Below are positions 1 through 64,000 of a DNA stretch of 64,000 nucleotides, one piece after another. Under the pieces are notes generated by a model, which saw only the letters and a program-made list of their open reading frames with translations, was not told the origin of the DNA and did not search any database. Made by a program: the position numbers and the translations under genes. Each line of letters opens with the position of its first letter. Within the stretch, counting starts at the first letter, position 1. The stretch comes from Eubacteriales bacterium. GTDB taxonomy: Bacteria; Bacillota; Clostridia; Oscillospirales; CAG-382. The DNA lies in contig JAZNCU010000029.1 in the NCBI GenBank assembly GCA_045587745.1, forward strand, positions 2,902 to 66,901, in the 5' to 3' direction.

Positions 1-134
1 AAATCGGAAGCGCAAAGGGCATCTCCCTTATCGGCGGCGGTCTGACCATTCCCGACGGAACGGTTATTCCCGACGGCGTTATCTGCGATGCCGATATGGT
101 TGCAAAATGTGCAAAAGGAGGCAATGACCAATGA
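1..134 (+). CDS. glgC: glucose-1-phosphate adenylyltransferase, C-terminal fragment (5' end outside window)
   Basis: An open frame enters at the window edge (codons from nt 3). It reads IGSAKGISLIGGGLTIPDGTVIPDGVICDADMVAKCAKGGNDQ and ends at TGA 132-134, overlapping the glgD ATG (ATGA). The call rests on its position upstream of glgD-glgA-glgP and the beta-helix-like G/I/V-rich tail. Confidence 0.6.
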   Translation, partial: IGSAKGISLIGGGLTIPDGTVIPDGVICDADMVAKCAKGGNDQ

Positions 135-1258
135 ACGCAGTAGGAATTATTTTTGCCGGTGTTAACGAAAAAAGTGTTCACGAGCTTACCGGAGTTCGTA
201 CAATGGCTTCCGTTCCCTTCGGATGCCGTTACAGACTGATCGATTTTGCTCTTTCCAATATGGTAAACTCCGATATCACACACGTCGGGCTTATCACACA
301 TTTCAATTACCAGTCCTTGATGGACCATATCGGAACCGGTAAGGATTGGGACCTTGCCCGCCGTCACGGAGGTATCCAGATACTGCCTCCTTATATAACG
401 GCGTTTGCAAATAACGATAATAACCTTAACAACACCCGTCTTGAGTCGCTTATCAATATCCGTGAGTTTCTCTCGGATTGCAAGGAGGAATACGTTGTTC
501 TTTCGGACTGCGACCTCGTTTGCAACCTCGATCTGAACGCTCTTATGGAGCAGCATATCAGCACGGGCGCCGATATAACCATTGCAGTCAAAAAGCTCCG
601 TGCTACGGCAGGCAACCGCACTGCCTCGGTAATCGATTTTGACGAGAGCGGAAGGATCACCGACGTTTCCAAATACTCGCCTCTCTCTCACGGTGAGGAG
701 TATATCTCGCTGCGTATAGGCGTCGTATCCAAAGCCTATCTTGAGCAGATTATAGGCGAGGCGATCGCCCGAGGATATACCAGCCTTGAAAAGGATATTA
801 TGGCACGCAGATGCAGTACCGATAACTACCGTGTGTATATCTACGACGGATACCTTGCCGTAATACGATCTCTCGGCGATTATTACGATTGCAGTATGCA
901 CCTTCTCAAGCCCGAAATCAGGGAGTCGCTTTTCGGAGTTGAGAACCGTCCCATTTTCACCAAGGTACGCAACTCGGCACCCACCTCTTATATCAACGGC
1001 GCAATAGTACGTAATTCGCTTATTGCCGACGGCTGTATTATTCACGGAACGGTCGAGAACTCTATCATTTTCCGCGGAGTAAAGGTTGGCAAGAATACCC
1101 ATATCAAAAACAGCATTATTATGCAGGATACCGTCACGGGCGAGAACGTATATCTCAACTGTGTCATTACCGATAAGGATGTCGTTATCCGTGACGGCAG
1201 AGTGCTTTCGGGTCACGAGACAAAGCCCTTCTTTATCGAAAAGGGCTCCTGCGTGTAA
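131..1258 (+). CDS. glgD: glucose-1-phosphate adenylyltransferase regulatory subunit GlgD
   Basis: 375 aa. The N-terminus (GIIFAG...LT..R.MASVPFGCRYRLIDFALSNMVNS) is a nucleotidyl-transferase fold lacking the catalytic GGxGxRL of GlgC. It has a C-terminal left-handed beta-helix and sits between glgC and glgA as in Firmicutes glgCDAP operons. Confidence 0.85.
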   Translation: MNAVGIIFAGVNEKSVHELTGVRTMASVPFGCRYRLIDFALSNMVNSDITHVGLITHFNYQSLMDHIGTGKDWDLARRHGGIQILPPYITAFANNDNNLNNTRLESLINIREFLSDCKEEYVVLSDCDLVCNLDLNALMEQHISTGADITIAVKKLRATAGNRTASVIDFDESGRITDVSKYSPLSHGEEYISLRIGVVSKAYLEQIIGEAIARGYTSLEKDIMARRCSTDNYRVYIYDGYLAVIRSLGDYYDCSMHLLKPEIRESLFGVENRPIFTKVRNSAPTSYINGAIVRNSLIADGCIIHGTVENSIIFRGVKVGKNTHIKNSIIMQDTVTGENVYLNCVITDKDVVIRDGRVLSGHETKPFFIEKGSCV

Positions 1259-1272
1259 TATAGGAGCAGCGT

Positions 1273-2700
1273 ATGAAAAAGGTTTTATTTGTAGCAGGCG
1301 AGGCTCTTCCCTTTGCATCCTCGGGCGGACTCGGCGACGTTATCGGCTCGCTTCCTCAGGCTCTCTCCGAGTCGGGCGAGTACGACGTGCGTGTCGTAAT
1401 GCCGCTTTACAGCTCCATCGGCGAGGAATACCGACAAAAATTTGAGTTTATCGGATCAAGATTTATTCAGCTGTCCTGGCGCAGTCAGTATTGCGGTATT
1501 TTCAAGTATAACCATAGGGGAGTGACCTTCTATTTCCTCGATAACGAGTATTACTTCAAGCGCCATATGCTTTACGGCGAGTTTGATGACGGCGAGAGAT
1601 TTGCCTTCTTCTGCCGTGCAACGCTTGAGGTGCTCGAGGATATTGATTTTTATCCCGATATACTCCACGCTCACGATTGGCATTCGGCGCTCAGCGTTAT
1701 CTATCTCAAACAGCAGTATGCCTCCCGTGACGAGCGATATGCCCGTATCAAGGCGGTATTCACCATTCATAACATACAGTATCAGGGACAGTACGGCTTT
1801 GAGCTGCTCGGTGATGTTTTCGGCCTTATGCCCTCCGACAAGGGAATCGTTGAGTATGACGGCGGCATCAATCTGTTAAAGGGTGCGATCGTATGCGCCG
1901 ATAAGGTTACTACCGTCAGCCCAACGTATGCAAAGGAGATACTTTCTCCAAAATTCTCTCACGGACTTCATTTCGTCCTTTTGCAGTATTCCTTCAAGCT
2001 CAGCGGAATACTGAACGGTATTGATAAGGTTTATTATAACCCCGCAAAGGACAAGGAGCTTTTTGCAAACTTCTCGGTACGTAACCTCGGGGGAAAGACC
2101 GATTGCAAAAAAGGTCTTCAGGAGATGCTGGGCCTGCCCGTGCGCGAGGACGTTCCGATGATCGCAATGATCTCCAGGCTCGTCAGCCATAAAGGTCTTG
2201 ACCTGCTTTTGTTTGCGGCGGACGATATTCTCAGCGGTGACGTTCAGCTGGTCATTCTCGGTCAGGGCGATAACAGCTACGAGAGCTTTTTCGCCTCGCT
2301 TGCGGAGCGTTATCCCACAAAATGCCGTACACTTATTACCTATAACCGTGATTTGTCCAAAAAAATATATTCGGCTGCCGATATCTTCCTTATGCCCTCA
2401 AAGAGCGAGCCGTGCGGTCTTGCGCAGATGATATCGTCACGCTACGGCGCCGTACCCGTAATTCACGAGACGGGCGGTCTTTACGACAGCATCAAGGACG
2501 TAGGAAGCGAGGGCGGCGGAAACGGCTTTACCTTTGCGGCCTACTCGGCATACGAGCTTTACAATGCCGCCGAGCGTGCGGTAAAAATGTTCCGTGATGA
2601 CCGCGGAGCGTTTGAAAAGCTGCGCATAAGAGCTATGGGGACCGATTTCTCCTGGAAGAAGAGCGCCCTCGAATATATCAAACTCTACGAAACTATATGA
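1273..2700 (+). CDS. glgA: glycogen synthase (ADP-glucose type, GT5)
   Basis: 475 aa. It shows the N-terminal motif KVLFVAGEALPFASSGGLGDV, the later HAHDWH and a C-terminal PS.SEPCGL.QM motif. A GGAG RBS lies upstream. Confidence 0.95.
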   Translation: MKKVLFVAGEALPFASSGGLGDVIGSLPQALSESGEYDVRVVMPLYSSIGEEYRQKFEFIGSRFIQLSWRSQYCGIFKYNHRGVTFYFLDNEYYFKRHMLYGEFDDGERFAFFCRATLEVLEDIDFYPDILHAHDWHSALSVIYLKQQYASRDERYARIKAVFTIHNIQYQGQYGFELLGDVFGLMPSDKGIVEYDGGINLLKGAIVCADKVTTVSPTYAKEILSPKFSHGLHFVLLQYSFKLSGILNGIDKVYYNPAKDKELFANFSVRNLGGKTDCKKGLQEMLGLPVREDVPMIAMISRLVSHKGLDLLLFAADDILSGDVQLVILGQGDNSYESFFASLAERYPTKCRTLITYNRDLSKKIYSAADIFLMPSKSEPCGLAQMISSRYGAVPVIHETGGLYDSIKDVGSEGGGNGFTFAAYSAYELYNAAERAVKMFRDDRGAFEKLRIRAMGTDFSWKKSALEYIKLYETI

Positions 2701-2722
2701 CAAGATAAGGAAACTTTAACCC

Positions 2723-5212
2723 ATGCCTAACAGTATCAACCACGACAGCATTAAAAAAGCATTAACCGATAAGCTCTCCCGTTACTTTGGTATCCCCGCA
2801 GAGGATGCCGATATCAAGCAGGTATACAAAGCGACCGTCCTCTCGGTTCGTGATCTTTTGGGAAGTATGAACAAGGATTTCTCCGATAAGGTCAACGAGA
2901 CCGGCGGTAAGCAGGTATACTATATGTGTATGGAGTTCCTTGTAGGACGCTCCCTCAAGCTTAACCTCTGCAACCTCGGCATCGAGGAGGAATACCGCAA
3001 GGTTCTCTCGGAATTGGGATTTGACCTCGAGGATGTCTATGAGATAGAGCCCGATCCCGGTCTCGGCAACGGCGGTCTCGGAAGACTGGCATCCTGCTTT
3101 ATGGATGCGCTTACGTATCAGAATTATCCTGCCAGAGGCTATTGTATACTTTATGAATACGGCCTTTTCAAGCAGAGATTAGTTGACGGCGAGCAGCTTG
3201 AGCTGCCCGACATCTGGCTTCCCGACGGCGAGTGCTGGCTCGTCCCCCGTCAGGATAAGGCGGTTACCGTCCGTTTTGGAGGTACTATCCGCGAGGAGTG
3301 GCGCGATAACCACTGCGAGATCATTTATGAGGATTACAGCGAGGTAGAGGCAGTACCCTACGATATGCTTATCTCGGGCAAGCCCGGCGGCGCCGTAAAT
3401 ACTCTCCGACTCTGGAAGGCGAGAGATATCAACAACTTCAATATGGAGGCGTTTTCGCAGGGACAGTACCTGAAGGCTGTTGAGGAAAATACTATGGCGG
3501 AGACTATATCAAAGGTGCTTTATCCTGCCGATAACCACCACGAGGGCAAGCTGCTTCGTCTTACACAGCAGTATTTCCTGGTTTCCGCTTCGCTCCAGAA
3601 TATCGTTGACCGTCATTTGTTCCTTTATAAATCGCTTGATAACCTTCCCGATAAGGTTGCTATCCACATCAACGATACTCACCCTGCGCTATGTATCCCC
3701 GAGCTGATGCGTATACTTATCGATAACCATCACTGCAGCTGGGAAAAGGCATGGGATATTACAAGGCGCACCGTTTCCTATACCAACCATACCGTTCTTC
3801 CCGAGGCGCTTGAATGCTGGAACGAGAATCTGTTTGCTATCAAGCTGCCCCGTCTGCACTCTATTATTAAAGAAATCAACCGCCGCTTCTGCGCCGAGGC
3901 GTGGGATGCGTTTATGGGCAACTGGGACAAAATCAGCCGTATGTCCATCCTCAACAAAGGTCAGGTCAAAATGGCAAACCTCTCGGTTATCGGCTCCCAT
4001 ACCGTGAACGGCGTTTCAAGATTGCACTCGGATATACTCAAGGAGACGGTTTTCAAGGATTACAACGATATGTATCCCGAGCGCTTTACCAACGTTACCA
4101 ACGGTATCGCTCACCGTAAATGGCTGTGCTATTCCAACCCCCGTCTGGCTTCGCTTCTCGATTCCACCATCGGTACCGGATACCGTGACAGACCCGAGGA
4201 GCTCTCACGCTTTATGTCCTGCTATGATGATAGGAGCGTGCTTGACGAGCTCGACAGGATCAAAAAGCTCAACAAGATCGATTTTTCCAACTATATGATG
4301 CAGACTGCCGGAGTCAGCATAGATCCCGACAGCATCTTTGACGTGCAGGCAAAGAGATTGCACGAGTACAAGCGCCAGCTTCTCAATGCGCTTAACATTA
4401 TCACGCTTTATCTCAAGCTCAAGGATAACCCCGATGCCGACGTAAAGCCTACCACCTTTATTTTCGGTGCAAAGGCGGCACCCGGCTATTACACGGCAAA
4501 GGATATTATCCGACTTATCTGTTACATTGCGGCAGATATCGAAAAAAATCCGAGGATCAGAGAAAAGCTCCGTGTTGTATTCCTCGAGAACTATAACGTT
4601 ACCCTTGCCGAGCATCTTATGCCCGCCGCCGAGATAAGTGAGCAGATCTCGCTCGCAGGCAAGGAGGCAAGCGGCACCGGCAATATGAAGTTTATGATCA
4701 ACGGTGCCATCACCGTGGGTACTCTCGACGGAGCAAACGTCGAGATGGCCGAGCGTGTGGGCAGGGACAACATCTATATATTCGGCCATACCGCTCCCGA
4801 GGTTGAGGAGCTTTGGCGTAAGGGCTATGCGTCTTCCTATTATTACAATAGGAACGAATCTCTTAAGCGTGCCATCGACTATCTGCAGGTCGGATTCAAC
4901 GGACGCAGCTTTTCGGATATCGCAAATTACCTCCTGTTCTCGCACGGTGTTTCGGATCCCTTTATGTGTCTTGCCGACTTCGATTTTTATACCGAGGCTC
5001 GCCGCAATATGCTTGAGGCTTACTGCGACCGCGATAAATGGAACCGTATGTCACTTTGCAATATTGCTTCGGCCGGCTTTTTTGCCGCCGACCGAAGCAT
5101 CAGGGATTACGCAGAGAATATCTGGCATATGAAGCCTGTCGAGACGTGCGGCAATGCTTCTGCCAAGACAGCAAAAACTACTGCAAAAAAGGCTGCTAAG
5201 AGCAAAAAGTGA
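2723..5212 (+). CDS. glgP: alpha-glucan (glycogen) phosphorylase, GT35
   Basis: 829 aa. It shows EPDPGLGNGGLGRLASCFMDA, the pyridoxal-phosphate lysine region EASGTGNMKFMINGA, and TNHTVLPEALE. Confidence 0.95.
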   Translation: MPNSINHDSIKKALTDKLSRYFGIPAEDADIKQVYKATVLSVRDLLGSMNKDFSDKVNETGGKQVYYMCMEFLVGRSLKLNLCNLGIEEEYRKVLSELGFDLEDVYEIEPDPGLGNGGLGRLASCFMDALTYQNYPARGYCILYEYGLFKQRLVDGEQLELPDIWLPDGECWLVPRQDKAVTVRFGGTIREEWRDNHCEIIYEDYSEVEAVPYDMLISGKPGGAVNTLRLWKARDINNFNMEAFSQGQYLKAVEENTMAETISKVLYPADNHHEGKLLRLTQQYFLVSASLQNIVDRHLFLYKSLDNLPDKVAIHINDTHPALCIPELMRILIDNHHCSWEKAWDITRRTVSYTNHTVLPEALECWNENLFAIKLPRLHSIIKEINRRFCAEAWDAFMGNWDKISRMSILNKGQVKMANLSVIGSHTVNGVSRLHSDILKETVFKDYNDMYPERFTNVTNGIAHRKWLCYSNPRLASLLDSTIGTGYRDRPEELSRFMSCYDDRSVLDELDRIKKLNKIDFSNYMMQTAGVSIDPDSIFDVQAKRLHEYKRQLLNALNIITLYLKLKDNPDADVKPTTFIFGAKAAPGYYTAKDIIRLICYIAADIEKNPRIREKLRVVFLENYNVTLAEHLMPAAEISEQISLAGKEASGTGNMKFMINGAITVGTLDGANVEMAERVGRDNIYIFGHTAPEVEELWRKGYASSYYYNRNESLKRAIDYLQVGFNGRSFSDIANYLLFSHGVSDPFMCLADFDFYTEARRNMLEAYCDRDKWNRMSLCNIASAGFFAADRSIRDYAENIWHMKPVETCGNASAKTAKTTAKKAAKSKK

Positions 5213-7038
5213 TAAAATTCTCTATTTTTTCAAATAATACTCCCGAGGGCTGTCACGCCTTTCCCTGCTCAAGCACGGTAACTATTTCGCTTTCTGCGGA
5301 TATGCCGGCACAGGGCGTGTGGATTTACATAGGAAACGATGACAGAGTCATTATAAACACACCCGTAAAGTTCTGCTCGGATGAGCAGGGCTTTTCGGCA
5401 TGCTTTGACGTAACTGCGAATATGCTCGGCGGCGGCGACGGACTGTACTTTACTCATTTTGAGTTTGTGAGCAACGGCAGGCGTTATTATACCGTCCATA
5501 CCGATGGCAAGGTCTCGGTATCCGACCGCTTTGTGTCAGAGGAGCAGTTTTTGTTCTATGACGAGAAATACCTTGCTCCCGATTGGATGGACGGGGGAAT
5601 TATGTACCAGATATTCCCTGACCGTTTTGCAAAAGGAAGCATAGAATGTAAAAAGCCTAACACTCCCTATGACTGCGATTGGGAAAACGGTATTCCCGAG
5701 TATCCCGCAAGTGTTGGGGATTCGTTTCCGAACAACACTCATTTCGGCGGAACGCTTTACGGCGTGGCCGAGAATATCGCTTATCTCAAAAAGCTTGGCG
5801 TTTCCTGTATTTATCTCAACCCGATCTTCCGTGCCTATTCCAACCATAAGTACGATACAGCCGATTTTATGTCGGTTGATGAGTCGTTTGGCGGTGATGA
5901 TGCGCTCAGGCATCTTATCGAGGTTGCTCATAAAAACGGAATAGGCGTTATTCTTGACGGTGTGTTTAACCACGTCGGTGACGACAGCATATACTTTAAC
6001 CGTTACGGAAGTCACAAAACAGTCGGTGCGTGCGATTCAAAGGACTCTCCCTACTATGAATGGTTTTCGTTTGAAAATTGGCCCTATACCTACGATAGCT
6101 GGTGGGGTATTAAAAATCTCCCCAAATGCGTAAAGTGTGAGTCCTACAGGAAATTCATTACCGAGCAGGTTATTCCAAAATATATGGATATGGGCATTGA
6201 CGGCTGGCGGCTCGACGTTGCCGATGAGCTCGAGAGCGATTTTCTCGATGAGATATGTCTTGCTGTCAAGAGCAAAAAGCCCGATGCCGTCATAATAGGC
6301 GAGGTTTGGGAGGATGCGTCGGATAAGGTCGCATACGGCGAGAGGAAGCGGTATTTCCGTGGAGGTCAGCTTGACTCGGTCACCAATTATCCCATCCGTA
6401 ATGCGATAATCGACTTTATTCTCAGCGGCGAGGGCGAGCTGCTCGTTTCTACCGTTAACAGGCTGTATCGCCACTATCCCGTGCATAAGCAGTCAAAGCT
6501 GATGAACTTCCTCGGCTCGCATGATACCGAGCGTATCGCTACAGTGCTTGGCGGCGAGAGGGACAACGGATATGATAATCATATCCTTGCACATAAAAGA
6601 ATGACTGCCGATGAGCGTGTTCCGGCGCTTTTGATGCTCAAAAACGCTTATCTTATCCTTGCCTCGCTTCCGGGAATCCCCTGTATCTATTACGGTGACG
6701 AGCTTGGCTTGGAGGGCTATCACGATCCCTTCAACCGCCGCACCTTCCCGATCTCGGGGTTCGAGTCGGAGGAAAGCGCATTTTTTGCAAACATCAACAG
6801 GGTACGCTCAACCGAGCCTCTTTTCCTTGCACCTGTGACCGTAGCGGAGGAGATCGAATGCGGTATTGTCCGTATAATCCGCAGGGGCGGAGAGGGCGAG
6901 CTTACTGTAATAGCAAATATGTCGGACAGTGAGTATTGCGCCGAGCTTGAGTGCAGTATGACCGATGTTTTTACGGGAGCTGTGTACAGCGGCTCTGTCG
7001 TTCTGCCAAAAAAGAGCGTGGCGGTATTAAAAAACTGA
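5209..7038 (+). CDS. GH13 alpha-glucosidase/neopullulanase-like glycoside hydrolase
   Basis: 609 aa with the four GH13 regions: GVILDGVFNHVG, GWRLDVADEL, IIGEVWED and FLGSHDTER. The GTG start overlaps the glgP stop (GTGA). Substrate specificity cannot be determined by eye. Confidence 0.85.
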   Translation: MIKFSIFSNNTPEGCHAFPCSSTVTISLSADMPAQGVWIYIGNDDRVIINTPVKFCSDEQGFSACFDVTANMLGGGDGLYFTHFEFVSNGRRYYTVHTDGKVSVSDRFVSEEQFLFYDEKYLAPDWMDGGIMYQIFPDRFAKGSIECKKPNTPYDCDWENGIPEYPASVGDSFPNNTHFGGTLYGVAENIAYLKKLGVSCIYLNPIFRAYSNHKYDTADFMSVDESFGGDDALRHLIEVAHKNGIGVILDGVFNHVGDDSIYFNRYGSHKTVGACDSKDSPYYEWFSFENWPYTYDSWWGIKNLPKCVKCESYRKFITEQVIPKYMDMGIDGWRLDVADELESDFLDEICLAVKSKKPDAVIIGEVWEDASDKVAYGERKRYFRGGQLDSVTNYPIRNAIIDFILSGEGELLVSTVNRLYRHYPVHKQSKLMNFLGSHDTERIATVLGGERDNGYDNHILAHKRMTADERVPALLMLKNAYLILASLPGIPCIYYGDELGLEGYHDPFNRRTFPISGFESEESAFFANINRVRSTEPLFLAPVTVAEEIECGIVRIIRRGGEGELTVIANMSDSEYCAELECSMTDVFTGAVYSGSVVLPKKSVAVLKN

Positions 7039-7055
7039 TTACTTTGGAGCATAAA

Positions 7056-7808
7056 ATGACCGAGACTGCTGTTAGAATTTCCTTGGATGCAAGGCTGCTC
7101 GGAGTAAAGGAGGGGGATACGCTCCTTCTGCACTCCTCACTCAAATCGTTGGGTGGCGGCGTTACGCCACGGGACGTTATAGAGGGACTGCTGGATGCAG
7201 TCGGTGAGAGCGGAACTCTCGTTCTGCCTGCGCTGAGCTATCTTACCTGCAATAAAAGCAACCCTCATTTTGATTATTACAAAACCAAATCAAACGTAGG
7301 TGCTATTCCGGAGTATTTCCGTACCGAGTTTGAGGGAGTAAAAAGGAGCATTTCTCCCACACATTCCTGCTGTGCGTGCGGAAGGAACGCGGATTTTGTC
7401 ACGGAAGGGCATATACTTGACCATACACCGTGCGGAAAAAACTCCCCGTTTCGCCGTGTTTACGAGCTTGGCGGAAAGCTGCTGTTTATTGGTTGCGGGC
7501 TGGGTCCAAACACCTCTATGCACGGTGTGGAGGAGCTTTCCGAGCCTCCCTACCTTTTTGGCGAGGACGTTGAATACACACTCACCGATGCACAGGGCGT
7601 TTCGGTTAAATCGGTATGCCGCAGTCACGGCTTTAAGGGTGTTTATCAAAGGTATGACAGGATATATACGCATCTGTCGGAGGATGAGCTGCATTTTGGC
7701 AAAATACTCTCTGCCGATTGCTACCTGCTGGACGCTGTGGCAACCTGGCAAAAAGCACACGAGCTTTACAGGCAAGACTCACTTTATTTTATAGATAAGG
7801 CGGATTGA
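7056..7808 (+). CDS. AAC(3)-family N-acetyltransferase-like protein
   Basis: The track ORF starts at 6951 inside GH13. A more plausible start is ATG 7056, after a GGAG RBS and 17 nt past the GH13 stop. The N-terminus G.K.GDTLLLHSSLKSLGG, PALSY and a later G...TS.H..EE are typical of the aminoglycoside 3-N-acetyltransferase fold (YokD-like). Confidence 0.7.
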   Translation: MTETAVRISLDARLLGVKEGDTLLLHSSLKSLGGGVTPRDVIEGLLDAVGESGTLVLPALSYLTCNKSNPHFDYYKTKSNVGAIPEYFRTEFEGVKRSISPTHSCCACGRNADFVTEGHILDHTPCGKNSPFRRVYELGGKLLFIGCGLGPNTSMHGVEELSEPPYLFGEDVEYTLTDAQGVSVKSVCRSHGFKGVYQRYDRIYTHLSEDELHFGKILSADCYLLDAVATWQKAHELYRQDSLYFIDKAD

Positions 7809-8941
7809 TGGATATGACCCACGATTCCTTGCGTAATATATTTTTAGAGCTTATGGATGTTTTTGGACTCAAAGGTAAATTTGTGTCCTATTATTCCATA
7901 AAGGCGGGGAATATTAACGATACCTACAGTATTATTACCGATGAGGACGGAAGTACAAAGCAATATATCGTTCAGCGCGTCAACCACGCGGTTTTTCCCT
8001 GTCCCGAAAGAATAGCCGCAAACGTATTTCAGGTTACCCGTCATATAGAGAATAAGCTAAAGGCGGAGGGGGCTTCGGACATTCGCCGCCGCGTGCTTCG
8101 GTATTACCGTACCGCAGGTAATGATTTTTATTATATTTCTGCCGACGGAAACTATTGGCGCGTGATTTCTTACGTATACGGCTCGGTCAACTATAATCAG
8201 CCGGATATCCGTATATTGCGTAATACCGGCAAGGCATTTGGCGAGTTCCAGCGGCTTCTTTCGGATTTTCCTGCAGAGCAGCTTTTCGAGACTATTGCCG
8301 GCTTTCACGATACCGAGCGTAGGTTTGCCGATCTGTTCAGCGCCGCAGAGCGTGATGACGTGCGCAGACTGTCCGAGGTTGAGCATGAGGTTGAGTTCTT
8401 CCGCAGCAAGGCGGGATATGCTTCTCTTTTCCGTGAGATGAGCGAGTCGGGGGAAATTCCGCTCCGCGTCGTTCATAATGACACCAAATGCAACAACGTA
8501 ATGTTCGATGAGTTTACCGGCGCTCCCTTGGCGGTAATCGACCTTGATACGGTTATGCCGGGATACGTAGCGTACGATTTCGGTGATGCGGTGCGCTTTG
8601 CCTGCAATACCGCCTCCGAGGATGAGACCGACATATCAAAGGTATCTCTCGATCTCGATATGTTTGATGCCTTTGCCGAGGGCTTTGTGTCCGAGATTAA
8701 GGGAATGGTCAGCGACAAAGAGCTTGAAACACTTCCGGACGGTGTTCTTGCAATCACTCTTGAGCTTGGTGCAAGGTTTTTGACAGACTACTTAAGCGGC
8801 GACGTATACTTCAAATGCAAGATGAAGGATCACAACCTCGTACGTACTCGGGTACAGATTGAGTTGGCACGGGATATCGAGCGCAAATTGCCCAAAATGC
8901 GTGAGCATCTGAGGCGAATAATAGATAAAACCGTTGACTAA
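7808..8941 (+). CDS. APH-fold phosphotransferase, N-acetylhexosamine-1-kinase-like
   Basis: 377 aa. It has the Brenner-type catalytic loop VVHNDTKCNNVMFD and the metal-binding IDLDTV. ATG 7808 shares one nt with the preceding TGA (TGATG). Confidence 0.65.
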   Translation: MDMTHDSLRNIFLELMDVFGLKGKFVSYYSIKAGNINDTYSIITDEDGSTKQYIVQRVNHAVFPCPERIAANVFQVTRHIENKLKAEGASDIRRRVLRYYRTAGNDFYYISADGNYWRVISYVYGSVNYNQPDIRILRNTGKAFGEFQRLLSDFPAEQLFETIAGFHDTERRFADLFSAAERDDVRRLSEVEHEVEFFRSKAGYASLFREMSESGEIPLRVVHNDTKCNNVMFDEFTGAPLAVIDLDTVMPGYVAYDFGDAVRFACNTASEDETDISKVSLDLDMFDAFAEGFVSEIKGMVSDKELETLPDGVLAITLELGARFLTDYLSGDVYFKCKMKDHNLVRTRVQIELARDIERKLPKMREHLRRIIDKTVD

Positions 8942-8984
8942 TTTAGGCATTTTTAATAAAAATTAAGCTTTTGTTAAAAAAATC

Positions 8985-9012
8985 TTGACAAATACAATAA
9001 TTCGTGTATAAT
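8985..9012 (+). promoter_or_regulatory. sigma-A type promoter upstream of the sigma-factor gene
   Basis: TTGACA (8985-8990), a 16-nt spacer, then TATAAT (9007-9012). Both hexamers match consensus. Confidence 0.6.
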
Positions 9013-9048
9013 GTAGTAGTTAAATCGAGAGTTGCGCCTTGATATAAT

Positions 9049-9630
9049 TTGGAGGAAGTTTTATTGACATTCCGTAGCAAAGTTAAACCCGATGAGAGCG
9101 AGCTTGTTGCCTCTGCTCGTATGGGTGATGAGAGAGCGTTTTCTCTTTTGGCTGAGAGTTATAGACGTGTACTCGATTGGCATATAAGGCATCTTGATGC
9201 GCCCGATTCAATGTATGATGATCTTTTTCAGGAGGGGCTTCTCGGTCTCTTCAGGGCTGTCAGGAGTTATGACGGTAAGTCTTCATCTTTTTCAACATTT
9301 GCTTCATTCTGTATTAAAAACAGCATTATCAGTGCGGTCAGAAGATATAGCAAGCAGGACATCCGTACGGTGCCTCTGCCCGATAGCACCGGTATCGAGC
9401 ATTCCGTGCCCTCGGTCGAACAGCAGATACTTGATGAGGAGCGTGCCTCGGTCCTGTATGACAGGGTCTTTTCGGCTCTGTCGGATTATGAAAAACAGGT
9501 TTTTGAGCTTTATCTCGGTGATTTGTCCCACGACAGCATTGCTTTTATTACCGGCAAGAGCGTTCGCAGTACGTCAAACGCCATTTACCGCATCAGGCAA
9601 AAGCTCAAAAAACTCGTCACAACCGCCTGA
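9049..9630 (+). CDS. sigma-70 family RNA polymerase sigma factor, SigH-like
   Basis: Region 2 reads DLFQEGLLGLFRAVRSYD..SSFSTFASFCIKNSIISAVRR. Region 4 has an HTH (YEKQVFELYL.. SHDSIAFITGKSVRSTSNAIYRIRQKLKK). The architecture resembles B. subtilis SigH. The true start may be TTG 9064, which lies 8 nt after GGAGG at 9051-9055. Confidence 0.75.
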   Translation: MEEVLLTFRSKVKPDESELVASARMGDERAFSLLAESYRRVLDWHIRHLDAPDSMYDDLFQEGLLGLFRAVRSYDGKSSSFSTFASFCIKNSIISAVRRYSKQDIRTVPLPDSTGIEHSVPSVEQQILDEERASVLYDRVFSALSDYEKQVFELYLGDLSHDSIAFITGKSVRSTSNAIYRIRQKLKKLVTTA

Positions 9631-9687
9631 ATCATTTTGTGATTTACCCGGAAGGGGAAATAATACACCAAACCAAGGAGAAAGCAA

Positions 9688-9963
9688 ATGTACGAAGACA
9701 AGACCCTTACTTGCAAGGACTGTGGAAACGAGTTCGTTTTCACCGCAGGTGAACAGGAGTTTTACGCAGAGAAAGGCTTCCAGAACGAGCCCCAGAGATG
9801 CAAAGCTTGCAGAGATGCAAAGAAGCAGGCATCCAGAGCTGCTAAAGAGATGTTCACTACTGTTTGTGCTGAATGCGGCAAGGAAGCAAAAGTTCCTTTC
9901 CAGCCTTCCGACGACAGGCCTGTTTACTGCAGCGAGTGCTTCGCAAAGAAGAGAGAGCAGTAA
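9688..9963 (+). CDS. zinc-ribbon (CxxC-x17-CxxC, duplicated) small protein
   Basis: 91 aa with two copies of CxxC...CxxC: CKDCG..RCKAC and CAECG..YCSEC. An AAGGAG RBS precedes it and a strong terminator follows. Confidence 0.8.
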   Translation: MYEDKTLTCKDCGNEFVFTAGEQEFYAEKGFQNEPQRCKACRDAKKQASRAAKEMFTTVCAECGKEAKVPFQPSDDRPVYCSECFAKKREQ

Positions 9964-10001
9964 TCAACATATAGATACCAAAATATCTTATGCAGGACAA
10001 G

Positions 10002-10036
10002 AACGGACGCATTTATTGCGTCCGTTTCTGTTTCTA
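10002..10036 (+). terminator. Rho-independent terminator
   Basis: A 10-bp perfect stem, AACGGACGCA / TGCGTCCGTT, with loop TTTAT, followed by the T-rich tract TCTGTTTCTATT. Confidence 0.8.
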
Positions 10037-10065
10037 TTGCATTTTGTAATAAAATGTGATAGAAT
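10037..10065 (+). promoter_or_regulatory. sigma-A type promoter for ilvBN
   Basis: TTGCAT (10037-10042), a 17-nt spacer, then the extended -10 TGaTAGAAT (10057-10065). Confidence 0.5.
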
Positions 10066-10098
10066 AAAAGCCAATGTAAAAAAAAGGAGGTATTTTCC

Positions 10099-11628
10099 GT
10101 GAACGGAAGCGCAATCACAGTAAAATGCTTACGCTCGCTCGGCGTAGACACGGTATTCGGTTATCCCGGCGGAAGTATACTTCCGCTTATAGACGCCATT
10201 GCCGCCGACGGTCATATTGATCTGATCGTAAATACTCACGAGCAGTTCTGTGCTTTTGCGGCTGACGGCTATGCAAGGTCATCGGGTAAGGTCGGAGTCT
10301 GTCTTGCAACCAGCGGCCCCGGTGCTACTAATCTCGTAACCGGTATTGCAAATGCCTATATGGACAGCATACCCGTTGTGGCAATTACGGGCAACGTTCC
10401 TACGACTCTTTTGGGAACCGATGCTTTTCAGGAGATAGATATTGCAGGCGTGACTATGCCCATCACCAAGCATAACTTTATCGTCAAGAGCGTCGAGTCG
10501 CTTGTCCCCACTCTCGTTTCGGCATTTGCTATTGCTTCCGGCGGACGGAAGGGTCCTGTGCTGGTGGATATCCCGTCGGATATCTTCGTGGCGAGCTGTG
10601 CGTATAAAAAGTATTCTTACAATATGCCCGTAAAGTCGGTTGAAGGGGACGTACATGCGGTCGCAAGGCTTATAAATGAGTCCGAGCATCCCTTTATCTG
10701 CGTAGGGGGCGGAGTTATTTCGGCGGGTGCCGGCAAGGTATTCTCGGAGTTTGCCCACCGACTTTCGGCTCCCGTGGCGTCTACCGCTATGGGTATCGGA
10801 GCGTTTGACGGAAGCGATCCGCTTTACTGCGGCCTGTTTGGTGTCAATGCGTCCGAAAAAGCGAGTGAGCTGTTTGAAAAATGCGATTTGATGATCGCTA
10901 TAGGAACACGTTTTTCCGACCGTATGCTCTCGTTTGTCCGCACTAACAAAAATTGCAAGGTAATACACATAGATATTGATGGTGCCGAGATAGACAAAAA
11001 TCTCTCGCCCTGCGGTGCGCTTACAGGGGATGCGGGTGACGTGCTGGGGCTGCTTACGCCGCTTGTGAATAAGCGTTGCCACAGCGGCAAAGCCTTTGTA
11101 AACGAGCCGAAAACAGGCGTTTTCTCGCTTATAAGCAAGTATTTTCCCGATTCGATTTATACGACCGAGGTCGGCCTTCATCAGGTCAGCGCCTGTAAAA
11201 ATCTTGCCGTCCGCTATCCGAGGCAGTTTCTTACCAGCGGTGGACTCGGAGCGATGGGCTTTGGATTGCCTGCGGCTATCGGAGCTTCGGTTGCAAATAA
11301 AAAGCAGGTGGTCGTAATTGCCGGTGACGGCAGCTTTAATATGAATATGCAGGAGCTTGCTACCGCCGTAAAATACAAGCTTCCAATTACGGTTATTATC
11401 ATAAACAACCGTTCACTCGGTATGATTGAGAGCTGGCAGAAACGGGAGTTTGGCGGTCGTATCGTGGCGGCAGATACCCCTGCTATCGACTATATGACGC
11501 TCGGACGCTCGTTCGGAGCCGACGTTTACCGTGCCGAAAGTATAGTTGCGCTTGAGGAAGCTCTTGCTCAGTCAAGCGGAAAGCGAGCCGTTGCGCTCAT
11601 AGAATATCTTACGGAGGAGCCGTTATGA
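10099..11628 (+). CDS. ilvB: acetolactate synthase large subunit (ThDP-dependent)
   Basis: 509 aa with a GTG start after AAGGAGG. It shows LRSLGVDTVFGYPGGSILPLIDA, TSGPGATNLVTGIANAYMDSIPVV, and the ThDP motif GLGAMGFGLPAAIGA...GDGSFNMN. Confidence 0.9.
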   Translation: MNGSAITVKCLRSLGVDTVFGYPGGSILPLIDAIAADGHIDLIVNTHEQFCAFAADGYARSSGKVGVCLATSGPGATNLVTGIANAYMDSIPVVAITGNVPTTLLGTDAFQEIDIAGVTMPITKHNFIVKSVESLVPTLVSAFAIASGGRKGPVLVDIPSDIFVASCAYKKYSYNMPVKSVEGDVHAVARLINESEHPFICVGGGVISAGAGKVFSEFAHRLSAPVASTAMGIGAFDGSDPLYCGLFGVNASEKASELFEKCDLMIAIGTRFSDRMLSFVRTNKNCKVIHIDIDGAEIDKNLSPCGALTGDAGDVLGLLTPLVNKRCHSGKAFVNEPKTGVFSLISKYFPDSIYTTEVGLHQVSACKNLAVRYPRQFLTSGGLGAMGFGLPAAIGASVANKKQVVVIAGDGSFNMNMQELATAVKYKLPITVIIINNRSLGMIESWQKREFGGRIVAADTPAIDYMTLGRSFGADVYRAESIVALEEALAQSSGKRAVALIEYLTEEPL

Positions 11629-12101
11629 AAAGCTATCTTATTTCGGTTTTTGTAAATAACCATTTCGGTGTGCTGACAAGAATCTCGGGACTGTTTGCAC
11701 GCAGAGGGTATAATATTAAAAGTCTCACGGTTGGCGAGACCGATGACCCTGCTGTTTCTCGTATGACCATTGAGTTTTTCGGTGATGAGCATACCCTCGT
11801 ACAGATACGCAAGCAGCTCCTCAAGGTCGTTGACGTGCTTTCGGTGCATGTGCTCGATGATGCGGTATGCCGTGAGCTGTTTTTGGTAAAGGTACGTGCC
11901 GACGATGCTACCCGTGAGACTGTAAAGGGTGTTGCTGAGATTTTTAAGGCGAAAATCGTCGATATCTGTCCCGATAGCCTTATTTTTGAAATATCGGGCG
12001 AGGAGGGCAAAACCGCTTCCTTTTTCGATATGATGAAAACCTACGGTGTTATTGAAATATCCCGTACCGGCGTTACCGCCCTGCAACGAGGAAACAAATA
12101 A
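11625..12101 (+). CDS. ilvN: acetolactate synthase small (regulatory) subunit
   Basis: 158 aa with the ACT-domain signature SVFVNNHFGVLTRISGLFARRGYNIKSLTVGET. Its start overlaps the ilvB stop (ATGA). Confidence 0.9.
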   Translation: MKSYLISVFVNNHFGVLTRISGLFARRGYNIKSLTVGETDDPAVSRMTIEFFGDEHTLVQIRKQLLKVVDVLSVHVLDDAVCRELFLVKVRADDATRETVKGVAEIFKAKIVDICPDSLIFEISGEEGKTASFFDMMKTYGVIEISRTGVTALQRGNK

Positions 12102-12107
12102 AAATCA

Positions 12108-12142
12108 GCCTGCCTTGGTCTGACCAAAGCAGGCATTTTTTT
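12108..12142. terminator. bidirectional Rho-independent terminator between convergent genes
   Basis: Stem GCCTGCCTTGG / CCAAAGCAGGC with one mismatch, followed by ATTTTTTT. An A-run lies on the other side. It overlaps the stop of the minus-strand gene. Confidence 0.75.
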
Positions 12143-13859
12143 ATTCTGCTAATTCAAACGGCATACTAAAGCTGAACGCACGGTCGACCTTGGCATCGAG
12201 AAAGTCCCGGTCAAATTTATTGTAAACAGAGGAGAAATATCTGTTTTGCTTGATGTGCTTTTCAATGAGCTGTACCGCCTTTTTGCCAAAATCCGCTCCG
12301 GGAGTTTCGCTGAAATAACCCGTAATCCTGTCGCCATCGAATACTATGCGGATGACACGCTTGTAGGGATGCTCGCAAAAAACGGTACTTAGCTTCAGGA
12401 CGGGTATTCCGTCCTCGTTCTCGGCAAGGGAGGCGTGGTTGCTGAGCTCAAACAGCTCTTCGCCTATCCTGACATTTTCGCGCAATGGTTCTGCCAGACC
12501 GAAATGCACCTTATAAACCTCACCGACCTCCTCAAACGTAACGTTGGCGACGCCTTCCTCAAATGCTACGGTGATCCTTTTCAGGCCTTTTGCATAGTTG
12601 TTCTGTATTGCCTGCAGCATAAGCGGAGCAAATCCCGTCGAGCCGGCTGTCCTGCTTCTCGGAACGATCGAAAAGCTGCCGCCGCATGGGATATCGTCAA
12701 TGCGTATACCGATCTGCTTGGGAGGAATACGGTTGAGCCCGTACTGTGCCTGCCTGAGCGAGTCATAAGCTTCCTCATCGTCAGGTATGCTCTCGGGAAA
12801 ATCTCCCGAAAAATATTTATCGGATATTTCAAAGAACTTATTTGTCTGAAACAGGTCTCCGTTGCCGCAGTTAGAGACGATGATGATACCGTTGTTCCTG
12901 TAGCAAAGCATATTCTGTCCGAGCATTCCGTTGAACAAAAATTTGTCTTGCGTCCTGCCGTACCACATATGGTATCCGTAGTTGAAATCACCGTATGACG
13001 GAGGAGCGATAACTCCTGCGCTTAAAGCGCTTTGCAGATACTTTTTACTTATGAGTCTTTTGCCGTTCCAAACACCGCCGCTCAGTACAAGCTGACCGAG
13101 CTTTGCGAGGTCATCGGGAAACAGGTAAAGGCCCCAGCCGCCTTTTTCGATGCCGTCGGGACTGAGCTCCCAATAAAAATCGGTTATGCCCAAAGCACCG
13201 AAAATCGTTTCTCTCAGGTAATCCGAAACGCTTTTTCCCGTAATTCGGGTAATCAGTGCGGCAAGCATATAGCTGTTCATACTGTTGTATTTGAAGGTCG
13301 TGCCCGCTTCACCCGAGGTTTCGGAAGACAGAAAGCCTGTTATCCAATCCTCCGAGACCATAGCGTCTGCCTCGGAAAAGCTCACGGTGCTCCTCATCGT
13401 AAGGAGGTCCTCAACGGTTATGCCCGAAAGCCGCAGATAATTAACCGACGGCAGCTTTACATCAAAATAGTCTACCAGCCTGCCTTTTACGTTGAGCTTT
13501 CTTTCACGCACGAGCGAGCCGATAGCAAGTGAGATAACCGATTTGCTCTCCGAAAAACAGTTCTTCCAGGTATCGCATAGCAATCCGCCTGTCGCACCCG
13601 TAAAAAGGTTTTTGCCAAAGCGCAGGATATGAATACTTTGAAGTCCAACCTCCGAGCAGGAGGCAAGCTCACGGAAATAACATTCCACGTGCCGGCTGGG
13701 TATACCGCATTCCTCGGGAGTTGAACGCTCGGAAAATATTGCCCTTTCGGGACAATCGGGCTTTTTAGTGCGCAAGGGTATACGCTCTATGGTGCGCCTG
13801 CCCGTATCTAGTATATTTCGCAACAGCGACAGCGCTTTTGTTTTTGTTGACAGTGGCAT
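12141..13859 (-). CDS. serine hydrolase, class-C beta-lactamase/PBP-like family, with extra C-terminal domain
   Basis: 572 aa. It has an S-x-x-K motif (SESK) in the N-terminal third and a later YSN-like element (YNSMNSY). Overall it resembles beta-lactamase-related esterases. The roughly 200-aa C-terminal region is unassigned. Confidence 0.65.
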   Translation of the reverse strand: MPLSTKTKALSLLRNILDTGRRTIERIPLRTKKPDCPERAIFSERSTPEECGIPSRHVECYFRELASCSEVGLQSIHILRFGKNLFTGATGGLLCDTWKNCFSESKSVISLAIGSLVRERKLNVKGRLVDYFDVKLPSVNYLRLSGITVEDLLTMRSTVSFSEADAMVSEDWITGFLSSETSGEAGTTFKYNSMNSYMLAALITRITGKSVSDYLRETIFGALGITDFYWELSPDGIEKGGWGLYLFPDDLAKLGQLVLSGGVWNGKRLISKKYLQSALSAGVIAPPSYGDFNYGYHMWYGRTQDKFLFNGMLGQNMLCYRNNGIIIVSNCGNGDLFQTNKFFEISDKYFSGDFPESIPDDEEAYDSLRQAQYGLNRIPPKQIGIRIDDIPCGGSFSIVPRSRTAGSTGFAPLMLQAIQNNYAKGLKRITVAFEEGVANVTFEEVGEVYKVHFGLAEPLRENVRIGEELFELSNHASLAENEDGIPVLKLSTVFCEHPYKRVIRIVFDGDRITGYFSETPGADFGKKAVQLIEKHIKQNRYFSSVYNKFDRDFLDAKVDRAFSFSMPFELAE

Positions 13860-13945
13860 GGTCTCCCTCCGTTCTCAGGTTAATAACACGATATCAGTAT
13901 ACAGTAAATAAAATAAAACGGCAACGCTAAATTTTTAAGCTTTTG

Positions 13946-13974
13946 TTGCCAATTTTGAAAATCTGTGGTACAAT
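13946..13974 (+). promoter_or_regulatory. sigma-A type promoter for deoC-cdd-pdp
   Basis: TTGCCA (13946-13951), a 17-nt spacer, then the extended -10 TGgTACAAT (13966-13974). Confidence 0.5.
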
Positions 13975-14030
13975 TATGTAGTAAAAGAGTATGATTTCAG
14001 CTTACAAAACATTCGGGAGGAACAATTATT

Positions 14031-14693
14031 ATGGATATTAAAAGCATTCTTTCAAAGGTTGACCATACCTTGCTGTCGCCTACGTCGGGCAACGAGGCTA
14101 TAATCAAGCTCTGCGATGAGGGAGTCGGATACGGTGTTGCTTCGGTTTGTATTCCTCCCTGCTACGTAGCGTTTGCAAGCGGGTATCTTGCGGGTAGGCT
14201 TCCGGTTTGTACCGTTATCGGCTTTCCCAACGGCTATTCAACTACGGCGGTAAAATGCTTTGAGGCAGAGGAAGCTATCAAAAACGGAGCAGAGGAGATT
14301 GACACCGTTGTTAACCTCTGCCACCTTAAAAACAAAGAGTTTGACAAAATAGAGCAGGAGCTTTGCGAGCTTCGCAGGGCTACAAACGGTAAAATTCTCA
14401 AGGTTATAGTCGAAACGGGACTTCTTACCGATGACGAAAAAATTACGATGTGTAAAATCGTTCACCAAAGCGGAGCCGATTATATAAAAACCTCTACCGG
14501 ATTTCTTGCGGGCGGCGCAACCGAGCACGACGTCAGAATCCTTGTGGAAAATGCGCCCGAGGGTCTGCTGGTAAAGGCATCGGGCGGTATTTCCTCGCTC
14601 GAGGATGCACAGAGCTATATTTCGATAGGCGCATCCCGTCTCGGTACGTCCAGGCTTATCGGACTTGCAAAGGAGTATCTTGATGAAAATTGA
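14031..14693 (+). CDS. deoC: deoxyribose-phosphate aldolase
   Basis: 220 aa. It shows VDHTLL, VCIPP, CTVIGFPNG, the Schiff-base lysine context DYIKTSTGF, and KASGGI. Confidence 0.92.
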   Translation: MDIKSILSKVDHTLLSPTSGNEAIIKLCDEGVGYGVASVCIPPCYVAFASGYLAGRLPVCTVIGFPNGYSTTAVKCFEAEEAIKNGAEEIDTVVNLCHLKNKEFDKIEQELCELRRATNGKILKVIVETGLLTDDEKITMCKIVHQSGADYIKTSTGFLAGGATEHDVRILVENAPEGLLVKASGGISSLEDAQSYISIGASRLGTSRLIGLAKEYLDEN

Positions 14694-15096
14694 TTCAAAA
14701 CAGCTCGTCGCGCTTGCGTTTGACAGTGCAAAAAAAGCCTATGCGCCTTATTCGGGCTGCTGTGTGGGTGCGGCTCTGCTGACAAAAAGCGGAAAGCTCT
14801 ATTTTGGCTGCAATATCGAAAACGCATCCTATTCTCCCACAGTATGTGCCGAGCGAGTAGCAATATTCAAGGCTGTCAGCGAGGGAGAAAAGGAGTTTGA
14901 TTCCATTGCTGTCGCCTGCATCAAAAACGGTGCACCCTCCTCGGCGTTTCCTCCCTGCGGGGTTTGCCGTCAGGTAATGTCGGAGTTTTTTGATGCCGAT
15001 ACAAAAATCCTTGTTGCAAGCGGTGACGGCTTTGATGAGTATACACTCTCACAGCTTTTGCCCAACGGATTCTCGCCAAAGCATCTGGAGGAATGA
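14683..15096 (+). CDS. cdd: cytidine deaminase
   Basis: The preferred start is ATG 14683 (AAGGAG 8 nt upstream), overlapping the deoC end. The zinc motifs CAERVA and PCGVCRQ are present, as is AYAPYS. Confidence 0.9.
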   Translation: MKIDSKQLVALAFDSAKKAYAPYSGCCVGAALLTKSGKLYFGCNIENASYSPTVCAERVAIFKAVSEGEKEFDSIAVACIKNGAPSSAFPPCGVCRQVMSEFFDADTKILVASGDGFDEYTLSQLLPNGFSPKHLEE

Positions 15097-15097
15097 A

Positions 15098-16399
15098 ATG
15101 CGTATCAACGATATTATCCGCAAAAAGCGTGACGGCTATGAGCTCGGCGAGGCGGAGATAAAATTTTTTGTATCGGGTATCGTAAGCGGCGAGATTCCCG
15201 ATTATCAGGCATCTGCTCTGCTTATGGCAATGTTTCTCCGTGGAATGACCGATAACGAAACCACAACCCTAACCCTTGCTATGGCGTATTCGGGAAGCAC
15301 TGCCGATCTTTCGTCGCTTGGGCGTTATTCCGCCGATAAGCACAGCACGGGCGGAGTAGGGGACAAAACCACCCTTGTCGTTGCGCCCCTGGCAGCATCG
15401 CTCGGTTGCAGGATTGCAAAAATGTCAGGCAGAGGACTTGGGCACACAGGCGGCACGGTCGATAAACTTGAGTCGATTCCGGGCTTCCGTGTTTCGATGA
15501 ATTCCGACGATTTTCTTGCACAGGCAAAGGAATGCGGCGTTTGCGTTATCGGTGCAGGTGCCGAGCTTGCTCCTGCCGACAAAAAGCTTTATGCACTGCG
15601 TGACGTGACCTCGACCGTTGACAGCATTCCGCTTATCGTTTCGAGCATTATGAGCAAAAAGATAGCCGGCGGCTCGCATAATATCGTCCTCGATGTCAAA
15701 ACGGGAAGCGGCGCTTTTATGAAAACTGTTGACGACTCCCGTGCGCTTGCCGAGGGTATGGTCAGAATAGGCAAGAACGTCGGACGCAACGTCACGGCGG
15801 TTATTACCGATATGGATATTCCGCTTGGTAGTGCTATCGGAAATGCGCTTGAGGTGCGTGAGTCTGTCGAGGTGCTGAGAGGTATGCACGTGGGCACACC
15901 CCTTTACGAGGTATGTATCACTCTTGCAGCCGAGCTCGCTTCTCTCACGCTATCGATAACACCCGATGAGGCACGTGCGATGGCTGAGGAATCGCTTAAA
16001 AACGGAAGGGCGTACTCTGTATTCCTCGAATGGATCAAATCGCAGGGCGGTGATTTTACCGTTTTCGACAACCCCGATTTCGGTATGGCACGCTATTCAT
16101 ACGAGGTTTGCGCCCCCTGCGACGGTTATATTGTCGGTTGTGATGCCGAGGGTATAGGCGTTGCTTCAATGCTTCTCGGAGCGGGCAGAGCGACAAAAGA
16201 GGACAGTATCGATTATACCGCAGGTATTATCAACCGATACAGTTATACCGACCGCATCGGGAAGGGCGACGTTATTGCTACGCTTTACGCATCCGACAGA
16301 TCGCTTTTTGCGGCATCCGAGGCAAAATATATCGAGTCGCTTACGTTTGGTGAATCTCCCCGTCAAACCGGCTCGGCAGTAATAGAGATTATACGATAA
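15098..16399 (+). CDS. pdp: pyrimidine-nucleoside (thymidine) phosphorylase
   Basis: The preferred start is ATG 15098 (GGAGGAA upstream). It shows IIRKKRDG..L...EI.FFV.G, DKHSTGGVGDKT and KMSGRGLGHTGGT. Confidence 0.92.
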   Translation: MRINDIIRKKRDGYELGEAEIKFFVSGIVSGEIPDYQASALLMAMFLRGMTDNETTTLTLAMAYSGSTADLSSLGRYSADKHSTGGVGDKTTLVVAPLAASLGCRIAKMSGRGLGHTGGTVDKLESIPGFRVSMNSDDFLAQAKECGVCVIGAGAELAPADKKLYALRDVTSTVDSIPLIVSSIMSKKIAGGSHNIVLDVKTGSGAFMKTVDDSRALAEGMVRIGKNVGRNVTAVITDMDIPLGSAIGNALEVRESVEVLRGMHVGTPLYEVCITLAAELASLTLSITPDEARAMAEESLKNGRAYSVFLEWIKSQGGDFTVFDNPDFGMARYSYEVCAPCDGYIVGCDAEGIGVASMLLGAGRATKEDSIDYTAGIINRYSYTDRIGKGDVIATLYASDRSLFAASEAKYIESLTFGESPRQTGSAVIEIIR

Positions 16400-16414
16400 A
16401 TATCGTACCTGCAA

Positions 16415-16450
16415 AATATTCCCTGCAACGCTTGCGCTGCAGGGAATATT
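16415..16450. terminator. shared hairpin between convergent pdp and murQ
   Basis: A 13-bp stem, AATATTCCCTGCA / TGCAGGGAATATT. The U-tracts are weak on both strands. Confidence 0.5.
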
Positions 16451-17277
16451 TAGTTACCCTCTATTTCGTCAATTGCGTCGGCAATGACGTTGTTGTTCCT
16501 CGTAAGTGCCTTTTCCGCCGTGTCGGGATCACAGCCTGTCTTGGCACAAATCATCCTGATAGCACGGTCAACCAGCTTTTTGTTGCTCGGCACCATATAC
16601 GCCATAAAATTTCCCCTGACCCTGCCAAAGCGTATCATCGCACCCGTTGAGAGCATATTGAGTATCATCTTCTGGGCGGTGCCGGCCTTCATTCTCGTGC
16701 TTCCGCTTATAACCTCGGGACCTACCTCGGCAATAATCGGAAGATCAACCATTAAGGCGAGATCGCTGTTTTTGTTGCAGGAAATGCAAATAGTAGGCGC
16801 ACCTACGCTTTTTGCGTATTCTATTGCGCCCTTTACGCAGTTTGCGCTTCCGCTTGCGCTGATAGCAACAAGCACGTCAAGCTCGCAAAAATCCTTTTCC
16901 TTCATTATCGAAACGATACTGCCAAAATCATCCTCGGCAAATTCCCTCGATGCGTAAAGAGCCTCGGTACCGCCTGCCATCAATCCCACAACTGTGTCAG
17001 CACTGACACCGTAGGTGGGAGGACATTCGGAAGCATCAAGCACTCCGAGCCTGCCCGACGTGCCCGCACCGCAGTAGTAAATGCTTCCGCCCTTTTTGAG
17101 CGCCGATGCAAGGATATCAATTCCGTTTGCAACCGCATCGAGGCATCTTTCAACGGCAAAGGCTACGGTCTTGTCCTCCTCGTTGATGCACTTGGCGATC
17201 TCAATCGAATTCATTTTATCGATACTTACTGTTTTTTCGTTATAGCTCTCGGTAGTGAGCCTGGAATAATCTGTCAT
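16450..17277 (-). CDS. murQ: N-acetylmuramic acid 6-phosphate etherase
   Basis: SIS-domain signature YCGAGTSGRLGVLDASECPPTYGV. The preferred start is ATG at 17277 (GGAGGCAAAT upstream). The track's TTG at 17289 lies inside the RBS. Confidence 0.9.
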   Translation of the reverse strand: MTDYSRLTTESYNEKTVSIDKMNSIEIAKCINEEDKTVAFAVERCLDAVANGIDILASALKKGGSIYYCGAGTSGRLGVLDASECPPTYGVSADTVVGLMAGGTEALYASREFAEDDFGSIVSIMKEKDFCELDVLVAISASGSANCVKGAIEYAKSVGAPTICISCNKNSDLALMVDLPIIAEVGPEVISGSTRMKAGTAQKMILNMLSTGAMIRFGRVRGNFMAYMVPSNKKLVDRAIRMICAKTGCDPDTAEKALTRNNNVIADAIDEIEGN

Positions 17278-17361
17278 ATTTGCCTCCAAGGAATACCGTT
17301 TTAATACTGCGGTATTTTAGCATACCGTGTGTAAAATGTCAACAAAACGGAGGCATTATTA

Positions 17362-17390
17362 TTGACTTTAATTAGCCGTTGTGATACTAT
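17362..17390 (+). promoter_or_regulatory. sigma-A type promoter for the GT2-led operon
   Basis: TTGACT (17362-17367), a 17-nt spacer, then the extended -10 TGaTACTAT (17382-17390). Confidence 0.5.
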
Positions 17391-17430
17391 TAGGATGTAA
17401 TTATGTGTGTTTGTAAATGGAGGTGACGGC

Positions 17431-18384
17431 TTGGAACGAAAGCTTATCAGTGTTGTGGTACCCTGTCATGACGAGGCGGAGGCGCTTCCTCTGTTTTTCG
17501 AGGAGATCGATTCTGTCCGTAAAGTGATGAGCGATTACGATTTTGAGCTTGTTTTTGTCGATGACGGCTCTGCCGATGCTACGCTTGACGTATTGCGTGC
17601 ACGTGCAAGGGATGATTCTGCCAGCCGATATATCTCCTTTTCACGTAATTTCGGCAAGGAGGCAGGAATGCTTGCGGGTATGCGTGCCGCAAGGGGTGAC
17701 TACGCCGTTATTATGGATGCCGATCTGCAGGATCCTCCCTCGCTTCTTCCCCGTATGATGGAGCTTTTGCTTTCTTCGGGCAGCGATTCGGTTGGCACCC
17801 GTCGAGGCAACCGCAAGGGCGAGCCGGCTGTACGGAGCTTCTTTGCAAATTGCTTTTACGGTATAATTAACCGTATTTCAAAGGTGAAATTTGTCCCTGC
17901 CGCACGCGACTATCGCCTTATGACACGCAGAATGCTCGATGCGGTTCTTTCGCTTACCGAGTATAACCGCTTTACAAAGGGTATTTTTGAGTGGGTAGGC
18001 TTTAAAACCGAGTGGATCACGTATCCGAACATCAAACGTGCCGCCGGCAAAACAAAATGGTCCTTCGGCTCGCTGTTCCGCTATTCGCTTGACTGCATTA
18101 CCGCATTTTCAACTGTACCGCTTGCTATCAGCTCATATTGCGGAATGGGAATGTTTTTTATTTCGGTTATCGGAATGCTTGCCATCGTTATCCGAAAATT
18201 AGTTGATTCCGGTTCATCTATCGGGGGCTGGGCATCGACTGTATGCGTTATACTTTTTGTCGGCGGAGTGCAGCTTTTCTGTATAGGCGTTTTGGGCCAG
18301 TATCTGTCAAAAACCTATATGGAGGTCAAGCGCCGTCCCGATTATATTATTGCCGAAACCGAATGTGACAGAGAGGATAAATAA
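17431..18384 (+). CDS. GT2 polyprenyl-phosphate glycosyltransferase (GtrB/ArnC/DPM1-like)
   Basis: It shows ISVVVPCHDE, VFVDDGSAD, the DxD motif MDADLQDPP, and two C-terminal TM helices. The likely start is TTG 17431, which is 7 nt after GGAGG. The track start is GTG 17407. Confidence 0.8.
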   Translation: MERKLISVVVPCHDEAEALPLFFEEIDSVRKVMSDYDFELVFVDDGSADATLDVLRARARDDSASRYISFSRNFGKEAGMLAGMRAARGDYAVIMDADLQDPPSLLPRMMELLLSSGSDSVGTRRGNRKGEPAVRSFFANCFYGIINRISKVKFVPAARDYRLMTRRMLDAVLSLTEYNRFTKGIFEWVGFKTEWITYPNIKRAAGKTKWSFGSLFRYSLDCITAFSTVPLAISSYCGMGMFFISVIGMLAIVIRKLVDSGSSIGGWASTVCVILFVGGVQLFCIGVLGQYLSKTYMEVKRRPDYIIAETECDREDK

Positions 18385-18386
18385 CT

Positions 18387-19172
18387 ATGAAGCTTGGAAT
18401 TATCGCACCGCAGCACAACAAAATGGGAATTGAATACGTTGCAAACCTCGGGCTGAAATGGACTGAGTTTGACGTGAATGACGATGATATTTCCTACCTC
18501 AATATTCCCGAGATAAAGAGTGCGCTTGACGAGTACGGAGTAAATATCGGTGCGGTCGGCCGCTGGGGCAGACCGAGAATCAATAAAGACGGAAGCATCA
18601 ATACAAAGGAACAGAATGACGAGAGGGCACTTATTGATTTTTGCCGTGAGGTTGGATGCCCCGTATATATCTGCGGTGTCAACTACGTCCCGGAGATCAG
18701 CCTCTATTCCAACTATTCCTCGGCTATTGCTTATATTCAGTCACTCGTCGACTATGCCGGAGGCGACGTAAAGGTTTGTATCTACAACTGCTCGTGGCAT
18801 AACTATCTGTACGATGAAACCGCCTGGAAGCTCGTCGGTGGTCATATCCCTGCGCTGGGAATCAAATTTGATCCGTCGCACTCAATTAACGGAGGCCGTG
18901 ATTATATCCGCGAGACGCTTGACTACGGTCATATGTTCTATCACGTACACCTCAAGGGTACTATCAATATCGACGGTGTCCACGTTGACGATCCCCCTGC
19001 GGGCCTTGACAGCATCAACTGGGGAATGTTCCTCTCGCTGCTTGCAAAGCAGGGCTATGACGGTATGCTTTCTATCGAGCCTCACTCGGCTACCTGGCAG
19101 GGCGAGCTCGGAAGCAGGGGAGTAGAGTACAGCGTTAACTACTTCAAAAACACCCCCTTCGTTACCGAATAA
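18387..19172 (+). CDS. xylose-isomerase-like TIM-barrel protein (sugar phosphate isomerase/epimerase family)
   Basis: 261 aa with metal-ligand-like positions (FDPSH, HVHLKG, SIEPH) typical of PF01261. It starts 2 nt after the GT2 stop. Confidence 0.75.
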   Translation: MKLGIIAPQHNKMGIEYVANLGLKWTEFDVNDDDISYLNIPEIKSALDEYGVNIGAVGRWGRPRINKDGSINTKEQNDERALIDFCREVGCPVYICGVNYVPEISLYSNYSSAIAYIQSLVDYAGGDVKVCIYNCSWHNYLYDETAWKLVGGHIPALGIKFDPSHSINGGRDYIRETLDYGHMFYHVHLKGTINIDGVHVDDPPAGLDSINWGMFLSLLAKQGYDGMLSIEPHSATWQGELGSRGVEYSVNYFKNTPFVTE

Positions 19173-19504
19173 TGTTCGGTCGTAAGAAAAAGGCGCCCAA
19201 AGACACGGATTCCCCCGAGTTCAGGGTATATATGTGCGAAAAGCTTGATGGCAGATACCTCAAATACGTCCTTGAGCGTGATCCCGAAAAGGGTGACCGT
19301 GTTATTGGCAAAGGGGGAGTAATCAGCCTGTACGAGGGAGTACTCTCGGTAGTGTGCGGTGAAAAGACACTGTTTTCCTGTCCTGCCGAGGAGGTCAGCG
19401 CATGGGAGTTTATGTCGCTCGACGGTGCGTCGATAACGGGTGTTGACATTGAACAGGGCAGAGAACGTACCGTTCTCGCTTATTATACTTATTACAGAGA
19501 TTAA
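19172..19504 (+). CDS. hypothetical small beta-rich protein
   Basis: 110 aa. Its ATG shares one nt with the upstream TAA (TAATG), and codon usage resembles the neighbours. No motif was recognised. A long antisense ORF (19139-20080) covers it and was rejected. Confidence 0.55.
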   Translation: MFGRKKKAPKDTDSPEFRVYMCEKLDGRYLKYVLERDPEKGDRVIGKGGVISLYEGVLSVVCGEKTLFSCPAEEVSAWEFMSLDGASITGVDIEQGRERTVLAYYTYYRD

Positions 19505-19522
19505 ATAAAAACGGAGGACATT

Positions 19523-20611
19523 ATGGCAGAAAAACTCAGAATCGGTATCATCGGATGCGGCGGCATCGCAGAAGGAAAGCATCTTCCCGCACTTAAAGCG
19601 TGTGAGGATGTTGAAATGGTCGCATTTTGCGATATCATCGTTGAGCGTGCCGAAAAGGCAAAAAAGAACTACGGCACTCCCGATGCACTCGTTTGCACCG
19701 ACTACAAGGAGCTTCTTGCAGACAAGAGCATCGACGTAGTTCACGTGCTTACCCCCAACCGCTCTCACAGCTTTATTACCGTTGATGCGCTCGAGGCAGG
19801 CAAGCACGTTATGTGCGAGAAGCCTATGGCAATCAACGCCGCTGAGGCAAAGAAGATGGTGGATGCCGCAAAACGCACCGGCAAAAAGCTCACCATCGGT
19901 TATCAGAACCGCCATCGCCCCGATTCTCTCTATATAAAGCAGGAGGCTGAGGCAGGCACATTTGGCGACATCTACTACGCTGAGGCTATTGCTATCCGTC
20001 GCAGAGCCGTTCCCACCTGGGGAGTATTCACCAACGAGTACGAGCAGGGCGGCGGTCCTCTTATCGATATCGGAACTCACGCCCTTGATCTCACTATGTG
20101 GTGTATGGACAACTATAAGCCCAAATACTGCGTTGGAACTACCTATAAAAAGCTTGCTGACAAATTCCCCACCGGTAATGCTTGGGGCGATTGGAAAAAA
20201 GGCGAGCTCACCGTTGAGGACAGCGCATTCGGCTTTATCGTAATGGAAAACGGCGCTACCATCTACCTCAAATCAAGCTGGGCGCTTAATATGCTCGATC
20301 CTATCGAGGCTGTTACCACCCTCTGCGGCAGTGACGGCGGCGCGGATATGCTTGACGGCGTCCGCATAAACGGAATCCGCCACGGCAGACAGTACGTGCT
20401 TCGTCCCGATCTCAATGCAGGCGGCGTGGCATTCTATGACGGTGCGGGAAGCGAGTCTCCCCACGTCCGTGAGGCAAAGCTCTGGATCAAGTCGATCCGT
20501 GAGGACACCGAGCCCTTCGTTACTCCCGAGCAGGCGTATGCGGTAAGCTGCATTCTCGAGGGTATTTATCAGTCGGCCAAATCGGGTGAGCCCTACTACT
20601 TTAACAAATAA
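19523..20611 (+). CDS. Gfo/Idh/MocA family NAD(P)-dependent oxidoreductase
   Basis: 362 aa with the Rossmann start LRIGIIGCGGIAEGKHLPAL and the EKP motif (HVMCEKPMA). A GGAGG RBS precedes it. Confidence 0.88.
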   Translation: MAEKLRIGIIGCGGIAEGKHLPALKACEDVEMVAFCDIIVERAEKAKKNYGTPDALVCTDYKELLADKSIDVVHVLTPNRSHSFITVDALEAGKHVMCEKPMAINAAEAKKMVDAAKRTGKKLTIGYQNRHRPDSLYIKQEAEAGTFGDIYYAEAIAIRRRAVPTWGVFTNEYEQGGGPLIDIGTHALDLTMWCMDNYKPKYCVGTTYKKLADKFPTGNAWGDWKKGELTVEDSAFGFIVMENGATIYLKSSWALNMLDPIEAVTTLCGSDGGADMLDGVRINGIRHGRQYVLRPDLNAGGVAFYDGAGSESPHVREAKLWIKSIREDTEPFVTPEQAYAVSCILEGIYQSAKSGEPYYFNK

Positions 20612-20620
20612 GGTGATTGT

Positions 20621-21589
20621 ATGAAGCTTGGAGTTATTACCGTTTTACTTGGCAACAAGCCCTTTGACGAGGCTCTCGGCTACCTTGCATCCCTCGGTAT
20701 TGAGGAGCTTGAGGTAGGCTGCGGCGGCTATCCCGGAAAAGCTCATTGCGATCCTGCCGTTCTTTTGAACGATGAGAACGCTCTTAACGAGTTCAAGGCT
20801 GCCGTAGATCGCCACGGCCTCAAAATCAACGCATTCGGATGCCACGGCAACCCTGTGCATCCCAACAAGGAAATTGCCCAAAAGTACCGTGACGATTGGC
20901 ACGGAGCAGTCCTCCTTGCCGAAAAGCTGGGTGTAAAAAAGCTCATCGGATTCTCGGGCTGTCCCGGTGATTGCGATGAGTCCAAGTACCCCAACTGGGT
21001 TACCTGCCCTTGGCCGGAGGATTACCTTGCCGTTCTTGACTATCAGTGGAAGATTCTCGTTGACTATTGGAAGGAGGAGGTGGGCTTCTGCCGCGCACAC
21101 GGTATTGAAAAGATCGCCTTCGAGATGCACCCCGGCTTTTGCGTATACAACCCTGCAACGCTTCTCCGCCTTCGATCCGAGGTAGGGGATGATATGATCG
21201 GTGCAAATTTTGATCCCTCCCACCTTATCTGGCAGGGAATCGATCCTGTTGCCGCAATCCGTGCGCTCGGTAGTGCAATCTACCACGTACACGCAAAGGA
21301 TACAAAAATCGACAAATACAATACCGCAGTCAACGGCGTTCTCGATACCAAGCACTACGGCGATGAGATAAACCGTTCCTGGATATTCCGCTCGGTAGGC
21401 TACGGCAACGATATGCAGTATTGGCGTGATATGATCAGCAACCTGCGTCTTGTCAGCTATGACGATATTCTCTCTATCGAGCACGAGGATTCGCTTATGA
21501 CGAGCTGTGAGGGTCTCGAAAAGGCTGTCGACTTCCTCAAGGACGTTATCATCCGTGAGCCCTCACCCAAGGAAATGTTCTGGGCGTAA
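20621..21589 (+). CDS. xylose-isomerase-like TIM-barrel protein (sugar phosphate isomerase/epimerase family)
   Basis: 322 aa with FEMHPG, FDPSHL, HVHAKD and SIEHED ligand-like motifs. This type is commonly paired with Gfo/Idh/MocA genes. Confidence 0.78.
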   Translation: MKLGVITVLLGNKPFDEALGYLASLGIEELEVGCGGYPGKAHCDPAVLLNDENALNEFKAAVDRHGLKINAFGCHGNPVHPNKEIAQKYRDDWHGAVLLAEKLGVKKLIGFSGCPGDCDESKYPNWVTCPWPEDYLAVLDYQWKILVDYWKEEVGFCRAHGIEKIAFEMHPGFCVYNPATLLRLRSEVGDDMIGANFDPSHLIWQGIDPVAAIRALGSAIYHVHAKDTKIDKYNTAVNGVLDTKHYGDEINRSWIFRSVGYGNDMQYWRDMISNLRLVSYDDILSIEHEDSLMTSCEGLEKAVDFLKDVIIREPSPKEMFWA

Positions 21590-21600
21590 ACGAATAATCA

Positions 21601-21633
21601 AAAATCCACTCTTTATCCCAAAGAGTGGATTTT
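21601..21633 (+). terminator. Rho-independent terminator of the sugar operon
   Basis: A 14-bp stem, AAAATCCACTCTTT / AAAGAGTGGATTTT, with loop ATCCC, followed by TATTATTT. Confidence 0.8.
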
Positions 21634-21646
21634 ATTATTTGCAGTT

Positions 21647-21796
21647 ATATTATTGCCTTGCGGCAATAGTTATTTTAACTTGCAAAGCAAATACCACTCG
21701 GCGTTAGCCGAATACCACTGCGAAGCAATATCACTCGCTGAATTACATTCAGCGAAAAAAACTGCGAGGCTCCCCAAAGGTTACTTCTCATAAGGA
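21647..21796. repeat. hairpin-array repeat, copy A (about 150 bp)
   Basis: Successive short palindromes are separated by ATAYCAC(T)-like linkers: ATTGCC/GGCAAT, TTGC/GCAA, TCGGC/GCCGA, TGC/GCA and TCGCTGAAT/ATTCAGCGA. The array is collinear with 22846-23038. Confidence 0.8.
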
Positions 21797-21800
21797 TGTT

Positions 21801-21833
21801 AAAAACCGACAGGATTTCGTTCTGTCGGTTTTT
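21801..21833 (-). terminator. Rho-independent terminator downstream of the AT-rich HIT gene (symmetric)
   Basis: Stem AAAAACCGACAG / CTGTCGGTTTTT with a 9-nt loop. T-runs are present on both strands. It lies 23 nt past the HIT gene stop. Confidence 0.75.
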
Positions 21834-21855
21834 GTTTTACGGATTGAAATAAATA

Positions 21856-22314
21856 TTACAATAGTTTTTCCAATTCTTTCAATAATTTTGTTTTCATCTC
21901 GTTTAATTCTTCCGTAGAAGGCCGATTATCCGAACTATACATCTTATCTATCGGATACCACCACACAGGACCTTGACCATTATTTCCGTAGTGTTCCAAG
22001 TCTCCTTTTACTCTCGGAAACAAGTGCCAGTGCAGATGTGTATCTCCGTTTCCTAATAGTTCATAATTCATTTTCTCTGCCCCAAACGCTTTCGCAACAG
22101 CTTCAGCAACGATAGACATTTCTTCCATGAACTTGATTTTTATACTACGTTTTAATTGAAATAGTTCCGTTATATGTTCTTTGCACAAAAATAGAGTGTA
22201 ACCCTTAAAATGTTGATTGTCTCCGATGACTACGTAACCTGTTACTAATTCTTTAACAAACCAAGGATTGGTATTTTCCTCGATCATTTTTATTCTATCG
22301 CATATTAAGCACAT
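21856..22314 (-). CDS. HIT (histidine triad) family protein, AT-rich paralog
   Basis: 152 aa with an N-terminal C-x-x-C (MCLICDRI) and the histidine triad THLHWHLFPR. The gene is markedly more AT-rich than its flanks. Confidence 0.8.
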   Translation of the reverse strand: MCLICDRIKMIEENTNPWFVKELVTGYVVIGDNQHFKGYTLFLCKEHITELFQLKRSIKIKFMEEMSIVAEAVAKAFGAEKMNYELLGNGDTHLHWHLFPRVKGDLEHYGNNGQGPVWWYPIDKMYSSDNRPSTEELNEMKTKLLKELEKLL

Positions 22315-22421
22315 AGATAACTCACCGCCGTAAACATTTACTAAATAAACATACTAAGACACAAGAAGAACCAGCATCGCAATTGTATGTACAAATGCAC
22401 TATTGGGATAACCCCAACCCA

Positions 22422-22772
22422 TTATTTAGATTTTATGGTTTTTAATGAAGAAATTAATATTCTGCGAATTGCGCCGGGATCGTTCTGCAATGTTTTATAT
22501 TCTTCTTCATTCATACAATCTGTTTCAAAAAGAATCTCTAACCAATATTCTGTTTCGTAACATTCTTTTTGGGCTATTTCAAGCTTTGAAATAAAATCGT
22601 TAGTACTTTGGGCATATTGCGCTTCGTGTAGATTTGCGCCAATGGAAGTAGCAGAACGAAGTAATTGGTTTATCAAAACCGATTCTTTGTGCTTTGATTT
22701 CATATCACGGCAAAGAAAAACAACCGCCTTAGCAAATTCTTTTGCCTTTTCTCTTAAAATACTATCCGCCAT
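22422..22772 (-). CDS. four-helix-bundle protein (23S rRNA intervening-sequence protein / PF05635-like)
   Basis: It shows the signature LLRSATSIGANLHEAQ plus F..KL.IA.KE..ET.YWL. The likely start is ATG 22772 (MADSILREKAKEF, 116 aa). The track ORF extends to 22820. Confidence 0.75.
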   Translation of the reverse strand: MADSILREKAKEFAKAVVFLCRDMKSKHKESVLINQLLRSATSIGANLHEAQYAQSTNDFISKLEIAQKECYETEYWLEILFETDCMNEEEYKTLQNDPGAIRRILISSLKTIKSK

Positions 22773-22845
22773 TCTTATCACTTCAAAATTCACTATACAC
22801 AGAAGAATAATGCTTTTCAAGTTTTATTACGACTTCGTCGGTGTG

Positions 22846-23038
22846 ATATTATTGCAAAAAGCAATAGTGTTATTGAAACCTTGCGGTTTCAGTGTTATTT
22901 TATTCGCCAAACTCGGCGTAGCCGAATATCACGATGCGCAGCGTCATATCACTGCGAAGCAATATAACTCGCCAAATATATTTGGCGAATAAAACTGCGA
23001 GACTTCCTTATGAGAAGTCACGCAAAGGAAGCCTCGCC
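22846..23038. repeat. hairpin-array repeat, copy B (about 193 bp)
   Basis: It has the same module order as copy A, including ATATTATTGC..GCAATAGT, ACTCGGCG(T)TAGCCGAATA, ATAYCACTGCGAAGCAATAT and AAAACTGCGAG. Two extra hairpin modules are present. Its last nested hairpin abuts the tsf stop. Confidence 0.8.
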
Positions 23039-23046
23039 TAAAATTA

Positions 23047-23967
23047 TCAGCCGTTAACGAGCTTGTCGATTTCTGCTGCGAAATCGTCTTCTCTCTTCTC
23101 AATGCCTTCGCCGCGCTCGTACTTGATGAACTTAACGATCTTAATGCTGCCGCCAAGCTCTTTAGCAACGGATGCGGTGTAGGAACCAACGGTCATATCC
23201 TCGTCCTTAACGTAAGCCTGCTCGGTGAGACAGTTGTTATCGTAGAACTTGCTGATTCTGCCGGTAACCATCTTCTCTTTAACTGCGTCGGGCTTGCTTG
23301 CGAGCTTGGGATCGTTGGAAATCTGAGTGAGGAGGATCTCCTTCTCGCTCTCAACAACGCTTGCGGGAACCGAAGCGATGTCAACGTAGCCGGGGTTCAT
23401 AGCAGCGATCTGCATACAAACGTTCTTTGCATACTCGTTGAAAGCATCCTTGTCGCCGCAATCGGTATCAAATACGGTAACAACGCCTGCGCTTCCGCCG
23501 CCGTGAATGTAGGTGCCTACAACGCCGTCAAGAATATCAAAACGACGGATGCTCATGTTCTCACCGATGGTGAAGATCATGTTCTTGAGCTCAGCCTCAA
23601 CGGTAACGTCGGTTCCGTCGAAGTTAAGAGCGTTAAGAGCAGCAAGATCAGCAGGCTTGTTGGCAACGATAGTTCTGAGAATGCCCTTTACAAAGTCCTT
23701 GAATGCCTGGTTCTTTGCAACGAAGTCGGTCTCAGCGTTAACCTCGATAATAGCGGTGCAGCCGTTATCGGAAAGAATATCTACAATACCCTCTGCAGCG
23801 ATTCTGTCAGCTTTTTTAGCTGCAACGGAAAGTCCCTTTTCACGGAGATATTTGATAGCCTCGTCAAAATTGCCGTCCGACTCAACAAGTGCCTTTTTGC
23901 ACTCCATCATGCCGCAACCGGTCTTCTTACGGAGCTCCATTACGTCTTTTGCGGAAATGTTAGCCAT
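23047..23967 (-). CDS. tsf: translation elongation factor Ts
   Basis: The N-terminus is a UBA-like domain, MANISAKDVMELRKKTGCGMMECKKAL.ES.GN.DEAI..LREKG. The preferred start is ATG 23967 (GGAGG 8 nt upstream). Confidence 0.95.
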   Translation of the reverse strand: MANISAKDVMELRKKTGCGMMECKKALVESDGNFDEAIKYLREKGLSVAAKKADRIAAEGIVDILSDNGCTAIIEVNAETDFVAKNQAFKDFVKGILRTIVANKPADLAALNALNFDGTDVTVEAELKNMIFTIGENMSIRRFDILDGVVGTYIHGGGSAGVVTVFDTDCGDKDAFNEYAKNVCMQIAAMNPGYVDIASVPASVVESEKEILLTQISNDPKLASKPDAVKEKMVTGRISKFYDNNCLTEQAYVKDEDMTVGSYTASVAKELGGSIKIVKFIKYERGEGIEKREDDFAAEIDKLVNG

Positions 23968-23992
23968 TTTATACTCCTCCAAAAATCAATAA

Positions 23993-24730
23993 TTACTCAG
24001 CGCTGCCTTCGATAATATCGTCAGCATCGGCAGAATCGGTAAGCTGCTCGCCCTGCTTGCCCTCAAGGATAGCATCGGACATAACGGATGCGATAAGCTT
24101 GATAGCACGGATAGCGTCGTCATTACCGGGGATAACGTAGTCGACCTCGTCGGGATCGCAGTTGGTATCAACGATAGCTACGATGGGAATACCGAGCTTT
24201 TTAGCCTCGTCAACAGCGTTCTTTTCCTTTTTGGGGTCAACGATGAAGATAGCGGAGGGAAGACCCTTCATGTCCTTGATACCGCCAAGGATCTTTTCAA
24301 GGTCAGCCATCTCCTTCTGGAGGGAAGCAACCTCTTTTTTGGGAAGAAGGTCAAAGGTGCCGTCTTCAGCCATTTTGTTGAGGTTGTGGAGCTTCTGGAT
24401 AGACTTTTTGATGGTTTTGTAGTTGGTGAGCATGCCGCCGAGCCAACGTACGTTTACGTAGTACATCTCGCTTCTCAGAGCCTCTTCCTTGATAGCGTCC
24501 TGAGCCTGCTTTTTGGTGCCTACAAAGAGGATGTTGCCGCCCTCAGCCGCGATGTCACGGATGAAGAGGTAAGCTTCCTCGATTTTTTTAACGGTCTTCT
24601 GCAAGTCGATGATGTAGATACCGTTTCTCTCGGTGAAGATGTACTCAGCCATCTTCGGGTTCCATCTTCTCGTCTGGTGACCAAAGTGTACACCTGCTTC
24701 GAGAAGCTGCTTCATGGATACAACAGACAT
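23993..24730 (-). CDS. rpsB: 30S ribosomal protein S2
   Basis: 245 aa with [22 protein letters not shown] and a GGMLTN motif. Confidence 0.97.
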
Positions 24731-24853
24731 AATTTCTCCTTCGGGTTAGACCCGCCACCGCCTTTTGGATTTACCGTGCCAAATCGGTTAAATACCGCAC
24801 CCGGGCAACGGCATAAACGGTGTGTGTATTTTGCCTTACGCAAAAGCTTAGTT

Positions 24854-24882
24854 ATTTTATCATAACTCAGCCTAAAAGTCAA
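24854..24882 (-). promoter_or_regulatory. sigma-A type promoter for rpsB-tsf
   Basis: On the minus strand: TTGACT (24882-24877), a 17-nt spacer, then the extended -10 TGaTAAAAT (-10 hexamer at 24859-24854). This leaves a leader of about 115 nt. Confidence 0.55.
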
Positions 24883-24956
24883 CTGATTTTTTGCGTTTTT
24901 TCCTACAATTCAAAGGTTTTTTATCAATATTATTCTGTGATTTGTTCCAAATGATG

Positions 24957-24994
24957 AAAAACGCCCCGCTTGCTATGTGCAAGCAGGACGTTTT
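24957..24994 (-). terminator. Rho-independent terminator of the beta-propeller gene
   Basis: A 16-bp stem. Its two mismatches on the plus strand become G-U wobbles in the minus-strand RNA, and it is followed there by UUUUU. Confidence 0.7.
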
Positions 24995-25042
24995 GAGGGA
25001 GAGAGATTTACTGTATAATTGAGCTATGCTCGGTAATGCGGT

Positions 25043-27427
25043 TTAGCCGTTCTCGATCAACTTAAAAAGAAAATCGTTCAGCCTTGACATATCCTCCTCG
25101 GAGAGCTTTATGGAAAAATTGTCGTAGCTAAAGGTTCCGCACTCCGAATGATAGTTTAGAAGCTTTCCGAAAACGGTCACCTCAAAATCACAGTAACAGT
25201 CGGGTGCGGCGTTTTCCCATGCGCCCGAGTCGATTATTTCCTGCACGAAATCGGCGTCTTCCGACAAATCGTAATAAACGCTGTCGTATACAAAATAGGA
25301 GTCGCCCATTCCCGCACTGCCTTCGACCACGCCGCCTTCAAAATCGCCGTAACCGCCCGAAACCTCGTAGGATTCGTCGTCTGCACCCTCCTGTACCGAA
25401 GGTGTGTCGATGTTCAAATCGAATTTTTCAAAATCGGTAATAGAGTAGTCGCCGAGGCTGATAGCCGTAACGCTGCCGGTGCTGACGATGTATGCGTAGT
25501 CCCCGATATAAAGTCCGCGAACGCTTGTTAACTCGTTCCAGTTCAGATATCCCTTTTCGTCGGTTCCCATGTCTAAGGTGACCTTTGCGTACTCGACTAT
25601 TTGACCGTCCTCAAATCCAAAGAACGAGTAGTAGTAGTTTGCACGGTAGTCATTCTCAAGCTTTCCGTCATCGCCGTAGTACCAGCCCTCACGCAAAAAC
25701 GGAATGCCGATGATATTTTTGCCTGCGTTTACAAGAATCGCCTTGTGATTATCGAGAGCCGGGCTGTAAAGATAGTAGCTGTTGTAGTATTTTTCGGTAA
25801 TGTTGTAGGGCATAACGTAGGTATCGAGCTCGGTCACGTCAGCAGGATCGGAGTTGTCAAACATAGTCAGCTTGAGTCCCGTGATGCTTCCCTCAATAGT
25901 GGCATCATAGCCGAATCCGAGCAGAAGTTCATCACCGTAGGGATGCATATAAGAGGAAAATCCGTTGATTTTAAGCTCGGAGAGAACCTTGGGATTTGAA
26001 GGATCACTGAGATCGATTGCGTAAAGCGGATCGGTCTGGCGGAATGTTACAACGTAGCCGATATCGCCCATAAACCTCACTGATCTCACTGTTTCGGTGA
26101 GTCCGAGATCCTCGCTCTTGCCGACAATGTCGAGATTGGCGTCAAGAATATAAAGGTTGCTCTTGTTCATCTGGACGGAATAATAGTAGCCCGTAGTTAC
26201 TATCCTGAAATAGCCGTTGTGCTCATCCATAGAGAACTGATTGTTAATGTTTCCGTCAACCGTTCCTCTTGCCTGCGGCTTGATCACTCCGTCCTCGAGA
26301 GCGATTCTGGTTATAACGGTTTTGTAATAGCAGTCGATCTCGGATTCGGTGTCCATATCGGAATAATGGTACTCATACTGTGTTGCGGCAAGGTAAAGAT
26401 TATCCTCCGAGCAATAAACGGTACCGCTATTATTGTAAATTGCCTTTGCATCGGCAAATCCGTAGTCATCACCGCCGAGCCTGACCGACGTAATAACGGT
26501 GCTGCTATGGCTTTTGTTCTCGTCGGCAACGTAGATATAATCGGTATCAAGGGGTGCGCCGTCAATATAGGGCTGAATCGCATCGAGATCCGGTGTAACG
26601 GAATAGGGCAATCCTATCCCGTCGGCAACGATATCAATAAGATCGTAGTCGTAGTATAAATAGCAATTGTGTGTCGAAATAGTGTAGAGCACACCGTCAG
26701 CCACACGTGCGTTGTTGTAGTGGCCGGACTGAGTTCTGATATCTGCAATAACCGGCGCCGCTTTGTCGGAAATGTCCACAAAAACCGTCATCGTGGAGGG
26801 CATCTCGCGGTCGTCATTTTTTGTACGGTAGGTGACAATAACGCAAATCAGGTCACCGTACAGCATCATTTCACGGATACCGCCTTTGCCAAGCGGGAAA
26901 TAGTTCTCCGAACGCTCGGATATTATGCTCAGAATATCGGTCTCGGAGCAAAGCGCAACCTGTCCGTTATCGGCACGGATGATTCTGAGAACACTGTGCT
27001 TTTCCTCGGACATCGCAGTGATGTGATAAATATATTCCCCGTCGGTTTTTATGATATCGCCCTCCTGAACACCTGCAACCTGGTTGTTGGTGTCGGAGTA
27101 GTCTGCTCTGTTATCCGAGTCGCCGGGCGCCGCCGCATCAAAGTCCGCTCCATCGCCTGCAACTTCCTCTTCGACAGCATCCTCAAGAACCATGTCATCG
27201 CCTGCAATCTCACCGTTTGTCCAACCGTATTCTAAGTTCTCAAGATTGGCGGACAGGGCAGCCTTAAGCTCCTCAACGGTTTCGTATCTCGTAAGACCGT
27301 CAAGGTCAAATTCGACAAAAACTTTGTCGCCGACAGGAGTGCTGACTGAGCCTTTAATTTCGCCGCATCCTACGGTAAACAGTGTAATAAATGCAAGTAT
27401 CAGTGCAAAAAGTTTAATGTGTTTCAT
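25043..27427 (-). CDS. secreted lipoprotein with beta-propeller domain (PF09826-like)
   Basis: 794 aa with a lipobox-type signal peptide, MKHIKLFALILAFITLFTVGC. The long repetitive beta-rich middle resembles the family annotated as a beta-propeller domain in Firmicutes and archaea. It lies downstream of the ECF sigma/anti-sigma pair. Confidence 0.6.
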   Translation of the reverse strand: MKHIKLFALILAFITLFTVGCGEIKGSVSTPVGDKVFVEFDLDGLTRYETVEELKAALSANLENLEYGWTNGEIAGDDMVLEDAVEEEVAGDGADFDAAAPGDSDNRADYSDTNNQVAGVQEGDIIKTDGEYIYHITAMSEEKHSVLRIIRADNGQVALCSETDILSIISERSENYFPLGKGGIREMMLYGDLICVIVTYRTKNDDREMPSTMTVFVDISDKAAPVIADIRTQSGHYNNARVADGVLYTISTHNCYLYYDYDLIDIVADGIGLPYSVTPDLDAIQPYIDGAPLDTDYIYVADENKSHSSTVITSVRLGGDDYGFADAKAIYNNSGTVYCSEDNLYLAATQYEYHYSDMDTESEIDCYYKTVITRIALEDGVIKPQARGTVDGNINNQFSMDEHNGYFRIVTTGYYYSVQMNKSNLYILDANLDIVGKSEDLGLTETVRSVRFMGDIGYVVTFRQTDPLYAIDLSDPSNPKVLSELKINGFSSYMHPYGDELLLGFGYDATIEGSITGLKLTMFDNSDPADVTELDTYVMPYNITEKYYNSYYLYSPALDNHKAILVNAGKNIIGIPFLREGWYYGDDGKLENDYRANYYYSFFGFEDGQIVEYAKVTLDMGTDEKGYLNWNELTSVRGLYIGDYAYIVSTGSVTAISLGDYSITDFEKFDLNIDTPSVQEGADDESYEVSGGYGDFEGGVVEGSAGMGDSYFVYDSVYYDLSEDADFVQEIIDSGAWENAAPDCYCDFEVTVFGKLLNYHSECGTFSYDNFSIKLSEEDMSRLNDFLFKLIENG

Positions 27428-27452
27428 TGTTATTCCTCCGTTGGTTGACCGC

Positions 27453-28361
27453 TCAGCCGATCAAAGCATCGCATATATCCTGTCGGCTGATTGCCGGCAC
27501 GTAGCAAAAAACGGTTTTGTCGCCGCTTTGGGCGGCAAATCGGTAGAAGGGAAGCGTCAGATTCGAATCATACGAAAACATTTCGGTGTAAACGATAACG
27601 CCGCTTGTTTTCTCGGTAATAATGCCGATATAATCGGTCGAGATATCACCAAAATCCTCCTCGGAAATATAAAATTTTCCGTCCATCAGCTCATAAAAGG
27701 CAGTGAGTACTCCCTTTACCTTGGCGAAATATACTTTGCCGCTGTACTTAAAGCTGATCATGTAGTTGTTGACACCTTCTTCGTGGAGGTCTTCTTCGTC
27801 GGCGTTGAATATATACTCGATAATCTCAAAGCATCCTTCCATACAAAGCGATTCGTTCAAACCGATATCAATGATGGAATCCTCACTGTCCATATCTGTC
27901 GAGGGCTCCTGTTCCGATGTGACGGATTCGGCAGTATCCGAAAAATCACCGGGGGATACGACGCCGTCATTCGCGTCTCCGCAAATCTCGCCTCGGCTAT
28001 CCTCGGCATTCTCGTCTTCGTTATATGTGCCGGAGACGGAGTCCAATATTTCCGCGTTCTTGTCTTCTTCACGCCCGTTACCGACCGTATCCCCGGCATC
28101 GGTAGCATTCTCATTAAATATGCCTTCGGTGCCGCCATAGTGGTCCGAACCGTCGTTTCGGTTGGAAATTGCAAAAAAACCAACAGTAAACAACACCATA
28201 CAGGCACATGCGGCAATAGCTCTGCGGATCACAATCCCGTAGTGAGCGTTGCTCCTGCCCGCCTCGGCACGCATCGCATTCCGTGTGCGCTCCAGCGCCT
28301 CGGCGGAGGGATTGATGCCGTCAAGTGCCTTTTTGTATTCTTTGTTAAACACTGTCATCAT
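27453..28361 (-). CDS. putative anti-sigma factor (single-pass membrane protein)
   Basis: The start is ATG-ATG at 28361/28358, overlapping the sigma gene stop. The layout is a short cytoplasmic N-terminus, one TM helix (AIAACACMVLFTVGFFAI), an acidic low-complexity linker, then a globular C-terminal domain. The function is inferred from position only. Confidence 0.5.
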   Translation of the reverse strand: MMTVFNKEYKKALDGINPSAEALERTRNAMRAEAGRSNAHYGIVIRRAIAACACMVLFTVGFFAISNRNDGSDHYGGTEGIFNENATDAGDTVGNGREEDKNAEILDSVSGTYNEDENAEDSRGEICGDANDGVVSPGDFSDTAESVTSEQEPSTDMDSEDSIIDIGLNESLCMEGCFEIIEYIFNADEEDLHEEGVNNYMISFKYSGKVYFAKVKGVLTAFYELMDGKFYISEEDFGDISTDYIGIITEKTSGVIVYTEMFSYDSNLTLPFYRFAAQSGDKTVFCYVPAISRQDICDALIG

Positions 28362-28860
28362 CCTTTCTGTCTTCTGTGCCGCCGCCAAGCTGTACCTTGA
28401 GTGCCTTTCTTCCTCGGAACAGCAGGGATTTAACTGCCGAAACGCTTTTACCCATCGCCGTAGCCGCTTCATCTACCGACATATCCTCGTAGTAGTATAG
28501 GTGTATAGCGGTTTGCATATCGGGAGGCAGCTTTTTAAGCTCGGATACCAGTCCTCCGCCCTCATAAAACTCCTCGTTGTAGCCGATATCGCTGTCGAGA
28601 GGGATAGTCCTGCGCCTGAACGCCGAGCTGAAAAGACTTTTTGTGCGGTTTACCGTCGTGCGGATAAACCAAGCCTTTTCGTGAGCTTCGTTTTCAAAAA
28701 CAGGTGCGTTCTTAATATACCGTACAAAGACGTCCTGCATGACATCCTCGGCATCATGCACGTTCCCTGTGCGGAGATACGCTATTCGGTATACGGTAGC
28801 CGAGTACTTCTCGAGCATTTCCTCGGCATTATGTACGGAACGTCTTCCGCCATCTGCCAT
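28345..28860 (-). CDS. ECF-type (group 4) sigma-70 family sigma factor
   Basis: Region 2 reads VYRIAYLRTGNVHDAEDVMQDVFVRY. Region 4 reads PPDMQTAIHLYYYEDMSVDEAATAMGKSVSAVKSLLFRGRKAL. The probable start is ATG 28860 (171 aa). The track ORF extends to 28953. Confidence 0.85.
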   Translation of the reverse strand: MADGGRRSVHNAEEMLEKYSATVYRIAYLRTGNVHDAEDVMQDVFVRYIKNAPVFENEAHEKAWFIRTTVNRTKSLFSSAFRRRTIPLDSDIGYNEEFYEGGGLVSELKKLPPDMQTAIHLYYYEDMSVDEAATAMGKSVSAVKSLLFRGRKALKVQLGGGTEDRKDDDSV

Positions 28861-28952
28861 GCTTTTCACCGCCTTCGTACAATAATACCTTTCAAAACCC
28901 TGTTTGGTTGCAAAAAAATCAAAATTTCCCAAAAAAATATTTTTCAAAAGCA

Positions 28953-28990
28953 AAAAACACCTGCATAGCTTTTATTCACAGCAGGTGTTT
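28953..28990 (-). terminator. Rho-independent terminator of the SGNH hydrolase gene (symmetric)
   Basis: Stem AAAACACCTGC / GCAGGTGTTTT with a 16-nt loop and T-runs on both strands. It lies 9 nt past the stop at 28999. Confidence 0.6.
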
Positions 28991-28998
28991 TTAACCGT

Positions 28999-31230
28999 TC
29001 AGTGCAATTTGTTTTTGTCCTTCTGCACGGATTTTATAAACAGTACGCCAAAAACGCATATTCCGACAAACATTACTATAACCGCAACGGTTACCGTCCA
29101 CGAGTCCTCGGCATCTGCCTGCGGCTCGCTCTCGGCATCATCGGATGCATCCGGGCTTGCGCCGCCTACTTCGGTGCTCTCATCGGTATCCTCGCCAAGG
29201 TCCGAAAAGTTCTCGTAAATACAATCGGCAATCCAGGCGCAGTATTTCTTGTTGCCGTAGTTCGACAGGTGTATGCCGTCGACCGATGCGGTTATCGCCG
29301 CAAGCTCGCTCTCGGCAAGTGCATTGATATTCAAAAATCCTGTTCCGTATTCCTCGGCAAGCCGCTTAACAACCTCGCAGTAGCTGTCAATGGCACCCGT
29401 GGCGTGGTTGAGAGCGTTGGAGGCGTAGGGCTTGTATACGTCGTGCGGAGCAACGAGCAATATTTCGGTGCCGCATTCCTGCAGCTGCTCGATTATACTG
29501 CGGTAGTTCCTTTCGTAATCCTCGAGAGGGACGAGATTAGTGCCCGTATTTGAGTTTATACTCTGATCGTTCATGCCGAAATTGACTATAACCAGGTCGG
29601 GTGAGTACGAAATAACCTCGCCCTCAATACGAGCCAGAGCGTGTGCGGTGGTATCACCGCCGACACCTGCATTGATAACGTCAACACCAAGCTCGCCGAA
29701 CAGCATACCGACCCAGCCTCCGACAGCCTCGGTAATGCTGTCACCGAACGCAACTATCGTTTTATCCCTGAATGGGCTTGTTGTAGCTCTCTCGCTCGCC
29801 AGTCTGAACGTGTAAACGCCTATTGGCGACGGGTCGTAATTCTTGGCTTCGGCGTATACACGCAGGGAGTAGGTGCAGCCCACCTCAAGCGACTCGCCGT
29901 CCACGGTGAACACGGTTTCATCACCGCTTGCCTGTGCGTCGGTAGAAGAAATATAGCTTCCGAGCGTGCTTGAGGTCGAGTTGCAAAGGTAGACAGTGTA
30001 GGACTCGGCTCTCGGAACGCTCTTCCATTTTATATCGATAGCTTCGGGTGTGAAAAGGTTATTTTCGGTGGTGAATTCAATATCCCCGAGCTTTTGTCCG
30101 ATTGTTTCGGGAATATAGTATTCCTCGGGCTCGTCCGAAAGAATATTTATAAAGCCGTTTGTACTGAACTGTTTATCGTCGTAATACTTGTAAATATTAC
30201 CGGTGTACTCAAAAGTACCTTCCTCAATGTCAATTCCCGTGAGATATGCCTTTGCGCCCGGTTTGAGCAGCGAAAGCTTTTCAAAGGTATAGGTGGCGGT
30301 TTGATTGATATAGTTTACACCGCCGCTTGATGCGTAGTTGTTACCGAGATTTACTGCAAGCACAAAACCGTTTTTTGGTATAATGGCGCATTTATCACGC
30401 ACGGAGCCTGTACTGAGGTCAAGCTCGGTCAGAATATAAGCACGCTCATACTCGTTCCATTCGAACACCGCAAGCTTCCACCATGGGAAGGTATTTTTGG
30501 TCCTCTGGTAGGTATCAACACCCCAATCGGGGGTAAGAATTGTCGCCTGTCCCTCGCCGCTGCAGTTGTTGATTGCGTTGATTCCGAGAGAGTACTCTGC
30601 CTCGAGAGCCGTGCTTCCGTCGGGCGAATAAGGCGTGCCCGATTCGTCGGGAGCTCCAACGGTGATATAGGCATCGCTTTTGAAATCCTCGGTATACCAG
30701 AGCGCACTGTTTGTAACAATATAATTGGAAGCGAGGTCAATACCGTAAAGGTATACCTTCGTTCCTTTTTTGAGACTCTTGGCGTAATCGAACGAATCAC
30801 TTACCGCCTCTGTCGTGTAATCGGGAAAGGCGACGGGATCGGCATAAACCGCCCATTGAACGGGATCAGATGCGTAAAGGGCAGGGTAGTCGTTACCCTC
30901 GTTTATGCAATAGCAAAAGCCGTTTTCGGGAATTTTTACCGAGCTTTTACCGGAGTTTACGGTGTTGTGCACCTCGGTAAGAATATAACAGCCCTCGTCC
31001 TCGCTCCATTCAAAGCAAAAAACATACCACCACGAAAACGAGCCGTATGAGCCGAGCATTCCGTCAGCCGATGTGGTATAAATCGCACCCGATCCCTCGT
31101 AATACGCAGGGTCGACGTTAATGTGGGTAACGATAAGCGAGTCGCCGTCATTGCCGTATGCTGACGGAAAAACCGTCAGCATACAGGATATAAGCAGTAG
31201 GCAAGCTATGAATAACGCAGTTTTTTTCAT
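28999..31230 (-). CDS. cell-surface SGNH/GDSL hydrolase with duplicated N-terminal module and C-terminal TM anchor
   Basis: It has a signal peptide from ATG 31230 (MKKTALFIACLLLISCMLTVFPSAYG) and two related modules of about 190 aa. The GDS block is IVAFGDSITE, with a later GxND (NFGMNDQ). An acidic linker and a C-terminal TM helix (VAVIVMFVGICVFGVLFI) follow. Confidence 0.75.
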   Translation of the reverse strand: MKKTALFIACLLLISCMLTVFPSAYGNDGDSLIVTHINVDPAYYEGSGAIYTTSADGMLGSYGSFSWWYVFCFEWSEDEGCYILTEVHNTVNSGKSSVKIPENGFCYCINEGNDYPALYASDPVQWAVYADPVAFPDYTTEAVSDSFDYAKSLKKGTKVYLYGIDLASNYIVTNSALWYTEDFKSDAYITVGAPDESGTPYSPDGSTALEAEYSLGINAINNCSGEGQATILTPDWGVDTYQRTKNTFPWWKLAVFEWNEYERAYILTELDLSTGSVRDKCAIIPKNGFVLAVNLGNNYASSGGVNYINQTATYTFEKLSLLKPGAKAYLTGIDIEEGTFEYTGNIYKYYDDKQFSTNGFINILSDEPEEYYIPETIGQKLGDIEFTTENNLFTPEAIDIKWKSVPRAESYTVYLCNSTSSTLGSYISSTDAQASGDETVFTVDGESLEVGCTYSLRVYAEAKNYDPSPIGVYTFRLASERATTSPFRDKTIVAFGDSITEAVGGWVGMLFGELGVDVINAGVGGDTTAHALARIEGEVISYSPDLVIVNFGMNDQSINSNTGTNLVPLEDYERNYRSIIEQLQECGTEILLVAPHDVYKPYASNALNHATGAIDSYCEVVKRLAEEYGTGFLNINALAESELAAITASVDGIHLSNYGNKKYCAWIADCIYENFSDLGEDTDESTEVGGASPDASDDAESEPQADAEDSWTVTVAVIVMFVGICVFGVLFIKSVQKDKNKLH

Positions 31231-31244
31231 TGAAAAGCTCCGTA

Positions 31245-32468
31245 TCAAAGCAGGCAGTCAACCTTTTTGCCTTCCTCAAGGCAGGCAAAAATGTACTCGC
31301 AGTTCATAAGGAATCTGGGGTGATGGAAGGGACCCTTCCACATCGATCCCTTCTGGGTGTGCGAAACGGTGCCGTCCTTGTGGAGGTAGCCGTACCACTC
31401 GCCGTATTCCTTATCGGCAAAGTGACCGAACGCATAGGTGTGAGCTTTTTCAAACCACTTCCAGTATTTTTCGTCGCCGGTGAGGTTGTAGGCGAGAAGC
31501 GTTGCAATGCAAGCCTCGTTGTGTACCCACCAGAGCTTCATGTCGTGCTCGAGCTGCTCGCAGGGACGTCCCTTTACATCGGCAAAGTAAATAAATCCGC
31601 CGTACTCCTTGTCCCAACCCCACTCAAGGGAGTAGTCGAGGATCGTAAGAGCGTTTTTGAGAAGCTCCTCATTGCCCGTGTAAATAGCCTGATTCATAAG
31701 GAACCAGCTGTTCTCCATCGAGTGACCGGGGTTGATGGTGCGGCCTGCGGGATTATCGATAAACTCACCGTTGGGGCCTACCGTCTCGAGAACGCATTTC
31801 ATCTCGGGCTTGAAGTGAATATTGATAATAATATCTGCCATCTCGTCGGCTATCTTGGTATAGTAGTCAGCTCTTTCGGGATCGCATCTGCGGAGTGCCT
31901 GAGCACTGCTGATAAGAACCATAGGAACCGAAACGGCTCTGTCGGCTCTTGTTTCGGAATAGGACTTGGGCGTGATCTTAAAGGGATCGGTCGAGGGATC
32001 TCTGAAGATGGAAAGCATTGTTTCAAAGCAATCCTCAGCCTTTTTGAGAGCTTCCTTATCGCCCGACATTACGGCGTACTCTGCCATCGAGAGCACGTAA
32101 AAGCTCTCGGTAAAGGTGTAACGGCGCTTCCTGAGAGGCTTGCCCTCCTGAGTAAGGGTAAAATACATTCTGCCGTCCTTGCTGTCGGCAATGTATTTGT
32201 CGATAAACTGCTTTCCGAGCTCAGCTGCCTCAACCCACTCGTCTCTTTTTCCGTAAACGTTGCAAAGGCGGGAGAAGGTCCAAAGGCATCTGCCCTGGAA
32301 CCAACCTGATTTGTCGTTATTGTAGGATCTGCCCTCACGGTCGATGCTGGTGATATAGCCGCCGTTTTCCTTATCGATAAGATCGCTGTTCATCCAAAAA
32401 GGGATACAGTCCTTAAGAAGCTGATTGTTGTAAAACTGTCTGTAAGAGGAAAAAGTTTTGGTGTCCAT
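31245..32468 (-). CDS. AGE-family epimerase/isomerase (N-acylglucosamine 2-epimerase / cellobiose 2-epimerase-like)
   Basis: 407 aa. It appears to be an (alpha/alpha)6-barrel family member, with repeated W/H-rich motifs (RCLWTF, GHSMENSWF, LWWVHNEA, WKGPFHHPR). Confidence 0.75.
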   Translation of the reverse strand: MDTKTFSSYRQFYNNQLLKDCIPFWMNSDLIDKENGGYITSIDREGRSYNNDKSGWFQGRCLWTFSRLCNVYGKRDEWVEAAELGKQFIDKYIADSKDGRMYFTLTQEGKPLRKRRYTFTESFYVLSMAEYAVMSGDKEALKKAEDCFETMLSIFRDPSTDPFKITPKSYSETRADRAVSVPMVLISSAQALRRCDPERADYYTKIADEMADIIINIHFKPEMKCVLETVGPNGEFIDNPAGRTINPGHSMENSWFLMNQAIYTGNEELLKNALTILDYSLEWGWDKEYGGFIYFADVKGRPCEQLEHDMKLWWVHNEACIATLLAYNLTGDEKYWKWFEKAHTYAFGHFADKEYGEWYGYLHKDGTVSHTQKGSMWKGPFHHPRFLMNCEYIFACLEEGKKVDCLL

Positions 32469-32553
32469 AAATTACCGTCCTTATATGTTTTTTATTATAT
32501 TTTATCATACTTATTTTATCTGTCAATAAGAATGTTAAATTTTGGATTATAAA

Positions 32554-32582
32554 TTGACAAACACATACAATGATGATATAAT
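32554..32582 (+). promoter_or_regulatory. sigma-A type promoter upstream of the LRR lipoprotein gene and alaS
   Basis: TTGACA (32554-32559), a 17-nt spacer, then the extended -10 TGaTATAAT (32574-32582). Both hexamers are consensus. Confidence 0.6.
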
Positions 32583-32613
32583 TGATCGGATGAAAGGAAA
32601 GGAATGCCGGCTG

Positions 32614-33495
32614 ATGAAAAGATTTGCTCTGATATTGCTTTCATTACTAATGGTGATATCGCTCACCTCCTGTACTTCCTTGCTCGAAAAAGCAAAGTCT
32701 ATCGTTACGGGTGAGGAAATATCTGTACCCCCCGAGGATTTTATTGCCTCGAAGGAAAACGAGCTTTACACCTATGATGAATACGTTGACTATATATGCC
32801 TGACCGCTTATCTCGGCAGTGATACCGAGCTGGTTCTGCCCGACACGATCGACGGCAAGCCCGTGCGTGAGCTCGGCTCGCTGTTCCTGTACGAGTGCGA
32901 GGGAATTACCTCTGTCGTAATTCCTGCCTCTGTCGAGGTTATCCGTGAAAGCGCATTTTATTACTGCGACGAGCTTTTGAGTATCACTGTTCCCTCCGGC
33001 GTCAGCCTTATCGGCTCACGTGCGTTTGCCTGGTGTCTCTCGCTTAAAGAGGTCGTAATCAATGCAAATATTACCGCAATACCCGATTATTGCTTTAATC
33101 GCTGTATTGCTCTCGAGACTGTCACGCTTCCCGCAAGCGTTACTAAAATAGGCGTGCGTGCATTTTCCTATTGCGATGCGGCTGTGGATATCACGCTTCC
33201 CGACGGCGTTACCGAGATAGGCGATCTTGCCTTTTCGGGATGTGCGCTTCTCAATTACGTTGAGGTGCCCGATTCCGCCGTTACGCTCGGAAAAGATATT
33301 TTTTCGGGCAGCGAGAGCGTTGTTGTGATCGCACCCGAGAGCTCTGCCGCAAAAGCGTATTGCGCCGAGAACAGCCTTCGCTGGAGCACGTCACGCTCGA
33401 TCCCCGCTTATGTTCCCGGGGCTGACGGGGGAGCAACCGACTCCTCGTCCGACCTGTCTTCTGCCGAGTCTGAGGCAGATGGATCCGTTGAATAA
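32614..33495 (+). CDS. leucine-rich-repeat (BspA-like, LRR_5) surface lipoprotein
   Basis: The likely start is ATG 32614, giving the lipobox MKRFALILLSLLMVISLTSC. It has repeated modules of about 23 aa (I.IP.SV..I...AF..C..L). The C-terminal tail is S/D-rich. Confidence 0.75.
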   Translation: MKRFALILLSLLMVISLTSCTSLLEKAKSIVTGEEISVPPEDFIASKENELYTYDEYVDYICLTAYLGSDTELVLPDTIDGKPVRELGSLFLYECEGITSVVIPASVEVIRESAFYYCDELLSITVPSGVSLIGSRAFAWCLSLKEVVINANITAIPDYCFNRCIALETVTLPASVTKIGVRAFSYCDAAVDITLPDGVTEIGDLAFSGCALLNYVEVPDSAVTLGKDIFSGSESVVVIAPESSAAKAYCAENSLRWSTSRSIPAYVPGADGGATDSSSDLSSAESEADGSVE

Positions 33496-33521
33496 TTTCC
33501 CTATGTGAAAGGAATTTTAAT

Positions 33522-36158
33522 ATGCAACCGCTTTCTCTTAACGTTATCCGCAAAAAATATCTCGAGTTTTTTGAGAGCAAGGGACACCTCTGCCTCAACT
33601 CGTTCCCCCTCGTTCCTCAGGACGATGACTCGCTTTTGCTTATAAACGCAGGCATGGCACCCCTTAAGCGCTATTTCACGGGCGAGCGTGTTCCTCCGAG
33701 AAAAAGAGTTACCACCTGCCAAAAATGCGTGCGTACTCTCGATATCGACAACGTCGGTAAAACCGCACGTCACGGCACCTTCTTCGAGATGCTTGGCAAC
33801 TTCTCCTTTGGTGATTATTTCAAGGAGGAGGCTATTCCCTGGGCGTGGGAATTCCTTACCAAGGTTATGGAAATCCCCGAGGACAGGCTCTATCCCTCGG
33901 TTTACGTTGAGGACGACGAGGCTTTTGATATCTGGGTTAAAAACGGCGTGCCTGCCGATAGAATAGTCCGTCTCGGCAAGGATGATAATTTTTGGGAAAT
34001 CGGCTCGGGTCCCTGCGTCCCCTGCTCCGAGATCTATTTTGACCGCGGACTCAAATACGGCTGCGGCAGGCCCGATTGCAAGCCCGGCTGTGAGTGCGAC
34101 AGATTTATTGAAATTTGGAACATAGTATTTACTCAGTTCGACAGTGACGGAAACGGCACCTACACCCGTCTTGCTCACCCCAATATCGATACCGGTATGG
34201 GACTCGAGCGCCTTGCCTGCGTAATGCAGGACGTAGGTAACCTTTTTGAGGTCGATACAAACAAAACCATTATGGACAAGGTGTGCTCTATTGCAGGCAA
34301 AACCTACGGCGGAAGCGCTGCTGACAGCGATGTATCGCTCCGTGTTATTACCGACCACATCAAAACCGCAACCTTCCTTATCGGCGACGGCGTTATTCCC
34401 TCCAACGAGGGCAGGGGATATATCCTCCGCCGTGTGCTCCGCCGTGCGGCGCGTCACGGACGTCTTCTCGGCATCAAGGGTACATTCCTCGGTGAGGTTT
34501 GCGATACCTGTATCGAGATGAATCAGGGCGCTTATCCCGAGCTTGCCGACCGTAAGGAATATATCAAAAAGACCATCAAAGCCGAGGAGGACCGCTTTGC
34601 GCAGACCCTCGATGCAGGTCTTGCAATTCTTGATAAAATGCTTGCTTCGGTTGTTGCCGAGGGCAAAAACGTTCTCTCGGGAGCCGATGTATTCAAGCTC
34701 TACGATACCTTCGGATTCCCCATTGATCTCACTAAGGAGATCACCTCCGAGAAGGGTATTACTGTTGACGAGCAGGCGTTCACCGCACTTATGCTCGAGC
34801 AGAAAAAGCGTGCACGTGAGGCCAGAGCAAACATCGATGCCGGTTGGACGGGCGACGGACTTTCGATGATCGATAAGAGCGTCAAGACTGTTTTTGTCGG
34901 CTATACCGAGCTTGAGTGCGATTGCAATATCGAGTATATTCTTGCAAACGGCGAGGATATGGGTGTTCTTGCATCGGGCGATGCAGTTATTATTACAGAT
35001 AAAACTCCCTTCTATGCCGAGAGCGGCGGACAGATAGGCGACAATGGCACTATCACCACCCAGAGCGGCGTATTTACGGTTACCGATACCAAAAAAACCC
35101 CCGAGGGACAGTACCTCCACGTAGGATATGTCTCCGAGGGAAGCATTGCAAAGGGTGCGGCTCACGCATCTGTATGCGCTAATACGAGATACGCTATTAT
35201 GCGTAACCACTCCTCGCTCCATCTGCTTCAGGCAGCACTCCGTAAGGTGCTCGGAAGCCACGTCGAGCAGGCGGGCTCCTATGTAAGCGCAAGCATCGGC
35301 AGGTTTGACTTTACCCACGGAAGCGCACTTACCTCCGAGGAGATTGCTCTCGTTGAGGATGAGGTCAACAATGCAATTCTTGCAAACCTTGCCGTTACCA
35401 CAGCCGAGATGAGCATCGACGAGGCGCGTGCCTCGGGCGCTATGGCTCTCTTTGGCGAAAAGTACGGTGACAGCGTCCGTGTTGTTTCTATGGGCGAGTT
35501 TTCCAAAGAGCTTTGCGGCGGCACCCACGCAAGCGCAACCGGTAACCTCGGCGCATTCCGTATACTTTCGGAGTCCTCCGTTGCCGCAGGCGTCAGAAGA
35601 ATCGAGTGTGTGACGGGTATGAACACCGTTGCCGTTATGAAGAATAACGAGCAGCTTATTGCTACTCTTGCTTCCAAGCTCAAATCCACCGGAAGCGACG
35701 ATCTTCTCCGCAAGGCAGATGCTCTTACCGATGAGGTAAAGAGACTTAAAAAAGAGCTTGAGGCCGCAAACCGCAAGCTGGCTCTCTCCTCGATCGACGA
35801 TGCTTACAACAATGCTGTCGTGATCGGAAGCGTCAAGCTCGTTAAAGCCAACTTTGACGGTATAGCTATTGATGCGCTTCGTGATTCTGCCGACTCGGTA
35901 GTTCAAAAGGATGCATGCGCTGTTTGCCTGTTCTCAACCGTTGTTGACGGAAAGCTCCTCCTCGCATCCGCTTGCGGCGAGAGTGCGGTCAAGGCAGGCG
36001 CACACGCAGGTAATTTGCTCAAGGCTGTATCGCCCATCGTAGGCGGCGGCGGTGGCGGAAGACCCAACAGCGCAACTTCCGGCGGAAAGGATGCTGCCAA
36101 GCTCCCCGAGGCATTTGCCGAGGCAGATAAAATTCTTGCATCACAACTGAAAGGATAA
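33522..36158 (+). CDS. alaS: alanine--tRNA ligase
   Basis: 878 aa. It shows FFESKGH, the class II motif-2 region RHGTFFEMLGNFSFGDYFK, the editing domain HSSLHLLQAAL...CGGTH, and a C-terminal DHHA1 with GGGGGGRP. Confidence 0.97.
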   Translation: MQPLSLNVIRKKYLEFFESKGHLCLNSFPLVPQDDDSLLLINAGMAPLKRYFTGERVPPRKRVTTCQKCVRTLDIDNVGKTARHGTFFEMLGNFSFGDYFKEEAIPWAWEFLTKVMEIPEDRLYPSVYVEDDEAFDIWVKNGVPADRIVRLGKDDNFWEIGSGPCVPCSEIYFDRGLKYGCGRPDCKPGCECDRFIEIWNIVFTQFDSDGNGTYTRLAHPNIDTGMGLERLACVMQDVGNLFEVDTNKTIMDKVCSIAGKTYGGSAADSDVSLRVITDHIKTATFLIGDGVIPSNEGRGYILRRVLRRAARHGRLLGIKGTFLGEVCDTCIEMNQGAYPELADRKEYIKKTIKAEEDRFAQTLDAGLAILDKMLASVVAEGKNVLSGADVFKLYDTFGFPIDLTKEITSEKGITVDEQAFTALMLEQKKRAREARANIDAGWTGDGLSMIDKSVKTVFVGYTELECDCNIEYILANGEDMGVLASGDAVIITDKTPFYAESGGQIGDNGTITTQSGVFTVTDTKKTPEGQYLHVGYVSEGSIAKGAAHASVCANTRYAIMRNHSSLHLLQAALRKVLGSHVEQAGSYVSASIGRFDFTHGSALTSEEIALVEDEVNNAILANLAVTTAEMSIDEARASGAMALFGEKYGDSVRVVSMGEFSKELCGGTHASATGNLGAFRILSESSVAAGVRRIECVTGMNTVAVMKNNEQLIATLASKLKSTGSDDLLRKADALTDEVKRLKKELEAANRKLALSSIDDAYNNAVVIGSVKLVKANFDGIAIDALRDSADSVVQKDACAVCLFSTVVDGKLLLASACGESAVKAGAHAGNLLKAVSPIVGGGGGGRPNSATSGGKDAAKLPEAFAEADKILASQLKG

Positions 36159-36163
36159 TAAAA

Positions 36164-36502
36164 ATGGACTGCCTGTTTTGTTCTATCATCAAGGGCGATA
36201 TTCCCTCTGCAAAGGTTTTTGAAAACGATAGTGTCTATGCCTTCAAGGACATTAACCCCAATGCTCCCGTCCACGTTTTGGTTGTCCCCAAAATGCATAT
36301 TGACTCGCTTGATTGCGTCTGCACCGACAACCTTTCTGCCGTTTCGGCGGTTGTTGCAGCTATCCCCGAGGTTGCAAGGCTTTGCGGACTTGTCGGCGGC
36401 TACCGTGTAATTACGAATATCGGTGAGGACGGCGGACAGAGCGTCAAGCACCTCCATTTCCATATTCTGGGCGGCGAAAAGCTACCCGTAAAACTCGCTT
36501 AA
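36164..36502 (+). CDS. HIT family protein (Hint-like nucleotide hydrolase)
   Basis: 112 aa with CLFCSIIKGDIPS and the histidine triad HLHFHILGG. Confidence 0.9.
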   Translation: MDCLFCSIIKGDIPSAKVFENDSVYAFKDINPNAPVHVLVVPKMHIDSLDCVCTDNLSAVSAVVAAIPEVARLCGLVGGYRVITNIGEDGGQSVKHLHFHILGGEKLPVKLA

Positions 36503-36515
36503 AAGGAGTCTTATA

Positions 36516-37094
36516 ATGCTAAAAATTGCTATTGACCCCAAAACCTGTACCGAGTACCCTATGGAGATTGCGGGCGTTACTCGTAACCTTCCTATTTGCA
36601 AGGTCAACGACAGCCTTTATATCGGCGCATTCGTTATTTTTGGTGACGTTGAGCTTACGGTTGCATGTGCACAGGCGCTTTGCGACAGGCTTCCCGAGCA
36701 CGATCTGCTCATTACAGCTGAGGCAAAGGGCATTCCTCTTATCTGCGAAATGGCCCGCATACTCGATGCTGAGCGTTATATTGTTGCCCGTAAATCGCCA
36801 AAGCTCTATATGAAGGATCCTATTTCGATAGTTGTCCGTTCCATTACAACCGCAACTCTGCAAAACCTTTATCTCGATAAATCCGACGTTGACTATATCA
36901 AGGGTAAGCGTGTTGTTATCGTCGACGACGTTATCAGCACGGGCGAGTCGCTCCACGCTGTTGAGGAACTCGTAAAAATGGCAGGCGGCAACATTGTTGC
37001 CAAAATGGCTATTCTTGCCGAGGGCGAGGCGGCTGATCGTGACGATATCACGTATCTTAACGAGCTTCCTCTCTTTGTCCCCGAGGAAAAATAG
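36516..37094 (+). CDS. phosphoribosyltransferase family protein (purine/adenine PRTase-like)
   Basis: 192 aa with the PRPP-binding motif VVIVDDVISTGESL. The substrate is not determinable. Confidence 0.7.
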   Translation: MLKIAIDPKTCTEYPMEIAGVTRNLPICKVNDSLYIGAFVIFGDVELTVACAQALCDRLPEHDLLITAEAKGIPLICEMARILDAERYIVARKSPKLYMKDPISIVVRSITTATLQNLYLDKSDVDYIKGKRVVIVDDVISTGESLHAVEELVKMAGGNIVAKMAILAEGEAADRDDITYLNELPLFVPEEK

Positions 37095-37113
37095 TTTTAC
37101 GTCAGGATAGATC

Positions 37114-39303
37114 TTGTTCGGAAATCGCAAATTAGCATCGTATGTGTCGTTTTTTGCGTTAGGTGTCGTATTTACGGCACTTTTGGCGCTGTCTGACGTA
37201 TGGATATTTTGCATTATACCGTCGGTCGTCTGTATTGCGGCGTTAATTGTCTTTTTTGCACTATCCAAAAGAGATTCAAAACAAATCCGTATTAAAAAGG
37301 CGGCTGCGGCAGCGGTCGCCTTTTTTGTGCTTGGAATGCTCCGCACAGGGCTTTTTGACCTTAAACTTGATTCGCTTTCGGAGTTTTCGGGTAGGAATGA
37401 TACAGTAACCGTAACGGTTACCGACGTCGGAACTTTTTCGGATATCGGTACAGTTACGGGCAAGGTGACCGCAAGTGATGCCGACGTCCCAAGCGGTACA
37501 AAGATACGGTTTTTCCTTGAGAACAAGGACTACGAGATAAAGGTTGGAGATAGCGTGGAGTTATACGCCTGCTATCAAACCCATACAAGCAGCTACCTGC
37601 TTTCCGATGCGGTAATGCTTTCGGCAGGAGGCAGGGTTTTGTCGGTCGATAAAGGGACGGGGGCTGTCTACAGCTTCAGACGGTTCATTACCAAGCAGTG
37701 TGATATGCTGTTATCGCCTTTGAATGTTCCCGTTGCAAAGGCGGTAACGGTAGGCGACACGGAAATGCTTTCGGGCTACGATTATTCGATGTACAACAGT
37801 GCCGGAATATCGCACCTTCTGGCAATAAGCGGACTGCATATAACGCTTATTACAATGGGGTTATACGGCTTTTTGGGCAGTGTTTTCGTCGGGCGGAAAA
37901 CCCGCAGCATAATATGCTCGATGGTTGCTCTGTTTTACTCTGCGGCGGTTGGATTTTCACCGTCCTCCGTTCGTGCGGCAATAATGATTTGCATTATGCT
38001 GCTTGCGCGTCTTTTCGTCAGGCGTGCCGATGGGATCACGTCAATGTTTTTTGCGTTGTTCGTTCTTCTTTCGGTAAATCCCTATGCAATATTCTCGCTC
38101 GGACTTCAGCTTTCGTTTTTGTGCTGTCTGGGACTTCGTCTTGTTGCGCCTGCGATAAATACATATTTGCAATCGGTGCTTGACCGTTTTAAGAGCAAAG
38201 GCTTTTTTGTAAAACGGTGTATGGATATTCTTTTGACGGTGGCAACATCCTTGGTCAGCTCCGCAACGGTGGTGGCTTTCTCGTTTCCTGCACTGTTTTT
38301 ATCGGTCAGCAGTATGTCATATTTATCTCCGCTGATCAATATTTTTGCCATTCCTTTGTTCTCGCTTGCACTTTCGTTAACACTCTTTGCAGTGCTGATT
38401 TCGGTTATATGGCTGCCGTTGGCAGGGATTGTCGCCGTGCCTGCAGATTGGATATTTACTCTGCTTCGCAAGCTGTGCGAGCATATCCACGGTATGGGAG
38501 TCGGCAGCATTTCGCTTTTGAGTAAGCCGGCATTCTTACCGCTTCTGTTTTCGGTATTGTTAGTTGGCGCACTGCTTTTCTTCCGCAGGAGAAGGGGAGT
38601 TATAGCCGTATGTATACTTTTGTCGTTTTCGTTATCTGTCGGAGTGTGCAGCTTATACGATAGGCTTTATAACCAGCGGAACACCGTGATCGAGGTTGCG
38701 GGCAACGTCTATTTTTCGCAAAGGGGTAGCAACTGCTACGTCGATTTCGGCGGCTATTCCGCACCGATAAATGCCATTTACCGTCACGGTATGACGTCGC
38801 TTGATTACTATATGCTTGCGGGGTATGACGGATACACCCTAAACCGTATTGATGCCGTCACCTCCGAGCTGGCAGTAAAAACAGTTTTGCTTCCTGCGCC
38901 GACGGATGAGGAATCGCTTGATACATTTATTGCCGTAAAGCAGTTGGCAACGAGCCGAAAATGTGCTATAATCATATATAACGATTTGTTTTCGCTTGAT
39001 GTGTCGGATACCGACCTGTTTTTCTCTCCCTGCGGTGACGGAAATATGCTTACCGTAATTTCAGACGATTTCAATATACTTGTGCTCGGCAGAGATTGCG
39101 ATGCAGACGTGCGTTGCGATATTGCCGTGCTGACCGATTCGTATAACGGAATACCGGATAACATTATTTGTGATACGATTTGTATATCCTCGGACAGCAG
39201 TCCGGGGTTTTACCTGACTGATGCCGACACCCGTGTTTACGGGGACGGTATTTGCATAAGATTCAAAGATAAAAGAGGAGAGCCTTTGATTTATGAGCCT
39301 TGA
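37114..39303 (+). CDS. comEC: ComEC/Rec2 family DNA internalization channel protein
   Basis: 729 aa and polytopic. The competence-domain signature is GISHLLAISGLHITLI. The start is a non-ATG codon (TTG in the track), and its exact position is uncertain. Confidence 0.85.
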   Translation: MFGNRKLASYVSFFALGVVFTALLALSDVWIFCIIPSVVCIAALIVFFALSKRDSKQIRIKKAAAAAVAFFVLGMLRTGLFDLKLDSLSEFSGRNDTVTVTVTDVGTFSDIGTVTGKVTASDADVPSGTKIRFFLENKDYEIKVGDSVELYACYQTHTSSYLLSDAVMLSAGGRVLSVDKGTGAVYSFRRFITKQCDMLLSPLNVPVAKAVTVGDTEMLSGYDYSMYNSAGISHLLAISGLHITLITMGLYGFLGSVFVGRKTRSIICSMVALFYSAAVGFSPSSVRAAIMICIMLLARLFVRRADGITSMFFALFVLLSVNPYAIFSLGLQLSFLCCLGLRLVAPAINTYLQSVLDRFKSKGFFVKRCMDILLTVATSLVSSATVVAFSFPALFLSVSSMSYLSPLINIFAIPLFSLALSLTLFAVLISVIWLPLAGIVAVPADWIFTLLRKLCEHIHGMGVGSISLLSKPAFLPLLFSVLLVGALLFFRRRRGVIAVCILLSFSLSVGVCSLYDRLYNQRNTVIEVAGNVYFSQRGSNCYVDFGGYSAPINAIYRHGMTSLDYYMLAGYDGYTLNRIDAVTSELAVKTVLLPAPTDEESLDTFIAVKQLATSRKCAIIIYNDLFSLDVSDTDLFFSPCGDGNMLTVISDDFNILVLGRDCDADVRCDIAVLTDSYNGIPDNIICDTICISSDSSPGFYLTDADTRVYGDGICIRFKDKRGEPLIYEP

Positions 39304-40351
39304 TACCCTCAAAAACCGAATAAAAGACGGTGAGCTGTCGGGTGTTTTTATGCTTTGCGGACGTGAGGAGTATACAAAGGACCATTACGCAAGCCTTATC
39401 CGAAAAACGGCTCTCGATTCGCCCTTGCCCGATTTTAACTATATTCGGTACGATGCCTCGGCGCAGTCGCTTGCCGAGCTTGAGGATGCAATGTTTTCGC
39501 TTCCGTATATGTGGGATAGGAAGGTTATTGAGATAATTAACCTCGATATCTATAAGCTGTCCGAGTCGGCTGCCGAGGGGTACGCCGGGATATTTTCGCA
39601 GATACCCGAGGAGATATCGGTTTTGCTGGTATTCCGTGGGGATGAATACCCCAAGGAATCCAAAGCTCCCAAAAAGGATGACACCGCCAAGAAAACAAAA
39701 GCAGGTCACAGGATTTTTGTTTCTGCGGTCGAAAAGTACGGGCTTCTTGTCGATTTTGCCTCCTCTCCTGCGGATAAGCTGGTTACCTGGATACTTCGCC
39801 ATTTTAAGGCAAAGGGCGTTTCTGTCGATTCCGAGGTTCCAAAGGAGCTGCTTAATATCTGCGGAAGCGATATGTATGTCCTGCAGGGCGAGATAGAAAA
39901 GCTTTGCATCGCCTGTGAGGGCGAAACGGTAAATCCCTCGCACGTGCGTAAATATTGCTGCGAGAATGCCGAATATAAGTATTACGACCTTGCCGATGCT
40001 ATGATTCGCAGGGATATTATTACTTCAAAAAACATTATAGAATCGCTTGAGCTCGGCAAAAACGAGATCGGTATGGCTCTCGGATATCTGGCAAAGCAGT
40101 ACGCCGATATGATGCTTGTAAAGACTGCTCTCGATGCAGGTAAAAGCATATCGCAGACAGCGTCGGCTACTAAGATACCCGATTGGCGTGTGCGTAAGAT
40201 AGCATCTGCAGTCAGCGGTAAAAAGCTATCGGAGATTGCTTTTGCGGCATCAATAATTGCATCTGCCGACACGAAGATAAAGACCTATCGCGGCGATCCT
40301 AAAAGGATACTCGAGCTGTCGGTCTACAGGATTTGTGCTTATGGAAAATAA
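39293..40351 (+). CDS. holA: DNA polymerase III subunit delta
   Basis: 352 aa. The assignment rests on an N-terminus typical of HolA (VFMLCGREEY), the conserved position after comEC, and an 11-nt overlap with the comEC end. Confidence 0.8.
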   Translation: MSLDTLKNRIKDGELSGVFMLCGREEYTKDHYASLIRKTALDSPLPDFNYIRYDASAQSLAELEDAMFSLPYMWDRKVIEIINLDIYKLSESAAEGYAGIFSQIPEEISVLLVFRGDEYPKESKAPKKDDTAKKTKAGHRIFVSAVEKYGLLVDFASSPADKLVTWILRHFKAKGVSVDSEVPKELLNICGSDMYVLQGEIEKLCIACEGETVNPSHVRKYCCENAEYKYYDLADAMIRRDIITSKNIIESLELGKNEIGMALGYLAKQYADMMLVKTALDAGKSISQTASATKIPDWRVRKIASAVSGKKLSEIAFAASIIASADTKIKTYRGDPKRILELSVYRICAYGK

Positions 40352-40352
40352 A

Positions 40353-40937
40353 ATGCGATTGATATGCCCCGTTGTAGTCGAGGGTAGGTATGATAAAGCG
40401 AAGGTTTGTGCAGTGGTCGAGACTCCTGTTATTTCTATCGACGGTTTTTCGGTATTTAATAATAACGAAAAAAAGCAGTTGCTCAAAAGGCTGTGCGGTG
40501 AGACGGGACTGATTATTCTTACCGACAGCGACCGTGCAGGCGGCTTTATACGTTCAAAGCTTAAAGGCTTTTTAAGCGGAAATGTTTATAATGTGTACAT
40601 TCCGCCCGTAGAGGGCAAGGAACGCCGTAAGCAAACGGCAGGCGCCGACGGTCTTTTGGGCGTGGAGGGAATGAGCACAAGCGTTATAAGGGAGCTGCTT
40701 GAGCCTTACAGGGACGGCAATAAAAAAGCTGTCGGCGGTATTACCAAGGCACGCTTTTATGCAGACGGCTTTTCGGGCAGACCCGATTCCTCCAAAAACA
40801 GGGAGCTGCTTGCAAAAAGGCTCTCACTTCCTATCGGCATCACGGCAAATGCGCTTTTGGAGGCAGTCAATCTGCTGGTCAGCGAGGAGGAGTATTCCCG
40901 CCTTGTAAACGATCTTGTTGAGGATACGGATGAATAA
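40353..40937 (+). CDS. Toprim-domain protein (DUF4093 / RNase M5-like)
   Basis: It shows VVEGRYDK and the Toprim acidic cluster ILTDSDRAG. Start choice among ATG 40335, 40341 and 40353 is uncertain. ATG 40353 lies just past the holA stop. Confidence 0.65.
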   Translation: MRLICPVVVEGRYDKAKVCAVVETPVISIDGFSVFNNNEKKQLLKRLCGETGLIILTDSDRAGGFIRSKLKGFLSGNVYNVYIPPVEGKERRKQTAGADGLLGVEGMSTSVIRELLEPYRDGNKKAVGGITKARFYADGFSGRPDSSKNRELLAKRLSLPIGITANALLEAVNLLVSEEEYSRLVNDLVEDTDE

Positions 40938-42213
40938 AAAAGTAGGAATCGTCACACTCGGATGCCGTGTTAATTGGTATGAGTCGGTGGCTATCGCTGA
41001 GCTTCTTTCAAAGCAGGGCTTTATCCCCGTGAGCGAGGAATCCGATTGTGATTACTATATCGTAAACACGTGCGCTGTTACTGCCGAGAGCGAGCGCAAA
41101 AGCCGTCAGGCTGTACGCAGGGCGGCATTAAAGGGTAAAACCTGTGTAATCGGCTGTGCATCTCAGCTCAGTGACAGCTTCTCAAAAATCAATAACGTTA
41201 TATATACGGGAGGATGCAGGGATAAGCTCGGGTGCATCTCGGCTATTACGGGAGATATACCGTATGGTACCAATGCCGTGGTTCCTATGGACGGCGCACC
41301 GTACGAGGCGATGACCGTAAGCGGAGAGGGAAAGCTGTTCTCGGAATGCCGTGCGTTCGTAAAAATTCAGGACGGCTGTAACGGAAAATGTACGTATTGC
41401 ATTATTCCCACCTGCAGAGGAAGCGTGCGTTCACGTCCTTTACAGGAAATCAAGGATGAGGCTCTGAGGCTTGTATCTAACGGATATAAGGAAATAATAC
41501 TTACGGGTATTGAGACCTCAGCCTATAACCAAGCGCCGCTTCAGAGTCTTATAGAGACGCTGAGCGAGGTGGATGGGCTTTACCGTGTGAGGCTTGGCTC
41601 GCTTACTCCGAACATTATTACCGAGCAGCTGCTGCAGTCGGTCGTTAAGAGTAAAAACTTTATGCCTCATTTTCATTTGTCGCTGCAGTCCTGCTGTGAC
41701 AGCGTGCTTGCCGATATGAAAAGGCCCTACCGCAAGTCGGATATCATCTCAAAAATAGAGCTGATTCGGTCGGCGGTCAAGGATGCGCTGATTTCGGCGG
41801 ATATTATCGTCGGATTTCCGGGCGAGAGCGCTGATGATTTTGAGGAAACGGTCAACACTCTTAAAGAGCTTAATCTCTACAGAGTTCATTCGTTTCCGTA
41901 TTCGGAGCGTGAGGGTACTCCTGCCGCCACGTTTGCAAACCCGGTGCCAAAAAGTGAGCGGAAGCGTCGTAATAACGAGCTGATTCTTGCTGTGCGGGAA
42001 AACTACCAAAGTACGGTTCGTTCACTTGCGGGCAAGCACGCCGAGGTTCTTGTCGAAAAGGTAATCGGTAACACCGCATTCGGACATACCGAGAGCTTTT
42101 TGGAGGTATCCTTTCCGTGTGAGGATGTGGCTGTCGGTGATATTGTAGAGGTAATTATAAACGACAAGTTGTGTGACGGAACGGTGTCCGTTACTGTGTA
42201 TAATCAGAGGTGA
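40930..42213 (+). CDS. mtaB: tRNA methylthiotransferase, MtaB/MiaB family radical SAM enzyme
   Basis: It has an N-terminal UPF0004 domain (GIVTLGCRVNWYES), the radical SAM cluster CNGKCTYC, and a C-terminal TRAM-like domain. The start is ATG 40930 (MNKKV). Confidence 0.85.
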   Translation: MNKKVGIVTLGCRVNWYESVAIAELLSKQGFIPVSEESDCDYYIVNTCAVTAESERKSRQAVRRAALKGKTCVIGCASQLSDSFSKINNVIYTGGCRDKLGCISAITGDIPYGTNAVVPMDGAPYEAMTVSGEGKLFSECRAFVKIQDGCNGKCTYCIIPTCRGSVRSRPLQEIKDEALRLVSNGYKEIILTGIETSAYNQAPLQSLIETLSEVDGLYRVRLGSLTPNIITEQLLQSVVKSKNFMPHFHLSLQSCCDSVLADMKRPYRKSDIISKIELIRSAVKDALISADIIVGFPGESADDFEETVNTLKELNLYRVHSFPYSEREGTPAATFANPVPKSERKRRNNELILAVRENYQSTVRSLAGKHAEVLVEKVIGNTAFGHTESFLEVSFPCEDVAVGDIVEVIINDKLCDGTVSVTVYNQR

Positions 42214-42218
42214 AATAT

Positions 42219-43325
42219 ATGTACGAGGAATTCGGAATAAATCTTATAGAGGAGCTTAAGAACGGCAAAAAAAGTCTGCTGTTCAAAAAAATCAGCTCGG
42301 TCAGCATCAATAATCAATACATTCAGCGAGCTTTTACCGAGTTTATCGACAGGGTGGATTGCGATGGCGTTTTTACCGTTGCCGACGTTCTGTTTCGAGC
42401 CGAGTCGGTTGTAAGCGGTACAGACCCCGAGCCGCTGTTCGACTATGATATAATTATGTATGACCCCGCCATTATGGCTTTGGTGCCCAAAAAGCTCCGT
42501 AAGAATACCTTTAACGGAATTTACGATCTGCTTTCCTGCCGTAACGGAGTGTTGCTTGACGTTTCCGCCATCGGCGGAAGTATTGCTGCTGCCGAGGCAA
42601 AGAGGTTTGCTGTTTCGGCTCCGAAAAAGACGGATGCTATGATTGCCGTATGTAATCGACTCGGAATAGGGGCTAAGCGGGTAGGTAAGATACTTGCTTC
42701 GGATACCGTAGTTTTTACCAACGACGGCAATGTAATTTTTGAGATTCCCAAAACCGAGTTTATTACCGATGAGTCGGTTTCGGTTTCGCTTGATGCGGCG
42801 CATTTTGACGGCTTTCACCGTGCATACCTTGCGGTGTGCAGCTATCTTTCCTGTAACTCGGTTTCTGCCGATAACGTTCTTAAATTTCCTGTTTCCGGTG
42901 ATATCGGAATTCTGCTTGCACGTGCGTTGGGATATTTTTCGGCAATGCTTTACGCAAGGCTTGCGCCATGCAGAATCGTATTCTCGGATACAAACGAGTT
43001 TACGGTTGCGGTTCCCAGACCTCAGATATCCGATGGCGACTATCTGTATTTTCTCAAGCCCCGTTGCGATGCGGGCGGCTTCCCCGAAAAATCGCACCAC
43101 GGTCAGATGAACCATTATATTGCACTTATGAAAAAGCAGGGAACAATAAAAAATGTTCTCCCTGTTAAGGAGAACATTTCGAGCACTGTTCAAAAGCTTT
43201 GCGGTGACAGCTTCGGCTATACAAAGCTTGCTGATTTTCCTACCGATAAATTCGGCGTGATCGTCACCGTTCCGAGAGGCTATTCGGTTAACGGAACAGT
43301 ACTTGGGGTATTTATAAGTAATTAA
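42219..43325 (+). CDS. hypothetical protein
   Basis: 368 aa from ATG 42219, which lies 7 nt after AGAGGTG and overlaps the mtaB stop region. No motif was recognised. It is chosen over the in-phase antisense ORF 42204-43445, whose composition is R/C/N-rich and un-protein-like. Confidence 0.55.
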   Translation: MYEEFGINLIEELKNGKKSLLFKKISSVSINNQYIQRAFTEFIDRVDCDGVFTVADVLFRAESVVSGTDPEPLFDYDIIMYDPAIMALVPKKLRKNTFNGIYDLLSCRNGVLLDVSAIGGSIAAAEAKRFAVSAPKKTDAMIAVCNRLGIGAKRVGKILASDTVVFTNDGNVIFEIPKTEFITDESVSVSLDAAHFDGFHRAYLAVCSYLSCNSVSADNVLKFPVSGDIGILLARALGYFSAMLYARLAPCRIVFSDTNEFTVAVPRPQISDGDYLYFLKPRCDAGGFPEKSHHGQMNHYIALMKKQGTIKNVLPVKENISSTVQKLCGDSFGYTKLADFPTDKFGVIVTVPRGYSVNGTVLGVFISN

Positions 43326-44091
43326 GAATCTCACCGATTCCGCCGAGTATAATATCGGGTGCGTTTGAATCGTTGACGTCCTCGATATGCGTTTCGCCCG
43401 AGAGCACGAGCACCGATAGGAGTCCGTTGTTCTTGCCGAGGGCAATATCGGTGTAGAGCCTGTCTCCGACTATTGCCGTGCGGTCAAACTGAACGCCAAA
43501 AAGCTCGGATATCATATCGGCGGTTTCCTTGTAGGGCTTGCCAAGGTACTTGGGTGTTTTACCGGTGGATGCTGTGATAAGTGCCGCAATAGCACCGCTG
43601 TCGGGTATAAAGCCGTTTTCGGTAGGGCAGTTGTAATCGGGATGTGTGCATAGATATTCGGCACCGCCCCGAATAAGATCGCAGGCTGTAACGAGCTTAC
43701 TGTAAACGAGTGTGGTGTCAAAGGACGATACGACGATATCGGCGTTCTCGCTCAGGGTTATGCCGGCATCCCTAAAGGATTTTTCGAGCGCAGGGGTACC
43801 GACCAGATAAACCGATTTGCCCGGTCTGTTTCGCTTAAGAAATTCAATGGTAACGTCACCTGCCGTAACAACGTCGCTTCTCTCGGCATTGAAGCCGAGC
43901 CTGTTCAGCTTTTCAACGTAGTCAAACGGATTTTTTGAGGCATTGTTGGTAAAGAACACCACCTTCTTGCCCATTTTTCGGGCTGTGTGAACAAACTCGA
44001 TTGCGCCGGGGAGTACCTTATCGCCAAGATAAATGGTGCCGTCCATATCAAGTACGAACAGCGAGATTTCCTTGAGTTTATTGTAATCCAT
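43312..44091 (-). CDS. HAD-IIA family phosphatase (NagD-like)
   Basis: 259 aa with motif I FVLDMDGTIY, FFTNNAS, and motif IV AIVGDRLYTDI. Confidence 0.85.
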   Translation of the reverse strand: MDYNKLKEISLFVLDMDGTIYLGDKVLPGAIEFVHTARKMGKKVVFFTNNASKNPFDYVEKLNRLGFNAERSDVVTAGDVTIEFLKRNRPGKSVYLVGTPALEKSFRDAGITLSENADIVVSSFDTTLVYSKLVTACDLIRGGAEYLCTHPDYNCPTENGFIPDSGAIAALITASTGKTPKYLGKPYKETADMISELFGVQFDRTAIVGDRLYTDIALGKNNGLLSVLVLSGETHIEDVNDSNAPDIILGGIGEILNYL

Positions 44092-44164
44092 TTTTTACCG
44101 TCCTTGTTTAATATTAAAGTTATTATATCACAAATCCCGGAATTTTCAATAGAGGAGATTCATT

Positions 44165-44965
44165 ATGTCAGGAAAATACTGTATTGCAGTCGACCTTGAG
44201 GGTGTTGCCTGTGCAGTTGGCGCGCCCGGAAGCGGACTTATGGGCAGTCCGGACTATCCTTTCGTATGTAAGCAGGGAACAAAGGAGGCAAATGCTGCCG
44301 CAAGGGCGCTGTTTGAGTCGGGCGCCGACGAGGTAATCATCTGGGATTGTCACGGAACGGGTGTCAATCTTGATTACAATATGCTTGATCCCCGCTGTAA
44401 AATAGTTATAGGCGCAGGAAGCCGTGTTCGATTCCCCTGTGTTGACAAAAGCTTTGACGGAGTTCTCTTTATTGGATATCACGCATACGATACACCAAAA
44501 GCAACCCTTGCTCACGTTTATTCGTCCTCTACCTTTACCGGCTTTAAGGTTAACGGTGAAAAGGTTGGGGAGCTGCAGATCGATGCCGCAATAGCAGGCA
44601 AAAGGGGAGTAAAGACACTTTTTGTCTCGTCTGACGATATTTGTGTGGCACAGGCAAAGGCTACCTTCCCTTGGGTGTATACGGTGGAAACGAAAAAATC
44701 ACTTGCCTGGAATCAGTGTCTCAGCCGTCATCCCGATACCGTTTGCGAGGATATTTACAATACCGTGCTCGAGGCGGTAAGAAATATTGCAGATATGCAG
44801 GTGTATACAATAGCTGAGCCTATTACACTTTCGGTTTCGTATAAGCGGATCGAGTATGCGAATTCATGCTCGCTTCGTGATCCCGATAATAAGCAGTTCA
44901 CTCTTTCCGATCCGTATACAAGAACGGGTGTGCTTGCCGATATTGAAGATTATTTCAGATTTTAA
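44165..44965 (+). CDS. M55 family metallopeptidase (DppA-type D-aminopeptidase)
   Basis: 266 aa. It shows an N-terminal VDLEGV, WDCHG, and a typical H..Y.S... pattern. The assignment is by family resemblance only. Confidence 0.65.
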   Translation: MSGKYCIAVDLEGVACAVGAPGSGLMGSPDYPFVCKQGTKEANAAARALFESGADEVIIWDCHGTGVNLDYNMLDPRCKIVIGAGSRVRFPCVDKSFDGVLFIGYHAYDTPKATLAHVYSSSTFTGFKVNGEKVGELQIDAAIAGKRGVKTLFVSSDDICVAQAKATFPWVYTVETKKSLAWNQCLSRHPDTVCEDIYNTVLEAVRNIADMQVYTIAEPITLSVSYKRIEYANSCSLRDPDNKQFTLSDPYTRTGVLADIEDYFRF

Positions 44966-44977
44966 GGGAGTAAGAAT

Positions 44978-45976
44978 ATGAATACCGTGTTGACCAAAAA
45001 AGAGATAAAAGCAAAAATAAAACAGCAAAAATTCGACCGTCAGCGATCACTCCGTGTAGTTGAATATCTTGAGTTTTCGGGCATTCTTGACGGCAGTCCC
45101 GTTGAGATTGAGGAGGGCTACATTATATCGGATCGCAACTGCTGTGATATTTTTGCGTCCTTCGTCTTTAAGAACGTTTGTGAAAAACCTCTCAAGTCGC
45201 TTTCAATAAGGCTCGAATGCTATCAGAATGCAAATATCCCTTATCTGAATATTGATTTTACTTACTGCCACGATTTGCTTACCTTCGGCTCGATTGCGAT
45301 CCGCAAGGAGCATTTCAAATTGCGTGATTCCAACAGCCGTGAGACGGTTCTCAAGGGTGAGAGCTTTGGCTCGGCGGTATATATTCCTATTCCCGAGAGC
45401 TATTTCAAACGTATGAACGTACGTATTTTGAGTGCCGAGTTTGAGGACGGAGAGGTAAAGAAAATTGATATGATTGCGGGCGGAAAGGCAACTCATATTA
45501 CCGAGCTTGACGATCTTTCGAAAATCGTTTACACACGTCTTAACGTATATCAGGGTACCGAGGAGTTTTATCCCACAGTGGTCATTCCCTGCGAATCCAG
45601 CACGGTATGGCTTTGCTGCTGCGGTAACAAAAACCCTGTTGATGCCGAGATATGTGAGCACTGTCGCCGAGAGAAGTCTATCGTTATCGGACAGCTTTCA
45701 TCTGATAATATCAAGGAAACTCTTTCAAAAATGGTTGCGGATCCGACCGAGCGTGTATTGCACGATAAGAGCGAATTTTTCAAGAATATGACTATCGGCC
45801 GTGAAAAGGATGAACAGCAAAAGATTGAGGAATACGAAAAGGTAATGAAAAACATCGCTGATATGGAAAAAGCGCGTGAACGCCGTCAGATGATGATACT
45901 GCCTAAAATTCTTATATACGTAGGTACGTTGCTGTTCATTGTCTATCTGCTTCAGCTTTTGAGCCGTATATTATGA
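44978..45976 (+). CDS. hypothetical zinc-ribbon protein with C-terminal TM anchor
   Basis: 332 aa with CCGNKNPVDAEICEHC, then a charged coiled region and a terminal hydrophobic helix (ILPKILIYVGTLLFIVYLLQLL). Confidence 0.55.
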   Translation: MNTVLTKKEIKAKIKQQKFDRQRSLRVVEYLEFSGILDGSPVEIEEGYIISDRNCCDIFASFVFKNVCEKPLKSLSIRLECYQNANIPYLNIDFTYCHDLLTFGSIAIRKEHFKLRDSNSRETVLKGESFGSAVYIPIPESYFKRMNVRILSAEFEDGEVKKIDMIAGGKATHITELDDLSKIVYTRLNVYQGTEEFYPTVVIPCESSTVWLCCCGNKNPVDAEICEHCRREKSIVIGQLSSDNIKETLSKMVADPTERVLHDKSEFFKNMTIGREKDEQQKIEEYEKVMKNIADMEKARERRQMMILPKILIYVGTLLFIVYLLQLLSRIL

Positions 45977-46034
45977 TAGCGCTTCGATACAAGATCATTT
46001 ATACAAAAAGCCGTATTTCTACGGCTTTTTTCAT

Positions 46035-46919
46035 TCAAAACATTTCTATAAAACGCTCTGCGGCGTGCGACAGCTTTACACCGCCAAGCATACAAAGTCC
46101 GATTTTGCGTTGCGGCAGTCTAAACGAGGTATTTACCTTAAAAAGCTCACCGCTATCGAGATAAGGCTTTGAAAATTCCTCGGTAACGCAGGCAACGCCG
46201 AGCCCGCCCATCGCCATGTCATACATCAGATCGTGTGAGCCAAGCTCAAATTCGGGGGCAAGCGTTATACCTCTTGCCGAAAAATATCTGTTTATCAGCT
46301 TTCGTGAGTTGGATTTTGGCTCAAGCATGATAAGGGGCAGGGAAGCGATGTCCGCTTCGTTCAGCATGTCATCCCTCAGATGCCCAAACTGCTCACCTGC
46401 AACAAATATATCCTGTTGTGACGCCAGGGGCCGCAGCTCAATTCCGGGATAAGCAGCCTCGTCAACGGGTAGGTTGATGAACGCAATATCGACACGCCCC
46501 GACATCAGCTGCAATAGCGTTTCGTGCGTTACCCTGTTAAGAATCTCTATTTTGACCTTTGGATATCGGGAGTGATATTCACTGAGCTTCGGTAGTAAAA
46601 AATGCTTGGTGATTGTATCACCTGCACCGATTCTTATCTCGCCCTGATCGAGCGTGCTCATACGCTCAAACAGACCCTCTGCACTATTGATAAGTTCGAG
46701 TGATTGCGATACGTAGCGCAGCAACAGCTCGCCGGCAGTGGTAAGGCTTACGCCCTTCCTGCTGCGCACAAACAGTGTACTGCCCAACTGCTGTTCCAAC
46801 CGACTGATTTGCTGACTGACGGCGCTCTGAGTTACAAAAAGCTTGCTTGCCGCTACCGAAAAGCTTTTCTCAGTGGCACAGCAGTAAAAGATTTTGTAAA
46901 GCTCAAGATTTACTTCCAT
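46035..46919 (-). CDS. LysR family transcriptional regulator
   Basis: 294 aa. It has an N-terminal wHTH (FYCCATEKSFSVAASKLFVTQSAVSQQISRLEQQLG..LF.R) and a periplasmic-binding-like C-terminal domain. Confidence 0.9.
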   Translation of the reverse strand: MEVNLELYKIFYCCATEKSFSVAASKLFVTQSAVSQQISRLEQQLGSTLFVRSRKGVSLTTAGELLLRYVSQSLELINSAEGLFERMSTLDQGEIRIGAGDTITKHFLLPKLSEYHSRYPKVKIEILNRVTHETLLQLMSGRVDIAFINLPVDEAAYPGIELRPLASQQDIFVAGEQFGHLRDDMLNEADIASLPLIMLEPKSNSRKLINRYFSARGITLAPEFELGSHDLMYDMAMGGLGVACVTEEFSKPYLDSGELFKVNTSFRLPQRKIGLCMLGGVKLSHAAERFIEMF

Positions 46920-46954
46920 AAGTTATCCTAACATAAAACATTAAAAATATTAAC

Positions 46955-46983
46955 TTGACTTATATCACAACCTATATTATAAT
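46955..46983 (+). promoter_or_regulatory. sigma-A type promoter for the CofE-like gene in the LysR divergent region
   Basis: TTGACT (46955-46960), a 17-nt spacer, then TATAAT (46978-46983). Confidence 0.55.
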
Positions 46984-47024
46984 GTTTACGCAAAAAAAGT
47001 CAAGACCGATTTTGGGAGGCTATA

Positions 47025-48218
47025 ATGAACGAAAGACTTATTGGTACCGTTTCTCGCGGTGTCCGAGCGCCTATTATCCGCCGTGGAGATGATATTGCGG
47101 CAATAGTTGCCGAGAGTGTTATTGCTGCCGCAAGAAGTGAGAATCTTCCTTTTTACGACAGGGACGTTGTCGGCATTACTGAGGCAGTTGTTGCACGTGC
47201 TCAGGGCAACTATGCTTCTGTTGACGATATTGCCGATGATATCCGTGCAAAATTCCCCTCCGGCGAGCTTGGAGTTATTTTCCCCATACTTTCCCGCAAC
47301 CGCTTTGCTATCTGTCTCAAAGGCATTGCAAGAGGAGCAAGAAAGATTACGCTTATGCTTTCATATCCCTCCGATGAGGTTGGAAATCATCTTATCGACC
47401 TCGATTCGCTTGATGCTGCAGGAATCAACCCCTGGACCGACGTTCTTACCGAGGCTCGCTTTCGTGAGCTTTTCGGAACCGTTAAGCATCCCTTCACCGG
47501 TATCGATTATATAGCCTACTACCGTGAGCTTATCGAATCGCAGGGCTGTGAGGCTGAGATAATTCTCGCCAACGATTGCCGCAGTATTCTTGAATATACC
47601 GACAGCGTACTAACCTGTGATATTCACTCCCGTGCAAGAAGTAAACGTCTTTTAACTGCAGCAGGCGCAAAGAACGTTTTCGGACTTGACAATATCCTTT
47701 CCGCACCCGTCGGTGGAAGCGGCTATAACGAGGATTATGGTCTTTTGGGAAGTAACAAGGCTACCGAGGACAGCATCAAACTCTTCCCCAGGGATTGCGA
47801 GCAGATCGTTGAGCGTATTGCTTCTGTTCTCAAGAGCGAGACGGGCAAGAATATTGAGGTTATGATCTACGGTGACGGTGCATTCAAGGATCCCGTCGGA
47901 AAGATTTGGGAGCTTGCCGATCCCGTTGTTTCTCCCGCTTATACCTCGGGTCTGAATGGACAGCCTAATGAAGTTAAGCTCAAATATCTTGCCGACAACG
48001 ATTTTAAGGATCTTTCAGGTGACGCACTCAAAGAGGCGATCAGTGAGTATATACGTTCAAAGGACTCCGATCTCGTTGGTCAAATGGCTTCTCAGGGCAC
48101 TACTCCCAGACGTCTTACCGATCTTATCGGCTCGCTTTGTGATCTTACCTCGGGAAGCGGCGACAAGGGAACACCCATTATCTGGATTCAGGGATATTTT
48201 GATAACTACACCGCATAG
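47025..48218 (+). CDS. CofE/F420-0:gamma-glutamyl ligase-like protein
   Basis: 397 aa. The N-terminus (G..RAPIIRRGDDIA..V........L...DVVGITEAVVARAQG) resembles the PF01996 ligase fold. The C-terminal half is unassigned. Confidence 0.55.
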   Translation: MNERLIGTVSRGVRAPIIRRGDDIAAIVAESVIAAARSENLPFYDRDVVGITEAVVARAQGNYASVDDIADDIRAKFPSGELGVIFPILSRNRFAICLKGIARGARKITLMLSYPSDEVGNHLIDLDSLDAAGINPWTDVLTEARFRELFGTVKHPFTGIDYIAYYRELIESQGCEAEIILANDCRSILEYTDSVLTCDIHSRARSKRLLTAAGAKNVFGLDNILSAPVGGSGYNEDYGLLGSNKATEDSIKLFPRDCEQIVERIASVLKSETGKNIEVMIYGDGAFKDPVGKIWELADPVVSPAYTSGLNGQPNEVKLKYLADNDFKDLSGDALKEAISEYIRSKDSDLVGQMASQGTTPRRLTDLIGSLCDLTSGSGDKGTPIIWIQGYFDNYTA

Positions 48219-48233
48219 CATCTGATACAATTT

Positions 48234-48265
48234 ACACCGCAGAGAATATCTGCGGTGTTTTTTTC
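48234..48265 (+). terminator. Rho-independent terminator
   Basis: Stem ACACCGCAG / CTGCGGTGT with a 7-nt loop, followed by TTTTTTT. Confidence 0.8.
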
Positions 48266-48270
48266 AAAAA

Positions 48271-48298
48271 AATCCCTGCTACGTGGGTAGCAGGGATT
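48271..48298 (-). terminator. Rho-independent terminator of the lipoprotein gene
   Basis: Stem AATCCCTGCTAC / GTAGCAGGGATT. A T-run follows on the minus strand (plus-strand AAAAAAA at 48265-48271). Confidence 0.75.
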
Positions 48299-48313
48299 GA
48301 TCTGAATGCGTTA

Positions 48314-50671
48314 TCAGGTTGTAGGATCGCCAAAGATGTCGTAGTAGGTATCGCGGAATTTAACCTTGAATACAAAGTCGAACCAGTTCTCAAAGGTTTC
48401 TTCCTCAACCTCTTCGCTGCCTGTATCCTCGCCCTCAGCGCCCTCTTCATCCTCAGAGGCATCGGGAGCATCAAGATAATCGATTGCGATGAGAATCTCT
48501 TCCTCAGTCATATCAAGGATTTCGGAGTAATCAGCGATGAACGTGTTGATTGCTTCCTCAATAGCAGTGTTTACAGCATCCAAAAATTCGGTATTGTAGG
48601 TGGTAAGGCTCTCTGCGATGAGTGCATCAAGCTTGTCACCGATTCTGTCAGGTGCATCGTAGGTGAGCATCTTCTCAAGATCAGCCTTATAATCGTCGGA
48701 ACCGACAACCGAAGCAAGTGCGTTCTTGTAGGTCGAGGATTCCATAAAGGTGTTGAGCTCTTTGTTAACTGCAGAGGAGAGAAGGTTCTGATAAGTACCG
48801 TCGATCATCGAGTTAACACGCTCTTCACTATACTGGTAATAGAGGTGATCGTTGATATATTCGTCGGTGAGACGCTCGGGAATCATTGCCTCAATTTCTT
48901 CTGCGGTGGCATCGGGAAATTCAGCCTGAAGCTCGGTTTTGAGAAGTGCGGTAAGAGGATTGATCAATCTGTCCTTGACCTGCTTGATGATCTCGCTTTC
49001 GGCCTGATCGTAGAGCTTGTCGCCCTGCTTTGCCTCAACGTCCTTGCTGATCTCAATAATATACTGAGCCTTGAGCCTCGTCTCGTAGAGAGCTGTAAGC
49101 TCCTCTCTGATCTCGGCATCAACTGCTTCCTGTGCCTCTTTATAAACAGTCTCGTAATCAAATACGGTTGCGGTGCCGTTGATAAGACTGGGATAATACT
49201 GATCAACTACTCCGTTAATAATATCAAGGTAGTTGGGCTCGAATATGATCTGAGTGTTGCCTTCCTCATCAAGGTACTCAAACTCGGTATAGTCAACGGT
49301 AAATCCAAGCGAGGGGGATACAACAGAGTGCTGGTTCTGCTGAATGGCGTTGCTCCATTTATCGGGGTTCTCACCCTGAAGGGTGTAGGTGATAAACGAG
49401 TTGCCGGTGTACTGAGGATTCATCATATAATCCTCGTTAAGACGCTCTACCTGACCATTGTCATCAAGAACGTAGTGAGTGTTCTCAACGCCGTAGGTGA
49501 GGAGGTTCATAAGCTGAGCATCGGTATTGATAGCGGCAACGATCTTCATAACAGCGGTGAGCTCGTTGGAAACAACGTATTTGCTGACGCAGAAGATGTT
49601 GTCGATGGTGTTTTCGTTGATTGCAACGGGATTGGAGTAAACGCTGGTGCTGTAGCTGCGTCCGGTCTCCTGCTCGAGCTGAGCGATGGTATCGGTGTTG
49701 CCCTTAACTATCTGAACAGCACATTTGGCATCCTCGGTACCATCATTTTCAAAATAACCAAGCGCTCTGTATCTTGCGATCATAGCGAGGTAATCGAGAA
49801 GCTCCTCGTTATCGTAAGCAGTGGATACAACGCCGCTGTCGCTGACAAGAATAGGGAAGCCGTCGTTAGCAAGGAAGCTGATATCAGCCGACTCGGTTGC
49901 GCTCGCAAGAGGAATAACGTCAGGGTTATTTGCCTTGAGCAATGCCAGATAGTCCTGAAGATCCTCAAGGGATTTGATGGTATTGGGGTCGATTCCGTGC
50001 TGCTCAAGGTACTCGTTGTCAAACGCAAGGTAGGTGTACTCACCGATAGCATTGTTTACGGGAACACCGTAGGTCTTGTTGTTGACCTTTGCAGCGGTAA
50101 GGAAGGTAGAGTGAATAGCCGATTTTAACGCTTTTGCCTCGTTGTTGAGCTGGGTATCGATCTGAGCAAGCATATTGTTGGTAGCATAATTGTAATACTG
50201 CTCATAACCTCTTACAAGGAAAATGTCAAGTCTGGGCTCTTCAAGAACAATGTCTCCGCCCTCGGCAAGAATGTCGATCCAATAGTCGCCGGTCTTGATA
50301 AGCTCGGAAGTCTCACCATCGCCATCCTTGGAGGACTCGGCATTGGATTCTTTCTTGTTATTCTTTTTGTCGTTCTTTTTCTTTTCGTTATATTCTTCAA
50401 TTTCGGCAAACTTATCCTCGATAAGCTGCTCGTACTCATCCTCGGTGACCATTACGAGGTCAACGATAGCATTGAGTCGGAAGAAGACGATACGGTTGAG
50501 AGCAAGCTCAACCTCTCTGATAGCCTCCGGTGTGGTGCTTTCGTCGGTAATTGTATACAGTGTGTATACAGCCGCTGCTTCTTCGGTCAGATCTGCTTCT
50601 TTTTGACAGGATGCGAACAAGGGGGAGAGTAAGCAGATTGCAAGAAGAATACAGAGAAATCCTTTTTTCAT
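48314..50671 (-). CDS. large lipoprotein, extracellular solute-binding-protein-like
   Basis: It has a lipobox from ATG 50671 (MKKGFLCILLAICLLSPLFASC). The central region resembles family-1 sugar-binding lipoproteins. A K/N/E low-complexity insert and a long acidic helical C-terminal extension are present. No permease or ATPase genes are adjacent. Confidence 0.55.
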   Translation of the reverse strand: MKKGFLCILLAICLLSPLFASCQKEADLTEEAAAVYTLYTITDESTTPEAIREVELALNRIVFFRLNAIVDLVMVTEDEYEQLIEDKFAEIEEYNEKKKNDKKNNKKESNAESSKDGDGETSELIKTGDYWIDILAEGGDIVLEEPRLDIFLVRGYEQYYNYATNNMLAQIDTQLNNEAKALKSAIHSTFLTAAKVNNKTYGVPVNNAIGEYTYLAFDNEYLEQHGIDPNTIKSLEDLQDYLALLKANNPDVIPLASATESADISFLANDGFPILVSDSGVVSTAYDNEELLDYLAMIARYRALGYFENDGTEDAKCAVQIVKGNTDTIAQLEQETGRSYSTSVYSNPVAINENTIDNIFCVSKYVVSNELTAVMKIVAAINTDAQLMNLLTYGVENTHYVLDDNGQVERLNEDYMMNPQYTGNSFITYTLQGENPDKWSNAIQQNQHSVVSPSLGFTVDYTEFEYLDEEGNTQIIFEPNYLDIINGVVDQYYPSLINGTATVFDYETVYKEAQEAVDAEIREELTALYETRLKAQYIIEISKDVEAKQGDKLYDQAESEIIKQVKDRLINPLTALLKTELQAEFPDATAEEIEAMIPERLTDEYINDHLYYQYSEERVNSMIDGTYQNLLSSAVNKELNTFMESSTYKNALASVVGSDDYKADLEKMLTYDAPDRIGDKLDALIAESLTTYNTEFLDAVNTAIEEAINTFIADYSEILDMTEEEILIAIDYLDAPDASEDEEGAEGEDTGSEEVEEETFENWFDFVFKVKFRDTYYDIFGDPTT

Positions 50672-50866
50672 TTGAACGACCTCCAATTAACGGGTATAGT
50701 ATTCTAAGTAATTATACATCCTAAAAGCAACTCTGTCAAGGTGTATATTAGAAAATAACATATATAAATATATACAAAAAATTCTTGATCCGATGCGCTT
50801 AATACCCTTTACCGTGTTGCAAAATGCACCCGGATGCTGTATAATTCCAATATGCGAGGTGATAGC

Positions 50867-51448
50867 TTGAACGAAACGCTTTTGAAATGGAAGCTTAAAC
50901 ACTTTTCTCCTATCCGAACCGAGCGCCTTACCGTGCGTAAAATGCGTGTAAGCGATGCTCTTTCGATGAATGAATATGCTACTCTGCCAATTGTTTCGGA
51001 GTATTTGCTCTGGACTCCTCATCTTAATCTTGCCGAGACACAGGGACATATCGAGTTTATCTGTGCGCGGTACGAAAAGGGGCTTGTCGGTGACTGGGGA
51101 GTTTGCCTCAGGGACTCCGATCGGCTTATCGGTACCTGCGGCTATGCCGGTATAGATACAAAAAAATCCGAGCTTGAGATCGGATACGTAATGTCGCCCG
51201 AATACTGGGGTAAAGGGTATATGACCGAGGCGCTTGACGCGGTTCTTAAGTATACCTTTTGTACACTTGGCGCCAAGGCGGCGGTTGTCCGTATAATGCA
51301 GGGGAATGAAAGGTCGGTACGCCTTGCGGAAAGGGTGGGCTTTGTGTACGATTACACAGTCGAAAACGAGCTTTTTGTAAAAGGCGTACACCGCACAATA
51401 TTGCATTACAGGCTTACGAGGCAAAGGTATTTTGAACTGAAGAAATAA
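50867..51448 (+). CDS. GNAT family N-acetyltransferase (RimJ/RimL-like)
   Basis: It shows TERLTVRKM, then WGKGYMTEAL and NERS.RLAERVGF. The likely start is TTG 50867, 5 nt after GAGGTG. The track start is 50834. Confidence 0.8.
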   Translation: MNETLLKWKLKHFSPIRTERLTVRKMRVSDALSMNEYATLPIVSEYLLWTPHLNLAETQGHIEFICARYEKGLVGDWGVCLRDSDRLIGTCGYAGIDTKKSELEIGYVMSPEYWGKGYMTEALDAVLKYTFCTLGAKAAVVRIMQGNERSVRLAERVGFVYDYTVENELFVKGVHRTILHYRLTRQRYFELKK

Positions 51449-51449
51449 A

Positions 51450-51482
51450 AAAGAAGATGCAATCGATGGATTGCATCTTTTC
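51450..51482. terminator. bidirectional terminator between GNAT gene and rpmB
   Basis: Stem AAGATGCAATC / GATTGCATCTT with loop GATG. It is flanked by an A-run on one side and a T-run on the other. Confidence 0.75.
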
Positions 51483-51503
51483 GATCTTATAAAAGATTCT
51501 ACC

Positions 51504-51692
51504 TTAAACGGCTCTGGTAACCTTACCGCTTCTAAGGCAACGGGAGCAAACGTGAACGTGCTTAACGGTGCCGTTTACGTTAGCCTTAACACGCCTGATG
51601 TTGGGCTTCCAAGATCTGTTGGTTTTTCTGTTAGAATGGGATACGTTGCAACCGAATGTAACGCCCTTTCCGCAAACAGTGCATTTTGCCAT
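51504..51692 (-). CDS. rpmB: 50S ribosomal protein L28
   Basis: 62 aa reading MAKCTVCGKGVTFGCNVSHSNRKTNRSWKPNIRRVK. A GGAGGTGGAA RBS precedes it. Confidence 0.95.
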   Translation of the reverse strand: MAKCTVCGKGVTFGCNVSHSNRKTNRSWKPNIRRVKANVNGTVKHVHVCSRCLRSGKVTRAV

Positions 51693-51736
51693 TTATTCCA
51701 CCTCCACATTATTATCCATAAAATTGCGAACAACTT

Positions 51737-51765
51737 ACTATATAACACATTTTTTGATTTGTCAA
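51737..51765 (-). promoter_or_regulatory. sigma-A type promoter for rpmB
   Basis: On the minus strand: TTGACA (51765-51760), a 17-nt spacer, then TATAGT (51742-51737). Confidence 0.5.
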
Positions 51766-51795
51766 TACCTTTTTTGATTTTTTTGACCAAAATCA

Positions 51796-53157
51796 TCAAA
51801 TACTGTTGGCAAGTGCAGTAATATCTCCTGCGCCCATAATGATGAGCAGGTCACCGTCCTCCAAAATACCGGTCAGGGCGGTTTTTATCTCCTCAAACGT
51901 CTCGAAATATATGGCACCCTTGATGTCGTCTGCAAGCATTTTTGACGATACCTCCTCACCGCACGCCTCTCTTGCGGCATAAAGAGGGCAGAGAATAAGA
52001 GTGTCCGCATCGTCGAATGCCGAAACAAACTCATCGTAAAGATCCAGCAGCCTTGAGTAGTTGTGGGGCTGGAACACGCAAACCACTCTGCTCTTTGCTA
52101 TCTGCCTTGCAGCAGAGAGCGTGGCTTTAATCTCGTCGGGATGATGAGCATAATCGTCATATACATCGGCACCGCAATAGCTTCCCTTGTATTCAAACCG
52201 TCTGCCTACTCCGACAAAGCTGCCTATGCCCCTGACTATATCCTCCTTGGATATTCCGCTGATATCGCAAACCGAAACCGCTGCAAGAGCGTTTGCAACG
52301 TTATATTCACCCGGAGCCGAGAGCTTTAGCGAAACGAAGAACGCTCCGGATCTGAAAACGTCAAACGTAGCATATCCTCCGTGCATTACTATGTTTGCGG
52401 CAAAATAATCAGCCCGTGTATTTCCGTTTGCACTAAAAGTAATATGATTGCCCTTGTAGCCCTTTGCGGCGCTGACGGTATTGGGGCAGTCGATATTGTA
52501 AACGGCATATCCGTCCTCGCCGGTGTTGTTCATAAATCGTGTGAACGAGTCCTTGATTGCGGAGAGTGACGGGAAATAATCGGTGTGGTCAAGCGACACG
52601 TTAAGCACAACTGCTATATGCGGAAAAAAGGATAAAAAGCTGTCCTTGTATTCGCAGGCCTCAAAAATAAAGTTGCTGTCGGAGCCTATCCTGTATGTAG
52701 AGCCTACATCCCGCATCACTGCGCCCACAACGGTAGTGGGGTCACAGCCCCTTGCGCCCAAAAACGTATGCCCGATCATACCGCTCGTTGTGGATTTTCC
52801 GTGGGTGCCTGCAATTGCAACCGAATTTTCATACATATCGGCAATAGCACCGAGTATTTCAGCGCGTGAATAAAGCTTTATTCTGCGTTTGCTGATCTCC
52901 TGCATTATGGGATGATCGCCCGTGAATGCGGCGGAGAATACGGCGTGCGTTATTCCGTCGAGCTGTGACGGATCAAACTCGCTGTAAACCGTAATTCCGC
53001 TTGTGATCAGCTTTTCGGTAGTGCCGCTTACGGTGCGGTCATAGCCGGATATACGGTAACCTCTACCCGACAGGATCAGGGCGATAGCCGACATACTTAT
53101 TCCGCCGATGCCGATAAAATATATATCCGAATCTATCGGTAATTCTTCAATTCTCAT
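51796..53157 (-). CDS. murC: UDP-N-acetylmuramate--L-alanine ligase
   Basis: 453 aa with YFIGIGGISMSAIA, the P-loop-like AIAGTHGKSTTS, and the Mur ligase C-terminal domain. Confidence 0.93.
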   Translation of the reverse strand: MRIEELPIDSDIYFIGIGGISMSAIALILSGRGYRISGYDRTVSGTTEKLITSGITVYSEFDPSQLDGITHAVFSAAFTGDHPIMQEISKRRIKLYSRAEILGAIADMYENSVAIAGTHGKSTTSGMIGHTFLGARGCDPTTVVGAVMRDVGSTYRIGSDSNFIFEACEYKDSFLSFFPHIAVVLNVSLDHTDYFPSLSAIKDSFTRFMNNTGEDGYAVYNIDCPNTVSAAKGYKGNHITFSANGNTRADYFAANIVMHGGYATFDVFRSGAFFVSLKLSAPGEYNVANALAAVSVCDISGISKEDIVRGIGSFVGVGRRFEYKGSYCGADVYDDYAHHPDEIKATLSAARQIAKSRVVCVFQPHNYSRLLDLYDEFVSAFDDADTLILCPLYAAREACGEEVSSKMLADDIKGAIYFETFEEIKTALTGILEDGDLLIIMGAGDITALANSI

Positions 53158-53265
53158 ATATGTTCCTTCCTGAGAGACGGTACATTTTCCATATAATTAT
53201 AACATTATTGTGTGATAAAATAAAGTATAATTTATGCTATAAAAAAAGTTTATCTAATATGCACA

Positions 53266-53293
53266 TTGAATAAAGTACAAATTTGTGTATAAT
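53266..53293 (+). promoter_or_regulatory. sigma-A type promoter for the ECF S-component gene
   Basis: TTGAAT (53266-53271), a 16-nt spacer, then TATAAT (53288-53293). Confidence 0.45.
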
Positions 53294-53330
53294 TGTATTA
53301 TCCATAAATTTTCAGAGATAGGGTGTTTTT

Positions 53331-53927
53331 ATGAATAACACGAAAAGTAAAACAGCAAAGTTTGTTCTTGCCGCAATACTTATTGCCGTTGTTGCAGTGC
53401 TTCAAACCGTAGCTGCGGTTTTTCCGCTAAAGGTGTTTGGACTTTCGATATCTCTCGTGCTTATACCTATCGTGATAGCAGGTATTTACTGCGGCGTTTG
53501 GGGCGGAGTTATCGTCGGAGCATCCTTCGGTATCGTTGTGTTCATACATTGCGTTACGGGACTCGATCCTACGGGAGCGTTCCTTTTTCAGCTCAACCCG
53601 CTTTATACCTTTATCGCCACCGTCGGCAGAGCGGCAATTGCCGGTCTTGTTCCGGCACTTGTGTATAAAGCCGTTTCAACCCGATTGAGCGGTACTGCAG
53701 GCGCAGTTATTTCGGCAGTTTGCGCGCCCGTCGTTAATACTCTGGTTTTCGTTCTCTGTCTGCTCACGCTTTTTCCCGATACTCTCGCAACATGGGCAAG
53801 CGATGCCGGAAAGAGCATCATTACCTTTATTATCGTAGGAATGGTTGGCTTTAACTTCCTGTTTGAGCTTGCAACCACAACCTTACTCACTCCCGCAATC
53901 AGCAAGGCGATTTCAAAAATACGTTAA
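53331..53927 (+). CDS. ECF transporter S component (substrate-capture subunit, specificity unknown)
   Basis: 198 aa with about 6 TM helices. Its size and topology are typical of vitamin ECF S components. No riboswitch-like leader was seen. Confidence 0.55.
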   Translation: MNNTKSKTAKFVLAAILIAVVAVLQTVAAVFPLKVFGLSISLVLIPIVIAGIYCGVWGGVIVGASFGIVVFIHCVTGLDPTGAFLFQLNPLYTFIATVGRAAIAGLVPALVYKAVSTRLSGTAGAVISAVCAPVVNTLVFVLCLLTLFPDTLATWASDAGKSIITFIIVGMVGFNFLFELATTTLLTPAISKAISKIR

Positions 53928-53992
53928 TCTATACGGCAAGTCACCTTGCCGTAAAACTTTGAAATAATCATTTTTTATCGGGGTACGTAAAT

Positions 53993-55840
53993 ATGATACG
54001 CAGCGATCTACGAAATATTGCAATAATTGCTCACGTTGATCACGGAAAGACCACTCTCGTTGACGAGATGCTCAAGCAGGGCGGTGTTTTCAGGGATAAT
54101 CAGGTGACTGAGGATAGAGTTATGGATAACAATACCCTCGAGCGTGAGAGAGGTATTACCATACTTGCAAAGAATACCGCCATTCATTATAAAGACGTTA
54201 AGATAAACATTATCGATACTCCCGGTCACGCCGATTTTGGCGGTGAGGTTGAGCGTATCCTCAAAATGGTTAACGGCGTAATCCTTCTTGTTGATGCGGC
54301 TGAGGGTCCTATGCCCCAGACACGCTTCGTTCTTCAGCGTGCGCTCGAGCTCAACCACAAGGTTATCGTTGTCGTCAATAAAATCGATCGTCCCGATTCC
54401 CGTATCGAGGAGGTTATGGATGAGATCCTTGAGCTTCTGTTTGACCTTGACGCAAACGATGAGCAGCTCGAGAGCCCTACTCTTTTCTGCTCGGGCAGAG
54501 CAGGCACGGCATCCATTAGCCCTTATGAGCCCGGTGTTGATCTCCGCCCGCTGTTCGATACTATTCTCTCGCATATTCCCGCACCCGAGGGAGATCCCGA
54601 CGGTGAGCTTCAGCTGCTTGTTTCTTCTATCGACTATAACGAGTATGTCGGCAGGATCGGTATCGGAAGAATCGAGCGCGGCACTATCAAACAGGGGCAG
54701 GAGGTTTATATTACCAACTTCCACTCCGGTGCTACCCCGAAAAAGTCAAAAATCGTTTCGCTTTATCAGATCGACGGTCTTAAACGTGTTCCCGTTACCG
54801 AGGCAAAAATGGGCGATATCGTATGCTTTTCCGGTGCCGAGGATATCACTATCGGTGATACCGTTACCTCGCTTGCTTGTCCTGAGAGCCTTGAGTTTGT
54901 CAAGGTGGGTGAGCCCACGATGGAAATGACCTTCTCGGTCAACGATTCTCCTTTTGCGGGCAGAGAGGGAAAATTCGTCACCACCCGTCAGATACGTGAC
55001 AGGCTGTTTAAGGAGCTTCTTAAGGACGTTTCGCTGCGTGTAAGCGAGGGCGAGACAACCGATTGCTTTAACGTTGCCGGCAGGGGAGAGATGCATCTTT
55101 CCATTCTTATCGAGACAATGCGCCGCGAGGGATTTGAGATCTGTTGCTCAACACCCCGTGTTCTGTACAAAACTATCGACGGAATCAAGCACGAGCCCTA
55201 TGAGCGTGTTTCGGCAGACGTCCCCTCCGAGTACGTCGGAACCGTAGTTGAGGAGCTTGGCAGACGTAAGGGTGATCTTCTTGAGATGAACCCCAACAGC
55301 GCAGGAACGAGAATGAAGCTGGAGTATTCCATTCCCGCACGTTGCCTGTTTGGCTATCGCAGTCAGTTTATGTCGGCAACAAGAGGCGAGGGAATCATCA
55401 ACTCGGTATTTGAGGACTACAAGCCCTTCAAGGGAGATATTCAGATTCGGTTTACCGGCTCGCTTATTGCAAGTGAGGACGGCGAAACGACCTCCTACGG
55501 CTGTTATAACTCGCAGGAGCGAGGCTCTTTGTTTGTGGGCCCGGGTGTAAGCGTTTACGAGGGAATGGTTGTGGGTATGAACCCCAAGGGTGAGGACATA
55601 GCCATTAACCCCTGCAAAAAGAAGCAGCTGACCGCTATCCGCTCGGCAGGTGCCGATGAAAAGCTGATTCTCACTCCTCCCGTAATTTTTTCGCTTGAGG
55701 AGGCTATCGAGTTTATCAACGAGGACGAGCTTATTGAGGTCACGCCAAAATCCATCCGTATTCGCAAGAGGATTCTCAATAAGGAGCTCCGTATGAAGCA
55801 CGAGAGCCGTCTCAAAAAAATGGCTGCAGAGCAAAAATAG
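53993..55840 (+). CDS. typA: translational GTPase TypA/BipA
   Basis: 615 aa with the G1 motif AHVDHGKTT, DTPGHADFGGEVER, and the G4 motif NKID. Confidence 0.95.
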   Translation: MIRSDLRNIAIIAHVDHGKTTLVDEMLKQGGVFRDNQVTEDRVMDNNTLERERGITILAKNTAIHYKDVKINIIDTPGHADFGGEVERILKMVNGVILLVDAAEGPMPQTRFVLQRALELNHKVIVVVNKIDRPDSRIEEVMDEILELLFDLDANDEQLESPTLFCSGRAGTASISPYEPGVDLRPLFDTILSHIPAPEGDPDGELQLLVSSIDYNEYVGRIGIGRIERGTIKQGQEVYITNFHSGATPKKSKIVSLYQIDGLKRVPVTEAKMGDIVCFSGAEDITIGDTVTSLACPESLEFVKVGEPTMEMTFSVNDSPFAGREGKFVTTRQIRDRLFKELLKDVSLRVSEGETTDCFNVAGRGEMHLSILIETMRREGFEICCSTPRVLYKTIDGIKHEPYERVSADVPSEYVGTVVEELGRRKGDLLEMNPNSAGTRMKLEYSIPARCLFGYRSQFMSATRGEGIINSVFEDYKPFKGDIQIRFTGSLIASEDGETTSYGCYNSQERGSLFVGPGVSVYEGMVVGMNPKGEDIAINPCKKKQLTAIRSAGADEKLILTPPVIFSLEEAIEFINEDELIEVTPKSIRIRKRILNKELRMKHESRLKKMAAEQK

Positions 55841-55845
55841 CATAC

Positions 55846-55875
55846 AAAAAGAACCGTGTCACCACGGTTCTTTTT
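55846..55875. terminator. bidirectional Rho-independent terminator
   Basis: Stem AAAAAGAACCGTG / CACGGTTCTTTTT with loop TCAC. Confidence 0.8.
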
Positions 55876-55885
55876 TGATGAATCC

Positions 55886-56122
55886 TTATTTCAGAATTTT
55901 GAGATAATCAAGTATTGCAAGTACGATTCCAACGAGAACGTAGAGGTCGAGAAGACCGCATACAAGACTAACGATAAGTCCGATAACGGGGATGCCCGCC
56001 AGAAGACCGATAAGGAATCCGAATACGGCACCTGCAACGAGGTAAACTATAATTTTTATAACGAGTGCCGCAACGTCAGATGCTCCAAAGGAGTAAGGAA
56101 AAAATTTTTTAAGAAGATCCAT
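55886..56122 (-). CDS. small hydrophobic membrane protein
   Basis: 78 aa with two predicted TM helices rich in G/L/I/V. It is bracketed by terminators at 55846-55875 and 56197-56228. Confidence 0.55.
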   Translation of the reverse strand: MDLLKKFFPYSFGASDVAALVIKIIVYLVAGAVFGFLIGLLAGIPVIGLIVSLVCGLLDLYVLVGIVLAILDYLKILK

Positions 56123-56196
56123 AACCGATAAACTCCCTTCACAATTATTATATGTAAAATATACTCTATATTGCGCAAAAAGTCAACATCCTTGTA

Positions 56197-56228
56197 AGAA
56201 AAATGTCCGCCACAGGCGTGGCGGACAT
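56197..56228 (-). terminator. Rho-independent terminator of gap
   Basis: Stem ATGTCCGCCAC / GTGGCGGACAT with loop AGGC. A U-run follows on the minus strand. Confidence 0.8.
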
Positions 56229-56240
56229 AAAAATCTTTAC

Positions 56241-57257
56241 TTATGCAAGCTCTGCAAAGTATTTGATGGTTCTAACCATCTGGCTGGTGTAGGAGTTCTC
56301 GTTGTCATACCACGAAACGGTCTGTACCTGATAGGTATCGTCGTCGATCTTGGTGACCATGGTCTGGGTAGCGTCAAAGAGCGAGCCGTAGGTAATGCCG
56401 ATGATATCGGAGGAAACGAGAGGATCCTCGGTGTAACCGAAGGAAGCACTGGAAGCAGCCTTCATAGCAGCGTTGATGCCCTCTTTGGTGATATCCTTGC
56501 CCTTGACAACGGATACGAGAATAGTGGTGGAACCGGTGCAGGTGGGAACACGCTGAGCGGAACCGATGAGCTTGCCGTTGAGCTCGGGGATAACGAGGCC
56601 GATAGCCTTTGCAGCGCCGGTGCTGTTGGGAACAATGTTAACAGCAGCAGCTCTTGCTCTTCTGAGGTCACCCTTTCTGTGGGGGCCGTCGAGAACCATC
56701 TGGTCACCGGTGTATGCATGAACGGTGGTCATGATACCGCTGAGGATGGGAGCGTAATCGTTGAGAGCCTTAGCCATGGGAGCGAGGCAGTTGGTGGTGC
56801 AGGAAGCAGCAGAAATAATGTTGTCGTCAGCGGTGAGGGTGTCCTCGTTAACGCCGAAAACGATGGTGGGAAGATCGTTGCCTGCGGGAGCAGAGATAAC
56901 TACCTTCTTAGCGCCTGCGGTGATGTGAGCGGAAGCTTTTTCCTTGGAAGTGTAAAAACCGGTGCACTCAAGAACAACATCGATTCCGAGCTCGCCCCAG
57001 GGAAGGTTAGCGGCGTCTTTCTCGGAGTAGATGCGGATCTCCTGACCTGCAACTTCAATTGCTCCCTCTTTTGCTACAACCTGATCGCAAAGAGCGTATC
57101 TGCCCTGAGCGGAGTCGTATTTGAGAAGGTGTGCGAGCATTTTGGGATCGGTAAGATCGTTGATAGCAACAATCTCGTAGCCCTCTGCGCCGAACATCTG
57201 TCTGAACGCGAGACGGCCGATACGGCCAAAGCCGTTAATAGCAACTTTTACTGACAT
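56241..57257 (-). CDS. gap: type I glyceraldehyde-3-phosphate dehydrogenase
   Basis: The start is ATG 57257 (GGAGG upstream), reading [19 protein letters not shown]. The active site [11 protein letters not shown] is present. 338 aa. Confidence 0.96.
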
Positions 57258-57364
57258 GGAAATGTCCTCCGTTAAATATTTTTTTACTTGGTCATGTAAT
57301 AGTTTATACGAATTTCCAAAAAAATACAACAGTATTTTTTGAAAAAATGTATTATATTTGACTA

Positions 57365-58051
57365 TTATATTTGGTTATTATCGCTAATATAGGCTCGTAC
57401 ACGGAACTTTGCACCCGTTGTGCTGACAAGCGCAGCGCATTTTTCAAGCTCCTCGTCGGACAAAGCGCAGTCAACTGCAGTAAAGATGACCTCGGGAATT
57501 ATATCCGCACATTCTTTTGCAAAATCAAGCATTGCATCAAATGCTCGCTCGCCGTAAACCGACCTGCAAACACGCTGATATGAATCGGCATCGCAGGCGT
57601 TGAGGCTGATCGAAACGGTATCGATCACGCCTGCCAACAGCACAGATATGCTCTCTCCGTTTATAATGCTTCCGTGACCGTTGGTGTTGAGCCGTATCGG
57701 CAGGGAATAGGTCTGCTTGAGAATCCTGCCGACCTCGTGTATAAGGTCCGCCCTGTAGGTCGGCTCGCCGTATCCGCAGAATACAAATTCCTCACAGTCA
57801 TCAAAAAATATTCTTTTGACCGCTTCCACGACCTCGTTTGCGCTCTCGGGCTCACGCTCAAGCCACAATGTATCGCTTCCGTATGCAGTATCACCGCCAA
57901 GACGGATGCAAAAAGTACAGCTGTTCGAGCAACGGTTGGTAAGATTTATATAAATCCCGTTGCCGACACGGTAAGCAAAGTTCAGACCTCGCTTAGCCGA
58001 TGCGGAAGAGCCGCTTTGCGTTTGTTTCGGTAAGTTGTTCGATGTGTTCAA
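57365..58051 (-). CDS. radical SAM protein, TatD-associated type
   Basis: It has the CxxxCxxC cluster ([10 protein letters not shown]). No in-frame ATG lies upstream of the cluster. Candidate starts are TTG 58051 (6 nt after AGAGGAG) and TTG 58075. Both lie inside the tatD coding region. Confidence 0.75.
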
Positions 58052-58748
58052 ATGATACTCCTCTGATTTCAGCAAGTCGTTGCAGTGTGTACCTCATGAT
58101 CCCGCTGTCATTGCGCTTGCCCCGCATAGGTACTGGTGCAAGGTAGGGACAGTCGGTTTCGACGAGTATCCTGTCCTCGGGAACGTAGGATGCATTTTCA
58201 ACGGGAGTGACTGCATTCTTGAACGTCACCGTGCCCGAAAACGAAATATACCAGCCTCTGTCGAGCAAAAGGCGCGCCGTTTCCTTGCTGCCCGAAAATG
58301 AGTGGAAAACACCGTAAACATCGTAGTCCCTAACGATTTCAAGACAGTCGGCACAGGACTCACGCTCGTGAATGACCACCGGCATTTTAGTAGCCTCGGC
58401 TATCTCCATCTGCTTACGGAAAAGGAGCTTTTGCTCCTCCTTTACGTCGCTTCCGTAATGGTAGTCGAGTCCTATCTCGCCCAGCGCCACAACCTTTTTA
58501 TGAGTCAGCAGGGAGGTAATAACGTCAATGTCGCCGTCGGTATATCTGCATGCCTCGTGCGGGTGTATGCCTACCGAGGCAAATACAAGCGGATATTGCT
58601 CGGCAAGAAGCACCGAGTCCTCGGATGTTTTTCGGCTGCAGCCGATGTTGACGATACCCGTAACACCGTTTTCAAAAAGCGAGGGAAGCAGTATGTCACG
58701 GTCAGCATCAAAGCGCTCGTCGTCGTAATGTGCGTGGGAATCAAACAT
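57993..58748 (-). CDS. tatD: TatD family metal-dependent hydrolase (DNase)
   Basis: 251 aa with MFDSHAHYDD, EIGLDY, PVVIHERE, GVFHSFSG and ETDCPYL. Confidence 0.9.
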   Translation of the reverse strand: MFDSHAHYDDERFDADRDILLPSLFENGVTGIVNIGCSRKTSEDSVLLAEQYPLVFASVGIHPHEACRYTDGDIDVITSLLTHKKVVALGEIGLDYHYGSDVKEEQKLLFRKQMEIAEATKMPVVIHERESCADCLEIVRDYDVYGVFHSFSGSKETARLLLDRGWYISFSGTVTFKNAVTPVENASYVPEDRILVETDCPYLAPVPMRGKRNDSGIMRYTLQRLAEIRGVSFEHIEQLTETNAKRLFRIG

Positions 58749-60700
58749 TATCTCACCTTGCTTCCGAGCTCAGCATCCTCGGGCGCAAAAATTACCTTTA
58801 CGCTGCCGCCGGAGTCGGCGGCAAGAATCATACCGTTGCTCTCAATGCCGCGGAGCTTTGCGGGCTTGAGATTGGAAACCAGAATAACCTTTTTGCCGAT
58901 AAGCTCATCGGGTGCATAATATTTTGCAATACCCGAAACGACCTGTCTTGTCTCGCTTCCGAGGTCAACCTTGAGCACAAGCAGCTTTTCGCTGTTCTCG
59001 GCAGGAGCGCACTCGAGCACCTTTGCAACCTTCAGCTCAACCTTTGCAAAATCGTCGATGGTAATTTCGGCAGGTGGAGCGCTCTGCTCGGGCTTCTTTT
59101 CCTGCTTCTTTGTCTCTTTTGCCTGCGCCGCAAGAGCTTTTTCCTTTTCGGCAAAGTATTTTTTTTCGTCAATTCTTGCAAAAAGGACGGGAATCTCGCC
59201 AACAGTCCTGCCCTCACAGCCGTAGGTGTAGGTGACTGCAACATCAAAATCGGTGTCGGCATCTATCGAGAATACCGAGTTGATCTTATCGCAGGTGCCG
59301 GGCATGATCGGGGTGAGGAGAGTAGCGCAAATGCGAATGCTGTCAACGAGGTTGCTCATTACGTCGGCAAGCTCCTGCTTTCTATCGGGATCCTTGGCAA
59401 GCACCCAGGGAGTGGTCTCGTCAATATACTTGTTGCAGGCACGCAGAGCACCGAATATTGCGGCATCTGCATCGGCAATCAGATAGTTATCATATTTGTC
59501 GGCAGCCGATTTTGCACCGGAAAGCACGGCGTTTTTGAGCGTAACCGCAAACTCGTTGTCATTTCCGCTATTCTGAGGAATAACGCCGCCGAAATACTGC
59601 TTGATCATTGCACCCGTACGCGAAACGAGGTTTCCGAGCGTGTTGGCAAGATCGGTATTGGTGCGTTTGATGATGTTTTCAAAAGTAATGCTGCCGTCAT
59701 TGTAGTAGCCCATCTCGGCAAGCAGATAATGTCTTACCGCATCAAGCCCGAAATCGGCAATAAGCTCGTCGCCGTAGATAGCGTTGCCCCTCGATTTGCT
59801 CATCTTGTCCATACCCGAAAGCAGCCAGGGGTGACCGATAATCTTTTTGGGCAGGGGAAGGCCGAGACCCATAAGAATGATAGGCCAGTAAATAGTGTGG
59901 AAGCGAACGATATCCTTGCCGATAACGTGCAGATCGGCAGGCCAGAGCTTGTCAAACTGCTCACTGCTTCCGTCGGGATCGTAGCCGACAGCGGTAATAT
60001 AGTTGGAAAGTGCATCGATCCAGACGTATATAACGTGGCCGGGGTCAAACTCAACGGGAACGCCCCAGGTAAAGCTCGTCCTCGAAACGCAAAGATCCTG
60101 AAGACCGGGCTTGATAAAATTGTTCAGCATCTCGTTCTTACGGGATTCGGGGGTAATAACGTCGCCGCTGTTAAAATATTCGATCAGTCTGTCGGTATAC
60201 TTCGACAGCCTGAGGAAGTACGCCTCCTCCTGTGCACGCACACACTCTCTGCCGCAGTCGGGGCATTTGCCGTCAACAAGCTGGGTATCGGTCCAAAAGG
60301 ATTCGCAGGGGGTACAGTAGTTGCCCTCATAGGTTCCTTTGTAGATGTCACCGTTGTCGTAGAGCTTTTTGAATATCTTTTGTACTACCTTTTTGTGATA
60401 ATCGTCGGTGGTACGGATAAACTTGTCGTAGCTGGTACCAAAGCTGTCCCAGATCTCACGGATCTCGCCTGCAATATTATCAACGTACTGCTTGGGCGTA
60501 ATTCCGCATTTCTCGGCCTCCTGCTGAATTTTCTGACCGTGCTCATCGGTTCCGGTAAGGAAGAACACGTCATAGCCGCGCATACGCTTGTATCTTGCAA
60601 TGGCGTCGGTTAAAACTGCCTCAAATACGTTGCCGATGTGAGGCTTTTTTGAGGTGTAAACGATTGCCGTTGTTATATAAAATTTTTCTTTCATATCCAT
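58748..60700 (-). CDS. metG: methionine--tRNA ligase (with C-terminal tRNA-binding domain)
   Basis: 650 aa with a HIGH-type motif (KPHIGNVF), KMSKS, a CPDCGREC zinc knuckle, and a C-terminal EMAP/Trbp111-like domain. The alternative start is ATG 60694. Confidence 0.95.
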   Translation of the reverse strand: MDMKEKFYITTAIVYTSKKPHIGNVFEAVLTDAIARYKRMRGYDVFFLTGTDEHGQKIQQEAEKCGITPKQYVDNIAGEIREIWDSFGTSYDKFIRTTDDYHKKVVQKIFKKLYDNGDIYKGTYEGNYCTPCESFWTDTQLVDGKCPDCGRECVRAQEEAYFLRLSKYTDRLIEYFNSGDVITPESRKNEMLNNFIKPGLQDLCVSRTSFTWGVPVEFDPGHVIYVWIDALSNYITAVGYDPDGSSEQFDKLWPADLHVIGKDIVRFHTIYWPIILMGLGLPLPKKIIGHPWLLSGMDKMSKSRGNAIYGDELIADFGLDAVRHYLLAEMGYYNDGSITFENIIKRTNTDLANTLGNLVSRTGAMIKQYFGGVIPQNSGNDNEFAVTLKNAVLSGAKSAADKYDNYLIADADAAIFGALRACNKYIDETTPWVLAKDPDRKQELADVMSNLVDSIRICATLLTPIMPGTCDKINSVFSIDADTDFDVAVTYTYGCEGRTVGEIPVLFARIDEKKYFAEKEKALAAQAKETKKQEKKPEQSAPPAEITIDDFAKVELKVAKVLECAPAENSEKLLVLKVDLGSETRQVVSGIAKYYAPDELIGKKVILVSNLKPAKLRGIESNGMILAADSGGSVKVIFAPEDAELGSKVR

Positions 60701-60713
60701 TTATCTCCTTGGG

Positions 60714-62072
60714 TTAGTTTTTGAGTGAATGAATCGGTGCGGGGATCCTTCCGCCTCTGCCGATAAATATCTCGGGTGATGCGGTGCGGAGGCTCATAAT
60801 CGGAGCTCTGCCCAGCAGACCGCCAAAGTCAACCGACTCGCCAACCGTTTTTCCGTATGCGGGAATCACACGCACTGCGGTGGTTTTAGTGTTGGCAACG
60901 CCAATCGAAATCTCGTCGGCGATCAGTCCGCAAATAACCGCCTCGCTGGTGTCGCCGGGTACAGCTATCATATCGAGTCCTACCGAGCAGACCGCTGTCA
61001 TTGCCTCCAGTTTTTCTATAGAAAGCACGCCCTTTTCAACAGCTGCAATCATTCCCGCATCCTCGGAAACGGGGATGAATGCACCCGACAGACCTCCAAC
61101 GTGTGAGGATGCCATTACGCCACCCTTTTTGACTGCGTCGTTAAGGAGCGCCAAAGCTGCCGTAGTACCGTGAGCGCCGCAGGTCTCAAGCCCCATGCTC
61201 TCGAGAATATCGGCGACCGAGTCACCTATAGCGGGTGTGGGCGCAAGCGAAAGATCAACTATTCCAAAAGGAATACCGAGCGATTTTGATGCGGCGTGAG
61301 CAACGAGCTGGCCTACTCTTGTTATCTTGAACGAGGTGCGTTTTATTACCTCGGCAAGCTCGGAGAGCGAGCAGTTTCCGGCACGCTTGATTGCACTTGC
61401 AACCACTCCGGGGCCCGATACGCCTACGTTAATAATCGAGTCGGGCTCGCCCGCTCCGTGAAAGGCACCTGCCATAAAGGGGTTATCCTCGGGAACGTTT
61501 GCAAAAACGACCAGCTTTGCACATCCGAGTGAGTCCTTATCTCTCGTAAGATAAGCGGTTTTTTTGATGATACTGCCCATTTTGCCGATAGCATCCATAT
61601 TGATGCCCGCCTTGGTGGTGGCAACGTTGACCGATGAGCAAACCTTGTCGGTAACCGTAAGAGCCTCGGGAATAGCCTCGATGAGAGCCGTGTCGCATTT
61701 TGTGCTTCCCTTGTGCACCAGTGCGCCAAAACCGCCAATAAAATTGATTCCAAGCGTGTCAGCGGCTCTGTCCAGCGTTCTTGCCGCCTCAACAAATCCC
61801 TCGCTGTCAAGACAGCCGCAGCAGAGCGAGAGGGGAGTAACGGCAACTCTTTTGTTGATGATGGGAATGCCGTAGGTCTTCTCAATCTCCTCGCAAGCCG
61901 GAACAAGCCTCTCGGCAGTACGGGTGATTTTGTCGTAAATATTGCTGAGCAAACGATTTTTATCGTCGCTGATGCAGTCGAAAAGCGAGATACCGACCGT
62001 TACGGTACGGATATCAAGGTTTTCGGCGCGTATCATATTTATTGTTTCTAAAATGTCTCTTGTTTCAAGCAT
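60714..62072 (-). CDS. UPF0210/DUF711 (PFL-like) family protein
   Basis: 452 aa. The N-terminus (I.ETI.MI...[14 protein letters not shown]) is typical of UPF0210. It is paired with an upstream ACT gene, as is widely seen in Firmicutes. Confidence 0.75.
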
Positions 62073-62092
62073 TGTATTTGCTCCCGATCGGC

Positions 62093-62368
62093 TCAGATCC
62101 TGTGCATCGAGTCAAAGATATCCTCGTGCATAACGTGAATTTCGAGTGACTTTGTTTTGCCGTATTCGCTGACCTTGTCGGCAAAGTCGGTAAATGGCAT
62201 GGTCAGCCTGTCAATCTCAACTATCATAATCATCGCAAAATATTCCTCAAGAACTGTTTGCGAAATATCGATAATATTCGCTCCGCACTCGGCGCACAGT
62301 GCGCTTACCGAGGCAATAATTCCAACGTTGTCCTTTCCCGTGACCGAGATAACTGCCTTTTGCTTCAT
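62093..62368 (-). CDS. ACT domain-containing protein (UPF0237)
   Basis: 91 aa reading [36 protein letters not shown]. Confidence 0.8.
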
Positions 62369-62369
62369 A

Positions 62370-62852
62370 TCATTTTCCTTTCTTGCTTTGCCGCAGGCTC
62401 AAAAAGAATCCGCTCAGCAAAGCTCCGCATTCCTCTGCCAAAACTCCGCCCTCAACCTCGTATTTGTGGTTGAGAGGATATTCCGACATATCTAAAACAC
62501 TTCCGTATGCTCCTGCCTTTTGGTCGGAGCAGCCGAATACGACCCGTTTTATCCTTGAATTGACTATTGCTCCGGCGCACATAGGACAGGGCTCCATCGT
62601 AACGTACAGCGTACAGTCCTCAAGCCTCCAGGCGCCGAGTTTTTTGCACGCTCTGTCTATCGCAACGATCTCGGCGTGCAGGAGAGCGTTCCTTTTCATC
62701 TCACGCATATTCCTGCCCGAGGCGATAATCTGTCCGTCCTTGACGATAACCGCGCCGATGGGAACTTCACCGACACGCTCGGCGGCTCTCGCTCTTGCAA
62801 GCGCCGCTTTCATAAAGCGGATATCCTCGTCCTTAAAAAGCTTTTCGTCCAT
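62370..62852 (-). CDS. tadA: tRNA adenosine(34) deaminase
   Basis: The start is ATG 62852 (160 aa), and the track ORF over-extends to 63170. The zinc motifs HAEIVAI and PCPMCAGA are present. Confidence 0.92.
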   Translation of the reverse strand: MDEKLFKDEDIRFMKAALARARAAERVGEVPIGAVIVKDGQIIASGRNMREMKRNALLHAEIVAIDRACKKLGAWRLEDCTLYVTMEPCPMCAGAIVNSRIKRVVFGCSDQKAGAYGSVLDMSEYPLNHKYEVEGGVLAEECGALLSGFFLSLRQSKKGK

Positions 62853-62854
62853 AA

Positions 62855-63844
62855 TCACACCAACGAAACCAGCCACAATGTAAATGCAAACAGTGCCATA
62901 AAAGGCAAAAATCCTCCGTTGAAAACAAAAGCAGAGCAAAACGTTCTTCCGTTTGCGGTGTATCCGATCCTGGTATCGGTAGACAGCCTCGGCTTTTTGT
63001 CCGAAAAGCCCTTGACCGCATAGTAGATAACGGCAACAAAGCCTATTACCATAAGCAGCATTGTGAGGAGAGAGTCTATTGCATAAAGATTCTCGGAGCC
63101 GTACTTGAAAATATAGCTGTTGACGGTAGAATATGCATTGTTGATGAAGTGAATAAGCACGCCGCACCATACCGAGCCGGTTACCACGTAGCAGATGGCA
63201 AGCGCAATACCCACGTAGGTAGCAAAAATAACGCTGTCAGGGCTGATGTGCATCATTCCGAACATTATCGACGAAACGAGTATTGCTCCGATCCTTCCGT
63301 AGGGAAGCAGAGCTTTGAGAATAATTCCTCTGTATATCCATTCCTCAAGCAGAGCGGGCAGAACAGCCATACTGACAAACGTGAGAGCTATACCCAAAGC
63401 CGATGTCGGAAGCGAAATCTCATCCGAACCGAACTCGCTGAACAAGCCGCCCGTAAGATAGTAAACGATAAAGTTAAGTAGATATGACGATCCGATCGTT
63501 CCGACAATAAACAACAGTGCTTTTTTCGGTGCAAAACGCTTAAAACGGATTTTGGGCTTTTTGCGGTTGCGTACAGCCTTGAGTCCGATCATCAGTAAAA
63601 GACCGGGTACGCCCATCATCACAATATAAGTGAAAATACTGCATACTGTATCGGCGGTATCGCTATCGGATACAAAGCCCTCGGCTATTGCAAGCAGATC
63701 GTAGTAAATATACGACATGCCAAGCTGTATCAAAAGCATCAGCGCACATGCCAGAAAACAAAGGGCGATAATGCGTTTTAGAGATTTTTTGTGGTTTTTT
63801 TCAATCGTCTGCTCACGCAGTGAAATGTCGCTGTATCCGGTCAT
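62855..63844 (-). CDS. CPBP family intramembrane glutamic endopeptidase (CAAX protease-like)
   Basis: 329 aa and polytopic, with motif 1 EEWIYRG, motif 2 FGMMH and motif 3 HFINN. Confidence 0.85.
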   Translation of the reverse strand: MTGYSDISLREQTIEKNHKKSLKRIIALCFLACALMLLIQLGMSYIYYDLLAIAEGFVSDSDTADTVCSIFTYIVMMGVPGLLLMIGLKAVRNRKKPKIRFKRFAPKKALLFIVGTIGSSYLLNFIVYYLTGGLFSEFGSDEISLPTSALGIALTFVSMAVLPALLEEWIYRGIILKALLPYGRIGAILVSSIMFGMMHISPDSVIFATYVGIALAICYVVTGSVWCGVLIHFINNAYSTVNSYIFKYGSENLYAIDSLLTMLLMVIGFVAVIYYAVKGFSDKKPRLSTDTRIGYTANGRTFCSAFVFNGGFLPFMALFAFTLWLVSLV

Positions 63845-64000
63845 TGTAACCCCTTACTCATTGTATCGTACGAAAGCCGTGCCGCCTCCTCCGAGATGTT
63901 GCAGTACAAACGGTATATCGGAATTTCACCGATCATACGGCTAATCATATCAAGTGTCTTTCCGGCGCAATCCTTGTCCTTCGGTATGAGTATCTGATGC
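63841..64000 (-). CDS. C-terminal fragment of unidentified protein (5' end outside window)
   Basis: An open minus-strand frame runs from the window edge. It reads HQILIPKDKDCAGKTLDMISRMIGEIPIYRLYCNISEEAARLSYDTMSKGLQ and ends at TGA 63843-63841, overlapping the CPBP ATG (ATGA). No family was recognised. Confidence 0.4.
   Translation of the reverse strand, partial: HQILIPKDKDCAGKTLDMISRMIGEIPIYRLYCNISEEAARLSYDTMSKGLQ

Follow-up and report, generated by a model that had tools for sequence, protein, structure and literature searches.

A probable non-autonomous gene cassette nested in the terminator hairpin after tsf of an Oscillospirales bacterium

The AT-rich islet found downstream of tsf in the 64-kb stretch of DNA analysed here (the window) is probably a non-autonomous cassette that was mobilised in trans and inserted into the loop of a terminator hairpin. 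The insert extends from 21778 to 23023 and has a G+C content of 35.6%, compared with 48.3% for the window as a whole, which confirms by computation the AT-richness relative to the flanks on which the initial annotation had remarked. In 300-nt windows the G+C content dips to 0.32-0.38 across 21650-23000, with both flanks at 0.45-0.60, and a composition scan of the 64 kb revealed that the lowest value for any other 1250-bp stretch is 0.420. The two minus-strand genes that the islet was said to contain, encoding a HIT protein and a PF05635-type protein, both exceed the cut-offs of their profiles, and the normal Hint paralogue placed at 36164 is a real gene (36164-36502) directly past alaS. Inspection of open reading frames and domain profiles agreed that integrase and transposase genes are absent inside the islet. 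As the islet lacks a mobility enzyme of its own, mobilisation in trans, which had been raised as an option at the outset, fits the data. In an Rfam search of the window no rRNA was detected and no RNA family reached its gathering score, Gut-1 being visible only when the search was permissive. The features of the locus, which are defined in part by comparison with the metagenome contig L001, are as follows, in order from tsf.

23047-23967, minus strand: tsf (EF-Ts, 306 amino acids), the host gene upstream of the insertion.
23027-23038, minus strand: 5' arm of the split target hairpin, GGCGAGGCTTCC, from comparison with L001.
23024-23025, minus strand: left copy of the 2-bp target duplication TT, the empty-site loop being TTTG.
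21778-23023, minus strand: inserted element of 1,246 bp, from the occupied window versus the empty site of L001, with its ends set by the duplication analysis.
22997-23023, minus strand: left-end hairpin H0, with the sequence GCGTG-ACTTC-TCATAAG-GAAGT-CTCGC.
22820-22997, minus strand: Gut-1-type array B, which is repeat B; RF01706 at 22921-22997, 48.3 bits, E 5.5e-8.
22792-22820, minus strand: promoter-like site TTGAAA-17-TATAGT before the PF05635 gene, followed by the ribosome-binding sequence GAAGTGAT.
22422-22772, minus strand: PF05635/TIGR02436 four-helix-bundle protein (S23p/Avd fold), 116 amino acids, from domain profiles.
21856-22314, minus strand: cargo gene encoding a HIT-family protein of 152 amino acids; PF01230, 30.9 bits, cut-off 21.5.
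21803-21835, no strand assigned: internal stem-loop AAAAACCGACAG...CTGTCGGTTTTT past the cargo gene, read from the sequence.
21778-21799, minus strand: right inverted repeat ACATCCTTATGAGAAGT with terminal AACCT, an inverted copy of the left repeat.
21776-21777, minus strand: right copy of the 2-bp target duplication TT, from the empty-site comparison and duplication analysis.
21764-21774, minus strand: 3' arm of the split target hairpin, GGGAGCCTCGC, from comparison with L001.
21640-21764, minus strand: resident, gene-less and truncated Gut-1-type array A, which is repeat A; RF01706 at 21686-21764, 40.2 bits, E 5.9e-6.
21601-21633, no strand assigned: bidirectional terminator common to the isomerase gene and the tsf side, outside the element.

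That the islet is inserted DNA of foreign composition, as the initial annotation supposed, is borne out by strains with an identical EF-Ts. The empty allele is present in L001, in which tsf is followed by a single terminator-like hairpin and then by one repeat, and in L005, while the window, L002, L003, L007 and L010 are occupied. The empty site with a single repeat between the isomerase gene and tsf, which had been anticipated, is thus found in two contigs; the empty/occupied comparison seen directly is of one pair only. L001 reads GCGAGGCTTCC-TTTG-GGGAGCCTCGC, then AGTTTTATTC, the TTTG forming the loop of a hairpin of 11 pairs, eight of which are G-C, that was scored as terminator-like in a terminator scan. 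This unsplit hairpin, 10 nt past the tsf stop codon, serves at once as the terminator-like structure that follows tsf and as the end hairpin of the resident array, and its 4-nt loop is the junction of the islet. Read on the minus strand the element starts with GCGTGACTTC and ends with GAGAAGTAACCT. Exactly the same junction holds a second end-hairpin variant in L004, L006, L008 and L009; in L008 the end hairpin is followed by unrelated sequence and the assembly may be chimeric. As tsf already leads to the convergent isomerase gene in the empty contig L001, the break in tsf-pyrH-frr order remarked on initially was not caused by the islet.

It could be argued that there has been no mobility, the islet being ancestral and the 'empty' contigs deletion derivatives. 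The direct repeats would be able to promote deletion, and CCTTTG is common to both junctions in the window. Such a deletion, however, must regenerate a hairpin of 11 perfect base pairs around a 4-nt loop, the same architecture recurs in around 40 unrelated terminators in many species, with several copies per genome, and the foreign composition is evident everywhere. We find this explanation barely credible.

The ends of the element carry terminal inverted repeats of 17 nt that match at 16 positions, the left copy (ACTTCTCATAAGGAAGT, 23002-23018) being contained within H0. Only two such inverted-repeat sites occur in the window, compared with a chance expectation of 0.12. The core TAAGGA/TCCTTA is conserved at the ends, the sequences of which are GCGAGACTTCTCATAAGGAAGT and ACATCCTTATGAGAAGTARCC, and in the commonest end type the outermost 4-5 nt differ between the two ends. 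H0 is followed by the U-rich tail AGUUUUAUU, and is thus terminator-like in appearance; in relatives it exists as at least six sequence types, each then followed by the invariant CAGTTTTATTCGCC. At the opposite end the internal stem-loop, to judge from its sequence, is probably the terminator of the cargo gene, and relatives contain an equivalent hairpin just before the right inverted repeat.

The collinear direct repeats that first drew attention to the islet extend over approximately 21640-21775 and 22820-23000, are 1233-1234 nt apart from start to start and display about 73% column identity; as stated previously, a third copy is absent from the 64 kb (Rfam at E<=1 and an nhmmer array profile). 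Both are Gut-1-type hairpin arrays and not att sites. In the window, arrays A and B score just below the RF01706 gathering threshold of 50 bits, and the nhmmer array profile assigns 147 bits to array B and 54 bits to array A. The arrays of relatives pass the Gut-1 threshold (59.1, 55.2, 53.7, 53.3 and 50.8 bits), and one relative, L093, is the same locus as the RF01706 seed member BAAZ01025322. Alignments to the model display the RF01706 layout, consisting of three short hairpins with GUGAAAU-like single-stranded linkers. Array B comprises hairpins H1-H7 with linkers AGUGNUAUU in the first half and AAUANCACU in the second half, the second-half linkers being the reverse complement of those in the first, and the repeat unit of the array is the 9-mer AGTGNTATT. 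Across 63 arrays, compensatory changes are evident at 20 of the 40 consensus pairs. Pairing between first-half and second-half linkers, which would generate a rod of four-way junctions, was considered and rejected, as the central variable positions do not covary.

Rfam describes Gut-1 as a stand-alone small RNA of unknown function that is found only in gut metagenomes (RF01706; Weinberg et al. 2010, PMC2864571). This motif, with its three hairpins and GUGAAAU-like linkers, corresponds to the first half of the array and is on the same strand. In contrast with the Rfam description, however, it here makes up half of a longer array, which constitutes the left end of the putative mobile cassette and is located directly upstream of the PF05635 promoter. 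The array may act as RNA, single-stranded DNA or double-stranded DNA. As this promoter is downstream of the array, the array lies outside PF05635's own transcript. Relatives conserve TTGAAA-N17-TATAAT and GAGGTGAT, and the distance from the end of the array to the PF05635 start codon is fixed at 47 nt in nearly all loci.

The initial annotation favoured Campbell-type integration through the direct repeats, in which a circle with a long repeat would have entered a chromosomal repeat by homologous recombination. It is true that repeats of around 73% identity surround most of the islet, that arrays do exchange sequence (the initial 52 nt of repeat B in L002 are of repeat-A type) and that in a few relatives (L085, L091 and L064) PF05635 lies between two arrays. 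The junctions, however, are in the 4-nt hairpin loop, outside the homologous region, and are marked by the 17-nt inverted repeats and the 2-bp duplication, while nothing at the empty site corresponds to the right end (inverted repeat and AACCT). The sole array of L001 is nearly identical to array A, with few substitutions, agreeing with it along its full length with no sign of an A/B hybrid, and around 40 other insertions lack a second array, their flanks being the two arms of an ordinary terminator. Campbell-type integration is thus very improbable. Array A is present in empty and occupied strains alike, in a fuller version in L005. Repeat B belongs to the insert, as its left-end module, and repeat A to an older, gene-less resident relative; there are two direct repeats because the insert landed in the end hairpin of this decayed member of the same family. 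In L064, L091 and L093 arrays are located past an intact terminator and do not split one. The fear that the repeat family might be widely dispersed with no link to variable DNA proved half right: the family is indeed widely dispersed, but its association with variable DNA is tight.

The islet is a member of what is apparently a large, undescribed family of elements in gut Clostridia (Oscillospirales). A genome scan identified at least 356 stretches encoding a relative of the PF05635 protein, and the best 80 of these (80-96% protein identity), which were fetched, derive from many MAGs, several of which contain two or more copies. Around 40 related elements in other Oscillospirales genomes are each located in the loop of a different intrinsic terminator. 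Both ends were set in 37 elements of 0.8-2.3 kb, the window's own included, and these have a G+C content of 0.32-0.39 in every case, with hosts at 0.37-0.59. The common build consists of an end hairpin, a Gut-1 array of about 180 nt, a promoter, PF05635, one variable cargo, a terminator and the right inverted repeat. In 30 of 36 insertions the host flanks form arms that are fully complementary over 5 nt or more (median 11), which is reached in 9% of trials with mismatched flank pairs; the arms are usually preceded by an A tract and followed by a T tract. Nine more insertions, of a second end type, have complementary host arms of 9-11 nt. Of 34 insertions, 31 display the 2-bp duplication, while in 500 trials with permuted flanks the count averaged 16 and never exceeded 24. 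Only TT and TA occur as the flanking dinucleotide, which tends to track the cargo lineage (TA in all four elements with AraC cargo), and the two ends co-vary between end types. The target terminators are alike in shape but unrelated in sequence; they belong to protein-coding genes, some sites being after 5S rRNA or tRNA genes. A metagenome scan with the right inverted repeat yielded 12 more cassettes. Carriage by phages or plasmids was considered and rejected. Beyond these genomes, a fecal 'phage' contig that carries its own array matches the PF05635 gene and the sequence just upstream with 72% identity, and two Nostoc plasmids match the PF05635 gene only; no Gut-1-type arrays were found in a viral contig collection. 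Our search of the literature on PF05635/S23p, Gut-1 and mobile insertion cassettes returned no description of a terminator-nested cassette family.

The hallmarks of a mobile cassette are evident: there is no internal transposase, sites are polymorphic for presence and absence, about 40 distinct sites are used with several per MAG, and terminal inverted repeats are accompanied by a target-site duplication of constant length. In the mechanism that we favour, a transposase encoded elsewhere would insert the cassette in trans, recognising the inverted ends through their TAAGGA/TCCTTA core and making a cut with a 2-nt stagger in the middle of targets that are palindromic and form hairpins. Searches of the window, of approximately 0.6 Mb of sequence from the fetched loci and of the 12 metagenome loci identified by their right ends yielded no partner transposase with matching ends, and none of the cargo slots examined in relatives contains a transposase or recombinase. 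Also counting against this mechanism are the differing outermost 4-5 nt of the commonest end type, the single empty/occupied pair seen directly and the arrays located past an intact terminator, and the six or more end-hairpin types could hardly all be recognised by one transposase. The tracking of cargo lineage by the dinucleotide, moreover, could also be explained by a recombinase with a crossover dinucleotide that moves together with the element. Thus, in an alternative model, a serine, IS110-like or tyrosine recombinase acting in trans would join the palindromic junction of an excised circle to the centre of the hairpin target, with the 2-bp core as the crossover. The ends and all the targets are palindromic, with the exchange point at the centre; only TT and TA flank the elements, tending to go with the cargo lineage; and the presence of two end-hairpin variants at the identical tsf junction points to a positionally precise process. 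The left end, which is long, structured and non-coding, also recalls the guide-RNA region of IS110-type elements. Against this model, no recombinase is encoded in or near any element examined, the targets are alike in structure and not in sequence, unlike those of known site-specific systems, and the ends are inverted rather than direct copies. We consider site-specific recombination unlikely.

The second question posed by these elements is the role of the PF05635 protein. The open reading frame spans 22422-22820 with a probable start at 22772, and the product matches PF05635 with 91.9 bits (cut-off 33.8) and TIGR02436 with 102.8 bits (cut-off 24); an exact-protein look-up returned no record of this precise sequence. 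The nearest solved structure is 2rld (E 7.6e-30), and an AlphaFold2 model (pLDDT 93.3) gave Foldseek TM values of 0.92 to 2rld, 0.83 to 2gsc and 0.80 to Avd (4dwl), the range for Avd and the ribonucleoprotein of diversity-generating retroelements (DGRs) being 0.80-0.81. A median dN/dS of 0.052 indicates strong purifying selection, and PF05635 is the core gene of the element family. The protein shares with Avd, the accessory protein that partners the reverse transcriptase in DGRs (PDB 4dwl, 8ub7), the four-helix-bundle fold, a small size and basic character, and a gene that adjoins a structured non-coding region. Unlike the Avd of DGRs, however, it is accompanied neither by a reverse transcriptase nor by a template/variable repeat pair, and sequence identity is about 17%. 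A DGR reading was indeed rejected, as no reverse transcriptase is present in the islet or in the cargo slots examined, and so was the notion that the repeats are a template/variable pair, since A and B are non-coding and their differences are not adenine-specific. PADLOC matched neither the HIT nor the PF05635 protein to a defence system. The array probably supplies binding sites for the PF05635 protein, the pair having a putative role in regulation or mobility.

It has to be considered whether mobility could instead be mediated by RNA. A putative PF05635 pentamer would bind Gut-1 RNA and recruit a cellular reverse transcriptase or nuclease, such that the cassette homes to hairpin loops, and the intervening sequences of 23S rRNA that encode S23p would have the same origin. 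Among the parts of the elements only PF05635 and the array are invariant, and they are always adjacent, the protein being under strong purifying selection, the array hairpins being maintained by compensatory changes and the fold matching those of Avd and the DGR ribonucleoprotein. The 23S intervening sequences share the S23p ORF, inverted repeats, upstream heptamer repeats and a hairpin position (PMC4990558), and two relatives are located directly after 5S rRNA genes. A reverse transcriptase, however, is absent from all elements examined, and the combination of inverted ends and a 2-bp duplication is the classic signature of transposition at the DNA level. The array is also outside the PF05635 transcript, and reverse-complement linkers that do not covary fit a double-stranded DNA site in both orientations better than a single-stranded RNA motif. 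RNA-mediated homing appears to us improbable. A broader proposal assigns to PF05635 and the array themselves the task of targeting or mobility in an unrecognised 'hairpin-loop homing' class, directed at terminators, the element's own end hairpins and rRNA helices, in which an Avd-like pentamer binds the 9-mers and the S23p intervening sequences are fossil members; this is speculative, and we would not expect it to prove correct.

The cargo of the islet is a HIT protein with the histidine-triad motif (HxHxHxx) HLHWHLF. In relatives the slot is occupied by methyltransferases, GNAT acetyltransferases, AraC/GyrI regulators, an HTH protein, Nudix or HIT proteins, or by nothing. The same HIT family is also found outside such elements in other contigs, which says only that cargo is drawn from a common accessory gene pool.

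The cassettes have features in common with several known systems. Mobile insertion cassettes and MITEs, such as MIC231, which is mobilised by IS231A in the Bacillus cereus group, likewise combine short terminal inverted repeats with a target-site duplication, contain one or a few passenger genes but no transposase gene, and display many copies per genome with insertion polymorphism between strains. IS231A reportedly favours terminator-like GGG(N)5CCC targets with A/T tracts alongside. In contrast, the duplication described here is of 2 bp at the very centre of a hairpin loop, each cassette keeps a non-transposase core (Gut-1 array, promoter and PF05635), the left end is itself a conserved hairpin, of which there are several covarying sequence types, and no parent insertion sequence is known. 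IS1397 and ISKpn1, which are autonomous IS3-family elements with their own transposase and a 3-4-bp duplication, insert in the loops of REP/BIME palindromes. The cassettes resemble them in that extragenic palindromes are entered at their loop or centre and the duplication is short, but these two target a sequence-defined repeat family, while the terminators used by the cassettes are unrelated and share only their shape. The 23S rRNA intervening sequences with S23p ORFs, known from Coxiella, Leptospira and Brucella, occupy helix 25 or 45; they are AT-rich 'selfish' DNA, the mobility of which has been proposed since 1993 and never shown (PMC4990558). They and the cassettes share the PF05635/S23p gene, AT-richness, inverted repeats that form a long closing stem (predicted for the cassettes), tandem or interspersed repeats of 7-9 nt upstream of the ORF and a location at the tip of a pre-existing hairpin. 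The cassettes differ in residing in the terminators of protein genes (some after tRNA or 5S genes) and not in helix 25 or 45, in having a promoter, cargo genes and present-day insertion polymorphism, and in that RNase III processing is, for them, putative.

This study provides a genomic identity for Gut-1, an orphan Rfam family that has had no known function since 2010, and a context for PF05635/S23p, a very large family that lacks an assigned function and whose close relatives in gut metagenomes number in the thousands. It also points to a tidy lifestyle for selfish DNA in a compact genome, nested in a transcription terminator. In the trans-mobilised cassette model the terminator loop would be a safe harbour, the cassette supplying a terminator-like hairpin for the upstream gene together with its own promoter and terminator, and with these the neighbouring genes are probably hardly disturbed. 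In the predicted RNA fold of a whole minimal element the host arms and inverted repeats close together, and in a read-through transcript they would pair into a single long stem like that of the 23S rRNA intervening sequences. By this route small accessory genes, encoding methyltransferases, acetyltransferases, regulators, Nudix and HIT proteins, are carried in many uncultured gut Oscillospirales. Finally, the 30-year-old question of the origin of the S23p-encoding 23S intervening sequences, and of the role of their ORF in mobility, becomes testable with living, polymorphic copies.

The G+C content of the islet, calculated in 300-nt windows, is 0.32-0.38 between ~21650 and 23000, compared with 0.45-0.60 in the flanks. 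The insert itself (21778-23023) has a G+C of 0.356 against 0.483 for the window as a whole, and the lowest 1250-bp stretch elsewhere in the 64 kb is at least 0.420. The AT-richness proposed in the initial annotation is thus borne out by computation, and profile scores confirmed that the two minus-strand genes are of the HIT and PF05635 types.

Features of the islet and its neighbours
up to 21589: convergent sugar operon, which ends here
21640-21764: resident gene-less array (repeat A)
21856-22314, minus strand: HIT protein gene, the cargo (PF01230, 30.9 bits)
22422-22772, minus strand: four-helix-bundle protein gene (PF05635, 91.9 bits; TIGR02436, 102.8 bits)
22820-22997: array of the insert (repeat B)
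23047-23967, minus strand: tsf, upstream of the islet on the same strand, as is rpsB

The ordinary Hint gene that had been placed at 36164 is also real; it directly follows alaS (878 aa; 33522-36502 for the pair), encodes a housekeeping protein of 112 aa with the motif HLHFHIL, and is the normal-composition paralog of the cargo HIT protein.

Thirteen metagenome contigs encode an EF-Ts identical to that of the window (306 aa). In the contig L001 the same isomerase gene lies 209 bp past tsf, with no PF05635 or HIT gene in between, and L005, in which the resident array is fuller, provides a second allele of the empty site that had been sought at tsf; the islet is present in L002 and L003. In the orientation of tsf the empty site reads TAATTTTAGGCGAGGCTTCC-TTTG-GGGAGCCTCGC-AGTTTTATTCGCTG..., the occupied left junction ...GGCTTCCTTT|GCGTGACTTCTCATAAGGAAGTCTCGCAGTTTTATTCGCC... 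and the occupied right junction ...AACATCCTTATGAGAAGTAACCT|TTGGGGAGCCTCGCAG.... Comparison of these sequences shows that 1,246 bp were placed in the 4-nt loop of an 11-bp hairpin, which a terminator scan detects in the empty site (8 G-C pairs, tail AGTTTTATTC). The insert termini are inverted repeats, ACTTCTCATAAGGAAGT and ACATCCTTATGAGAAGT, that agree at 16 of 17 positions; the window has no further site of this kind, against a chance expectation of 0.12.

The initial annotation had favoured Campbell-type integration of a circle through long direct repeats. The two collinear repeats that it described do exist, with an identity of ~73% and a spacing of 1233-1234 nt, and no third copy was found in the 64-kb window. 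The array of the empty site, however, is of the repeat A type throughout, with no A/B mixture, and both junctions fall outside the stretch of homology, so exchange within the repeats is excluded. The insert is foreign in composition, as proposed, and the other suggestion made, a cassette mobilised in trans, fits, but Campbell integration is highly improbable. The islet is most likely such a trans-mobilised cassette.

The same site holds other alleles. L004, L006, L008 and L009 carry a second element variant at exactly the junction used in the window, just after the tsf stop, with the end-hairpin loop CGTTTTGG (end hairpin GCGAGACTTCC-GTTTTG-GGAAGTCTCGC); either the site was struck twice or the hairpin loop was swapped. 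In L008 (1059-1161) the sequence after the end hairpin resembles no array and no other locus, and this contig may be a chimeric assembly or may contain a different type of element with the same hairpin. Nearby, the bidirectional terminator that separates the isomerase gene from the resident array (21601-21633) has identical stems among strains and a loop that is inverted, GGGAT in the window and L011 and ATCCC in L012 (~975-1010), a hairpin-loop flip polymorphism.

Both repeats match a single Rfam family, Gut-1 (RF01706), on the minus strand, scoring 48.3 bits at 22921-22997 and 40.2 bits at 21686-21764 against a gathering score of 50; arrays in relatives reach that threshold (50.8-59.1 bits). 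Gut-1 was reported in 2010, solely in human gut metagenomes and without an assigned function or associated gene (PMC2864571). In the authors' own alignment the flanks share the extended layout of the window arrays: a G+C-rich hairpin, GUUAUAUUCGCC, small hairpins separated by GUGAUAU, GGCGAAUAUAA, and further hairpins separated by AUAUCAC (PMC2864571). The locus of one Gut-1 seed sequence (BAAZ01025322.1) is L093 (MT835815.1, labelled 'Bacteriophage sp.', which its record marks as unverified), which runs on into a PF05635 gene just short of which the 2010 contig had stopped.

The target hairpin at tsf, GCGAGGCTTCC-TTTG-GGGAGCCTCGC, precedes AGTTTTATTCGC and an array, and this whole unit is homologous to a left-end hairpin with its Gut-1 array; the window thus contains a nested insertion. 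The target hairpin with array A belongs to an older relative that lost its genes, and the bracketing repeats of the initial annotation correspond to the arrays of two elements, B of the new and A of the old. The same nesting is seen in L020, and solo or partial arrays occur in L064, L084 and L085. The window element and that of L002 are ~98% identical overall and differ mostly in hairpins H1, H3 and H4; the first 52 nt of array B in L002 are of the repeat A type. Between 22921-22997 of the window and 2477-2580 of L002, each difference swaps a whole hairpin, and hairpin units seem to be shuffled among arrays by recombination, not point mutation.

More than 4,800 proteins are related to the PF05635 protein at E<=1e-10, and identity is 82% or higher for each of the best 120. 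Scanning one genome per species gave at least 356 loci with a relative, of which the best 80 were retrieved. These come from MAGs of Acutalibacteraceae, Oscillospiraceae and other Eubacteriales of the human and ruminant gut, several of which carry two or more copies. Homology to the window extends from the left-end hairpin to ~55 nt past PF05635 and returns, in some loci, at the right inverted repeat. Thirty-seven elements, including that of the window, could be delimited at both ends (0.8-2.3 kb); all have a G+C of 0.32-0.39, with host flanks at 0.37-0.59. In the relatives examined, the slot between PF05635 and the right end varies in gene content. SAM-dependent methyltransferases are the commonest cargo; others are GNAT acetyltransferases, AraC-type regulators with a GyrI/Cass2 domain, an HTH protein, a lipoprotein, a zinc-ribbon membrane protein, a Nudix hydrolase, an MFS-like transporter and, in the window, HIT, while L017 has no cargo beyond the remnant of a methyltransferase gene. 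Transposase, integrase and reverse transcriptase genes are absent from all elements whose slots were examined. Relatives of the HIT cargo (78-85% identical) also occur without PF05635, arrays or inverted ends, in L106-L113 (2501-2962 in L106) within an HTH, methyltransferase and HIT trio upstream of asp23-nusB-xseAB, gene kinds that serve as cargo in other elements, and in L114 (2501-2971) alone between convergent genes.

In 30 of 36 elements the flanks adjoining the two ends pair without mismatch for 5 nt or more (median 11), usually with an A tract before and a T tract after; when flanks were paired across different loci, 5 nt was reached in 9% and 6 nt in 2% of trials. Nine further elements with a second end type have complementary host arms of 9-11 nt followed by T tracts. 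The element usually begins 13-30 nt after the end of the upstream gene, which is co-directional in ~27 of 32 cases, and the downstream gene is convergent in 25 of 31. Insertion thus targets loops of intrinsic, mostly bidirectional terminators, which have a common shape and no common sequence. Separately, array and PF05635 lie directly after a 5S rRNA gene in L064 (4-334) and L091 (3660-3980) and after a tRNA gene in L093 (2204-2520); in all three loci the preceding terminator is intact, not split. A ZMP/ZTP riboswitch downstream of the L064 element (3680-3759, 53.8 bits) has no bearing on the finding.

In 31 of 34 elements the dinucleotide left of the end hairpin equals that starting 5 nt past ...GAGAAGT (permuted flanks: mean 16, maximum 24 in 500 trials). 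This match represents a duplication of 2 bp, either TT or TA, and the window has TT (23024-23025 and 21776-21777). AraC/GyrI-cargo elements have TA in four of four cases (L030, L033, L043 and L060) and methyltransferase-cargo elements mostly TT, and the flanking dinucleotide may travel with the element lineage. It could be argued that a site-specific recombinase with a 2-bp crossover core is responsible, as the TT/TA choice is linked to lineage and one junction was used repeatedly; with targets that share no sequence, we consider this unlikely.

The conserved core was derived from 63 arrays.

Anatomy of the core, from the left end
1: end hairpin H0, of at least six sequence types, all hairpins, then invariant CAGUUUUAUUCGCC
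2: hairpins H1-H4, separated by AGUGNUAUU
3: GGCGAAUAAAA, which could pair with the 5' UUUUAUUCGCC
4: hairpins H5-H7, separated by AAUANCACU
5: TTGAAA-N17-TATAAT, GAGGTGAT and the PF05635 start codon, a fixed 47 nt from array end to start

Compensatory changes in 20 of 40 consensus pairs indicate that the hairpins are selected as single-strand structures. The linkers of the second half are the reverse complement of those of the first, with no covariation between the two at the variable central position; one recognition site in both orientations fits better than linker-linker pairing. In L034, L051, L066 and L075, palindromes of 40-45 nt, such as CUUUUGGAAUAUCUCGCC-GUUG-GCGAGGUAUUCCAAAAG upstream of PF05635, replace H3 or H6 and look like smaller-scale hairpin-in-hairpin insertions.

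The PF05635 protein has a median dN/dS of 0.052 at a median dS of ~1.1 (1,851 pairs), indicating that the family is old and the protein functional. Its nearest solved structure by sequence is 2rld (E 7.6e-30), and its AlphaFold2 model (pLDDT 93) has TM scores of 0.92 to 2rld and 0.83 to 2gsc; the protein carries no catalytic signature and has no match in PADLOC. The model also resembles Avd of the Bordetella phage retroelement (4dwl, TM 0.80) and the retroelement ribonucleoprotein 8ub7 (TM 0.81). An RNA-based route via an Avd-like protein is nevertheless very unlikely, and a diversity-generating retroelement is ruled out as there is no reverse transcriptase.

Similarly, the element is not a 23S rRNA intervening sequence, as it is located outside 23S rRNA. 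Several of its traits do recur in the intervening sequences that bear S23p: this gene, inverted repeats at the termini, short repeats preceding the ORF and a position at the tip of a hairpin; its predicted read-through stem would also resemble theirs. How those sequences arose and whether they move is still described as unclear (PMC4990558). The window element behaves like a mobile insertion cassette or cargo-bearing MITE, and the defining features of these that were tested are present, except that no parent element turned up in the window, the retrieved loci or 12 metagenome loci with the right end.

Insertion polymorphism, 2-bp duplication, loop-centre targets and the lack of an enzyme on board are established, and an absence of all mobility is barely credible. 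The inverted ends co-vary between end types around a common TAAGGA/TCCTTA core. We propose that a transposase encoded elsewhere would bind these ends and make cuts staggered by 2 nt in the middle of a hairpin target, palindromic or extruded. The left-end hairpin and its U-rich tail would then stand in for the split terminator of the upstream gene, and an internal promoter would drive PF05635 and cargo up to an internal terminator. In read-through RNA, host arms and inverted repeats are predicted to close one long stem. The PF05635 protein probably recognises the 9-mer array as its set of binding sites.

In the literature searched, the element family is undescribed and Gut-1 has never been linked to PF05635, though an earlier description elsewhere is possible. 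What sets the element apart is its unusual target and its unusual conserved core.

Follow-up and report, generated by a model that had tools for sequence, protein, structure and literature searches.

The two hairpin-rich repeats of the 64,000-nucleotide window, by which we mean the whole stretch of DNA that was analysed, are members of the catalogued Gut-1 RNA motif family of gut Clostridia (Rfam RF01706), in a composite form. With slightly more confidence than doubt, and from sequence comparison, we propose that this composite belongs to a dispersed, probably mobile cassette, whose heptamer arrays would be the cognate binding sites of the four-helix-bundle (4HB) protein that the cassette encodes.

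The first repeat, copy A, is truncated and degenerate, and the second, copy B (22820-23023), is complete and forms a direct repeat of it; together they bracket the 4HB gene and a gene for a HIT-domain protein. A 23-mer across two linkers is present at these two copies only (0 expected), no further heptamer arrays were found in the window, and the GC content of the region dips to 0.42, versus about 0.49. The features are listed here by window coordinates.

20621-21589, plus strand: gene for a xylose-isomerase-like TIM-barrel protein (sugar-phosphate isomerase-like), upstream of copy A.
21601-21633, unstranded: intact bidirectional terminator hairpin of host sequence, which ends the xylose-isomerase-like gene and is the left limit of copy A.
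21643-21763, minus strand: copy A, a truncated, degenerate Gut-1 composite (Rfam Gut-1 match at 21686-21764, minus strand; our own model R1).
21764-21775, unstranded: GCGAGGCTCCCC, 5' arm of the copy A terminal hairpin, split from its partner at 23027-23038 (inverted repeat; analogy with loci L030 and L064).
21781-21799, unstranded: TTACTTCTCATAAGGATGT, which repeats in inverted form the loop and the 3' arm of the copy B terminal hairpin (inverted repeat).
21801-21833, unstranded: AAAAACCGACAG...CTGTCGGTTTTT, the bidirectional terminator hairpin with which the HIT gene ends; L030 has a similar hairpin at the matching position.
21856-22314, minus strand: HIT-domain protein gene, 152 aa (Pfam PF01230, E = 4.3e-7), downstream of the 4HB gene.
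22368-22420, minus strand: conserved 'tail' motif of two small hairpins, minus strand GGGTTGGGGTTATCCCAA...GCATTTGTACATACAATTGCGATGCTGGTTC, beginning right after the 4HB stop codon.
22422-22772, minus strand: 4HB protein gene, 116 aa from the ATG at 22772 (profile matches to PF05635 23S_rRNA_IVP and TIGR02436).
22792-22820, minus strand: promoter-like site TTGAAA-17-TATAGT for the 4HB gene, abutting the array end.
22820-22908, plus strand: half of copy B with plus-strand linkers (A)GTGATAT (alignment, model R1, folding).
22913-22996, minus strand: Gut-1 'sense' half of copy B (Rfam Gut-1 match at 22921-22997, minus strand; model R1).
22997-23023, minus strand: terminal 'T' hairpin GCGAGACTTC-CTTATGA-GAAGTCaCGC, intrinsic-terminator-like on the minus strand, then AGUUUUAUU.
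23027-23038, unstranded: GGAAGCCTCGCC, 3' arm pairing with 21764-21775, with 'AAA' at both junctions.
23047-23982, minus strand: tsf (EF-Ts; Pfam), the transcription unit that ends at the element.
23993-24730: rpsB, upstream of tsf.

Both copies match the Rfam model on the minus strand over its full length (1-77 of 77), copy B with 48.3 bits (E = 5.2e-8) and copy A with 40.2 bits (E = 5.6e-6). These scores lie under the Gut-1 gathering score of 50 bits, a shortfall in score and not in architecture. The gathering score is passed in 12 of 18 related loci (50.9-74 bits); L058 reaches 56.5 bits. Our model R1, built from copies that pass Gut-1, gives copy A 85.7 bits and copy B 149.9 bits over 22818-22996. 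The layout is that of Gut-1: a terminator hairpin in front, three consecutive short hairpins with GUGA(A/U)AU spacers, and linker AU and GU closing each stem, the closing pairs U-G, A-U and U-G being invariant in 37 of 37 copies. Homology to seed members extends into the flanks. The seed rows BAAZ01000095.1 and BAAZ01025322.1 read terminator, GUUAUAUUCGCC..GGCGAG, GUGAUAU hairpins and then AUAUCAC hairpins, so that the seed already holds GUGAUAU-type members with the composite layout. A first-pass annotation had not recognised the element, and had named a match to a described repeat family as an outcome that would count against it; since the element matches catalogued Gut-1, the claim of novelty for the element itself fails.

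Since 2010 Rfam has carried Gut-1 as a motif known from metagenomes only, described in a single line and given the type Gene; sRNA. Weinberg et al. 2010 reported 43 representatives, from the human gut only and of unknown function, and rated the motif 'RNA: Y, cis-regulatory: n' (PMC2864571). New here with respect to the model and that paper are the inverted second array, the long-range helix, the terminator geometry, the 4HB partner and the hosts, which are Acutalibacteraceae and Oscillospiraceae of the ruminant gut.

The full unit runs from a terminator hairpin through 3-4 hairpins with GUGAUAU spacers, which make up the 'sense' array, and an 11-bp long-range helix to a second array that is inverted. 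In copy B, the sense half has hairpins at 22913-22925, 22933-22945, 22953-22961 and 22969-22988, with ATATCAC/ATATAAC spacers (GUGAUAU on the minus strand), and the plus-strand half has hairpins at 22830-22840, 22850-22866 and 22874-22891, with linkers AGTTTTAT, GTGTGATAT, GTGTTAT and GTGTTAT. The plus-strand half ends in TTTTATTCGCC (22898-22908), one arm of the long-range helix; the other arm, GGCGAATAAAA (22984-22994), is also the terminator U-tract, and the T hairpin lies about 23 nt past the tsf stop codon.

Copy A retains the degenerate inverted linkers AGTTATATT and AGTTATTTTA with a single hairpin, ATTGCC-ttgc-GGCAAT (21652-21667), followed by four mini-hairpins, TTGC-aaa-GCAA (21680-21690), TCGGC-gtta-GCCGA (21698-21711), TGC-gaa-GCA (21719-21727) and TCGCTGAAT-taca-ATTCAGCGA (21735-21755), with ATACCACT (at 21691 and 21712) or ATATCACT (at 21728) as spacers. 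It has no 5' arm of the long-range helix. All five stems and both linkers are as the first-pass annotation had described them for the interval 21647-21796. The final 33 nt of that interval (21764-21796), however, contain no modules, being made up of one split-hairpin arm and the inverted copy of the copy B terminal hairpin. The linker described there is real but was read on the strand opposite to that of Rfam, and the extent given lacked the upstream half with its inverted linkers AGTGATAT, the long-range helix, the terminator hairpin and the bracketed 4HB and HIT genes.

The annotation had also held that stems are kept by compensatory change between the two copies, and that selection acts on secondary structure. 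In module 6 two neighbouring pairs read TG/CA in A and CA/TG in B, a true double compensatory change. The companion statement on module 1, of an unchanged stem with an exchanged loop, is correct only under one choice of counterpart in copy B; the partner given by MAFFT and the covariance model is instead GAAACC-ttgc-GGTTTC, whose loop is identical and whose stem is compensated. We put the general claim to the test on 37 independent full-length copies, in a MAFFT alignment made without structure. Pairing is kept in 96% of cells, and there are 259 double-change cells versus 79 in shuffles; none of 500 shuffles reaches the observed values. The base pairs are backed by covariation beyond chance, and secondary structure is selected for or at least maintained. 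In 74 of 77 copies the two arms of the long-range helix are concordant, through three pair types, and the helix is kept with wholly different sequence in GUGAAAU-type and GCGAUAU-type copies.

The two halves differ in the strand that folds better, which is the plus strand for the inverted-linker half, with (A)GTGATAT on the window's plus strand (51 of 57 copies), and the minus strand for the Gut-1 sense half (57 of 57). Folding z-scores are -5.2 (plus) and -5.4 (minus) for copy A, and -6.6 and -7.6 for copy B. Variable stem positions hold 21 G-U pairs on the plus strand versus 3 on the minus strand. We reject an assignment to a single RNA strand from these wobble pairs, because the invariant closing pairs pull the two halves to different strands. 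Overall about 97% of stem pairs are Watson-Crick and G-U pairs are few, a pattern that classical structured RNAs do not usually show. We also considered a rod of four-way junctions, in which AGTGATAT linkers would pair with ATATCACT linkers of the other half, and rejected it: the linker variants do not co-vary, several copies having ATACCAC or ATAACAC while all partners stay GTGATAT.

The only recurrent specific partner of the copies is the 4HB gene. The window's protein matches its family profiles with E = 3.7e-26 (Pfam) and 1.1e-29 (NCBIfam), and PDB entry 2RLD with E = 7.6e-30; it has 4456 homologues, the best 120 of which are 82-95% identical. The family, PF05635, is listed in PMC10053308. 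Close 4HB homologues have the composite directly upstream in 8 of 8 loci, in different gene neighbourhoods, and this architecture recurs, with GCGAUAU as the heptamer, in a second 4HB lineage (47% identity). Array and 4HB gene are adjacent in 28 of 28 loci, over which the heptamer tracks the 4HB lineage (GUGAUAU or GCGAUAU) in a perfect partition; each lineage has thousands of close homologues. This co-variation, which involves only two independent lineages, could reflect co-inheritance in one mobile unit and not recognition. The link between array and 4HB protein appears to be unreported.

Other parts of the cassette recur as well. The 4HB gene lies between direct array repeats in L214 and L216 as it does in the window, and the promoter-like site has counterparts (TTGAAA-17-TATAAT) in L202 and L204. 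A 55-nt tail follows the 4HB stop codon in 6 of 6 other loci inspected and is kept in ORF-less copies; the tail motif as a known or rRNA-derived RNA was rejected, with no Rfam match. The slot of the HIT gene holds variable cargo, elsewhere GNAT, methyltransferase or HTH genes or a 233-aa ORF.

About 90% of copies have no 4HB ORF. In all, more than 120 matches lie in more than 100 Clostridia metagenome-assembled genomes (MAGs), with strong stem co-variation; all sequence evidence in this study comes from MAGs and metagenomes. The flanks hold about 13 extra copies per 770 kb. By a rough estimate a genome has several copies and probably tens, and these vary in their number of modules. Units between unrelated genes are 85-96% identical, and one MAG has three copies that are 98-100% identical with unrelated flanks, its contigs breaking inside the element.

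The placement of these copies is stereotyped. Of 82 neighbours on the T-hairpin side, 67 point towards the element, usually from 40-65 nt away, and adjacent tRNAs have the same geometry in 12 of 12 cases at 32-146 nt, ten of them at 32-41 nt. Copies lie directly behind the terminator of the converging gene or tRNA, and some directly 3' of tmRNA, or of a tRNA that follows 5S rRNA. Locus-specific inverted arms with an A-run and a T-run flank 33 of 62 copies, versus 5 of 62 controls, so that about half of the copies sit inside a locus-specific split terminator-like hairpin; what looks like a 'split terminator' might instead be a closing stem kept by selection. At the far end the T hairpin recurs in inverted orientation in 16 of 62 copies, versus 5 of 62 controls. 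In the window the corresponding inverted repeat (21764-21799 / 23002-23037) spans 36 nt and is 78% complementary. TTACTTCTCATAAGGATGT would be the terminal-inverted-repeat-like left end of the inserted unit, and its motif occurs at the left unit ends in L030 and L064 as well. We take copy B to be a full cassette that sits within the terminal hairpin of copy A, the older and degenerate one of the two.

For a comparison with MITEs, which have terminal inverted repeats and a target-site duplication, the far-end copies of the T hairpin are one observation; the other is that junctions are A-rich (AAA/AA) at inspected loci and show no unambiguous duplication. No empty site was recovered. Among 80 metagenome loci with EF-Ts relatives (43-81% identity), none has the element after tsf, and the two closest (80-81% identity) have plain terminators and different synteny. 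L015 and L043 were rejected as a filled/empty pair, since what separates them is a GUGAAAU-type copy plus a small gene, with no clean indel. Clustering of 278 neighbouring ORFs, with Pfam run on part of the neighbours, gave no recurrent transposase family. A 360-aa XRE-type HTH protein recurs there, solely as distant paralogues of about 30% identity. A phage origin was rejected on 1 match in 2.9 million viral contigs, as was a promoter upstream of either end, where the sequence is either unlike that of other loci or a terminator or the beginning of a gene.

In the proposal that we favour, the hairpin block would be the non-coding arm of the cassette. Read along the minus strand, on which tsf and the 4HB gene lie, the block begins with the intrinsic-terminator hairpin that ends the upstream transcription unit, continues with 3-4 short hairpins with invariant GUGAUAU spacers, closed by the 11-bp long-range helix, and ends with the second array, its heptamer inverted. 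A full cassette goes on with a promoter, the PF05635 gene (S23p / '23S rRNA intervening-sequence protein' / Avd family) and the 55-nt tail, and ORF-less derivatives are dispersed to sites just 3' of genes, tRNAs and tmRNA, often within a split terminator-like hairpin. The hairpins would serve to space and display the heptamers, whose arrays (4 + 4, convergent) are putative nucleic-acid binding sites of an oligomeric 4HB protein. Such a protein might act in cis, next to the promoter of its gene, and in trans, at the ORF-less copies that closely follow terminators, and the outcome of binding may be insulation, termination back-up or autoregulation. An array of the window type lies between a terminator and the 4HB promoter and so may be barely transcribed; the ligand may be RNA or DNA.

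Several known systems resemble parts of this arrangement, and the modular, REP/BOX-like and iteron-like analogies drawn by the first-pass annotation are apt. Like the REP/BIME elements of Enterobacteria and Pseudomonas, Gut-1 copies are many, dispersed and extragenic, occur at 3' ends or between convergent genes in both unit orientations, and combine hairpins with a short conserved single-stranded motif. In REP/RAYT systems, too, many ORF-less repeats accompany a few copies that flank a dedicated RAYT gene. The partner here, however, is a non-enzymatic-looking four-helix bundle and not a Y1/HUH transposase (no Y1, IS200/IS605-like, family emerged among the 278 neighbouring ORFs), the hairpins within a unit are unlike one another and positionally conserved, and the copy number is apparently in the tens, not hundreds. 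BOX elements of Streptococcus pneumoniae and Correia/MITE-type elements are likewise modular intergenic repeats with strong predicted structure, and have terminator or promoter side-effects; module number varies as in Gut-1. BOX modules are sequence-conserved blocks of about 45-60 bp, whereas here the 7-nt linker alone is conserved and the stems co-vary. Avd of diversity-generating retroelements (DGRs) is a member of the four-helix-bundle superfamily to which the 4HB protein belongs, and functions in complex with a structured non-coding RNA beside its gene. The called genes of 21 4HB loci include no reverse-transcriptase family (the window neighbours being HIT, EF-Ts and S2), and there is no template/variable repeat pair within the genes that flank the cassette.

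Closest in its protein is the 23S rRNA intervening sequence (IVS) of Coxiella and Leptospira, which encodes the same PF05635 (S23p) family (PMC4990558). Both are elements of a few hundred nucleotides that exist in ORF-containing and ORF-decayed versions, and an IVS occupies the loop of a hairpin that was there before it and has terminal inverted repeats at its ends, as the Gut-1 cassette may do; in Coxiella, tandem heptamers (GACAGAT, three to four times) stand just upstream of the S23p ORF, and S23p of X. campestris is a pentamer (PMC4990558). Gut-1 elements differ in lying outside rRNA, in or behind the terminators of mRNAs and tRNAs, and in having heptamers that are separated by hairpins and run in two orientations. 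The window's element stands between tsf and the sugar-phosphate isomerase-like gene; there is no rRNA match in the window, and no LSU rRNA match at E <= 10 in 21500-23200. It is possible, though we hold it only tentatively, that Gut-1 arrays and S23p/Avd-like 4HB proteins form one system, an IVS-like selfish cassette that lodges in structured hairpin loops, with lineage-specific heptamer arrays bound by its own pentameric protein; its targets would be intrinsic terminators here and 23S rRNA helices in the classical IVS.

The arrays might instead act without any dedicated protein, as cis-acting RNA or DNA punctuation of the REP/BIME kind. Stable hairpins in convergent stacks, with a U-rich linker after each one, would then lie behind highly expressed units as fail-safe terminators in both directions and as barriers to 3' exonucleases, with the 4HB gene just a frequent cargo. 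The position of copies always just behind a terminator, many of them between convergent genes, agrees with this, as do halves that are each 'sense' for inward-reading transcripts, single units flagged as a terminator-like hairpin with a T-rich tail, and the lack of a 4HB gene in most copies. We nevertheless think it unlikely, for it leaves unexplained the near-invariant heptamers in more than 100 species despite drifting stems, the switch of heptamer along with 4HB lineage, and the conserved long-range helix.

Somewhat less probable still is a DNA recombination or mobility site, in which the arrays fold in single-stranded DNA as attC or REP sequences do and, served by a recombinase or transposase encoded elsewhere, form the ends or attachment sites that move the 4HB cassette and its small genes. 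Bracketing of the 4HB gene by direct array repeats, the variable small cargo genes beside it, the terminal-inverted-repeat-like ends with split host hairpins, the nearly complete Watson-Crick pairing and the GC dip would all suit such a site, as would the loops of GCGAAGC and GNA type, which form exceptionally stable mini-hairpins in DNA. Against it stand the lack of a recombinase or transposase recurring near copies, the lack of a clear target-site duplication or empty site, the near-absence from viral contigs, and hairpins whose identity and order are conserved like an orthologous structure and not like generic ends.

We doubt that the element is a free-standing trans-acting small RNA gene, for example a protein sponge with repeated GUGAUAU sites, as its current Rfam typing would have it. 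That typing and the 2010 rating, the strong covariation, and an extended -10-like TGATATTAT with TTGAAA 17 nt upstream inside many copies (an alignment reading) speak for a small RNA. The motif, however, starts right after a terminator hairpin and is often terminator-guarded on its far side too, the sense strand of one half is the antisense strand of the other, neither end has a conserved promoter upstream of it, and the number of copies per genome and of modules per copy is poorly suited to such a gene. That there is no selected function, the 'compensatory' changes being mutational products of intrastrand template switching, is very improbable: templated correction of quasi-palindromes is an established mutational mechanism and would account for stems with so few wobbles, but not for invariant non-palindromic linkers and hairpin order across more than 100 species, a long-range helix with arms about 85 nt apart, or a fixed geometry to terminators.

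Gut-1 can now be assigned named hosts, namely Acutalibacteraceae, Oscillospiraceae and other Clostridia of ruminant and other guts, and its copies explain contig breaks in the MAGs of these Clostridia. To our knowledge the very abundant PF05635 / TIGR02436 four-helix-bundle proteins have no known role outside DGR Avd, and the origin and spread of 4HB-encoding 23S rRNA intervening sequences are a long-standing puzzle. With the adjacency of Gut-1 and 4HB gene, two orphan features, the motif and the protein, each gain a testable partner, and three loose ends become one directly testable hypothesis. If true, the IVS-like cassette reading would explain what Gut-1 is, what the large S23p family does outside DGRs, and how IVS-type elements spread.

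The first-pass annotation read the interval 21647-21796 as an array of mini-hairpins. All five stems that it listed for this degenerate copy (copy A, 21643..21763) are present, with the linkers ATACCACT and ATATCACT, and the modules are as described, although the interval also includes 33 nt outside them. The second copy that it claimed (copy B, complete) is a direct repeat at about 22820-23023, and the covariation reported between the copies is found in the last stem as two adjacent compensated pairs, TCGCTGAAT/ATTCAGCGA versus TCGCCAAAT/ATTTGGCGA. A 23-mer across two linkers is found solely at the two copies, with an expectation of 0, and both fold much better than shuffles on either strand (z -5.2 to -7.6). 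The motif ATAYCAC occurs 31 times in the whole window versus 11 +/- 3 expected; only some eight belong to the two copies or their immediate surroundings, which leaves a residual excess elsewhere, mostly in coding sequence.

The first-pass annotation did not recognise the element, but both copies match a catalogued family, Gut-1 RNA (RF01706). In a permissive Rfam scan the full 77-nt model matches the minus strand of copy B (48.3 bits, E 5e-8) and of copy A (40.2 bits, E 6e-6), which is 2-10 bits below the gathering score of 50; a default Rfam scan is therefore empty. Gut-1 was described from 43 representatives, in human-gut metagenomes only, and was rated as certainly RNA and not cis-regulatory, with no function assigned (Weinberg et al. 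2010, PMC2864571). Our literature search found no later publication on Gut-1. The published seed already has GUGAUAU-type members whose flanks match those here. Judged by its architecture, its homology to seed members and its significant E-values, we conclude that the window element is a Gut-1 member despite the sub-threshold score. On one MAG contig (L015, 1640-1835) a classical GUGAAAU/AUUUCAU-type composite, scoring 74 bits to Rfam, lies 1.7 kb from a GUGAUAU-type copy; thus, several heptamer types can coexist in one genome. Another locus, L004, has both GUGAUAU-type and GCGAUAU-type copies.

An exact 20-mer from the repeat matched at least 120 stretches in one-genome-per-species contigs. 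Among the matches listed, nearly all are MAGs, from Acutalibacteraceae, Oscillospiraceae, Faecousia, Christensenellaceae and unclassified Clostridia of ruminant and other guts. From oriented copies and a 37-sequence MAFFT alignment we define a core of ~175 nt, which reads, on the window's plus strand:

Core part 1: four (A)GTGATAT linkers with three 6-9-bp hairpins
Core part 2: TTxTATTCGCC, then a short centre
Core part 3: four mini-hairpins with AATATCACT between them, GCGAAGC always among them
Core part 4: GGCGAATAyAACT
After the core: the T hairpin, longer, with variable stem and conserved loop

When a covariance model is built on the core, it recovers only copies B (149.9 bits) and A (85.7 bits) in the window; each is also matched in reverse orientation, because the layout is pseudo-symmetric. 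Copy A is without one hairpin and the TTATTCGCC arm. In some arrays (L099 at 4170-4390 and 7450-7590, L054, L110) all five or six linkers point the same way, reading ATATCAC, and the inverted half is absent. In canonical copies an 11-bp inverted repeat flanks the sense half and would permit that half's inversion.

Selection on secondary structure, as first proposed from two copies, or at least its maintenance, holds up with more of them. On the 37-sequence core alignment, made without fitting to any structure, 96% of cells pair, and double changes affect 26 pairs, with 259 cells observed versus 79 in shuffles; none of 500 shuffles and no slid register came near the observed values of pairing and covariation. 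The long-range helix TTxTATTCGCC : GGCGAATAyAA covaries through T-A, A-T and C-G in 74/77 copies, and equivalent helices of wholly different sequence occur in a GUGAAAU-type copy (AAAUUCGUUCC:GGAACGAAUUU) and in GCGAUAU-type copies (AUAUAAAUUC:GAAUUUAUAU). Pairing between the two linker sets was also considered and is unsupported by the linker variants in the alignment. The GTGATAT half folds better on the plus strand in 51/57 copies and the ATATCAC half on the minus strand in 57/57, while in the related locus L058 the Rfam Gut-1 model matches one half per strand. The element thus consists of two Gut-1 arrays that converge.

In 67 of 82 cases the gene on the T-hairpin side is oriented towards the element, and its stop codon usually falls 40-65 nt short of the core. 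Where the neighbour is a tRNA gene, all 12 share this geometry, at 32-146 nt (10 within 32-41 nt), and further copies lie behind tmRNA and behind a tRNA that follows 5S rRNA. On the converging gene's strand, the T hairpin followed by AGUUUUAUU forms an intrinsic-terminator-like structure, and is so annotated in Weinberg's alignment. In the window, tsf ends ~23 nt before copy B's T hairpin. The far side is mixed, with 39 co-directional gene starts and 27 converging gene ends. Several loci (L025, L050 and others) share long, spurious-looking ORFs beside the element that resemble antisense frames of rRNA genes, and some copies probably sit at the ends of rRNA operons.

Between copies A and B, in a GC dip (0.42), lie two minus-strand genes, encoding a HIT-domain protein and a four-helix-bundle (4HB) protein of 116 aa (PF05635 / TIGR02436; closest PDB 2RLD, five chains). 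The 4HB gene starts 48 nt from copy B's last linker, downstream of a TTGAAA-17-TATAGT site. At E <= 1e-20 its product matches 4456 homologues, of which the best 120 are 82-95% identical. For four homologues we fetched eight loci, and in 8/8 the full composite (both opposed arrays and the long-range helix) lies directly upstream in the same orientation, as it does in 5 of the original loci. The genes ahead differ (yajC, a PHP-domain gene, a radical-SAM/methyltransferase gene), and one locus is preceded by two unannotated genes in opposite orientation. Behind the 4HB stop codon lies a conserved tail, present in 6/6 loci examined for it; ORF-less copies of the L058 type keep composite and tail, a hairpin replacing the ORF. 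A second 4HB lineage (47% identical, 5140 homologues) repeats this architecture, and in each sampled context its linkers are of the GCGAUAU/AUAUCGC type. Over 28 loci, heptamer type and 4HB lineage partition perfectly, for two lineages only. In L214 and L216 the stop codon is followed by a further half-array, so that, as in the window, direct array repeats lie on both sides of the 4HB gene. Our literature search found no link between PF05635 and Gut-1.

The tail (window 22368-22420; L058 3625-3760) is ~55 nt with two small hairpins directly behind the stop. In 4HB-gene orientation it reads TTGGGC-nnn-GCCCAA, then GCATTTGTAC..GTACAAATGC, ending in GATGCTGGTTCT; it matches no Rfam family, and in ORF-less copies it extends to ~165 nt with its own terminator. 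The small gene directly downstream of the 4HB gene varies among the window, L204, L208, L210, L202 and L030: HIT in the window, and elsewhere GNAT acetyltransferase twice (one overlapping the 4HB stop codon), methyltransferase, HTH protein and a 233-aa membrane-anchored ORF. Since the cassette has a promoter and no terminator after the tail, it may drive, or receive, these genes. Three GCGAUAU sub-lineages (L210, L214, L216) carry it behind a tRNA (uracil-5)-methyltransferase-like gene, which suggests either a preferred site or an old insertion passed on vertically.

The comparisons all draw on MAG or metagenome contigs, with heuristic ORF calls for context. In ~770 kb of locus flanks we find ~13 additional copies, from which any per-genome copy number is an extrapolation; in one MAG there are three copies whose cores are 98-100% identical and whose flanks are unrelated. 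Many k141 contigs terminate within the element (in L008, L016, L041, L061, L072, L098, L106, L112 and L118 the megahit contig starts or stops ~66 nt from the anchor), and assembly of these MAGs is evidently interrupted at the repeat. Together with a 165-nt left part that has a terminator of its own, the core and the T hairpin make up a larger unit of ~430 bp; different species share this unit at 85-96% identity, while the genes flanking it are unrelated. Outside it, 33/62 copies versus 5/62 controls are flanked by inverted arms that are specific to the locus and carry an A-run and a T-run, as in CAAAGAAACATCGGC ... GCCGATGTTTCTTTG, and in many copies a partial inverted T-hairpin copy lies ~20 nt inside the left arm. 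From these arms we infer that the unit would insert into loops of bidirectional terminators already in place. With no empty site recovered, the split arms may instead be a selected closing stem. In metagenomes, 0/80 loci encoding EF-Ts relatives, none of them more than 81% identical, have the element behind tsf, and clustering of 278 neighbouring ORFs gave no recurrent transposase near copies. Viral contigs gave a single match (L201 597-740, IMG/VR), near the end of a 10.9-kb contig, which could be prophage-flanking host DNA.

In the window, most steps can be read from the sequence, and their order is reconstructed. Copy A, old and degenerate, would originally have lain between the converging TIM-barrel gene and tsf. 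Its T-hairpin arms, now separated, enclose what appears to be an inserted unit, with 'AAA' at both junctions:

21764-21775 and 23027-23038: T-hairpin arms of copy A
21781-21799: inverted T-like end
21801-33: bidirectional terminator
21856-22314, minus strand: HIT gene
22368-22420: tail
then, minus strand: 4HB gene, and at higher coordinates its promoter
22820-22996: core B
22997-23023: T hairpin

Two related loci, L030 and L064, share this end structure, but their cargo is different or absent.

Two known systems invite comparison. Like REP/BIME with RAYT, these are dispersed structured repeats flanking one dedicated gene; unlike them, the window element has no Y1 transposase, and it is not a member. 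With S23p-bearing IVS elements it shares the protein family and, apparently, the lodging in hairpin loops, but it lies outside rRNA and is not a member of these either. The Coxiella IVS has tandem heptamers just upstream of its S23p ORF and a 28-bp terminal stem, and sits in a 23S rRNA hairpin loop (PMC4990558). Apparently unreported so far are the make-up of the composite, the hosts to which it is assigned, its placement relative to terminators and, most of all, its partnership with 4HB.

Among other accounts, the element could be hairpin punctuation acting without a protein, to be weighed against the 4HB partition. It could also be a single-stranded-DNA recombination site; variable stem positions are ~97% Watson-Crick, so RNA and single-stranded DNA are not distinguishable. 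A free sRNA is a further candidate, and palindromes maintained by mutation come last. On balance we lean, with moderate confidence, towards the Gut-1-type composite being the cis-acting arm of a dispersed 4HB cassette, in which the hairpin-spaced heptamer arrays are putative binding sites of the cognate 4HB oligomer. It would act both beside the promoter of its gene and on ORF-less copies located behind terminators. Such binding may serve as a roadblock or insulator, in autoregulation, or in the spread of the cassette.
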